63,937 bases of DNA. Origin: Zootoca vivipara. Its lineage: Eukaryota. Under the pieces are notes generated by a model. It did no database searches, was not told the origin of the DNA, and saw only the letters and a list, made by a program, of their open reading frames with translations. The DNA is taken from assembly GCF_963506605.1 (NCBI RefSeq), contig NC_083287.1, forward strand, positions 20,646,064 to 20,710,000. Direction: 5' to 3'. Position 1 is the stretch's first letter, and every line of letters begins with the position of its first letter. Of the stretch, positions 1-63,937 are shown piece after piece. Position numbers and translations under genes: made by a program.

Positions 1-261
1 CTTTTCCTCCTCTCTTACATTTGACTTGTTGTCATCAATTCCTTGTTTGCCCTTCAAATAATAATTGGGGGCAGGGGGAGTCATTGTTTCTAAATCTGGT
101 TTGGAGAGCAAGCTAATCCATAGGTTACCAGTTTGGATGTCATGACTAACTATTAATTGTGCTAACAAGGGAGTATGAAGAGGAGGAGGAAATGGACTAT
201 GTGAGTCCAACATTTTGGCATGATCAGTCAAACTGACCAGTTCATTGTCTATTCCTTCACT

Positions 262-400
262 ATTGGAGGCAGTATTATTCTAAATGCCAGTGGCTGGAAA
301 CAGCTGGAGAGGAGAGTGGTGTTGCATTCAGGCATCTCATTGGCCACTTTGAGAACAGTATGTTAGACTATGTGCGTCACTAGCAGGCTCTTATATTCTC
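262..400 (+). mobile_element. CR1 LINE 3' UTR fragment (old)
   Basis: GGCCACTTTGAGAACAG...CAGGCTCTTATATTCT, similar to the reverse complement of the CR1 end at 54880 and to 40779-41005. Confidence 0.6.
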
Positions 401-835
401 ACAAAAGAGTAGAATTGTCTGCTGCTTATATATCTCCTAGATCCCACCAATAAATTATGTACATTATTTTATTTGTATAATAAAAAATTACTGTAAAAAC
501 AGCATTATATTTTTGATTTATAATCATTAATTTGGTTAACTCTAATCTTTATTATTTTTATAATATTTATTTAATCTTCTGTACATAAAGTGCTAATTGA
601 AATGAAAGTGATTTTGAATATGTTCAGTTGTCTCTCATTTGCAGTTTTACTGAGTAGTATCTGCTTTAATCTAAATTGATAGAATTCTAATTGGTCTAAC
701 TTGAAATTGTATGAAGTTAAATTGGGGGGGATAGAAAAAGAACATATATTTTATTGAAGATATTATTTCTTAAAAAAAAACACCTTATGTCTTTTTGAGC
801 CTTCCATATTGAGTGTGTAGTTCTGCTTTCATTTA

Positions 836-1007
836 CAGTCATACCTCAGTTTAAGTACGCTTCGGTTTGAGTACTTTCAGTTTAAGTACTCCGCGGACCC
901 GTCTGGAATGGATGAATCCACTTTCCATTACTTTCAATGGGAAAGTTCGCTTCAGGTTAAGTACAGACTTCCAGAACCAATTGTGTACTTAAACCGAGGT
1001 ACCACTG
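836..1007. mobile_element. Tc1/mariner (Tigger-like) MITE
   Basis: TA|CAGTCATACCTC...GAGGTACCACTG|TA termini; reverse-oriented sibling at 43058-43229. Confidence 0.9.
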
Positions 1008-3263
1008 TATAAGCAAAAATCTTGCTTTTGGTTGCCACCATTTTATTTCGCTCACAATGCCCTTTGAGCAATGGTATATTAGCATGTGATATCATTCTGA
1101 GAGTAATTGTGGGCAAAATTTATTCGCTTTAAAATTTGGCTGAACCTTTTCCTGTGATAAGTTTCAGTCCATTCTTAATATGACCAAGGCTAGAAAAACC
1201 ATTTACCAAGAGCACAGTGGATTTTAGGAACCTAAGAAATCAGGTACTTGAATTTTTCCCCTAATTCTGACACACACACACAGACACACACACACACACA
1301 ATCTACCGTATTCATTGATTAATACCCACAAATATTCTGGTCCTCAGTCTAGAACTTGCTTATAATAGTTTTACTGAAGTCTATCCTAGATCATTTTGAA
1401 AAAACACACAGTGTTTTCATTTTTATGTAAGATATATCTATGAAAAGCTTGAAAAGTATATGAGAAAAAGAAATGTTTACTCATCTGAGGGTTTCATCAT
1501 CATTTACCCAGAGGCCAGTCTACATTCAACCAAGTCATAGGAAGCAAAATCAGCCTGCTAGTGTGCCTCAAGGTGTTTCCATATGTTAGTGCCTCGGGTT
1601 TGAAGAAGTAGAACTGGAAATGTTTTGAGTCTCTATATAGAACATTATTTGCCTCTCTCCCTACATCCTTTCTCATCTCTTCCATGCCTTTGGCTTGTAA
1701 TGTGTTTCTCCACTGGAATAGTCACCCACAATAAATGGAGCTTGTAGATATAACTGGAAATATATTTGGCTGATGATTCCCCACTCTCTCTCACACACTA
1801 ACTGACAACTGTGCATATCAGGAAACACACTTGTTTGCTCTAACTATGCAGCAGCTGATCAGTAAAGAAACAGAACCCTTAATTGCTACTTAGGGTTTAA
1901 GCCATCATTCATTCATTCATTGCTGGAACTATGAACTATTCATATGTTGCCACAGTATGTTACTTACACAAGAGTGACAGTGAAGGAAGTAAGAGCTAAG
2001 ATGCCTCACAGATATAGACACTGGGGGATTAACATGTCCTCTTCATTAATATATATGTACATAAATTAATGTTAGAGTATTGAAACTAGTTTGCATGAGA
2101 TCTGGACAGATTCCTTCTTTGAAGAGTGCTCAGAAAATGTCTTTAATATGTTGCAGTCTGCTTTCCAAGTTAACATTGTTCTGTTGTTGTTGTCGTGGCT
2201 GTTGTTGTTATATAAAATATGTTTTATTATGAAATGCACAACAAATCCTCTAAGAATATTGGTCTAGAAACTGCACATTGTTTTATAGATTGTCTTCTAT
2301 TTTCTGATAGTCTAGATCCTTATCCTTCAATTTTACTTGAAATGGTACATTTTAAATCAGTTGGCAGCCAATCGTAACAGGCTAGTACTGGTCACAGTTT
2401 CTGTGTGGCAAATGGTATTATTTTCAGAAATACTTTACTGTCATTGATAAAGGCTTCTCATCACAGTGCTGTCATAAAGACCACCTTCAAGAGTTTTGTA
2501 CCCAGACCCTGTTAGTTCCTCATCCTATGGTCTCTGTGTGTGGTATGGGAGTTGTACGGTTGGGGAAAGAACAGCGCTGTCCAGGGTAATAAAGACTGCA
2601 GAGAGGATAACTGGGTGCACTTTTCCCAGGGCACAGTGTAAATACAAATTTTAAGTTTCCCATATTCCTGATTGAAAATTGCCATGTGTACTTCTGATTG
2701 TGATATGTACTCTGCACTAAAAATGTATTAAAATCTGCTCCAAAGTGACCTGATCCTTAAGTTAAGCAAAATTCTGTTACCTGTTTGAATTATTCACATT
2801 TAAGCAACTTTTCAAAAAGTTGCTTATATTCCATTCTTCATTCTAATCCTTTAGTTATGGGGAGTAGCAGAAAAATGTAGGCTACAAGTACACATTAAAA
2901 ATTGCACTCAGTAGCTACTTTCCTATTGTACCTGATGTTGAGCATATATTTTCAAGTCAAGTCTACCTCAGCTTACAGGTTGAAACACTTTAAAAAATAA
3001 AAGCTGAGCTACATAGGATACTGAATTCTGTGTCTTAGTGCATAGCCATTATTATAAAGAGGATGATACAGAAAAGAGGTGAAGAGTCATAATTCAATGG
3101 TAAAGTTCTGCTTTGTATTTGTGAACTCCCAGGTTCAATCAGCTCTTAAATAATTTCAAGTAATTGATGCTGGGAAAATCCTCTACTTGAGAACCCAGTG
3201 TTAGACATTGTATGGACTGGGCTAGTTAAATAGCATAAGAGAAGAGAGAACACCTTAAATGTT

Positions 3264-3480
3264 CTGGTTACAGGTAGGTAGCCGTGTTGGTCTGGATCGA
3301 AGTAAAATAAAAAAATTCCTTCAGTAGCACCTTAAAGACCAACTAAGTTTTTATTTTGGTATGAGCTTTCGTGTGCATGCACACTTGGTATCTGAAGAAG
3401 TGTGCATGCACACGAAAGCTCATACCAAAATAAAAACTTAGTTGGTCTTTAAGGTGCTACTGAAGGAATTTTTTTATTTT
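3264..3480. mobile_element. Penelope-like element terminal-repeat remnant in inverted arrangement
   Basis: Perfect 85-bp inverted repeat (3302-3386 / 3398-3482) flanked by a 12-bp direct repeat ACCTTAAATGTT (3252-3263 and 3481-3492). Carries a minimal hammerhead motif typical of PLE pLTRs. Confidence 0.8.
3385..3428 (+). ncRNA. Minimal type I hammerhead ribozyme motif (PLE-associated), predicted cleavage after C3421
   Basis: TTGGTAT-CTGAAGA-A-GTGTGCATGCACAC-GAAA-GC-TC-ATACCAA: 7-bp stem I, intact CUGANGA and GAAA core, palindromic stem II, palindromic AGCT stem III, UC cleavage site. Confidence 0.85.
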
Positions 3481-3512
3481 ACCTTAAATGTTGAATCTTT
3501 ATTTCTCTGAAT

Positions 3513-3553
3513 TTCCCTGAAGAAAGGCCAGTAGGGTCTGAAATGCATCGGAA
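3513..3553 (+). ncRNA. Second, more degenerate minimal hammerhead motif, predicted cleavage after C3549
   Basis: TTCC-CTGAAGA-A-AGGCC-AGTAG-GGTCT-GAAA-TGCA-TC-GGAA followed by AATAAA at 3555. 4-bp stem I, 5-bp stem II with one G.U pair, palindromic ATGCAT stem III. Confidence 0.65.
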
Positions 3554-4524
3554 TAATAAATATGACTTTTGCCCCACACCATTGTTTTTTGCTGCTACTT
3601 CCTGTGGATAGAAGCATGGTCTGCTTCCCTATAAGGCAACTCATATATTTACATGGTTTGAAATTAATTAATAGTTTTGCTACATCAGTGTTCTGGGTAA
3701 TAGGACACAATCCTTTTCAGCAAATAAATTGTATTAAGCAATGAAAATTGGGGATAAGGGCATCTTTAGTTTCATAAGTTATTGAAGAAATATTCTATAC
3801 ATTATTTGAGGGAAAAACTATCAACTACAGAGTCTTTTACTGAATAAAACACAGTGAAATGAGAGCTGGAGTTGATTCCTTAATTACCAAAGAAAATAAG
3901 CTTTCTAGGAAGCAATAATGCATACTTAACCTACTTTCTTGGTTCTAATCTATTTATGCAATTCAAGAGGTTATTCTTGTACTTTGTACAGGAAAGGAAG
4001 GAAAGTATATCTCTAAATTGTTGCTTAATACAAACATCACAAGGAAAAAGAATTCAAAGGCTTCAAGAAATAGTTGTGGCAACTGCAGTACAAGTGTATA
4101 AATTATCATTTCACTCATTTTTCTTCCTTCCTTCTCCCTCCAACTCTTACTATAATTAGCCAGCATTAACAGCAAATGTTTGCTTTGGTTAAATTATTCA
4201 GAACATTTATTTTACTTGTCAAAGGTTAGATCAGGTTGTTGTTTGAACTGGTAATTAAATGCAGGCTAATACACTATCATATTTATATGCACTGTAAACC
4301 CTGTTTCCTTCTCCTTCTGTATAATTTTATAACGTTGCGGGTTGACATTTAGAAAGACTTTTCTACTCAAAGATGTATAAACCAAGCCAAGGAGGCAGAC
4401 TTCGTTGGTATTCAAACTCCCAGTAAGTCGTGATCATGTGTAGTTGGAATTTGACATAAGGACAATATGTTAGCACGAGGTTCTTAGGTTAAATAAATAA
4501 ATAAATAAATAAATATGGGGGGGG

Positions 4525-4700
4525 GGTTGGCATCCATCTGTCTCAGGAGACAGTGGAGTGCACCGTGCAACTCCAGCAGTAAAGTAAACCACTGGAGAAT
4601 CGCAGTGCCTGCTGTGACTGCAGAGACCAGTAACCCATAAGTGCTGCCGCCCACATTGTTTTTGCTGCATTAGCAGCACCAAAATGACCTCCTGGGCTGA
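4525..4700 (-). mobile_element. RTE-tailed retroposon fragment (LINE or SINE)
   Basis: GTTGGCATCCATCTGTCTCAGGAGACAGTGG resembles the reverse complement of an RTE-type 3' end. Confidence 0.45.
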
Positions 4701-5184
4701 AGACCCCTGTGACAAACCCTGTTCTTATCCTTACCTGCTGCAGGACTTAGCTGGAGGGAGAAGGTTTTAGTGAGGAAATTAGATGTATTGGCTCCTGTCT
4801 TTTATACTCGCATGCTAAACATGCCAGTAGAATTGGGTTCTGTCATTGTTGGTCTTTGCTGCACCTGAGAGGCTTCCCTCACAAGTAACCGTTTCCAGGT
4901 ATTCACTGGCTGGCTGCTGCCCTTAAATGCATGAGGCTGTATTGCTTTCTTTCCCTGGCGGAACTGCTTTCCCTCATTGATTATCATCACCATCATCATC
5001 ATCATTAATTCTCCGCCCCTCTGGCTAGGTTTCCCCAGCCACTCTGTGCCGCTTACAGCAAATATAAAAACATAGTAAATGAAAGTTGTTTAACAAAAGT
5101 GTTTGTGAAGACTTCCAAACTCCCTTCCCAAACTGGGGACTGGGAGTGAGACCTTCCACCTGTCACAATAGCTATTTTCTATGG

Positions 5185-5320
5185 CAGGCATCCCCTAACT
5201 TCAGCCCTCCAGATGTTTTAGACTACAATTCCCATCTTCCCTGACCACTGGTCCTGTTAGCTAGGGATCGTGGGAGTTGTAGGCCAAAACATCTAGAAGG
5301 CCAAAGTTTGGGGATGCCTG
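5185..5320. mobile_element. hAT MITE, 136-bp hairpin family
   Basis: CAGGCATCCCC...GGGGATGCCTG TIRs; perfect 8-bp TSD TTCTATGG. Confidence 0.92.
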
Positions 5321-5994
5321 TTCTATGGCATCTACACTAATTAGAAGACATATATATCTACACAAGCAAAGCACCTTCAGACTTGCAATTCAAAATATAG
5401 GTTTGGAGAGGCAGAGAAGAAGGGAAGTTGTTTGGCAATACCAGAAAAAAGTAGAAAGGGTTTTTATCTAGTTAGGACCAGGCTAATCTAGCTTTTCTGC
5501 TGTTGCCACCGGCCCACTGGCTGGTTACAAGGGCCAAAACAACCCTCCCCATACATCTTTAGTAAGGGACAGAGAGCAGAGAGATGGTGAAGCAAGCTCA
5601 AAAGAAGAGCCATGCTTCATCAGGCCAAAGGCCACCAAATGCTTTTGGCTCCAGCCATGATTTTCAACATCTTAATTTTGTTTAAAGTCAGGAATCTCTA
5701 TAATTGGAGTACATTCAAGTTCACATAACTCCCACAGTCATTTTTTTAAAAAAGGGGGACTATATGGATTTAACATACATACTGGTAACTTAGTAATGTG
5801 TGCCTAACATCATGCTAGTACAGTAGTTACTACTGCATTACCATTGCCCTCATGAATAAGTTTAGCCTCTTAGTTTCCTGATTCCTTTTGTTTTGAGGGA
5901 TATAAAGAATGGACCAATCACAACTCATAAATCATATTGTTCTTCCCTGGGCAAAATGAACTTTTGCACATTGATTGAACATAGAGCCACAGAC

Positions 5995-6411
5995 CTTAGC
6001 TGCCAAGTACCCCGCTTTTCGCGGGAAACCCCCGGATTTTAAACCGTCTCCCACTGTTCTCCAGAATGGAGAAAAATCCCGGAAATCCCCCAGATTTCCT
6101 ACCTGCCACGGAGCCTCCATTTTGGGTGCTGCTCTGACCATGTGTGGGCACCGGAAATAGGGCAGAGCGGCACTGGAAGTTGCTTCTACACATGCCCGGC
6201 GGCCATCTTGGTGGTGGCCGCATGACGGTGGCCATCACCAAGATGGCTGCCGCCATGTGGCCACCACCAAGATGGCTGCTGGGCATGTGTAGAAGCGACT
6301 TCTGGTGCCGCTCTGCCCTATTTCCGGTGCCCACACATGGTCAGAGCGGCAACTTCCGGTGCCGCACCGCTGCTGATCCCGCATTTTTCGGAGGGAGACT
6401 TGGCAGGTATG
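5995..6411. mobile_element. Non-autonomous hAT element with an internal 110-bp palindrome
   Basis: TIRs CTTAGCTGCCAAGT / ACTTGGCAGGTATG; 8-bp TSD CCACAGAC (5987-5994, 6412-6419); inverted arms 6127-6236 and 6242-6351. Confidence 0.88.
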
Positions 6412-9400
6412 CCACAGACGGGAGTGGCCTGTGTAGATAAAATTAAGAAACCTCACTTTCTGATGGCCTAGTAGTAGTTTTGAGAATGAGAATGGTAGTA
6501 AAATTGAAATGATAAAGCAAACTTCAACAGCTTCCCTAAAAACAAAACATAAAAATAAACCAAGGAGATTTATGACTATCACTTGTTTACATCTCTTGTA
6601 TTTTTTTAATAAAATGGGCTTAAAAGATTAGTCACAAGGTGCTACAAGATTTATATAAAATAAAAAGCCAGATGTTCTTCTTAAACTCTTCTTAATGTTC
6701 AGTGGGAAAAAATGAAATTACTGTCTTGTATTTGTTGTGCTCAAATAACAACAAAGCAAAGATTCCATGAAAATCAGTACCGAAGAACAAACTGCCTATC
6801 TGCATTAGAAGTTATAGAGAGTTGTTTGCTGTTTAAGCTGGAGAAGACAAGATGTGCTTGTTTGCTCTGCATTGTGGGTTCACAGATCTATTTGTTCTTT
6901 AGAAATGCACAAGCTTTAAAAGTTCTCTCACTGAGATATCAAGTGGCCACCAAAGCCTTTTCAAAAAAAAAATATGCACAATGCCTGGTGACTTTCTGCT
7001 ACTCTAGCAAAAATTAAAAATCCACATAAATTCAAGCAGGTTCTTAAATCATGATTTTATGTAGATTTACCGTACATCTTCCTACAATTATAAGAAGAGA
7101 AAATACAACTGTAGAGTAAGTCAATAGGATAGTAAATAATGAAATAAATATTATAAAATCATTTTGCAAATCACTGCATGGTGCTTGTTACCCAAAGTAA
7201 AAATTGAAAAGAATTCTGGAAATTATAATGTTGTTTTTTCACAACTGCCTACATGGTGTTTTACAGAGCACCATAAATGAACAGGTCATGCCCTCATGAA
7301 CCTTAAGTCTAAATTTAGACAGTTTGATTGTACTAGGAAGACGACAAAGTGTGAAAGGAATGAGAGAGATGAGAAACATGGGAGTTAAATGTGTATTTTC
7401 TGTTTTGCGTTTCAGGAAGCTCAATATTGGTAGGTGGCGTATCATACCAGACAGGCTTAATCAGGTTCATCAGGGTGTGATCTGAAGGTACATTCAACGA
7501 TTCAACTCCACCTTGCTAAATCTAAGCAAGTCTGGATTTGGTCAATGTTTAAATAGGCTAGAAAATTTCACCAGATCAGGCCCTTTGTGCTGGGTACGTT
7601 CTCTTTTTCAGAAAGAGAAGTATTACAATATATACATGATAAGCTCGAATGCTTTTGGTAGTTGTGGTTGTGTAGAAGGGAATTATCCAGTTAAGGTCCT
7701 GCTCATGTCACTCTAGTTAATCAAGATTTTGACTCACAAAATTTTGGGGTGCTTTCTTTCCTGGGACTTGAAGAGCATTCCTGGGTGCCTCTGGTCCTTC
7801 TGTCATGGGAATTGTGCCAGGCAAAACCCTCTAATGGAGGCAGCAAGTGGAGTGGTCTTCCTTAAAAGATTGATTCAGAGCTGGAGTCTCCAGAGAAGAG
7901 GGATTCTGGAATATGTAAACATAAGATTGAGACAGAGGTTTACTCCTTCTCAACTTTTTAAATATTGTGATATGTTTAGCAGGAGAGACAAGCACCTCAC
8001 AAGTGAACCAGCAACATCCACTTCCCCATTTACTGTGGGACGATGGATGGCATGGCTCTTCGATCCATAGTGCATACTGAAAGAGGAGCGCTAGTACATA
8101 TTTTTACAATAAGGGTATGCTGAAAATGCCGGGAGGTCAGGAGGCCTTCAGAAGCTGATATGCTATAAAAGTTTCAGGATTATTTTATCTAGATTCCCTT
8201 CTTTTAATTGTAATTCCAAAATTTATACCAGGGCTTCTATAGTCATGTTCCCACCGCCCTGATTATTCAAAGCTACTCATTTCATCTTTCATGCCTGACA
8301 TTTTAATTCACCACAAAGTTTATATGCTTTGTGTTAAGTGCTGGTAAGACACAAAAGAATGTAGAGTTAAATCTGCAGGCAGTGTTTTAAAACTCCTATG
8401 ATGATAGTTCTTAGGGTATGCACTTCTGTTCTATAGCTCCAGAGACAACTATTTAATAGACAACATTTGAATAATACAAATGTGTGGTTGGTAAAAATGG
8501 ATTAAGGTTTCAGGGTGGTACCAATGGGTGATATTTAATATTGAATGACATGTATTAAGACAAATGGTTTTATATATAATTTATTTGGCATTGTAAATGC
8601 ATTTATCTTGTGAGATACAGACCCCCTGATGCAAAATGAAGTATTCTGGAAAGGTTTTGAGTAAATAAATAATAAAACCACTTTGATACACAATCTAACA
8701 ATATTAAATATTAAGACTTCCACATGATTGATTTTTAATACTTAATTAACTTATTTAAAGCCCAATGTGACTCTATTTTGTATTAAAGATCAGACTTATA
8801 GTATTCAAAAGACTAGAATTTTTAGTAAATGGAACGAAAATTAACGGCACTTCATAATCACTAGATTTGCTAGTAACTAGCGACAAGTCATTTGGTGACA
8901 TGAGCTCATGCACATCACTTTGGAATCCAGCTGATCAACTTCATAGCATTAGGCAGTTTTTTTATTTGCATCATTCCATTTTAATGATCTATAATCTGAT
9001 ACAGTTTATGAAAGAAAACATGCTTGCTTTGCACTATCTAAAATGTGTCAAATTGTGCATTTTTTTCTATATCTAAAGGAAACACTTCCTCAATGACAGA
9101 TGGCTGCTAGTGAATTATGAAAGAAGCTTGGTAGGTGAATAAGAAAGAAGCACAGTCCTTGATGACTTTTCTTGCTGTATGTAGTGAAGACTAAGGGAGT
9201 TAATGCCCATCATATCCATGTGGAGGTTGCAAAAACAAGACACTTTTCGAGTAGGGATTGTTCACTTGCAAATCTAAAAGCTATGATACATAGAACATCC
9301 AGGCCTGTGTGCATCCTTTTGTTTGCCCTGCATAAGAACTTACTTGTTTAGAGGATACAGTCAAACACTTCAAAAGAATATTCACATTGAGAGTTCCCCC

Positions 9401-9639
9401 CCTTCCCTTCCCTTTCTTTCTTTTCTCTTCTTTGTAAAATGACTTCAGAAGGTTTTGCAGGTGCTGATTATTCAGTGATTCTTATAAATTCTATCTTCAG
9501 CTTCCTCCTGTATACGAAATTTATCATTTTCTGCCATCTCTTCATGGGCTTTTCCTGGTGTAGTTTTATAGCTCCAATCATATAGGAAGGTATTCTGTGT
9601 AATATAGGAAAGTACATATGAACAGCTAGTGCAGGAAGA

Positions 9640-9780
9640 GCTGTAGCTGAGCACATGCTCTGTGTGCAAAAGGCCTTGGGTTCCAATGCTTGACATCTCC
9701 AGGTTGGGCTGGGAAAGGCTGCTGTCTGAAAACCTGGAGAGAGACTGCAATCAGTGTAGGCAATACTGAGCCATATAGAG
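9640..9780 (+). mobile_element. tRNA-derived squamate SINE (Squam3-like), degenerate; relatives at ~3085-3240, ~35360-35540 and ~37540-37670 (-)
   Basis: GCTGTAGCT...GAGCACATGCT...GGTTCCAAT...CATCTCCAGGTTGGGCTGGGAAAG...CAGTGTAGGCAATACTGAGC body shared among the copies. Confidence 0.6.
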
Positions 9781-10215
9781 GAATGTGTTTCTGCAATGGT
9801 AATTAGCATTCTTCTTTCCCTAGCAATGAAGTGCTGATTAGGATCATGCATGTGAAACTCATCCCTGCATTATCTCCCTCCGCCATCCTCAGCTCAGCTT
9901 GACTGGTCTCAAAGTCAGGCTGTGGAATAATGCCTTTAAGCAGTGGGACAGGGGGAGAGGTGGGAGAAGAGGGGACTTGATCCTTTCCCTACAAGCCAGT
10001 CCCCAGAAAATTCAAGAAGAGGTCTCTGAGAAATGTCAGTCTTTAGAAACGACACTTTTTGAGTAGGGCTTCAGAAACGTTTGTTTAAAAGAAATATGTA
10101 ATAGTTTAAAAGATTGATACAAGAGAAATATAGGCACTCTGTTTCAGATGTCTGAAATTGTGATGTTGTTGGCTCTGTTAACTGATCTGCCTATCTCACT
10201 ATTCACACTTACAAG

Positions 10216-10730
10216 CAGTGCTTTTTTTAAAAAAAATGTTTAGGTGTACTCTCATTTTCCTACTCATATTGAAATACTGCCCCTCAATGAGGCCAAACTT
10301 AGATTCACAAAATGTTTAGGGGTGATGCTTTTGAATTATGGTGCTGGAGGAGACTCTTGAGAGTCCCATGGACTGCAAGAAGATCAAACCTATCCATTCT
10401 TAAGGAAATCAGCCCTGAGTGCTCCCTGGAAGGACAGATCGTGAAGCTCAGGCTCCAATACTTTGGCCACCTCATGAGAAGAGAAGAATCCTTGGAAAAG
10501 AACCTGATGTTGGGAAAGATTGAGGGCACTAGGAGAAGGGGACGACAGAGGACAAGATGGTTGGACAGTGTTCTCGAAGCTACGAACATGAGTTTGACCA
10601 AACTGCGGGAGGCAGTGCAAGACAGGAGTGCCTGGCGTGCTATGGTCCATGGGGTCACGAAGAGTCGGACACGACTAAACGACTAAACAACAACAACAAT
10701 ACCCCTGCGTCCCCCCAGAAAAAAGCACTG
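10216..10730. mobile_element. hAT MITE interrupted by Bov-B
   Basis: TIRs CAGTGCTTTTTT / AAAAAAGCACTG; 8-bp TSD CTTACAAG/CTTACATG (7/8). Confidence 0.8.
10323..10699 (+). mobile_element. Bov-B (RTE) LINE, 5'-truncated 3' end
   Basis: Encodes DAFELWCWRRLLRVPWTARRSN...LKLQYFGH-like...GRQRTRWLD...WRAMVHGVTKSRTRLND, the Bov-B ORF C-terminus; (CAA)n tail. Confidence 0.95.
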
Positions 10731-10909
10731 CTTACATGTAAACCCATAATGTACATGTATGCTCACAAAAGTAACATTTTTGCTCTGGAATTAATTGTTT
10801 GCCACAATAGCAACTGCTCTACGTTATTGCCATTTTAAATCAGCCAATTTAAAGCCACCAATACTCTCTTGCTTTCCTGTGGGAATTAGCAAGGACCACA
10901 AATGTTACT

Positions 10910-11252
10910 GGGACACGGGTGGCGCTATGGGTTAAACCACAGAGCCTAGGGCTTGCCGATCAGAAGGTCGGCGGTTTGAATCCCCGCGATGTGGTGAGCT
11001 GCTGTTGCTCGGCCCTAGCTCCTGCCAACCTAGCAGTTTGAAAGCACGTCAAAGTGCAAGTAGATAAAGCAGGAAGGTAAACGGTGTTTCTGTGTGCTGC
11101 TCTGGTTCGCCAGAAGCGGCTTTGTCATGCTGGCCACATGACTTGGAAGCTGTACACTGGCTCTCTCGGCCAATAACGAGAGATGAGTGCCGCAACCCCA
11201 GAGTCGGTCACGACTGGACCTAATGGTCAGGGGTCCCTTTACCTTTACCTTT
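10910..11252 (+). mobile_element. Sauria SINE, full length
   Basis: GGGACACGGGTGGCGCT tRNA-like head, Bov-B-related tail ending (ACCTTT)n, 12-bp TSD ACAAATGTTACT. Confidence 0.95.
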
Positions 11253-12873
11253 ACAAATGTTACTATAATTAAAATACTAACACAAAATGGCAGATAGTGA
11301 GTAAAATGGCTTGATGCATTGAAGTGCGAGTACACAAAACAAAATAGTACCGTACACAACCAGCCCAGGTAGGAATGCATAGCTCACAAGGCAACCCTTT
11401 AGCCATGCCAAGGAGAAATTTCTAGTTAAGCTGAAGAAATCTTGCTCTCACAAGCATCCCCGCAGTTAGAACAGGGGTCAGAGCTTGAAGATACATGGAA
11501 CAGTCTAGCAAGCATTAAACCCACAATGCTGATCAATTAGGGAATTTATGAGATGTATGAGAAGTATCATTGCAAGATATGGCAATGATTACATGCATTT
11601 ACGTTGTGGCCCATGCAATGATTCATTTCCATACATGGCTGCTGCTGGGGGAAGATATTTATTTGGCTTAAAATGCTAGTGCCTATGCAGATGCATGCGT
11701 TGATTACACAAAGCAGAGCCAAAATAAACACACTGTTCCAGGGCATGTTCAGAGTTCCAGCTGACCCGCTCAGTAACAGCTGCTTTTACCTTATTTATTA
11801 CTTATTTAATTCTGTTTATGAATTGCTTCCTATAAAACATCTCAGAGTGATTTAACAATAGAAACATCAACTATAAAACAATGTCATATAGAAAACAAAA
11901 CAATTTATTATAAAAACAATTTGAAATCCAATGCAAATTCAGACTGGAATAAAAATCTTCACTTATCTGGCTAGTTGAAAGGGGAAGGTCTTCAATAGAT
12001 ACTGAAAGGACAATAAATACTATTTTAGAATATGAAACCATTTCTTCAGTGTGGATTGTGGAACTTTAGTAGTCATGCTAAGCCATCTTGTTTTTTATTG
12101 ATGTGCTATGATGTTTTTATCCCATAATATCATTTTCCGTTTTCTGCAGTTTCAGGAGATCAGTGGTGTGAAGTATTGCAATTTTTGGTAATACTCAAAA
12201 TTCTTTGCCAGGAATTGTAAACCTTGGCCTATATTTACTGATCTGAAGTTCTTTTGACAGAGTTAATGGTTGGCCATTCTTTAAGAATCTGTCTTAGGTT
12301 TCAGTCATTAATTAGTGAAAGTAGAACTGTTACTGAGGACCTGCGAGAGGTGGTAGAAGCAGTACATTTAACTTTAATACATAATTTCCCTTCTCTCGAA
12401 TTGTGATATTTGTGCATGTGGATCTTTTAAATATATTTTGTGCCCTAAATAGATATATCAGTAACTTACTTTAAGGGACATTATTGTGCTTCTATGGAAA
12501 CTGTAGAAATCCATTTGAAACAGAATTCCTAGCAGCTTTAAGAATCAAACTTGTAATATCACTGGATTGTTCCTAGGTTGAGCGCCTATGAAGCACGATG
12601 TTATTGAGTGAGAGTTCTGAAAAATTCTCTGCTTCCAGATAAGTAGGTTTAGGATTGCAGTCTTATGATTTCAGAAATTTCATAATCATTTTTCATGTTC
12701 CAGTTCACTGTTCAATCTTGAGGTAGTAAAATTCTAAAAAGGACCTCATTCTTTTTTATATATACATGTAGAATAAACTTCCAAGCACTTATGCACTACT
12801 TTGCTGAATCAAGCATCTGTTTATTGTGGAATGCTAATATGTACAAAGTTGATAGTTGGTATGGTGGTGGGTG

Positions 12874-12875
<2 letters not shown>

Positions 12876-12918
<43 letters not shown>
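12876..12918. repeat. (CA)n microsatellite
   Basis: Read directly; a shorter interrupted (CA)n is at 1270-1300. Confidence 0.97.
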
Positions 12919-12920
<2 letters not shown>

Positions 12921-13834
12921 GACACCAGATTGAATTTCAGATTGCTGTGATCTGTTTGATCTTAAAGGTGACGATTTTAATGTACATTCATTCAAAAGCA
13001 AAACTTTCTCTGTTCTCAGCACCAGATGTATTCATTATCGGCATCTGCAGAACAATTATTTTTCCAAATTAGTAAAAGTGTATTTAGATACATTGTCTTG
13101 AATAATCTGAATTTATTTATTTTTTTGTTCAGAACTATTTCCAATAATAAAAATGTCTTGGCTGTGGTGAGTCTTGCCAAAGTTGCATCTAGATTAGACT
13201 GTTGTAATATGTGGGCCTGCTTTTGGAAAGTGTCCAGAAATTGATTGAGAAATTCTGCCACCGTACAGAGATAGCCAATGTAAAGCCCGCCCTCTATGTG
13301 ATTTTGACCCCAGCCAGTATGACCAATCACCAGGGATAATAGGAATTGTAGTCTTTAGGCCCTGAAGGCAGGGCTACCTCTTCTATACCATTGAGAATGT
13401 TGAATCTCATCCTTAGAAAGGTTTGTCGCCCTCTTTTTTGGTTTTTCAACATCAGCCACAGTGGGCATTCATCAAAAGATCTTTCATTCGGTCCTGATTA
13501 GGTGGCCTTCTTGTTTCTGCTACTATGATCTGTGTTGCTAATTGGCATTTATTGGGTGCTGTCAATTGTTTAATGATTTTATATTACTTTTAATATGCCT
13601 TGTTTGCTGAGATTTTGAGAGGAAAGGCAAATTGTCAACAATTTTAATAATATATTTTTAAAAACAAATAATACAAATGCTTAGTCAAACCCATAGAAAT
13701 AATTACTATGAAAAACATGTTACAGATAAGTTTTCAAATGATATGTAGATTAGTGAAATATTTAATTGCAATTACCTTGCAATGTTTATAAGAATAAAAA
13801 CAAATTTGCAGTAAGTCTACTGTAGTTCTACAGT

Positions 13835-13837
<3 letters not shown>

Positions 13838-13877
<40 letters not shown>
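13838..13877. repeat. (TA)n microsatellite
   Basis: Read directly; another is at 47817-47843. Confidence 0.97.
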
Positions 13878-13879
<2 letters not shown>

Positions 13880-13969
13880 GAGAAAAGTGAACTGTAAATA
13901 CATTAAATGAATAAAACAAAATATATTTGTTTTCTATATTTAATATTTGTGTGATACTATAGTTTATTG

Positions 13970-14427
13970 CAGTGTTTCTCAACCTTTTTTGGGCCACGGC
14001 ACACTTGTTCCATGAAAAAAATCACGAGGCACACCACCATTAAAAAAGTTAAAAAATTTAACTCTGTGCCGCCCTATATTGACTATAGGAAGGAGGAAAT
14101 TAATCTCCCTCCCGCCACCCCATGGGAGGGGAGAAGCCTTCAGACCCCCAATTCTCCTCTCCTGCGGCCCGAAGTGGTACAGTCCAGGCAAGGCTCTGCC
14201 TGCCCCCGGATTACAAGGGCGCACACACTTCCAGGGGAGCTGCGGGGCGGCTCAAAGGCGAAAGGTTACCTTGGCTGCTGCTTGCGGGTAATTCCGGACC
14301 GCGAAGCCCAGCGTCCGCCACGCAGCCATGGCGAAGGACGGGCGAAGGAGGCAGGGGAGGCGGAGCAACCTCGATGCGGCTTAAGGGGGGCCGACGGCGG
14401 ATCTGGAACAGCGGTTGAGAAACGCTG
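13970..14427. mobile_element. Non-autonomous hAT (Charlie-like) element with GC-rich interior
   Basis: TIRs CAGTGTTTCTCAACC / GGTTGAGAAACGCTG; perfect 8-bp TSD GTTTATTG. Confidence 0.9.
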
Positions 14428-14543
14428 GTTTATTGAACACATCATGCTCTTTGTGAATCATTTATTACCTTTATATGTCCACTAAGAAATAAATTTGCTG
14501 GGCTTCAGTTTTAGTGGGAAAAACTTCTTAAGGAATATGTTTC

Positions 14544-15558
14544 TGTAAGGAGATCAGGCTCTTTCCAGATAAGGTCTAAGTGTCATGCAGGTTGAGTGTA
14601 ATATAAGACCACTTACAAGCAGCAGGGGAGAAAAGTCTTGTCTGCATGACTGGCTGATGTCACTGTTGAACACATCCGGTTGGGGGGCTGGCTGGCTGCC
14701 CGCCAAATCTTTAAATTCAAACGGGCCAATTATGGCCCTTGGGTGGACGATGGTCTGGAATGGACCTGTGGGTGCCAGTCTTCTTTCAGGTCCACCACCA
14801 CAGCATAAAAGCTGGCTGCATTGCAAGCATGTAATGAGTCAGAATTGGACACCCCACCCTCCCACCTTGTATGTTATTGGCTCTACCCCAAGGTAAGCAG
14901 GCATAGCACATGTATGTCCTTACTGTGCAATTAATGTCAGCATTAATTAATGCTGTGAAATTAATATTTTGGGCCAGGAAAGAATTTGGCTACAGGCAAA
15001 TTGACCCTGTCTGGGTTTTTTTTTCCTCCCTTCCTCACAGTAAGTGTAAAAACCTTTGGTGAAAAAAAAGCTTTGGGTTGGATAATTAGTCTAAGCTAAG
15101 GGGTTGGGTGGGAGGGTGGGTGTGCTCCACCCTCTGATCTAGTATCAAATTCAGGGTAACCCGGTAAAGGGGTCCAAGGGTAGGATTCTGTCCAAAAGCC
15201 CAGACGGGGCTAATGAGCCATAGAATACAGTGGTACCTTGGTTGTTGAACGGCTTTGCTCCCAAACAAATTGGCTCCCAAACGCCACAAACCCAGAAGTG
15301 ACTGTAACCCCAAATTGTGACCTTGTGGGATTGCCCTATTTGATTTGCATCATGGGGGGGAGGGGTCCTTAATCCCAGGATCGACCCCGATGGAGTTATC
15401 AGCCAGCAACAGGGTTGGCTGATTCAGGATACATACCAAATGCCTGTGTCAAAGCCAACTTACATCTGTAATCAATAAAGTTGTAAGCATTTCGATCCCA
15501 AGCTGGTGTGGCATTTCTGCTCCTTCTACACCTCCACCCCCCCCACCCTGATCTTACA
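14544..15558 (+). mobile_element. Candidate solo LTR (~1 kb) containing a truncated mariner MITE at 15228-15304
   Basis: TGTAAGGAGATCAGG ... CCTGATCTTACA termini (TG...CA, imperfect inverted repeat); AATAAA at ~15474; raised GC content. No clear TSD. Confidence 0.55.
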
Positions 15559-16222
15559 ACCATCTTGTTTTTGTGGTTGTTGTTTGCTTTAGGCTAGCAA
15601 AAAACTAGCTCTTACTCTGGATCAATACTATAAGTACTATAAGACAGAGATGTTTGTCAGGAAAATGACAAAACAGATCCATGTAATATGATTGTTTATA
15701 TAAATAGAAATTACTTCCATTCACACATCCTTTGCCTTTCATGGTTGCGGTCCCCCATGGTGCATTGATTACACTCTGTTTTTATTGGTGCATGTTATTT
15801 ACAGTGCAATGTGTCCATAAATCATGTCTGCCTCAGTCTGAGTCAGAATCTCGCAATGGCTGCTTTCTGTTTTGTTCCCAACATAACAGCCTGGGAACCC
15901 CGAAGCGCCTCCCCCTACTCTGACAGGGAGCCGTTTGTGTCTATTCCAGCGTGGGGGGAATGGCCTCCCGGCTGACTGTCTGCTGGTCTCTTATTCCACC
16001 GCTCTCTCTCCCTCCCCTTGGAGCAAGGGCTCTCTGAGGCTATCAGAGCCACGGGTCTCCCTTTCTGTTTCCTGGCTCTTGTAATCTGATCCCGTGCTTG
16101 ACTTACTGCTTGGTGAGGAACTCGACCTGATGAGAGGGGGCTGGTCCCTATAAGCCTTTCCCCTTACACCCAAGGTAGCACTGTATTCAGTTTTCCATTA
16201 ATGTGTTTTTATGGTAACATAT

Positions 16223-16584
16223 GGGACGCGGATGGTGCTGTGGACTAAACCACTGAGCCTAGGACTTGCCGATCAGAAGGTTGGCAGTTCAAATCCCTGC
16301 GATGGGGTGAGCTCCCATTGCTCGGTCCCTGCTCCTGCCCACCTAGCAGTTCGAAAGCACGTCAAGTGCAAGTAGATAAATAGTTTCCACTCCAGCGGGA
16401 AGGTAAACGGCATTTCCGTGCGCTGCTCTGGTTCGCCAGAAGTGGCTTAGACATGCTGGCCATATGACCCGGAAGCTGTCTGCGAACAAACACTGGCTCC
16501 CTCGGCCAGCAAAGCAAAATTAGTGCCGCAACCCCAGAGTTGTTCACGACTGGACTTAACTGTCAGGGGTCCTTTACCTTTACC
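16223..16584 (+). mobile_element. Sauria SINE, full length
   Basis: Head GGGACGCGGATGGTGCTG, ACCTTT tail, TSD TTTTTATGGTAACA. Confidence 0.94.
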
Positions 16585-18572
16585 TTTTTATGGTAACAGC
16601 ATCCAATTAGTATGTACTTTTATTTAGGAAGTATCTAAATAATAATTGGAAATTTTTGCTTTGAATCATTGATTTAAATTGGCCTTTTTTCCTTAGTGAT
16701 CTAAATTGCTGAGGTAAATCACCTTGATCTTTTACAGCCTATAATTATACGGTCAGAGCTAAATTACTTTATTGAAAGAGTTCTATACCATACGCTGTAC
16801 CTTAAATCTTTCTTAAGAAAGGCCTTAAATACAGACTTTTTCAGAAATCCCGTTTAAAAGAATATTAGTCTTCATTATTAGCTCCAACAGGCTGCTTACA
16901 CTCACGGAATTTTTTAGGCTAGAGAATAAAAATAATTCTGTACTAATATAGATGATGTGGCTGTACATCCCTAAAGGTTTACCTTTCCCAGTCTGGACCA
17001 GTGGATTTTTGCAACAAATAAGGATGCCAGTCCAAATTTTGGCAAGTTCCAACTGGGTGTCAGTTCATGCAATATTATTCATTTGTTGCTTTGAGTAAAG
17101 GCCCCAATTGTGGTCTGACTTATTAAATACAATAAAGAAATAAAATCCCAATGATGGAGGAACTGTGCTTCTGTGACTCCCATCCTGCTCAGATAACTGA
17201 GGAACCCTGAGTTGCTTCCCCCACCCATATTTTTTACAGCTACAATAAAGTTGCATTTATTTATTTATTTATTTGTCTAGAGAAGGTGAAACAACAGGTC
17301 TTATAACTTACTGCACATGTTTACATGTGTCTGCAACCGTATTAATAAATTCATTCATTCATACCCATTTGTGCTCAGTAGGGTTTATTCCCTACTTAAT
17401 TTATTTAGGAATGTATTTTTGAATGAATAGTAGCTCCTAAATCACATATCAATATCCTTTTAGTATTATGTAATGATTTTGTTTAATTGCTTTACATAAA
17501 AGTAGAAAAATATTTTGCAGGCCATTATAAACCAGTAAAAATAATCACTCATTTTCTAAGAAATGTCCCATGAGTCACCATAATGGTTTAATTTTCTTTG
17601 CTGTTTAAAAATTAAAACACTAAAATTATCACAGGAATTCCTTGGTATTCAGAGTAGTTAGGCTAATAGGTATTGATCATTGATTTTTTTTTAATTCTGA
17701 TGTAAAAATAATTTTCTAGTAGCCTTTTTTGGTTTTTGTTGCAACTTTGGATAGAACTTTAATCTTGTCTGTTCCTTTTACATGTATTTCTGTAATAATG
17801 TTTTTAAGAGAGGACTTTAGCAATTATATTTCTTCTTTATTTTGACATTGGGGTAGCCATTTGTCATCCTATAGTAGACAACATGGTAACCTCCAAATAT
17901 TCTTAGACTACAGTTCCCATCAACTCCCATCAGAGCTCCAACCAGAATGGGTTAGTGTTCAAAAATAATGGGAGTTGATTCCAATAACTGCTGTAGGGCA
18001 CCATACTTTGCTATAGCAATCTTTTTATAAGCATTTATGGAAATGGGGTAATATTAAATCTTAATATACTCTGCACGGTAAGTTCACTATTAGGAAAAGT
18101 GGCAATTTTTCTCAAAAAGTAGCTTACTTTAAGAACGCTGTTCAAATAGAAATTAACAACTTATTAAAAGTAAATCAAAACAACTTTAGCACGTGCTTCC
18201 TATCATGCTTGAAAAATGTATGAGTGCAACAGTGTATTGTATCGAATATATTTCCCCCATTCGTTAAAACATTGTCACATACATTGTTATAATAACAGAA
18301 AAGAGCACCAGATTTGTAGCAATAGTGGAGAAAGTTTACATATTAGGAGAACCTCTTATACCATGAAGAAAAATATAATAATACATATAATACAATATTC
18401 TTTCCCCTTTCTGCTAAACTAATGAGAATAGTATGCTTAGATGACATGCTGAGTTTTCTGAGATCTTTGCTACCTTAATGCAGTATAGAATTAGGAGGCT
18501 GTTTTGATTAATCTTTAGTTTTTGTTTATTCACCCAGGTAATTACTACTTATTGAAAGTGCCAAGTGTCAAT

Positions 18573-18672
18573 ATGTACCATTCCATCACTGAAACTAGCC
18601 ATCCTTTACAAGCTGAAGAGCAGGAAATAGGCATTGATCCCCTGCAAAGTTATGTGAACAAGCCTGATGAAG
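18573..18672 (+). CDS. TBC1D5: TBC1D5 first coding exon (exon starts at 18538 with 35 nt of 5'UTR); MYHSITETSHPLQAEEQEIGIDPLQSYVNKPDE, phase-1 end
   Basis: Translation matches the vertebrate TBC1D5 N-terminus as I recall it (human MYHSLSETRHPLQPEEQEVGIDPLSSYSNK). Pyrimidine tract and CAG acceptor at 18535-18537; ATG at 18573 with A at -3; donor AAG|GTGAGT at 18673. Confidence 0.96.
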
Positions 18673-20319
18673 GTGAGTTGATTATTTTTACACTCAACAT
18701 TTTAGAAAATGTATGAGAATTTTTGAATGGCTATGTGTTTATAATGTCTTCCATACCCCCTGCCCCCCCCCAAACATAACTGAACAGAAATATTTTAAGA
18801 AACATTTCACTGTGTGTGTTGATCATTCTGGCCCTAACAAAAACCCCAAAACATTCAACTATTTTCATACTGAAATACTAGTCAAATGTTTAATTCCCTG
18901 TTATCTTTTCTTATCATAAACAAAACAGTGATATTGAAATCCACTATAGGAGCCATGTAAATGTGAGCTCTTTAACTCCCCCCCTTTAGATTTCTTATTA
19001 CCAAAACCTGGTCGTTATTTTATGTTTCCTATTATTTCATTTGGTTTTCTAAGTGCTTTTGTAATTCATTCGGTAAAAGAAGATTTAGCAATGTCCTATT
19101 AAATTTGAATTTGGCATTGTTAACACAATCCAAGAAGAACTTTCCAATCTCCTTGTACCTTTAATTGTTAATCAAAGCTGTCAACTTTGACACTCCTGTC
19201 CTAATATATTGTGTGTGATGTTCATTTGTTTCTCAAGCTAACCAATATTGTATACTGCATCTTAAAAACACTTACTCAGGAATCGCCAACAAAGTTAAAA
19301 GCATAGTGAAAGAATAAAAACAAAAACAGTTAAAATGTTTGCAGTAGTAAAAGCACATTGTAAGATGTAGAGGGGGGGGGGACCAAAGAGAAAGGAAGTG
19401 TTTTCAGTCTCTTAAGTTCAACAGAAATGAATCCAGAAAGGACATGGAGATAGTAAACTACAGCTGAAAAGGCTCTCACTCTTACTCACCTCACTCCTGA
19501 AAGTGGAACCATAAGGATCATAATAGTTGGGCAGGTTGATGTGGCCACACACCTAGATTTGTGATGATATATTGGCATATTATTTATTTTCAGGCCACAG
19601 ATTTTCAGAATTGAAGGTGAAATGTATCAGAAGTGCAATGAAAACATAGTACCTTGAATGATGCCAATTTGTTAGTTGAACTTCCTACTTACCTGCTATT
19701 ACTGACTACTATTTGGTTCTTCAGATGCTCTGCCCATACATATACAATACTTAGAGGGGTAAGCAGGACCACACACCCCTAGCCCCAATCTCAGTGTGGC
19801 TGGCCCCCTGGCCGTGACCTCAGCACATTACAGTGAAGCATTGGAAAGGGGTATCCATGCATGTATAGCTAAATGCGCATAGCTATCCTTTTCAGATTAC
19901 TGTGCACAACATACAAAGGCTACTAATGTAATAGGACTTTTAATTCTCTTCTCCGCCTCCAACCCCCTGTGTGCACTCACAATTTGCTTCAGGGAGTAGG
20001 AAATTAAGGAGAAGCCCCATTGTGTGAGTGGATGCCCACTTATGCTCTGTTGGATCTCAGCCTCTGCTGCTGAATGTAGACAAATGTGGGTCTTAACAAT
20101 TGTGGCTATTATTCAGCAGCAGAGCCACAGAGCTGGTCCTCCATTTACCAGCATCACTGTTGCTCATAGCTCTGAGGCATAGCTGAGGTTGGGGCTGCAC
20201 AGATGCCCCAGTGGTCTCACCATTGCCCCAGCCCTGCCCAGGAAAACAGCACTTATGCTGGTGTCGGGAGAGTGGCTCGGTCCCACCGTACAAGCCCACT
20301 ACTGCTGTCAGTACGTTTT

Positions 20320-20395
20320 AGAATCATAGAATCGTAGAGTTGGAAGAGACCACAAGGGCCATCCAGTCCAACCCCATGCCGAGCAGGAAACACCA
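20320..20395 (-). mobile_element. CR1 LINE extreme 3' end
   Basis: TAGAATCATAGAATCGTAGAGTTGGAAG is the reverse complement of the (ATTCTRTG)n CR1 tail; a similar piece is at 22072-22200. Confidence 0.75.
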
Positions 20396-20807
20396 TTTGA
20401 ATTTATGATAGAATTATCCCTGAGGGGACAAAAATAGGGGAAATGTTATAATAATCAAATGCCTTGTTGTTCATGCCTTGTTCATATCTGGCCTATCAAA
20501 AATCAGTGATCTTAATAATTCAATGTGTCTTCAAAAATTAATGTGCTTTTATGTAAATTATGTTCACAGTTACTCAAATATTTGGTTATCCAAATATTTT
20601 ACATTACACTAGTCCAACAGAATGTATCATTCATATTTAAAAGTTTGGACATACTAGGAAGCTGTTTTTGTGAAACATTTTTAAGTTCCCGATTGCTTGG
20701 GTTTTTTTAGCCTACATAAATCATCAATTAATAGTATAGAATAAAATGTTAATTCTTAACCATGTATTTTAACATCTTTGGGAAGTATTTTTAATCAGTT
20801 GTACTCT

Positions 20808-20830
20808 CTGTGTGTGTGTGTGTGTGTGTG
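20808..20830. repeat. (TG)n microsatellite
   Basis: Read directly. Confidence 0.95.
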
Positions 20831-20923
20831 CGCGCGTGCCCGTGTGCCTTGAGCAATTAGTTACCTAGACATAGAAGACTTTATAGTTTTTATCTGAACC
20901 TTAACATTGCTGCAACATACAAA

Positions 20924-21087
20924 NNNNNNNNNNNNNNNNNNNNNNNNNNNNNNNNNNNNNNNNNNNNNNNNNNNNNNNNNNNNNNNNNNNNNNNNNNNNN
21001 NNNNNNNNNNNNNNNNNNNNNNNNNNNNNNNNNNNNNNNNNNNNNNNNNNNNNNNNNNNNNNNNNNNNNNNNNNNNNNNNNNNNNNN
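20924..21087. other. Assembly gap (N run)
   Basis: Ns. Confidence 1.
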
Positions 21088-21571
21088 TGAAGTAATCAAG
21101 GCCCTCATTCAGCTTGGCTTCTCTGTATGCTCTAAAACAGCTGTCAACTGTTAAAAATATATACACAACACACAGATACGCACATGCGAAGATAGAGATA
21201 TGTAAATACATGGTTCCCCAAAGTCATAAAGGTTACCAACCATAGTACATTTTTACGTTCTATATGTAAATATTTTATATAAAGCATCCATTTCATCTTC
21301 ATGGCTTTTTTACAGTGAAACACAGACTGCATTTTAATTTAGTGCCATATGCATCCAAGATTCATCATCTCGAGTTTTATACTATTATTTAAAATAAGGT
21401 ATGCAGCAGATATTAGGGGTGGAGTGGACTTTATGTTATTTTCCTAGCCCAAATGTTGCAATTCAGGAATTCAATATCAAGGAGCAGGATGTGGTCTATA
21501 ACTAAGAGATCATTGCATTATAGGAATCAATGAATCATGGTAGCAAGACTGTCCCTATTCAGAAACAACTA

Positions 21572-21734
21572 TAGTGGTACTTTGGGTTAAGTACCTAATC
21601 CGTTCCGGGGTGCCGTTCGCACCCTGAAAAGTACTTAACCCGAGCAGCGCTTCTGCCATGCGCGCATGGGGGTCCACCGAGTACGCAACCTGAAAGTACG
21701 CAACCCGCAGCTTACTCAACCTGAGGTACGACTG
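21572..21734. mobile_element. Tc1/mariner MITE
   Basis: TA|TAGTGGTAC...GAGGTACGACTG|TA termini. Confidence 0.85.
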
Positions 21735-21969
21735 TATAGCTGCCTTCAGTAACACTGTTGGATCTTGGAGCATCCCCAGAATATCATTCATTTATTCAGT
21801 ACATTTCTATGCCATCCTTTATCATAACTAATCTCAGGGTGGTTAACACACACATGATTATTAAAACTATAACTCACAATAAAACAATAAACCTGCAAGC
21901 TGTATGTCTAATATCTGAGCATGAGAAGCACCTACAGACTAGAATCATTCTCAGTTTATTGACCTTCAT

Positions 21970-22070
21970 CTAGCCCGCCACTGCATCCAGTGACTATTTA
22001 GGACTGGTACAACCTCACTTGGCTCAGTTGACAAGGTGAAATAGTGTTGGGTGTCATCAGCATACTCATA
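21970..22070 (-). mobile_element. L2-type LINE reverse transcriptase fragment
   Basis: Minus strand reads EYADDTQHYFTLSTEP (RT YADD motif in a YADDTQLY-like context); an L2-like 3' tail lies at ~21790-21850. Confidence 0.7.
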
Positions 22071-22384
22071 GCATAGAAACACAGAACTGTAGAGCTGGAA
22101 CGGATCCTGAGGGCTATCTAGTTCAACACTCTGCAAAGCATCTATGACAGATGGCCATCCAACCTCTGAAAGAGAGTCCATTCCACGATTGAACAGCCCT
22201 TACCTTGCTCCACATCCCCTGATGACCATACCCTGTAGATTCCCCCAAGGATTGCGGGGGGGGGGCATTGTCAAGGTCAATATATGCAAGGGGTTTGGAC
22301 AGCAACCGAAAAAAGGTGATCCATCAATTGGCTCAAGTTGTGAGCAGCCAGGTTGGCTTTGGTCCACTTTGTACAGCTTCAGCA

Positions 22385-22500
22385 CCATTCCACGTGTTGA
22401 TACGCACTGACAACTCCACTGCAAAATCTCACATTGTGTGTCAAGGGGGTGCAAGGTTGGCATCCCTTCAAAGGGAAGCATCTCTTCAACTGGGCCAAAA
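22385..22500 (+). mobile_element. DIRS-like retrotransposon RNase H fragment
   Basis: HVLIRTDNSTAKSHIVCQGGARLASLQREA resembles the DIRS RNase H motif HVLVRTDNTTAxAYINRQGGTRS..L..EA. Confidence 0.7.
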
Positions 22501-23486
22501 AACAGCAGTTACCAGTGCCACAATTGATGTGGAGGGCACTATTTTGGCTGTCCCAACTATAAGCAATGGTAGAAATTCTGCCTACATTGCCTTTTCAAGA
22601 GTAGCCAAGAAATCAAGAACAGTCAGTGGGAGTATTCCAGTAAACATCTCAGATTTGACCATCTCTGGGTGAGTTTCCATGGAAGCTTCTCAGACTCTTT
22701 GTGTGTTGCTTTAGTGATACACCGTAGGTGTAGAAAAGACGATTGGTGTATCACTTCTAAACTTTTATATTGTAATAATTGTATCTTTAGCTTCTTGAAC
22801 AATCTTCTACTGTCTTTCTATCACTCTTTATTTTCATGTGTGCTTTTTCCTTTTGAATATTAGAACATGCTTCCATGTGGATGCTTTATAAATAATGTCA
22901 CACCCCAGGTACAAATGTTGGTAGGTGTATTTCCTTGCTTCATGTGGTGGTTAGAAATAAGTGTTGTAGCCTACTATGTAGATGGATGCTGAGCAAAACA
23001 GGAAATTATAATGCTTTGGCAGGTGTTTAGGATATCATTCAAAAATATTATCTGGAATAGGATGCTAATGGTGATGAACAATTCAGGCTGTGTAGAACAT
23101 TCATTGCTGAAACTTATCCAGTCTGCCATATTTTATTCCCTCTAAATAGCAGCAAAGCTTTCTTCTGCTGCTTCCAACACCAGATGCTTACTTAGCAAGC
23201 TTTTAATAGTCATTTATTAATAATAGCTTCTGTGTAGTTTGCTTTTACTTGAACAGCTACAGATCTGTAGCGACAAAGGCCATTGGCATATCACTTTTCC
23301 ACTTACGTCTTGTAATAATTGTCCCTGTCACTTGCTTCTTAATCAGTGTTGTCCTCTTGTCTTGTAATCACTTTAATATTTTCATATACAGTGTTCTTTT
23401 TGGATAGAGCATTAAACAGTGAGCATCACTGATATTTTTTTCAAGAATTACACTATAATTCACATAATACAAATAAAGATATATAT

Positions 23487-35048: not shown

Positions 35049-36872
35049 AGGGTAGTATTAAATTCTTCAGGTGACAGCGTTCTGTAACAGTTTTCTGAAA
35101 CGCTTTTGTAACAAGAATATAGCAGCGTCTGTCCATCTTTACAAGTAGATAGTACACAAATTGCTAATTTGATCTGATAAAATTTCTACTGTTTTATTGC
35201 TGTTCATTTTGTTTTATTTCATTTTTTGCTTTATTATGTTTTAAGGATTAAATTTTGTAACCTGCCCTAGGATGCTTTTTTTTTTTGTAATGAACAGCAG
35301 GCTATAAATACTTTAAATAAATAAAACAGCAGTGACTTAAGATCTGGTTAATAGGAAGTTTCTGTAGCTCAGTGTTACTTCACATGCTTTCTATGCAGAA
35401 TATTCCAGGTTCAATCCCCAACAATTTCAGATATGGCTAGGAAAAGCTGTTTAAACCCTAGGATGTAGCTGCCAATCAGCATAGACAATACTGAGGTAGC
35501 TAGATCAATGATCTGACTTAGTAAAAAGTAGTTTTCTGTGTTGTTTTGAACTGTTTTTAAGCTATTTCCACAGCCTTGGGAGGTATGGGATAGGTGACAA
35601 CAACAACAATAACAACAACAACTCCAGCAGCTTCAAGATTAAATTAAGATGATTGGCAGCTGGGGAAAATGGTGAATGCTTTCTTTCCACGTATGATCTC
35701 ACATCTCCACTTTTTTTCACTAAAGAGGAAGTGCTACCAGAGGTCAGCCCATGCTAGAGTAAAACATCAAAATTTAATAGCTCTTTGTTTGCAGAATGCC
35801 TAACATATCTTGCACAACACCACCAAGAGAACAGATTTTCACTAAAACAAACCTCCTTATTGCCCCTTACAAAACATCTTTTTAATAAAATGTTTATCAA
35901 ATTGCAGTATTTCTAAAAGTATCAGAACTCAATGTATTTTAATAACATTAAAATATTTAAATAACATGTGCTACATGGACCATCTAGGACTAGGTAGAGT
36001 AGGGGATTTGGTTGTAACTGTAATTTTTATTCTAATTAATGTAAATTCATTACACTTTTGTGCAAAAATATTTGTTTAGATTGAATGTCAGAATTCTTGT
36101 TTCCCCACCCTTAAAATAATCTTGATTTACCAATTGAGTCTTTTGCCTTATTTTACGCTAAATAGATAATTTGTAATTTATATCTCTCAAACAATTCCCA
36201 GTTGGATTTTTCATGCACTGAAAAGTCAGATGCCTGACATTACTGTGCAAAGTTAAGTGCTTGGGGTTAATGAACAGCATTAAATTTTATGAAGCCATGT
36301 CCACTAGATGTTAAAAGAAGCTTAAGGGAACTTACTAACAGATAAAAAATTAGCATTGGCACGGAAGAATGCCTGAGGGAGCTCAGTTCTGTGTAAAGTA
36401 TAGTTGGGTGGCATATAGACATTCTATCATTAGGATAAATATTTCTGTTAGGAAATTGATTTTGTCTCTGCAAAATGATCACTGTGCTGATGCATAGGTA
36501 CCATGTAAAATATAGCTAGAGATCCTAGGGCAGGCCTTTGTAAGTAAATATTGAAATTCTCTCAGGGCTCATGCATGGTATTGCAAATGAACACTCTATT
36601 TATAGCTGGGTTATATTTAAGCCCTTTACGCAAGAAGTAATATGTTGGTTTCTTCATACTCTTGTTCTGTTTCTGGCTGTGTCTTGGAACAGCAATTTCC
36701 AAGGTTGCCTCGTTTAACACTATTAGATTTTACTGGCCAAATTGCTAAATTACTTTCTTAGTGACGGAAATCTTCTCTACATCACTTCCATACATAGATC
36801 TCTTCACTGAATCATTATAATGGAAAAGATCCAGTGGAATATGTTGTCAATCTCATTGCTCAGACATATCTT

Positions 36873-37228
36873 AAAGGTAAAAGGTAAAAGACCCCTGGGC
36901 GGTTAAGTCCAGTCAAAGGCAACTATAGGTTTGCGGTGCTCCTCTCACTTTCAGGTGGAGGGAGCCAGTGTTTGTCCACAGACAGCTTACCGGGTCATGT
37001 GGCCAACATGACTAAACCGCTTCTGGCGCAACGGAACAAGTGCCAGAGCGCACAGAAACACCGTTTACCTTCCCACCGCTGCAGTACCTATTTACCTACT
37101 CGCACTGGTGTGCTTTCGAACTGCTAGGTTGGCAGGAGCTGGGACAGAGCAATGGGAGCTCACCCTGTCATGCGGATTCGGACCGCCAACCTTCTGATCT
37201 GCAAGCCTAAGAGGTTCAGTGGTCTAAA
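36873..37228 (-). mobile_element. Sauria SINE
   Basis: AAAGGTAAAAGGTAAAAGACCCC tail in reverse complement through to the tRNA-like head. Confidence 0.92.
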
Positions 37229-39084
37229 ACCTACGAGACAGATGTCTGGCCAACATCTGCTGCAGAAAAGGAAATGTGAAAATCTCCCTAACATTTTTTG
37301 TGCTACTGTTCCTTTAGTTAGGAAGTTCTTTCTTATTCTCAATGCAAATGTCCATGGTGGCTAGAATCTCTTTATTCCTATGGATAAAATATACTGATGT
37401 CCCTCTTCCTGCTCTCTATGATTTGTCCTCCTTTCATATTTAAGGCCCAGCTGACATCATTTGCCTTTAAAGGTTTGGTAGGAATATAGCATACTATCCC
37501 CACTCACTTCTGTTTAGATGTCATTATACTGAAGCAGAACACTGATGCATATAGCTCAATATTGTTTATACTGACTGGCAGCAGCTCTCCTGATTTCAAA
37601 CAGGGGTCTCTACCTGGAAATTGGACCTGCGACTTTCTGCATGTAAAGCAGATGCTCTGCCACTGAACTATTTCCCCCATTCAAATCTCCTGTTACTGTA
37701 GGATCCAAGCATATCTCTTTGACATACGAACTGCTTCCAGTTTGGTCTGGTCTCATGCCACTACCAGAGGTCTAGAAATTAGTCAAATGGGCAACATATA
37801 AATAATAAATTGTTGTTGTTGTTAATACTAGTGAAAATAGCAAAATGTGTACATTGGTCAAAATTGCACATAAAGTGCTTATTTGAGGAAAATCACACTA
37901 AAATGCTGGTGAATTTTCATAAGGTTTTTTTTTCTAAAACCACAAATAGCTGCAAAATGTGGAGAATTTAATTTAAGATTGGGAAAAAGAGAAACAGAGA
38001 AGTGAAATTGACAGATCATTCTATTGTTGAGAGCTATATATTGAACGATGGAGCAGAGATAACAAGAGAATCTTCGTAGGTGAGCAAACAAATTTTCAGC
38101 GTGGGTTGGCACCCTGATTTATTTAAATGACAGGCAGTTTTGTACCCCCCCTCCCGTTTCTTGCAGTTAACGGGGAAGACCTTGGGAGTGACGTGGCTTT
38201 GTGGCAGAGAACTGCTGAATCAGAATAAATGTGTACAAAAACACTTTATGTTAGAGTTACAAACTATGCAGCAATACACACACCTCATGTTTCCTTCCTA
38301 GCTAACCACCAATTATCAGAATGGCAGATCAGTCCGGGTCCCAGATGAATTTTTGAAATGTTTAACTGTCTTGCTTACTCAGATGATTCATTAGGTTGGG
38401 CAACATTTGTGTAGGTTTGATGATGAGCATATCATTTCTATCATGCACACATTGCCTACAACAGACCAAACACTAGGATTGATTCTAACCTAATTAATTT
38501 GACAGAGCCAAAGTTTATTTATTAATTTTCTTAGCAGTCTTTGAACTGAATTTAGTTCTTAAAGTAACTTATTAAAAATAACAAATAATAGCTTTAAACC
38601 ATAAGGCAACCACATTTATTAATATTGTAAATTAAAATATTAACATACAGCAAGGAAAAAATCAACAAAATTAAAAAGTAGAGCTGCTACTTAATTAAAT
38701 AAATCTTAATTGATTAATTATATGAGTTTTTGTCAGTTAACCTGTTAATTGATTAAATTTGCACATGAAAAATAGTAATTTTAAAGAAAACAACAAACTT
38801 TGTTTCAACATTACACAATGTATACTGAATGAGAGAAAGCTTCTTTTGAAAGATGTTCCTCACCATCCATAATTTCGGTAAGCATTATATTAAAAATAAT
38901 ATAATGCCCGATTAACTGGGGGTACTATTTCAGACTATAAAAATAGTTTAAATTTTTAACCTAACAAATTAATAAATCTTATGTTTTAACCCTACTTTAA
39001 AGGCATTTTGTATGTTCATCTTCAGATGTTCCTGAATAAAAGAAGCAAGCAGCAGGCCCTGTGAGGCATTTAAAATAGCAATAC

Positions 39085-39418
39085 TGGAAGAGACGCAGAA
39101 GCATGCCATGGTTTATGCTATCAAAAGCCATGAAGAGGTGAAGCAGGAGCCATAGGGTCATACTCCCCTTTTCCTTCTCCAGAAGCCCAGACCCTAGTAA
39201 CCTCTATGGCTCCTGCTTCATCTCTTCGTGGCTTTTGATAGCATAAACCAGGCACCCCCAAACTTCGGCCCTCCAGATGTTTTGGACTACAATTCCCATC
39301 TTCCCCGACCACTGGTCCTGTTAGCTAGGGATCATGGGAGTTGCAGGCCAAAACATCTGGAGGGCCGCAGTTTGGGGATGCCTGGCATAAACCATGGCAC
39401 ACTTCTGTATCTCTTCCA
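39085..39418. mobile_element. Old palindromic MITE interrupted by a hAT MITE
   Basis: GCCATGGTTTATGCTATCAAAAGCCATGAAGAGGTGAAGCAGGAGCCATAG pairs with CTATGGCTCCTGCTTCATCTCTTCGTGGCTTTTGATAGCATAAAC[insertion]CATGGC. Confidence 0.75.
39249..39384. mobile_element. hAT MITE, 136-bp family
   Basis: TIRs; perfect TSD GCATAAAC. Confidence 0.93.
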
Positions 39419-40025
39419 TTAGTTGGAGTGGGGGGCACTGTTTTATTGTGGTGGTGCTCCTGCTTAGGAGGTCCATTTCGGAGAGTAGCATGCTTCCTCA
39501 TCTTTGTAGTTGGAATGTTGTGTGCTGCAAGGTGCTATGTTGCCTCCAGTACTATTCAACGTTTATATGAAGCCATTGGGGGCGGTCTTCAGGAGATTTT
39601 AGAGCACCGTGTCATCTGTATGCTGATTATATTCGGATCCAATCCACTCTGAAACTTCAGTTGAAATGGGTCCACGTCTTAAAGGAGGGGACTGTTTAAC
39701 ACAGCTGGAGCACAGTGGGACACAAAGATAATTATATATATTTCTATAATAAGTTTTCAATACCTTGCATATTGCTTTCTTTTCTGATTAGATACTGCTT
39801 GAAAATTCCACATCTCCAATGAGGAGGGCTTAGTGCACTGAATCCAAAATTCACTATTATCTGATCAAATTTTGCTGTTGTAATAAATTGAGAAAACTAC
39901 ACTCTCTCCATCCTTGTTTTACAGTTCTAATTTAAGATATTTCCCAGAATTTCCAAACACACCCTTTCCTTTTCCCGGCAATTGATAGTGTAGGACCTGG
40001 AGAACAAAGGAGAGTAACAGCATGT

Positions 40026-40091
40026 AGGGAAAGAAATGAAGCCATGGCCTTGGGAAGCAGGGAAAGAAATGAAGCCATGGCCTTGGGAAGC
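40026..40091. repeat. Perfect 33-bp tandem duplication
   Basis: AGGGAAAGAAATGAAGCCATGGCCTTGGGAAGC twice. Confidence 0.95.
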
Positions 40092-40327
40092 AGGCTCAGT
40101 GGTGTTATGGCTTGGCAACTTCCAAGGCCTATAGACTGCAAGCAACTCACTGCTGGTTGGAATTGTTGATGATGTCACTGAGCACAACCATCATTGCTCA
40201 GTGTTGCATGCATGCTTAGGCATCCTCATGTGGAAATTGCCTTCCAATAGAATGGGGTCTGTTGTTGCTGCAGGAGGTGTGATATAGTCATAGCATCCTT
40301 TAAAAATGTAATCCAACTAAACAAATG

Positions 40328-40328
<1 letters not shown>

Positions 40329-40381
<53 letters not shown>
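40329..40381. repeat. (ATT)n microsatellite
   Basis: Read directly. Confidence 0.97.
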
Positions 40382-40778
40382 CCAATTTAACCAAGTGTAA
40401 TATCTATGTATAGATTGTGGGTATATTGCAGAATAAAGGTCCCAGCCCTGTGCTGCCTAGATTCTACAAAAGGCAAAAAGCCAGCACTAGCGAGAAGAGT
40501 ATCTGCTGGTGTGAAATTTCTGACAAGTTTGGCACCATCTCACACTCCTCTGCCCAGTTATGAGTTTCCATATGGAAAAGGTTGGTGACTCCTGTACTAT
40601 GGTTCTGTTGAAATCAGTAGGAAGAGTTGTCCACTATTTGTGCCACTGATTTCAATGGAATTTAAGCACAACTAACTTATAATACATTCCTATACATGCA
40701 TTCTCAGAAATCTGCCCCATTAAGATCAGCAATACAAAACCGTGTACACTATACATGGCCATCCCTACCCACAATTGA

Positions 40779-41005
40779 GATGGCTTTAAAAGAGGATTAC
40801 TGTAGACAAATTATTGGAGGATAAGGTTGTGCTACCCCCATTGCCAGTAAACCTCTGAATACTAGCTGCAAGAACCCACAGAAAGGGAAAGTGCTCTTGC
40901 TGTCAGGTCCTGTTTGCGGGCTTTCCACAGGCAATCGATTGGCTACTGTGAGAACAGGATGTCAGGCTAGATGAGTCATTTGCCTGATCCAGCAGGCTCT
41001 TCTAT
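40779..41005 (+). mobile_element. CR1 LINE 3' fragment
   Basis: GATGGCTTTAAAAGAGGATTA..GACAAATT...GGCTACTGTGAGAACAGGATG...CTGATCCAGCAGGCTCTTCT. Confidence 0.75.
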
Positions 41006-43057
41006 AACTGCTTACCTGGGATTAAGCCCCATTTGACTAAATTTGTCTTAGTTTTGAGTAGATATGTATAAGATTGTACTGTTAGCCTGCATCTAACCCA
41101 CGGAAGTGTGGTGGTTCTAGGTTATCATGCATTAGGTGAAGGGGAAAAATGCATAGGAAGCTATTAGAACAACAACAAAAAGGATATTTCTGCTAACATA
41201 GCAAATAATTATAGATTTTGAGTAAGTATGTTAGAACACTCCTTACTGAATGTTTGTAGAAAGTTGTGTCACTCTGCCCTTGTAGTATGTTTTCTCCTTT
41301 AGCCGTGTGAAGTCTCAGCAGCTTCTCTGTGTTAGATTTTTCCTCCCGTCAAACAAGCTGTCATTTTCCACATATATATGTCAATTTTGCTTTCCCACTT
41401 AACAATTCTTCTAGCTTCAGCTGCTGCAGATTTAGGCTGAGATCCAGAGGGGCACAGGCTACCGTCTGCATGCGCACCCAATTTTATTTTGAGTTTCCCT
41501 TGCAAAAGCTGCCCTTTCAATGTCTATAAATGACTATTTAAAACCCTCCGCGTTTAAAAAACAGTATGCGGATTTGGCAGAAGAATTGATTTAAAAGAAA
41601 ACAACAGTTGCCTAGAAGTTAGGGTAAAATATTTTCCCAAAATTGATAATAGAACACTAATGTGTAAGTTTTACAATATCATATTGTTAGAATAAAATTC
41701 AAAACTTCACTCAATATGTAAATATTGTTAAGACTATTACATCTAAAATTCAAATCATATCTATGATAATAACAAAGTTATCAAAACATAATTAATTCTG
41801 ATAATTTTAAATGGTATTCTGCCATATCTGCTTGTTATTGTATGTTCTGTATTAACTTGCTATTGTTAGTTTAATATGTTATTGTTTATTTCATTTCATT
41901 TGCTTTTATGTGTACCTGTGTTCTTTTGGCATTAGCAAGTTTTGTATTTTTAAAGAAATACGTTCTGTATTTTAAAGTAGCCAAGGTGTGAAGGTAAAAT
42001 AAGATAATTGAATAATTTTTCAGAAGGAAGGGGCTGGTCAGATAGTTTGTATAGCATTGGCAGCCAATTTGGAACTGGGGGAGTTCAGTAAGTGTCATAC
42101 CAGTATTAGATGAGCTCAAAGTGCTTTAGATTTGTGTCTGGTCATATTGAGTTTTGCACTTCGCAGCCTCCAGCCTTCCCTTCCTTCCCTATTGCTACCT
42201 CTACTTAGTGGCAGGGTAGGATCAATGGACAATAGCTTTATTTGGCAATGCCTGTTTCAAATCTAGCCCAATGCAGTTTGTCATTAATTCTTTATAAGAG
42301 TATGGAATGGGAGGCAATGCTCCAAAGGAATAAAGACTTAAGGATGTAAACTAAACTATGGTTTAGCATTACATGAATTCCAATAGCCTCTGACTTGTGT
42401 TAGCTAGAACTATTCTGGATTTCCAAGCTGAAATTGAATTGAATACAGTCATGTGAACCTATGGCAGGGAAGAAGACCCTGTCAAGCAGCGGGTCTGTTG
42501 TATAAGCAGCTAAATGATGTGATTTTATTTTATTTTATTACAAGACTGAAGAAATCTTGGGTAAAGCATGTTTTATATATACATACTAATGTATGCTGAG
42601 AATCTTTATCTGTAGTGTGTTAAAATAGAACCTGTTAAAAAGAGATGCTTTTTTAAATTTGATATTACACATTTGAATTTATGATATAGAAAAGCCTGAC
42701 TGTGTGGTCTGAAGTTGACATTCAAGATCAATTAAGCTGCTGAAGAATGCTGCAGTATGAATTAAGCTGCAGTATGAATGCATACTGTCAAAATGCATTT
42801 GGCAATTTTAACAAGGGAATTATTCATATCTGTATAACATTTATTTTCATTTTCATGAATTCAATAAAATTAAAGATCGGGTGAGAACTGAAGGCTGCAG
42901 TACTCAGGTTATAAGGACACTCCTGCTCAAATGGTTGCAAGAATAATTGAGGTGAGAGCAGCACACCTCATGCAGGTCTACTCCATTTTGGTTGAACACC
43001 CAGCTCTTGACCAGCTGCTGCCTTGACACCTTGACTCCATCTCCAGGAACAAAAATA

Positions 43058-43229
43058 CAGCGGTACCTCAGGTTAAGTACTTAAGTACCTCAGGAAGTCC
43101 GTACTTAACCTGAAGCAAACTTTCCCATTGAAAGTAATGGAAAGTGGATTAATCCATCCCAGACGGGTCCGCGGAGTACTTAAACTCAAAGTACTCAAAC
43201 CGAAGCATACTTAAACCGAGGTATGACTG
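43058..43229. mobile_element. Tc1/mariner MITE (same family as 836-1007, opposite orientation)
   Basis: TA|CAGCGGTACCTC...GAGGTATGACTG|TA. Confidence 0.9.
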
Positions 43230-43373
43230 TACCTCAACTTGGAGTACTGAAGCGCTCCAGTGAAGATTGGTGGGCTGTGGTTGGCTGCCCATATGGGTGG
43301 CAAATCACACTCAATGTGTTTGTTCCTTCTAGGGAACTATGGACCAGACTCCAAGCCTCTTTATTCCCCAGTA

Positions 43374-43608
43374 AAGGTAAAGGGACCCCTGACCGTTAGG
43401 TCCAGTCGCAGACGACTCTGGGGTTGCAGCACTCATCTCGCTTTACTGGCCGAGGGAGCCGGTGTACAGCTTCCGGGTCATGTGGCCAGCATGACTAAGC
43501 CGCTTCTGGCGAACCAGAGCAGCGCACAGAAACGCCGTTTACTTTCCCGCCGGAGCTGTACCTATTTATCTACTTGCACTGCGTGCTTTCGAACTGCTAG
43601 GTTGGCAG
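43374..43608 (-). mobile_element. Sauria SINE, 5'-truncated
   Basis: TSD TTCCCCAGTA on both sides. Confidence 0.94.
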
Positions 43609-43747
43609 TTCCCCAGTAGGAACTGACAATCTGTGTAGCATTTCCAGCTGGACAGGTGACCATCTGGCATCTTTTAGTCCCTCTCCCAAAAATTATTGTT
43701 ATTTTTTAATCCTTTGGAATGGGGACATGATAACAGTCAGAGGAGTA

Positions 43748-43991
43748 CAGTGGTACCTCAAGTTACAAACGCCTCAGGTTACAAACGCTTCAGGTTACAA
43801 ACTCCGCTAACCTGGAATAGTTACCTCGAGTTCAGAACTTTGCCCCAGGATGAGAACGGAAATTGTGTGCCGGCGGCGCAGCGGCAGCAGCAGGAGGCCC
43901 CATTAGCAAAAGCATGCCTCTAGTTAAGAACAGTTTCAGGTTAAGAACGGACCTCCGGAACAAATTAAGTTCGCAACTAGAGGTACCACTG
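43748..43991. mobile_element. Tc1/mariner MITE
   Basis: TA|CAGTGGTACCTC...GAGGTACCACTG|TA with internal GTTACAAAC repeats. Confidence 0.92.
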
Positions 43992-46900
43992 TAGTGGCAT
44001 TTATACACTTTGAGCATTTATTTCATATTTAACTTTGATTTTATTGCTTTTACAATATTAAACATTAGTACTCTGCCAGAAAAGTTGTTTTCAAATTGGA
44101 CCTGAGCTTCTATGTAAACACTTCACTATTTGTTGGTTATCAATCACCTCCAATTTTATGTATTTTTCAAAGGAAAATTTCCACAAACTGCTGTGCACCC
44201 TTGTATTTGCATAGCACTAATAGCAGCTCCTTACAATGAATTTTTGTTGTTGTTGTTTTACAATGGCAGCTCCTAGTTTACATGCTTACAGTGTGACCCT
44301 AGGTATGTCTACAATAGAAGTAAGCACCATTAAATTCACTTAGGCTTACTCCCAGGTTAGTGTGTATAGAGTTGCAGCCATAATCTTCTTGCTTGACACA
44401 ATTACCGTAATGCTCCAGGTTTTTCAGCTTCGCAGTGTGTGCTACAGTAGTGCTTGACGAAAACATCTTTTACTTAAAATTGTGCAAATGAAGATATTAA
44501 CTGTCTTAACTTTTAGAACCAGTCAGGACTAATTTTTATTCACAGAGGAAGCTAGAAGCTGAACTTCTCTCTTACCTTTTCATTGTGAAAAGGAGACTGT
44601 ATTTCAAGAGGTGAACTTCAGCCATTTGGTATGTTTTTACAGTTTGTTGTACGTTTGTTAGTTTTGATTCCCCCCCCCCCAAAAAAAACTACAGTATTGC
44701 AGGAACCAATGATTATGACAAGGTGTCTGTAGACCGAGAAGCAAGTGTTGCTGCACTAAAGCATGAAGGTGCAAATGTTTTCACCCGCTTTTTGTTTCAG
44801 GCAGCCTCATTGCCTCCCACACGCAGCATTTCACTTCAGCACTGTTTTAAACTGTAAAATATCTATATTGCTGTTTGGGCTTTTGGGTGGCTCAAAGAGT
44901 AGTTTTGTGTTAGCTTTTGAGAAGGAAGGGTTCCCCTCCAATCAAAAAGATTATCCATAGTAAACAATGATGGGCAGCTCCCCTCTCCAAATCTTCATTC
45001 AGAATGTGCTTAGTTAAACTGAATTATTTGCTCCGCAAAATCACCAAGTTCAGCTCCAGCCATACTCCCAATGTCTTCATTTGCAGCACAACCTAAACCT
45101 ACCATACCCCTCTGTGGACCTCGAAAACATGCAACCCCCTTCACAAACCCCTCAAATTTAAGGAGGCCATAAGGATGGCTGGAGCCAGAGCTTTTATTAC
45201 ACCCTGGAACGCTGCATCAGAACCTCAGGCACCAAGTCCCTGGGAAATGAAGTTTCTGAGGGTCCTTAAAAAGAACTCAATTCCACTGAAAGTTCTTCCT
45301 CTTCGCATTATGGAGGCCTCCAAGCCATTATTCTCTGCTGCCGCTGCCCAGTAGATTTGAACTGGAAGAGAAATGGGCATCTGTAGCTTGGACTGGTAAG
45401 GGCCTAGTGCCCCTAGTCCATTAGGTCCCAGACATGCACTATAGAGTGATTTTGGATTTGTAATGAACATGAAACTTCTGAACTTCAGAAGTTAATTATT
45501 GACTGCCTATACACACACATATATATCACTACAGTTGCCTTGCTTGTAGCTTTCAAACTTTGCAGTACTGTATTCAAATACAGTGCTGTCTTCTATGAAT
45601 TTAATGCTATGTTACTGAAAACCTGCCTTAAACTTTAGTACTTGATTATATCTGTGTTTGTTTTCATGAAGAATTACAACCTTTGCATGATGTCATAGGC
45701 TGATGACTTAAAGGGTCGCGATTATTAATAGCTTGTGTTTTCCCCATTAGTAAATAAGATAAGATTTAAACTTCCAACAGCAGCAAACTCTTGTCTTTAT
45801 AGATTACACTACAGTAATCACTTAAATGATTCCCCCCTTTTAAAATTCTGAAATATATTTTGCATTTTCACTTTGGGAAACTTCAGCAACTCCCTTGGAG
45901 TGTAATGTACTTCAATTTTTTGCAGCCTAATAATTATTTTATAAATATCAGAAGTGCAGTGCACTTAATTCTTTAGCTGAAGGCATTATATTCAGTTTCT
46001 GTACACTGCTTCGAGCTTGCTCCATTTAATCATTTTAAAAGCTTAGTTGGTGTAAATTGAATTTAACACTGTAGTTGCAAGGGTGTTATGTAAAAAGTCC
46101 AAAAGGAGCGCTTATGGCACAGGATCTTATTGATCTTAAACTCTCTAGCACCCTCTATTGTCATGTACAAGCAATATCAAGTGTATTATCTTTAACAACC
46201 GGATGGCCATCAAATTTATCAAAGTATGTTTGATGCTGATCTTTCAAATATGTACTTTGTCGTTTGCATAATTTAGCAAAAGTTACATTTTAAAAACTAA
46301 ATTAAGCTTTATTTTCTATCTTACTGTGTTCATCAAATGGTGGTATTTTGGTTTCTTGTAGCCTTTAAAAAGACTCACTCTGTTTTGTGTGGGGTTTCTT
46401 TTAAAGAGATGTTTAAATTCTGCAGATTTCATATACATGAGCTTCAGAAGTAAAAATTGTCTGTTTTCTGTATACCCTGAAATTGTTACTGTATGCTTCA
46501 AAACAGGAAGAACCTGAAATTGTCCGTACTAAAATTAAGAATTTATAACTGTATGGAACAGATGTTTTCATAAACATTTGCTATAATTAATTTCAACAGG
46601 GGGATTGGAGGAACAAAGCAGTTGCTCCCTTCTCTAAACTTAAATGCCTTCTTCCCATACAGCAAAACCAGAAATCTTTTCTTTAATACTGTTAATGAAA
46701 TAAATTTACTTCTCTGTTTGTTTTTTACAACGAAAAAGAAAACATTAATTTTGCATTGTATTCTTATCTTTGAAATGGTGGGAAAGCATTCTGTAAATGA
46801 CATTATTTATCTTAGATAAGTCTTTTTTTTAAATCTAACTCTGTTACATAAGGTTCTCCTTACTACTATGTTAGTAGTATTATATAAAGAGGTAAAAATC

Positions 46901-48570
46901 ATGGGACATATTACAGTATATGGGATAGTGTTGTATATTGAAGCTTTTTATATTTGGCACCACTATTTAATTTTTAATTTTTTAATTTTTTGGTGGGCGA
47001 TATATTTTGAGGGAAGTACCTGTTATCATTATTGCTGATTTTTTGAATGAGTAAATGTGCTGTATTCTAATAATATGTGTATTCTGGCCTCCAAGTTGTT
47101 GTTAATTGAATTTATACCCTACCTTGTGACCTCAGCAATTTTCTTCCAAAGGCCATGATTCAAAAGCAGTACATATTAGCAACCACATTTGAATATTATG
47201 TTTACTGTTGCTACAGAGAGGGGGAAAGTATCCACTTACCAGAATCTTCTTTACCATCTTTGATGGCAATTTATTTTCCTCACTATTTCTGCACTTTATA
47301 AAAATACTGCTTAATTGAGAGAGCATTTTTTTTAAAAAAAGTTTTAAAATAAGCACAGCCTAATTGTTCTACACCTGAAAGCTCTACTGCAGCTGCAAGA
47401 AATTTTGAGCAAACCAGTATTCTTGACTGATCTGTCATCTACAAAGTGTGCAAAGAAAAATAGGTAGCTGTCATTAAAATTACATTTCAGCTTTCAATAA
47501 CCATTTAATGAGTAGTGTAATTATATAAGTATGGTACCTCAAGTACTTCACTCAATAATTAAAAAATAATCTCATCTTTAAAGTGAAAGCTCTAATTATT
47601 ATTTGACTTAACCAGGACCACTGTTATGATCTCCAGTGGCATCTCAGAGTGTTTTGAAGGTATAAATTAAAGCTGAATAAATCATTAAATTATTAAGCTT
47701 TAAATATGCTTTAAAAAGTATGTGGTATTTTAAAAATATGCTACTGCAATTTATAACTTCATAATGTAAGCAAATTCTTTCTATTACTTTTTTCTTCTCA
47801 GAGATCACAAATTATGCTATATATATATATATATATATATATATGCATATGATTTAGTCTTTAGAGCAGAAACCGGGGGTGATTATTACCAAGCATTAAC
47901 CATGAAAACATGATTTAATGCAGTTCTAGTTTCTTAGCAGTAATGCATCATTTTATTTATAGGCTGGGAAGATAGAAATTTGAACTACAAAACATTTTGT
48001 CATTCAAAGCAAAATCCCTTTTCTCATATTTTCCATTTGTACAAATATTGTCAGCCAGACACCATATAGGGTTACAAAGTGCGGTCATTTCTAGTCTTAG
48101 CCGAAAGAGTGGTCAAATCTTATCTTAGCTTAAATAAATGAATATCATTTCTTTCTCTGCATTATCCCATATTTAAGTACCAAAGTATGTGGATAAGTGT
48201 TTGTGCACTACACGCTTTCACCATATGGTAATTTACATGATTGCAGCACTTCTAAGCAACTGCAACTATGACTGCGGAAATCGCTTCAATTTTAACATAT
48301 GTATCATAAAACATTACACATTTCTGCATGTGATTCTGTACCCCATGGCTAGAATTGCATGCCACAATATATTAATTGGCATTCAGAAGAACATGCATGG
48401 CAATCTCATGACAAGGTACTGGTGTTGGCAGACCAGAAACATATAATAGTGACTACTCTAATCCCTATTCATGGAGGCAGTACCAATATATCTTGTGCCC
48501 ACAAGATTTCACTGCTCATGTCTGCATCAAGCAGCCCTTGTATTTCTGGCAGAAGATAATCAATTAGATA

Positions 48571-48810
48571 CAGTCGTACCTTGGAAGTCGAATGGAATCT
48601 ATTCTGGAAGTCCGTTCGACTTCCAAAACCAAAGTGCGGCTTCAGATTGCCTGCAGGAAGCTCCTGCAGCCAATCGGAAGCCACAGAAGCCCCGTCGGAC
48701 GTTTGGCTTCCAAAAATAGTTTGCAAACCGGAACAGTCACTTCCGGGTTTGCAGCGTTCGGGAGCCAAAACGTTCGAGAACTAAGCTGCTCGAAAACTAA
48801 GGAACGACTG
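48571..48810. mobile_element. Tc1/mariner MITE
   Basis: TA|CAGTCGTACCTT...AAGGAACGACTG|TA. Confidence 0.9.
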
Positions 48811-48939
48811 TACTTATCAGATAGAGAACTGATCAAGAGTATAAAACTCAGTTTATTGGGAAATAGAGTGTGAAGCTATAAGAATAAGTCCCATTTCACT
48901 CAGTGGGGCTTATTTCAGGGTAGACCTGGGCTCCTTCTC

Positions 48940-49167
48940 TCATGACTTCCCCCAAGAACCCTTGGAACTGTAGTTTACTAAGAGGCCGAGAATGGTTAGG
49001 AGACCCCTATTTCTCCCAGAGTTACAGTTTGCAGCATGGTTTAACAATCAACCCCTCTTCCCATGGAACTCTGGAAATTGTAGCCCCGTGTGTAGAATAG
49101 GGGTCTCCTAACAACTTCCAGTACCCTTAGCAAACTAAATTTCCCAGAATTCTTTGGGGGAAGCCAT
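48940..49167. mobile_element. Older palindromic MITE
   Basis: CATGACTTCCCCCAAGAA...GAACTGTAGTTT / AAACTAAATTTCCCAGAATTCTTTGGGGGAAGCCAT inverted ends, with an internal AGGAGACCCTATT / AATAGGGGTCTCCT pair. Confidence 0.7.
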
Positions 49168-49441
49168 AGCTGTTTAAAGTGGTATGATAGATATCGTGTT
49201 GATATGGTATTGTACTGCATGGCACCACAACCACACTTTGGGGTCTAATTTTATATCTTGGATTTTGCATAAATTGCACTAAATCATGCCTTTCCTTGGA
49301 TGCATAAGAAATTTATGAGTGGTTCACACACACATCTTGGTGTCTTATAGCTGAATTTGTGTCAAAATTTTGTTTCTTTGATTATCACTTCTTGCCTGGT
49401 CATCAAGTGATGTCTGTGCATGTGTAAGCCAGCTGCTAGAC

Positions 49442-49577
49442 CAGGCATCCCAAAACTCAGCCCTCCAGATGTTTTGGGACGACAACTCCCATCATACCTA
49501 GCTAACAGGACCAGTGATCAGGGATGATGGGAATTGTAGTCCCAAAACATCTGGAGGGCCGAGTTTGGGGGTGCCTG
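49442..49577. mobile_element. hAT MITE, 136-bp family
   Basis: TIRs; perfect TSD TGCTAGAC. Confidence 0.93.
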
Positions 49578-49792
49578 TGCTAGACCCTTCATAGCTGGGG
49601 CTCAACCAGTGCATCTCCTCTGTATTTTTTTCCTTCACATTGATGAACTTAATCCATACATTTTGAGAGACAGATTGCATCAGGGTTGATTCTATTCCCA
49701 GTGGCCCAATCGTACTGTGCAAAGAGCTGGTACTTCTGTACATTCGTGCCACTCTCCTTTAACCTGCTAAAAACCTCTGTTTATCTTCCTAG

Positions 49793-49859
49793 ATATGTCA
49801 AATGAGAATGGAAGACTGCATCATACTTCGGATTCTGATGGAACATTTCTTTCATATAG
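49793..49859 (+). CDS. TBC1D5: TBC1D5 coding exon 2 (67 nt): (D)MSNENGRLHHTSDSDGTFLSY(S)
   Basis: Acceptor ttatcttcctAG and donor AG|GTGAGA. Phase 1 in, phase 2 out, which fits both neighbours. Resembles human DSNKNGRRTSSTLDSEGTFNSY. Confidence 0.93.
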
Positions 49860-50256
49860 GTGAGAGTTTCTCATGCTTTCTGGCTTTTGAGACCTAAAAT
49901 TCCAGTTCAACAACATATGAATCATTTTTGTCATCATTTAATTTGAATTTCTTCCTTTAACTTACTTTTGCGAAAAGCCCTGTGCCAGTCTCTGGTGTGA
50001 CTCCAGAGACTGGAGGACATTTCAGGAAATACTATATGCTGAAGTCACACCAGTGATTGGAACAGATTTCATGGTGTGTGGCTTTTTCATTTGAAGGAAG
50101 CTCTTTCTCTCTACCACTCCATTTTTGGGTTAAAGCCTTTTTGTCTTTCCTAGAATGCTCACTCTGGAATTATCAGCATTTCCTGGCAAATACTTCTTCT
50201 TCATGGCTAGTCACAGAAACTAGGATCAGCTTTTATTTGTACTTGTCTGCCTAGAG

Positions 50257-50392
50257 CAGGGATCCCCAGACTTCGGCCCTCCAGATGTTTTGGACTACAA
50301 TTCCCATCATCCCTGACCACTGGTCCTCTTAGCTAGGGATCATGGGAGTTGTAGGCCAAAACATCTGGAGGGCCACAGTTTGGAGATGCCTG
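50257..50392. mobile_element. hAT MITE, 136-bp family
   Basis: TIRs; perfect TSD GCCTAGAG. Confidence 0.93.
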
Positions 50393-53300
50393 GCCTAGAG
50401 CTACTTAGTTTACTTATACTTTTTTTAAAAAAAAATCATATTCACTCAATACAAATAATTTTTAGATCTGTGATCAGGACTGGCTCTAGGTTTGAGAGCA
50501 TAGTGTCCTATCCTGTCAATGGCACAATGCAGGCTTTCCTGGCTACAGTAGCACCACTCCAAATACTGCTGGGTTGCTGAGCCTAAGAAGTAATTTAATT
50601 TGCCAAAATTAAACCAGTGCTGGATCAGGAGCATTGTAGGTAGATCTAATTGCTTGGTCCTGATTGGATTGTCAGTACCTTGCCAAGGTACAGAGGACCT
50701 GTCAAGAATGACAGGTCCTGATGCCAGCTCTGCCTGTCGTATGAACCTGAACTGCAATCCAATAAAGCCATGGGTTACTCATTGAATGTTGGCCATACTG
50801 AAGTTTGGTGTTTTCAGAAAGAATTAATTGTTTGCAATGGCTGAAGGCCTTTTGCTGGAGTATCATAAGTCCTGGTTTTACTTGAAGGTGGCTTGTAACA
50901 CTTGAGATTGGGGTCTTGGTATGAGTAACCTCAAACGGTGTTGCCTAGGTATGCAACCTTCATAACATTTTAGTGATGAATGCAATATTGAATAAGTCTG
51001 TTTTGAAGTATCTGGACAGAAACACTAGAAGAATCCACAAACATTGAGCACCTGTTGAACATCCAACAGATTTGTAGCATATGTTAGTTGACCTCTGAGA
51101 AAAGTTTTGTCTTTTACAAGAACAATGTTTCTGTGACTACAGGACTTCACAAACTGAATAGCTTGACTCCAAAATATAAGTGACTGTAGGACTCTTAAAT
51201 AGAGATGTAGAGGTTATTTGATAGACAAATGAGTGACAGGATACAACAGCACACATTGAATTTTGTTGGTTTAACAGTAGGTCTCATAGCACTTGATATG
51301 TATAATTAATGTCAAATTGGGTCCAACTTTCTGGATAATCAGAAAATAGAGACTTAGCCTCCCCCCCCATCTAAATTCTGCTGATTGCCATGTAGTCAGG
51401 TGCCATAGCCCCAAGGCTTCTTTGTTAGAAGATCGCTGAATAATAATTGTGCTTTGAAAGTAAGTGATAAAGAACAACTTTGCTAAAAAAATACTAAGCC
51501 ATTTTATCATAAATCAGAGCCGGCCATTATTGCAGCACAGTATTAATTTATTGGTACAATTAGAAAGCGAAAATGATAGAGCTAGGTCATATGGTATATT
51601 AAAGAAGAAGAAGAAAGCCTTGGCTTTTAATAGTTGGCAGACCCGACACTGCTATTAAGTAGCATTACAGTATTTAAGGTGTGAAATGAATATTTTATTC
51701 TCAGTAAGAAGTAGCTCCAAACATATAATGAGGCTAGCTGCAAATTGTTTGGCTTCCAAGTTCTAAATTACATTGCAAAGAACAGACAAGAACTTCATGA
51801 GCAAAAATGTGTGAATGTTAAACTAAAATAAAGTATAGTTGTGGGAAAATATAATGTTTTAGAAAAAAGTAATTGATCAATAATCCATAACAATGTCACC
51901 ACAGCAACGACGGAAAATATATTGAAAATGTTTGTTTTCAAATTGATATATAATAAAGTCAAACTAGGAAGAACCAATAGCTACAGTCATTTATGTATAT
52001 GTAAATCTCATTGATTTCAGTGGAATTTATGAACACGCAACCCTATACATGGTTTTTAACAAAACAAATGCACAGCAGGAACACCTGTATTAAAAAAAGA
52101 AAAGAAAAAAGAAAATCACATATATAAGCTAAATGGCCAGTGGCAATAGGTCTTTGCCTGTGAGCAAAAATACATCAAACTCTGCCGAGTCAACCAAGCC
52201 AAGACTGAAAAATCCATCTTTTGGGTCTTCACACACAGACAGCAACCTCTGAAGGCAGGGGGACCTGAAGAAGACCCTTTCAGGAATATATTGAGAGTTG
52301 GCAAACTACTGCTGGAAGAGGTGGATTGCTAATACTTGTAATTGAAAGTATTACATTTGCTATGGGTGTGTGATTGCTAGAACCTCTAAATACAAAACAC
52401 AGTTAATAATTTGGGGAAATGAACTATCCCTTTTAATGACTAGTTTTGCCCTTGATACTTCCTGAGAATGGTAATTCTCCTAGTCAGCAAACCGTGGGCT
52501 CAATCCTTAATGTTGGCAATACAGTGCCACTAGAAAGTAGAAATACTGTCTTTCTCTCCTTCCCAAGGGCAGCTGACCTTCTCCTCGCCAAAGAGTTGAA
52601 CCTCTTGCCAGCACATATGACTACAGACTATTACATTAATCTGTTTAGCCGCAGTACCAGCTGCTTGCATGTTTTTAATTATCTTATTAGATGATATAAC
52701 AGTGACCTATGAAATAAAATTGAAGGTGAGCATTTTTAACTTCTTTTATTTAACAGCTTTCCCCCAAAATATATACTAATGAATAACTAATTGGGGAGGG
52801 GGGCAATTAGGCCTTTGTTTTGTTATAGAATCTAATTTTGAGGACAAGATAACTTTCCTTAAGGATTTTCTAACTACTATTAATAATATTTCACGTGTAG
52901 CATGTATAAGTATTAACATTAATATCCCTTGTTTTACTGAGTTATGATTTTGATGCATTTTTTTGCATAATAGTCTACTAAATATTGACACCTCATGCTT
53001 TACTTAATATAATTTTGTTTCCAAATTATTTTTCTTTCTATTTCCTTGAAAATAGGTTACTAGCTTAATGTTGCTCATTTACATTGTGCCTGCATCATCC
53101 AAGTTAATAGTGCTTTTCAGAAGTCTGTAAGAAAAACTTGTAATAGAGTATACTCAAGCTAGAGGTGGTCTTTCTAGTATCAGGCAAATAAACAATGTGT
53201 ATATAAGGTGGGAGGGGAGATCAAGGCAGGAATTGGTGACTGAATGGTGCAGCAGGCTTTCTGCTTGCTTCTAGTTGGGGGTTGATTGTTTCACTCTTGT

Positions 53301-54879
53301 TCTAGCACTGCAAGGATGATTTTTTAGAAGTTCTTTCTGATACCTCTTAAGCATTATTTCCCAAGTCCACCTCATAACCAGTTCACACGTAACTCTAAGT
53401 CAAGCCATGGCTAAGTGTGAATGAGCAAGCACACAGGCAGTCAGAGGAAAAATCATGGCTGCTTTGCTACCATGCTACCTAGAACTTAGACTAGCTTGGC
53501 TTCGTACTACATCTAAACTCAATTTTGTGGTTTGTCCTTGCTCCAAGCAAGCCACAAGTGTTGAGCCAAGAACAAGCCCCAGCTACAATTTGAGTGAGAC
53601 AAACCATAAGCCTGAGTTTGAATGCAACACTCAGCCAAACTATGGCTTAGCTGCTGCTTTTTTCTTTCTGCTTGCTCATTCACACTTCAAAATCATGGTT
53701 TGTCTTAGTGTTACATGAGTTTCATGCCAGAATGAGGCAAGAAAAAAATGTAAGAGAGGACCTGCTTCTTGAGTGTCTCAACAATGGGTCTCAGTGTTTT
53801 TCAATCAAGGATCACTTATGCAACTGTATGCTAGCACATGTGAATAGAACTGTATTCATAATTATGTATATACTTGTTGAGTAGATCCACTTGGTTTGCA
53901 AACCAGACTGAAAGCAATATGGTGTTTTCCTCTATTTTCTTAAAAGTGGAAGTGTTCCTGGAAATATTGTGGTCTTTATTTTGAAGGGAAATGAGCCATT
54001 AAAAATTGTATAAGGCTCCTTTTGCTTTCCCTTCATCCCTGCTCCTGGTGCAATGATCACAGCCATGTTCATTTTTAGGGGGGGGTAGTAGTAGTAGTAG
54101 AACCCTTCCATTTTAGAGTACTGTTTGTTTCAGAGTGCTACAGCTTAGGCAGGGCCAAAGCCAATAGATGTTTCTCCTTTCTACCCTGTTCCACATAACC
54201 TTTTATGCTGGGTGACTAAGGGGTCATCAGGTTTCTCTGTTGATCTAGGTTTGTCACTTCCTTACAGCAAGTTCCCATGGAGATTTTTGCCCTGCTTGTT
54301 GTACATTGTGACACAACCATCCACATTGGACTAGGCAGGGATTATTGCCAGCATAGGTCTCTCCCCTCCATTTTGTGGACCACAGCTTTCTACTTTTGCC
54401 ATAGCTGCCAAGTTATCCCTTTTTTAAAGGGATTTCCCCTTATGCTGAATAGGCTTCCTCGCGAGAAAAGGGAAAACTTGGCAGCTATGCTTTTGCTTAC
54501 TTCTTAAAACCTGTGGTCCACAGAGTGGAGGAGAGAGATCTATGCTGGTTGTATAATTAGGGAGAGGACTGTATGCTACATCATCCATGTCACAGTATAA
54601 ACACAAATTTCAAGCTGAAGAGAGAAGTGCTTGAGTTTTGGCATGTTTGTTGGAGGAATTACTCTTTCTGTCTCTTCCTTGTCCATATTTATTAAATTAT
54701 TGCAGTATTTCCCTCCCAATTAAATGGACAGATTTAGTCTACAATTCCGAATTATCTCCAGGTGCATCAGAGAATGATTCTGTTTTATGAAACACCTGTT
54801 CAGCATATTGCAATAAAATTAGATAATAATGTTAGCACAAAGAAGAGCTCTAACAAAAAAGCAGCCTTTGGAAAGGGTT

Positions 54880-55930
54880 AAGAATATAAGAAGAGACTAC
54901 TGGATCAGACCAGTGACCTATGTAGTCCAGCATCCTGTTCTCACAGCGGCTAACCAGGTGCCTATGGGAAGCCTGCAGCAGGACACAAGCACAAAAGCAT
55001 TCTCTCCTTCTGTGGTTTCTAGCAGCTGGTATTCGGAAGCACACCGCCCCTGACTGTGGAGGCAGAACATAGCCATTGTGGCTAGCGGCTACTGGTAGCC
55101 TTGACTTCCTTGAATTTCTGTAATCCTCCTTTTAAAGCCATCCAAGTTGGTAGCCATCCCTGTCTCCTGTGGGAGTGAATGCCATAGTTTAACTATGTAC
55201 TATGTGGAGAAGTACTGTATTTTGTCTATCGTCCAAAATTCAGCTTCATTGGATGTCCCAAAGTTCTAGAGTTGTGAAAGAGGGTGGAAACCTTTTCTTG
55301 AACCACTTTCTCCACGCCATGCATAATTTATATATTTCTATCATGCCACCTTCTACTGGTCTCAAAACCAAAAAGCCCCCAGTGCTGCAACCTGTCCTTA
55401 TGGGGAAGTTTCTGCTTGATCATTTTGGCTGCCCTTTTCTGAACTTTTTCCAACTCTGCAATATCCTTTCTGAGGTGAGGCAGCCAGAACTGTAGACAGT
55501 ATTCCAAATGTAGCCACACCATAGATTTGTATTAACGACGTTATAATATTGGCAGTTTCATTTTCAATTCCTTTCCTAATGACCCCAGCATGGAATTTGC
55601 ATTTTCTACACCTGCTGCACACTCAGTGAACATCTTCACTGCAACCCCAAGGTCTCGTTCCTGGTCAGTCACTGCCAGTTTAGACCTCACAAGCGTATAT
55701 GTGAAATTAAGTTTTTTTTTTTTTGCTCTGACAGTCGTCACTTTACGCTAGTTTACTCTGAATCACATTTGCCTTTCCCCCGCCCATTCACTGGGTTTGA
55801 AGAGGTCCTTTTGGAGCTCTTCACAACCCGTTTCTGTTTTAATGACCCTGAACAATTTAGTATCATCAGCACTTTCTTCATTCCTCCATTGGAAAAAAAC
55901 CTGTCCATTTATTCCTAATCCCTGCTTCCT
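54880..55930 (-). mobile_element. CR1 LINE 3' ~1 kb (degenerate RT C-terminus and 3' UTR)
   Basis: Minus-strand peptides ERDLGV..., HLEYCLQFWLPHLRKDIAELEKVQKRAAKMI; tail AAGAATATAAGAA. Confidence 0.92.
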
Positions 55931-58900
55931 GTTACTTACCCCATTCAGACAAGAGGACTTCTCTTATAATGCCTTCTTATAATTCTAGTGGGTTCTAATA
56001 ACTTCAGTCACAGACATGTGAGAAATGGCAGACCTGGAAATACAGCCATTCACTTGTGCAGTATGATTGACTCTGTCTCCTGCCTTAAAGGGATATTACT
56101 GGATGAAACAAAGGTCAGAGACAGAAGACAGTATGAGCAGCCCGCCTTGTGCCACCATAAGTTAGCTCTCTGCTATTGTGGTCGATCACATAGTTGTTGC
56201 TGCCTTGCTTAGAACCCAAGTACGGAATAGACCCAGGAGAGACTTGGTGCCTATGACCAGGACATGCAGGAAGCCATCACTGCCATAGATTACCTTGGTC
56301 CTCCTTCTAGGACAAGCAGAGATGGCAGGAACCACACAACACCTCTGCATGGAGAGAGCTAAAGAGCCGCTTCTTGCATTTGACCTTTAATATTGTCAAC
56401 AGAGGGAAAGAACCAGAAAACTGGAGCAGTTGCCTCTTCATCTCTTATTTCTACAAACCACTTTAGTGGAAGCATCCATAGAAGTTTTTCCAAGAAGCAA
56501 AAAATAGAAAGAAAGAAAAAAGAAAAATAATAATTCATGTTTTGGAGTAATATCTCTTCTGTAGCTATAATTTCAGAACAGCTCCATTTGTTCTGATAAA
56601 TCCCACCATTCCTTTAATATCTTATGTGCTTTATGTTAATGTCTTTGTCGTGGGTTTTTAAAGTTTAACAAGTACCATCTCACACACACAGATGGCCATT
56701 GTTCATTACTATAGTGAGTATGAATTAAAATATTTATTAAAAGTTCTTAAGCACAGTGGGCCTAAGTAATACACTGCAATAATGCTATCAGGATTCATTT
56801 AAACTCCAAGCTCAAATCATCTTTGTGCCAGTGTGACTGAAATTGACAGATAAATGGCACCATGCTTCTGGTGGTGTTGAGTTGTGCTTTTTCAGATCTT
56901 AATCATGCTGGCACTTCCTCCTTGGAGAGTGAAACTAGTCCATAAGGTTTTTAGTGACCTAAAAGCAAGAACATCTGCTGCAGAACCACAAGCAAGTTGT
57001 TGGCCAAGTTTAGTAGTTCGGGAGTCTGCAGACGATTGCAAATATTAGAATTTTAGTTTCAAGTATCCTGTAGCAGACAAAGGTGCCAGAATCTTTCAGT
57101 AACTCTGCGGTTAATAGATTTTAAAGTTATTTTTCTTTTTATCAGAGAATAGTGTTTGCAACTATTGCATCACATGACACTATTCAAACAATTTGTCTAT
57201 TTCACCCATCTCTTTTGCTTTACATGTGTGGTGGTGTTTATCTGAGTGCCATCTATCACCCCCCCCCCTTCTGTTGGTGTGACCTTCCTTGGTATTCCTG
57301 GCCACAACACACACACACATTTGTGCACTTCTTAAACTCACTTTCCATGCAAATCTGATATATCAGAAAATTTGTATCTGAAAAATAAAAATGCCGCATG
57401 CACAGGTAAACAAATATATGTGCATATGCCCACAATGGATATCAACAATCTGGAATTTAGGGAGACTTGGGAAGGAGTCCTTGAGGGGAGAGGGGTTTGG
57501 GGTGCAACACACAGTGCCGTTACATCTCATCAAGTGCAGCCCACTAGTGTAAATGAGAAACATTGAAATAGAATTCAGTTGAAAGTTCCCATGTGTGAAC
57601 TAACGTGCACAAAAGGGCACATGGAAAATCAGATCTGTGCAACCCACATGCACATTAACACGCAGATGTGAAAGCAGCCTGAGTCCTGGTCTTCAAGTAC
57701 CTGACTTCAGAGGAAAGCTGAAGCCAGAGCTATGATCCATAAATGAGTAGTTTAGACAGCAGGCAGTAGGAATCCCTCAGGTTATAAATACCTGCAGCTT
57801 TCATTTTTCATTTAGTGAACTTCTCCTGCTTCATCTTATTCCTTTGAAATAAGTCCTTTGTATCTCCGTAGTTCGTTCTTCCTTTTTTCCTAGTAACCAG
57901 GATCCATATTTCCTGTGGTGGGTTCATCTGAGATCACATGGTCCCTAGAAGTTATTTTCTGCACAAATACAGCTAAACAAGTTGTGTGGATGTTAACCCT
58001 CCTCCCTCCAATAGCAAATACAAATGTGAAAACTTTTCTAAAAGTCTGACACGTGCCTCATGCTATGTAGGACTTAAAGCCAAGCACTTATTAATAATAA
58101 AGCATTATCTTAATGCTGCACATGCCTAATCAGAAGGAAGTTCCTTTGTGTTTAATGAGACTTAATTCCAGGTATGTTTGTACAGGATTGGCAATGAGAA
58201 AAAAGGCTCCTGAGTATGTTTACTCAGAAGTGGATTATATTGTGTTCAGTATTGCTTGATCCTTAGTGATGTTTAGGTCACATCATCAGATTGAGTTCTG
58301 ATCCCATGCCCTACATTTGTGACAATGGTGCAAAAGTAGTTCCCGTTTGATTCATGTTTGGCTCTTTGGCTACCATTGATATAGAAAGGTGGAAGCTGAC
58401 AATGTGGTAGTCTTCAGATTTATATTGGACTACAGCTCCCATGAGACCCAGCCACATGGCCAATGGCCAGGTATGATGGGAGTCGTAGCCCAAAATATTT
58501 CATGGGCAGCATGTTGGCTTTCCCTGTTCTGGATATTTGCACCCAGTATCTTAATTAGTTGGACTGAAATGCCCATCTCTGTCAATCAGATGAGAAATGT
58601 CAATTTAAGGGGGGGAAAGAGTTGCTTCAGCACCTCTCCACTCAACCCTTGACAACCATATGCTGAACATTGATACTTAAAAGCCACTTCACTCTTTGCT
58701 GTTTATTAAATTCCTCTGCCAAAAATTCAAGACTTCTAAGCACTGGAGAACCAGAGAGACTAGCTGAGTGATTTATTGCAGGGGAGCAGGGGGCACAGAT
58801 TCTATAGGAAGCAACTGCCTTATTCAAATCCCTGGTGACTCATGGTGGTCAGGGTGGGAGATGTGAGTGGCCTCCCCTGTTCCATTTATCTCCCCACTCC

Positions 58901-61481
58901 CTCCCATTGACTGCAATAGGTGGCAATAAATTATGCCAGCTCCAGAACTGGCATGGTTTTGAGGCCTCTTGTGGAGCCTTTTGGGAGAGTGAAGGGCTTA
59001 GGATCCTGGAAAGCTGTCATCTCCTCTGGCACACCTTCAGAATGTCCTGTTTTGACCCCTACCACGCACCACCCACAGGACATTGCTAGTAGGACAGCTT
59101 TTCACTGCTGTCCTGGAGATATGCCATTCTGCCGGCAGACCGCCATCTCTACCATAGAGTGGTTCTTCTCGATTCTATGGCCCCTCACCTGCCTTCTCAC
59201 AGAGCATGAGATTATTTTAACTTGTCAGGTTGCTTTTGTATATGAGGAATAACTGGTTTATTGTTGCTAAATGTACACATATAGACTATTTGTATATAAA
59301 GTTTTATGAAATGATCACGTAATAAAAATACCAGGAATACTTAAATGATATATTGGATAATATTTAATATTGCTAGATGGTTGTATGGCTTTGTGGTTCA
59401 TTATTTTAACCAATGTCCGTAACAAATATGTCCTACATGCTTGTAAACTGTTTGCTTTGTACTACTGTACTAGTAATTATTTGAATGTTATTTTTTAAAA
59501 AAATACAGGAGAATTAAAATGGATGAATCTTTGAATAATTTCTAAAATATTTTTCTTTGTACAAAAAGCAGAAAGACTGTGTACAGTTCTTAATTGCCTT
59601 TTCAAGACTGAGTTCCCTCATTACCTGTGATTTAAGCTAAAAATGAAGTAATTATAGATAACAGTGTTTATCTGGTTGATCTTGGCACCTGCAGTCCTAA
59701 TGCTGAAGCTCTTCCTGTTTCTGAGGCCAGGCTTTAACGTCTCTGGCTGGCATTACTAATCTGCAACTCTTACATTTCTGCTAAATTTCCCATAAAAGTT
59801 TCAGGCACTATGCTGTGCAAAAACCATCTATTTCTAGATAGATGGTAAAGCACACATTTTTATTAGGTGTGTTTTGTTCCTTCCACAGAACAAATACTGT
59901 AGCTGGCAACAGTGGTTTCTGCTTTCCACATTTTCTTCTTTTATGTCATTTATTGGATCAGAATAGTTTTGTAAAGTATGTTGATGTATGTCCCAATTAT
60001 TTTAAACATATGCCTGGAATCATTATTCTATTGTATTTGCTTGATCAGAACAAAGCCTGCAAAAGTTTTTCTAGTTTCGCACATTACTTTTGCAGATTAC
60101 TTTGTCCAACAAGTACATTGCCCAGTTTGGAATCCACGCAGTGACCTGGTTCTTGGGGAACACTGAGGCAAAGCATGTGCACGAATGAGCAAATGGGCAG
60201 GTCAGGAGCAAAGGCGATAGTAGCTGCCTCCTTCCACTGCTGAGGCACCACTTTGAGCCAAGCCTTAGTTAGCATTGTGTTTGATCCAAACAAATCAAGA
60301 ATTGTAACCAATGTTTGTTCTGAGTTACCATTCATACTTTTATCTGAGAAAGAAAAACCATAAACCTTTAACTTTCACCAAATGCGGCAACTGAAGCATA
60401 GCCTGTTTTAACTTCATCACCCCCCTTCACCTTCTCCCACAAACCAAGGAATCTCTGATTTTGCTTATGTAAATACCTGGTGAGAAGAAGGTTTAGTTTG
60501 TCTTTGTCTTTGTTTTTGTTTTACTCAAATTATATTTGTTAATTCAGTGACTCAAGGAAGTCTTTGGGCTATTTCACTTTAGATCCTCAGGTGGGTGGTA
60601 TTGTTCTAGAGATTCAGTTCAGTGGAAAATAGAGAAAATATAGTTTAATTCTTGTATTCAAATTCACTAAATGGTTTGGGACAATTAATTTCCAATTGTT
60701 TCCCAGTAGAGTAGATTTACTTGTACATTAATGAAGCACAGGTGTTAGGCCCCTGGTGTCTTTGTGCCTAGGAGGCATATTTAGGTTGTTTATCTAGTCA
60801 GCCGTAGGTACTGCAAGGTACTCAAGCTTGCCTTTAACAGTTTATACAGTGAGGGGTTTTTCAAAATTTATTTTTTAAAAATTTGCTAGCACCTGTTAAA
60901 TTTTTAAGACTGATCATGTAGAAAGAAGTGGAAGAGACTGCAATAGTAAACAGCACTAAAAGTTAACGGAAGTCATCTTCTATTATGCTTAACTGCCCAG
61001 CTTGACGTTATGTAGAAAAGAGGCTTCATTTAGGCAAATGTGTCATGTGCAGAAGTAATAGTCAACACTATACTTCCTTGTACCATATTTTGAAATTAGG
61101 TATTCTTTCAAATAGGTACTGCTTTATCTATGGTTGAAACCCAAATGTGCTTATATTAATATTCATTTTTCTTCTTTATTCACTGAACTGCAGTACCAAC
61201 ATTTTAGAGGAAATGGAATAGCCTCCACAGACATTATGAATTTCAGTAGCTGGCATAATTATAGTGATCTACATATTCATTAAATCCAGGGAAGAAATGT
61301 GTCCAAAAAGACAACCATGCGTTTAGAAATAGCACACTGCTAAATATATACATTTAAAACTTCCTTTCCTTTTGTTTACCCAAAATTACTTCATGTTATA
61401 TTGCTTCACAGTCAGCTAAGTCTTTAATAATAATTTTTAAAAGTTCTCTCTCTCCCCCCCCCCCCCGTTCATTCCATGTAG

Positions 61482-61590
61482 CAAAGAATGGNNNNNNNNN
61501 NNNNNNNNNNNNNNNNNNNNNNNNNNNNNNNNNNNNNNNNNNNNNNNNNNNNNNNNNNNNNNNNNNNNNNNNNNNNNNNNNNNNNNNNNN
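61482..61590 (+). CDS. TBC1D5: TBC1D5 coding exon 3; only the first 10 nt (C AAA GAA TGG = (S)KEW) are visible, the rest is in an N gap and the end coordinate is predicted
   Basis: Pyrimidine-rich tract and TAG acceptor ending at 61481, then KEW in the phase needed after exon 2 (human continues KEWEELFVNNNYL...RSICWK). The expected ~109-nt exon fits within the 132-N gap at 61492-61623. Confidence 0.85.
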
Positions 61591-61623
61591 NNNNNNNNNN
61601 NNNNNNNNNNNNNNNNNNNNNNN
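61492..61623. other. Assembly gap overlapping a TBC1D5 exon
   Basis: 132 Ns starting 10 nt into the exon. Confidence 1.
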
Positions 61624-62172
61624 TGTAATATACCAACGTATTACCTGATGTACTTGAAGACTGCTGATGTAAAGAGTCACTGAATTTTGAAAGATTCCAT
61701 CCCAATGTTCTTCTGTTGATTTTTATAATTCATAGAACAATTAATGATTTGAAATACCTTACAACTAAATTACTGTTCGTACTGAAGGATTTATGTCAAT
61801 TGTATTTCACTTGGACATGCTTCATTGTGAAATTTTTGATCAAAGTTGCATTTTTTTGCTGAAAGTGCAACTAATCTTTAAGATATTTAGTCAGGATTTA
61901 TCAGTCACCCCTGCTTTTAAAAAAGTTCCGTATATCATTTTCTTTTTATGGGATGAGACTATAAGAACCCTAAGCAACCTTCCTGCAGGATTGGGTTAAG
62001 CAAAGTAGGAGGAGCTGCTCAGGTCAATTGCCAACAGGCAAGGAAGTATGTAGAGCTGACAAGTGAAGCAAAATATACCAAAGATACTGCAGAAGTGAGA
62101 ATTATTAAAGAGGATCCTGTTTGATGGCTTAACATCTTTGGCAGATGCCTTTCAGTGACTCCTTTGAACATG

Positions 62173-62496
62173 CAGAGCCTAGGGCTTGCCGATCAGAAGG
62201 TCGGCGGTTCGAATTCCTGTGACAGGGTGAGCTTCCGTTGCTCGGTCCCAGCTCCTGCCAACCTAGCAGTTCGAAAGCACGTCAAAGTGCAAGTAGATAA
62301 ATAGGTACCGCTACAGCGGGAAGGTAAACGGCGTTTCCGTGTGCTGCTCTGGTTCGCCAGAAGCGGCTTTGTCATGCTGGCCACATGACCTGGAAGCTGT
62401 ACGCCGGCTCCCTCGGCCAATAACTCGAGATGAGCACCGCAACCCCAGAGTCGGTCACGACTGGACCTACTGGTCAGGGGTCCCTTTACCTTTACC
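62173..62496 (+). mobile_element. Sauria SINE, slightly 5'-truncated, ~110 bp upstream of the exon at 62606
   Basis: CAGAGCCTAGGGCTTGCCGATCAGAAGG ... CCCTTTACCTTTACC. Confidence 0.95.
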
Positions 62497-62605
62497 ACAT
62501 AATACCAAAGCTCCAAATTACAAATATGATTCTGTTTAGAAAGTGTCATTACATCAATATAACTCGTTTGTCTTTCTAACCAACCGATGTTTCATTGATC
62601 TGCAG

Positions 62606-62695
62606 CTGTTTCTGAATGTTCTCCCCTCTGACAGAAATCAATGGATCAGTAAAACAACAAAATTAAGAACACTGTATAACAAGATTAAAGAAATA
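62606..62695 (+). CDS. TBC1D5: TBC1D5 coding exon 4 (90 nt): LFLNVLPSDRNQWISKTTKLRTLYNKIKEI (N-terminal part of the TBC domain)
   Basis: ctgcAG acceptor, GTAAGT donor, phase 0/0. Similar to human LFLCVLPQDKSQWISRIEELRAWYSNIKEI. Confidence 0.95.
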
Positions 62696-62787
62696 GTAAG
62701 TTGAACCCAGACATATTTCCTTCCCTCTGCCTCAATATTTTCCGCATGTCTAATAGAGAATCTAAAGGTCTTAATTCCTATTCACAG

Positions 62788-62859
62788 CATATTACAAATC
62801 CTCGAAAAGCTGGACAACAAGACTTGATGATCAACAACCCACTTTCACAGGATGAAGGG
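62788..62859 (+). CDS. TBC1D5: TBC1D5 coding exon 5 (72 nt): HITNPRKAGQQDLMINNPLSQDEG
   Basis: ttcacAG acceptor, GGG|GTAATT donor, phase 0/0. Near-identical to human HITNPRKVVGQQDLMINNPLSQDEG; contains the TBC NPL motif. Confidence 0.97.
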
Positions 62860-63255
62860 GTAATTATAACTTATTTTATATTATATCCAGAGCCTGGAAT
62901 AAAACCTTCAGTGCTCTTCATCAAGTAAAGAGTAGAAGAATCCTTGATAGGGACAACTAATCCAAAAGAGATGAAATGAGGTTGCAGACCTTGACAATGA
63001 AAATACTGGTACCTTAGACACTAACAGTTCTTTATCTGAAAATGCTGCAACCCAGGTACTGTCAGCTTGTGGATGGTTTTCTTCTCGAGGAGCAAAATTC
63101 CTGCTCTCATGGTGAACTCAGTAATACTGCTTTGTACTACATTATAGGGTAAAGTGTGCATTGTACAGCCAGCTGAGATGTCACAGTCAAAGGAGATAGT
63201 GTCAGTTCGGGTGGTTAACATGCGTTCTCCTGATCCAAAGGAAAGGAGATAACAC

Positions 63256-63392
63256 CAGGGCTTTTTGTCATGTGGAATTCACCAGAATTCAGCTCTGACA
63301 CCTTTCAGGTGGGTGCCATTGCCATTCTAAAGAGAATGTGGGAGGCAATCACCATGAGTTCTGCCACCTCTTTTTCAAGAAAAATAGCACTC
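63256..63392. mobile_element. hAT MITE
   Basis: CAGGGCTTTTT...AAAAATAGCACTC ends; perfect 8-bp TSD GATAACAC. Confidence 0.8.
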
Positions 63393-63734
63393 GATAACAC
63401 AGTTTACATCTTAAATGTATCATGGCCTACCATCATAGTTCACAGTACTTTTGACACTGTATGGTGGTGTGACAAGCACAGTGTTATTGTTTGTTCCCAT
63501 AGTTGCCTGAAGTGGATAGTAGCTCAAGGATGTGACTAAATCTGGAATTTCAGTAGGAAAGGATCTGTACGTTCATCATGTAAAAAAATAATATTCTATC
63601 AGCCAACCCTTCAAACTTAACACCTAACATCAAAATAGGAAATAAGATCTAAAAGGGGGGAAAGGAAATAAAAACACTTAAAACCATAAAAAAATTAGAA
63701 ATCATAGGCTTGGATCAGATTAAATTAGTCATGC

Positions 63735-63937
63735 TTTCTTCTTCTTTGGTGATCACTCCTAGCCGAGTAAGATTGTCTTCCATGAATATATGGAATAGTG
63801 TGTCCATAGGTTACTATGGAGGCCAATTATGGAGTCACACATCCTTCCACAGTGGGGACTTAGGTTTCAAACAGGAATTGATCATGGTGAGGATTTGCCA
63901 AATGTGCCTTCCTCTTGGACATGCTTTAACCTCACTT
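63735..63937 (-). mobile_element. RTE-type LINE 3' end, running off the window
   Basis: TTCTTCTTCTTTGGTGATCACTC is the reverse complement of an (AAG)n-tailed RTE terminus. Confidence 0.55.

What the first reader, a model, noticed from the sequence alone, without database searches (positions are those of the whole stretch)
3385..3560. Two different hammerhead ribozyme motifs in tandem on the + (TBC1D5 sense) strand
Seen: two complete CUGANGA / stem II / GAAA / UC cores with a closing stem I, 85 nt apart and in the same orientation. HHR-A is 3385-3428 (stem III palindrome AGCT). HHR-B is 3513-3553 (stem III palindrome ATGCAT, followed by AATAAA). Known: Penelope-like elements carry minimal type I hammerheads that lack a stable stem III and cleave mainly as dimers via palindromic stem III sequences. 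Inference: a younger PLE remnant inserted ~30 bp upstream of an older, different PLE-derived hammerhead, suggesting target preference or a composite unit. Double cleavage would release a 128-nt RNA (3422-3549), formally similar to a retrozyme monomer, from what is probably TBC1D5 intron. Activity is unproven, and the two stem III palindromes differ, so an A/B heterodimer is unlikely.
Basis: partly seen in the sequence, partly recalled or inferred. Interest (0 to 1): 0.8.

Follow-up and report, generated by a model that had tools for sequence, protein, structure and literature searches.

The report
Two unrelated Penelope hammerhead relics, adjacent
Two small hammerhead-ribozyme motifs really do sit 84 bases apart on one strand, but they are leftovers of two unrelated Penelope-type jumping-gene families brought together by one recent insertion, and nothing suggests they cut RNA here or act as a unit.

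Summary
Both motifs exist exactly as described: A at 3385-3428, B at 3513-3553. They are the only two minimal hammerheads in the window. Shuffles give 0.011-0.015 per window, and none of 1500 carried both the bulged base and the palindromic helix III.

Motif A lies in the + arm of a 217-bp fold-back insertion (3264-3480). This has a perfect 85-nt inverted repeat, a 38-nt one-sided tail and a 12-bp target duplication, the textbook footprint of a Penelope-like element (PLE). Contigs of two related species carry the empty site, so the insertion is recent.

Motif B lies in an older, low-copy repeat (3485-3571, about 9-14 paralogues per genome). It is present at the empty site in both relatives and is unrelated in sequence to A. 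The same hammerhead type, with compensatory stem changes, lies 1.2 kb downstream of a GIY-YIG endonuclease ORF on a metagenome contig.

The composite or retrozyme reading fails. Copies of the A family do not continue into B. A's core is buried in the 85-bp hairpin, at a cost of +44 kcal/mol to free it. B is a lone copy of a dimer-dependent type. RNA reads show no transcript over B or the flanks and no ends at 3421/3422.

The TBC1D5 context was not verified. This scan has already logged many such Penelope hammerhead insertions in this genome. The finding is an ordinary example of a known kind.

The parts
3252..3263 (.). Left copy of the 12-bp target-site duplication ACCTTAAATGTT
   Evidence: Direct repeat D2, 100% identical to 3481-3492. 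Relatives' contigs keep a single copy: 3251 is joined directly to 3481 (X16 record 16).
3264..3301 (-). 38-nt one-sided 'tail': the element's 3' end, present only on the left (minus-sense) copy
   Evidence: It lies outside the inverted repeat but is high-copy element sequence, with depth of 10^6 in bins 3255-3296. This matches the 30-40 bp one-sided tail of PLE insertions (PMC8557442).
3302..3386 (-). Left arm: minus-sense PLE end piece, 5'-truncated inside the hammerhead. It starts at AA+stem II and lacks the CUGAAG part of the core box.
   Evidence: Inverted repeat I1, 85 nt, 100% complementary. No hammerhead is found on the minus strand.
3387..3397 (+). 11-nt loop of the fold-back. It holds the 5' strand of stem I and CUGAAG of hammerhead A.
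   Evidence: Family likeness of the + copy begins at 3388 (loose ends: 103, 57 and 101 contigs).
3398..3482 (+). Right arm of the inverted repeat (its last 2 nt overlap the right TSD copy); the plus-sense 93-nt PLE end piece, 3388-3480, lies over the loop and this arm
3385..3428 (+). Hammerhead A: complete minimal type-I motif, predicted cleavage after C3421
   Evidence: Folds as a hammerhead in isolation (-12.7 kcal/mol, z -2.7). Forcing its helices in the hairpin context costs +43.8 kcal/mol.
3481..3492 (.). Right copy of the target-site duplication
3485..3571 (+). Older low-copy repeat unit that carries hammerhead B
   Evidence: Extra contigs about 85% alike lie over exactly this span (X14 records 14 and 15, X16 record 22), internal to contigs of 509-1583 nt. 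Depth at 3507-3548 is 7-22 times the single-copy level (7-10x in X1, 14-22x in X14, 9-11x in X16). The unit is present at the orthologous empty site in both relatives.
3513..3553 (+). Hammerhead B: complete minimal type-I motif, predicted cleavage after C3549
   Evidence: The family majority has G3525 and A3527, which keep stem II paired. Against the PLE-linked hammerheads of L001 and L002, 4 of 9 pairs change on both sides and 100% of cells stay paired.

Best explanation
Two unrelated relics of Penelope-like-element (PLE) minimal hammerheads were brought side by side by one recent insertion.

Shown:
- An older low-copy repeat (3485-3571) with hammerhead B was already at this site in the common ancestor of three related species.
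- In the lineage of the sequenced animal, an abundant young PLE family then inserted a 217-bp ORF-less fold-back at the repeat's 5' edge. The fold-back consists of a minus-sense 123-nt end piece with a 38-nt tail, joined head-to-head to a plus-sense 93-nt end piece. It is flanked by a 12-bp duplication of an AT-rich target.

Inferred:
- The fold-back arose by reverse transcription primed from both cut DNA strands, as shown in vitro for an Anolis PLE.
- The two cDNAs were joined at the self-complementary stem II sequence GTGTGCATGCACAC.

Consequence: only the + copy keeps the whole ribozyme core. In any + strand transcript that core is base-paired into a perfect 85-bp hairpin. B is a single copy of a type that needs a second identical copy to build helix III. 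Neither motif is therefore expected to cleave at this locus, and no 128-nt RNA is expected.
For: - Both motifs and their rarity by chance.
- Fold-back, tail and target duplication. The architecture matches PLE insertions described in PMC8557442. Cutting and extension of both strands, and preference for AT-rich targets, are reported in PMC11167929.
- Empty site in organisms B and C, filled junctions in organism A, millions-fold depth for A, and a separate family of about 9-14 contigs for B over 3485-3571.
- No likeness between A and B outside the core: (392 of 500 shuffles score as well or better).
- B has the PLE hallmarks listed by Cervera & de la Pena 2014: a base between A9 and 10.1, short helix I, and a palindromic helix III.
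- The same hammerhead type occurs in L001 and L002 with compensatory stems. In L002 it lies downstream of a eukaryotic GIY-YIG endonuclease ORF.
- Occlusion of A: MFE -156.6 kcal/mol for the hairpin, +43.8 kcal/mol to force the hammerhead.
- No RNA over B or the flanks, and no read ends at the cleavage site despite about 1600-1900 family reads. This agrees with PMC11167929, which also saw no RNA-seq ends at a lizard PLE hammerhead site.
Against: - B's link to a PLE in this genome is indirect. I could not read its paralogues or find an RT/EN next to any of them.
- B's 10.1-11.1 pair is A-U here and G.U in the family majority, not the G-C typical of PLE hammerheads.
- B's fold is thermodynamically unremarkable (z -0.3) and lies 0.7-4.8 kcal/mol above the MFE in context.
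- The metagenome hits were found with a pattern that fixed the core and two stem II pairs, and their flanks are not demonstrably homologous to B.
- The RNA evidence comes from one run, about 6% of it read, tissue unknown.
- Co-transcriptional or protein-assisted folding cannot be excluded by thermodynamics alone.
Confidence: 0.8

Rival explanations
1. Motif B is a chance hammerhead look-alike inside an ordinary non-PLE repeat, so only A is ribozyme-derived.
For: B folds no better than shuffles (z -0.3). It lacks the G10.1-C11.1 pair. Rfam is blank. It has no demonstrable flank homology to A or to L001/L002. At about 0.011-0.015 chance motifs per 64 kb, a genome of gigabase size, as lizard genomes are (size not measured here), would hold a few hundred.
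Against: No shuffle in 1500 combined the motif with the bulged base and the palindromic helix III. The core is ancestral to a repeat family, and the only two majority differences keep stem II paired. The identical architecture, with compensatory stems, is linked to a PLE endonuclease in another organism.
Confidence: 0.12
2. A and B form a functional composite: a retrozyme-like unit whose double self-cleavage releases a 128-nt RNA from the host transcript.
For: Same strand, same orientation, both cores intact, and the length 3422-3549 is formally retrozyme-like.
Against: A is absent at the orthologous site of two relatives, A copies do not continue into B, and B paralogues lack A. The units are unrelated, whereas retrozymes are tandem repeats of one unit of 150-450 bp (PMC7229834). 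A is sequestered by +43.8 kcal/mol. No heterodimer is predicted. There is no RNA over B or the flanks and no ends at the cleavage site. Single PLE min-hammerheads are inactive in vitro and dimers only weakly active (PMC4209133).
Confidence: 0.03
3. The adjacency is not coincidence. The young PLE was directed to the edge of the older PLE relic, as homing to pre-existing PLE or pLTR sequence. This rival concerns only why the two are adjacent and is compatible with the best explanation.
For: The target duplication (3481-3492) overlaps the first 8 nt of the B repeat unit, whose left edge is 3485 in three independent paralogue contigs. PLEs are reported to insert into or next to pre-existing PLE copies (PMC6765202) and to nick AT-rich DNA in their own pLTR or elsewhere (PMC11167929).
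Against: This is one locus. A and B share no sequence beyond the core. The target is simply AT-rich, which is the general preference. Essentially none of the very many A-family copies continue into B-like sequence. The chance of landing within a few nt of the edge, given a nearby insertion, is only about 5-10%, which is not compelling.
Confidence: 0.12

Closest known systems
Metazoan PLE minimal type-I hammerheads (min-HHR; Cervera & de la Pena 2014, PMC4209133; dimer cleavage per Lunse et al. 2017 as summarised in PMC6765202)
   Same: Both motifs share the CUGANGA/GAAA/UH core, the unpaired base between A9 and 10.1, a short helix I of 4 bp, a helix III reduced to one pair with a palindromic loop (AGCU; AUGCAU), and dispersed single copies from truncated elements.
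   Different: B has A-U (family majority G.U) instead of G10.1-C11.1, and its PLE parent in this genome was not found. Helix II is 5 bp in both, against the 6-8 bp often reported.
Canonical PLE insertion architecture: inverted 5'-truncated copy plus one-sided 30-40 bp tail within one TSD (Craig et al. 2021, PMC8557442; two-strand cutting and extension, Frangieh et al. 2024, PMC11167929)
   Same: The A insertion has an 85-nt perfect inverted repeat, a 38-nt tail on one side only, a 12-bp TSD and an AT-rich target.
   Different: It is a miniature of 217 bp with no ORF. The junction falls in the self-complementary stem II of the ribozyme.
Non-LTR retrozymes of animals (Cervera & de la Pena 2020, PMC7229834; Li et al. 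2026, bioRxiv 10.64898/2026.07.22.740005)
   Same: Type-I hammerheads on one strand, bracketing a short AT-rich segment. Retrozymes are themselves derived from PLE pLTRs.
   Different: There is no tandem repeat of a single unit. The two hammerheads and their flanks are unrelated and of different age. The 128-nt length is below the usual 150-450 bp monomer. No RNA was detected.
Earlier notes of this scan on the same genome (e.g. s1-851049, s1-850915, s1-853475)
   Same: Same abundant lizard PLE family, same fold-back mini-insertions, and the same recurrent start of the ~92-93-nt hammerhead end piece.
   Different: Here a second, unrelated hammerhead-bearing repeat lies 32 nt downstream of the insertion.

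Membership tests
PLE minimal type-I hammerhead (min-HHR) | Conserved catalytic core C3U4G5A6N7G8A9 ... G12A13A14 ... A15.1 / U16.1 H17 in type-I order | tested here: met
   Both A and B have it. For B the family majority differs only at 3525 and 3527, outside the core.
PLE minimal type-I hammerhead (min-HHR) | Extra unpaired nucleotide between A9 and 10.1 | tested here: met
   A3399 in A and A3524 in B (ex=1 for both). The feature is as listed in PMC4209133.
PLE minimal type-I hammerhead (min-HHR) | G10.1-C11.1 closing pair of helix II | tested here: inconclusive
   A meets it with G3400-C3413. B does not: A3525-U3539 here and G.U in the family majority. Of the metagenome relatives, L001 has G-C and L002 has G.U.
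PLE minimal type-I hammerhead (min-HHR) | Helix III reduced to 1-2 bp with palindromic 15.x-16.x/loop 3, allowing a dimer | tested here: met
   AGCU in A and AUGCAU in B.
PLE minimal type-I hammerhead (min-HHR) | Location in the pLTR or end region of a Penelope-like element | tested here: inconclusive
B: no PLE ORF link in this genome. The same hammerhead type lies 1.2 kb downstream of a GIY-YIG EN ORF in L002.
PLE minimal type-I hammerhead (min-HHR) | Self-cleavage, mainly as dimers | not testable with these tools
   Indirect evidence only. No read ends at 3421/3422 among about 1600-1900 family reads, and none over B.
Rfam hammerhead families (type I/III, HH9, HH10, II) | Score at or above gathering threshold of a hammerhead covariance model | tested here: not met
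   No hammerhead match even at E<=10. The models also miss the PLE-linked L001/L002 motifs, so this does not argue against the minimal class.
Non-LTR retrozyme | Tandem repeats of one 150-450-bp unit, each with the same hammerhead | tested here: not met
   A and B units are unrelated. A is absent in relatives, and no recurrent A-B arrangement is seen. The spacing is 128 nt.
Non-LTR retrozyme | Expression as monomeric linear or circular RNA | tested here: not met
   Zero reads on 3507-3750 and on 3150-3254 in RNA run X21, of which about 6% was read. No joints of a circular form are listed. This is weak negative evidence.
PLE insertion footprint | Inverted 5'-truncated copy, one-sided 30-40-bp tail, TSD, AT-rich target | tested here: met
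   85-nt inverted repeat, 38-nt tail at 3264-3301, and 12-bp TSD ACCTTAAATGTT with 8 of 12 bases A/T. Empty site in two relatives. Description in PMC8557442.

The most novel reading that the evidence does not exclude
The young PLE did not land here by chance. Its RNP recognised the AT-rich 5' edge of an older, unrelated PLE hammerhead/pLTR relic, since the TSD overlaps the first 8 nt of the B repeat unit. That would mean cross-family homing of Penelope elements to relic pLTRs.
Probability: 0.1. Interest if true: 0.4.

Novelty: new member of a known kind. Interest (0 to 1): 0.15.

Why it matters
It matters little beyond annotation. The locus is a clean, datable example of a PLE fold-back mini-insertion, with the empty site preserved in two relatives. 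It also documents a second, low-copy hammerhead type (AUGCAU helix III) in this lizard genome. Its practical use is as a caution: adjacent hammerhead motifs on one strand are not evidence of a retrozyme, and a fold-back insertion can bury an intact ribozyme core in a long perfect hairpin. That hairpin, if transcribed, is a more plausible source of biological effect (dsRNA) than the ribozymes.

Tried and rejected
- Rfam at gathering and at E<=10 gave no hammerhead hits. The many sub-threshold miRNA-precursor matches only reflect the long hairpin.
- Sensitive blastn of the A and B units against the window found no other copies of either.
- Local alignment of the full A unit against the pre-insertion B locus showed no likeness beyond chance.
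- Flank homology between B and the metagenome PLE contigs gave P=0.013 (uncorrected) for one of four tests and nothing for the other three, so it is not established.
I left it unverified and did not spend a large protein search on it.
- A findings search by sequence for B was blank.
- Lunse et al. 2017 (PMC5785218) is not held, so I cite it only through the review PMC6765202.
- I rejected the A:B heterodimer. The palindromes allow 2 bp, and the cofold energy equals the sum of the monomers.
- I rejected a minus-strand hammerhead. The left arm lacks the CUGAAG box.

Full report
OBSERVATION

Reading 3200-3760 and scanning the whole window on both strands with a minimal type-I hammerhead descriptor returns exactly two hits. 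The descriptor required stem I of at least 4 bp, CUGANGA, 0 or 1 extra base, stem II of at least 4 bp, GAAA, a loop of 0-8 nt, and UH.

- A, 3385-3428: UUGGUAU / CUGAAGA / A / GUGUG-CAUG-CACAC / GAAA / GC / U C| / AUACCAA.
- B, 3513-3553: UUCC / CUGAAGA / A / AGGCC-AGUAG-GGUCU / GAAA / UGCA / U C| / GGAA.

Dinucleotide-preserving shuffles of the window give 0.015 (400 shuffles) and 0.011 (1500 shuffles) such motifs per window. None of the 1500 shuffles gave a motif that also had the extra base after A9 and a palindromic helix III, and both real motifs have these two features. Rfam has no hammerhead match at the gathering thresholds or at E<=10. It also misses hammerheads of the same class that sit in a PLE, so this blank says nothing about the minimal class.

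WHAT A IS

A is not a free-standing motif. 3302-3386 and 3398-3482 are an 85-nt, 100% complementary inverted repeat with an 11-nt loop. ACCTTAAATGTT occurs at 3252-3263 and again at 3481-3492. The inserted DNA is therefore 3264-3480 (217 bp), and it has three parts:

- a minus-sense end piece (3264-3386) whose outer 38 nt (3264-3301) have no partner in the other arm;
- one junction base (G3387);
- a plus-sense end piece (3388-3480).

An inverted 5'-truncated copy, a 30-40-bp 'tail' on one side only and a target duplication are the described footprint of Penelope-like elements (Craig et al. 2021, PMC8557442). An Anolis PLE protein cuts and extends both DNA strands and prefers AT-rich targets (Frangieh et al. 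2024, PMC11167929). That gives a mechanism for head-to-head copies. That the junction formed at the self-complementary stem II sequence GTGTGCATGCACAC is my inference.

Laying public data on 3150-3750 showed four things:

- The inserted sequence, tail included, is a very high-copy family in three related species. Summed contig depth is 10^5-10^6 against about 35, 11 and 48 for the unique flanks.
- Family likeness of the + copy starts at 3388 in 103, 57 and 101 contigs. Only GUAU/AUAC of stem I is therefore element sequence. Pairs 3385-3387 with 3426-3428 are by-products of the fold-back.
- In organism C a single contig joins 3251 directly to 3481. In organism B a contig does the same with a few extra bases. 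Both relatives thus have the empty site with one copy of the 12-mer.
- In organism A the contigs cover both junctions.

The insertion is therefore younger than the split of these species, which differ by roughly 5% (from 31-mer sharing). Earlier notes of this scan call the animal a lacertid-type lizard and describe many such insertions. I did not check the species.

WHAT B IS

B lies in the old flank, 32 nt beyond the insertion. It is not unique sequence. In all three DNA runs, depth over 3507-3548 is 7-22 times the single-copy level (7-10x in X1, 14-22x in X14, 9-11x in X16). Contigs of 509-1583 nt match only 3485-3571, at about 85% identity, in their interior (records 14, 15 and 22). This indicates roughly 9-14 paralogues per genome. 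The orthologous contigs of both relatives carry B.

The only differences held by a majority of paralogues are A3525>G and G3527>A. These turn stem II from A-U, G-C, G.U into G.U, G-C, A-U. The core and both helices are therefore ancestral to the family. Some paralogues have U instead of C at 3549, which is still an allowed cleavage nucleotide. The table of differences was capped, so minor variants may be hidden.

The A unit and the B locus share nothing beyond the core: local alignment scores 10 against a shuffle mean of 10.8.

B has three of the four hallmarks that Cervera & de la Pena (2014, PMC4209133) list as arguing against random origin of PLE min-hammerheads. It has the base between 9 and 10.1, the palindromic helix III, and membership of a family with pair-preserving variation. 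It lacks the fourth, the G10.1-C11.1 pair.

A scan of metagenome contigs for CTGAAGAA-NNNCC-N5-GGNNN-GAAATGCATC found two related contigs, L001 and L002, from one sample. Both form stem I GCCC/GGGC and stem II GAGCC/GGCUC (GGCUU in L002). Against B, all 27 cells pair and 4 of 9 pairs differ on both sides. Controls with the 3' partners slid by 1-3 columns pair 0-58% of cells. Two of the stem II pairs were fixed by the search pattern, and there are only three sequences.

In L002 a + strand ORF (961-1482), 1.2 kb upstream of the hammerhead, is a eukaryotic GIY-YIG endonuclease. The evidence is Pfam PF01541 at E 4e-4, just under its cut-off, the motif VIYLIRCPCGMGYVGQT, and nearest Atlas clusters that are all eukaryotic GIY-YIG. 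That is the layout of a PLE 3' end.

This hammerhead type is thus PLE-associated elsewhere. Flank homology between B and these contigs is not established. I conclude that B is most likely (about 0.85) a relic of an older PLE or PLE-derived family. Chance is the main alternative.

DO THEY WORK, ALONE OR TOGETHER?

- A + strand RNA over 3290-3570 folds into the perfect 85-bp hairpin (MFE -156.6 kcal/mol, z -24). Forcing helices I and II of A in that context costs +43.8 kcal/mol. With the right arm alone the hammerhead fold is the MFE. This agrees with the other first-stage note on this stretch (s1-851049).
- B's fold is 0.7-4.8 kcal/mol above the MFE in context and no better than shuffles in isolation. 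Its helix III is one pair, or a 6-bp intermolecular AUGCAU, so it needs a second B copy, and the locus has none.
- No A:B heterodimer is predicted. The cofold energy equals the sum of the monomers, and AGCU against AUGCAU offers only 2 bp.
- In RNA run X21 (raw reads, about 6% of the run), no read lies on 3150-3254 or 3507-3750. The roughly 7000 reads on A come from other copies: 95% run on into unlike sequence. No position shows a pile-up of read starts or ends, including 3421/3422. Frangieh et al. likewise saw no RNA-seq ends at an Anolis PLE hammerhead site and found cleavage dispensable for insertion in vitro. Single PLE min-hammerheads were inactive and dimers only weakly active in vitro.
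- The arrangement is not recurrent. A-family depth falls from about 4x10^5 (3465-3485) to a few hundred beyond 3486. The listed B paralogues show no A piece.
- Retrozymes are tandem repeats of one 150-450-bp unit (PMC7229834). Here the two units are unrelated and of different age.

The evidence favours it.

WHY THEY ARE ADJACENT

The TSD (3481-3492) overlaps the first 8 nt of the B unit. PLEs are said to insert into or beside earlier PLE copies (PMC6765202). One locus cannot distinguish that from an AT-rich target hit by chance. I give targeting about 0.1.

NOT SETTLED

The TBC1D5 and sense-strand label is open. The exact ends and parent of the B family are unknown. Whether the insertion is polymorphic within the species was not tested. 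The N stretches of the window were not examined or filled.

VERDICT

This is a known kind of element, already logged many times in this genome by this scan, and of low interest.

Noticed in passing
window 3276-3464: RNA reads of the A family (run X21) are strand-biased, and the bias flips between the arms: about 2.4:1 first mate on - over the left arm, and 2.5-4:1 on + over the right arm. Family transcripts therefore come mainly from one strand of the element. Which strand depends on the library chemistry, which is unknown.
   Followed up: no
window 3388: Hundreds of family contigs in three species lose likeness exactly before 3388 (GTAT|CTGAAGA). Joints such as 3294->3388 show other copies built as 'tail + 93-nt piece'. 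This is a recurrent 5' boundary four bases upstream of the core box, not at the predicted cleavage site.
   Followed up: partly
window 3302-3482: The perfect 85-bp hairpin draws dozens of sub-threshold Rfam miRNA-precursor matches, which reflect the generic long hairpin only. If transcribed it would be a long dsRNA, a possible Dicer or ADAR substrate. The A>G differences seen in RNA are also present in DNA contigs, so they are family variation and not editing.
   Followed up: partly
L002 961-1482 and 2666-2706; L001 1304-1346: Metagenome sample ERZ1739169 holds a eukaryotic Penelope-like fragment. It has a GIY-YIG endonuclease ORF followed 1.2 kb downstream by a minimal hammerhead with an AUGCAU helix III. 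A second, 76%-alike copy lies on another contig. The host organism is unknown.
   Followed up: partly
window 3485 / 3481-3492: The left edge of the older B repeat unit, the same in three paralogue contigs, falls inside the target duplication of the young insertion.
   Followed up: partly
window, whole: 793 N are present in the window.
   Followed up: no
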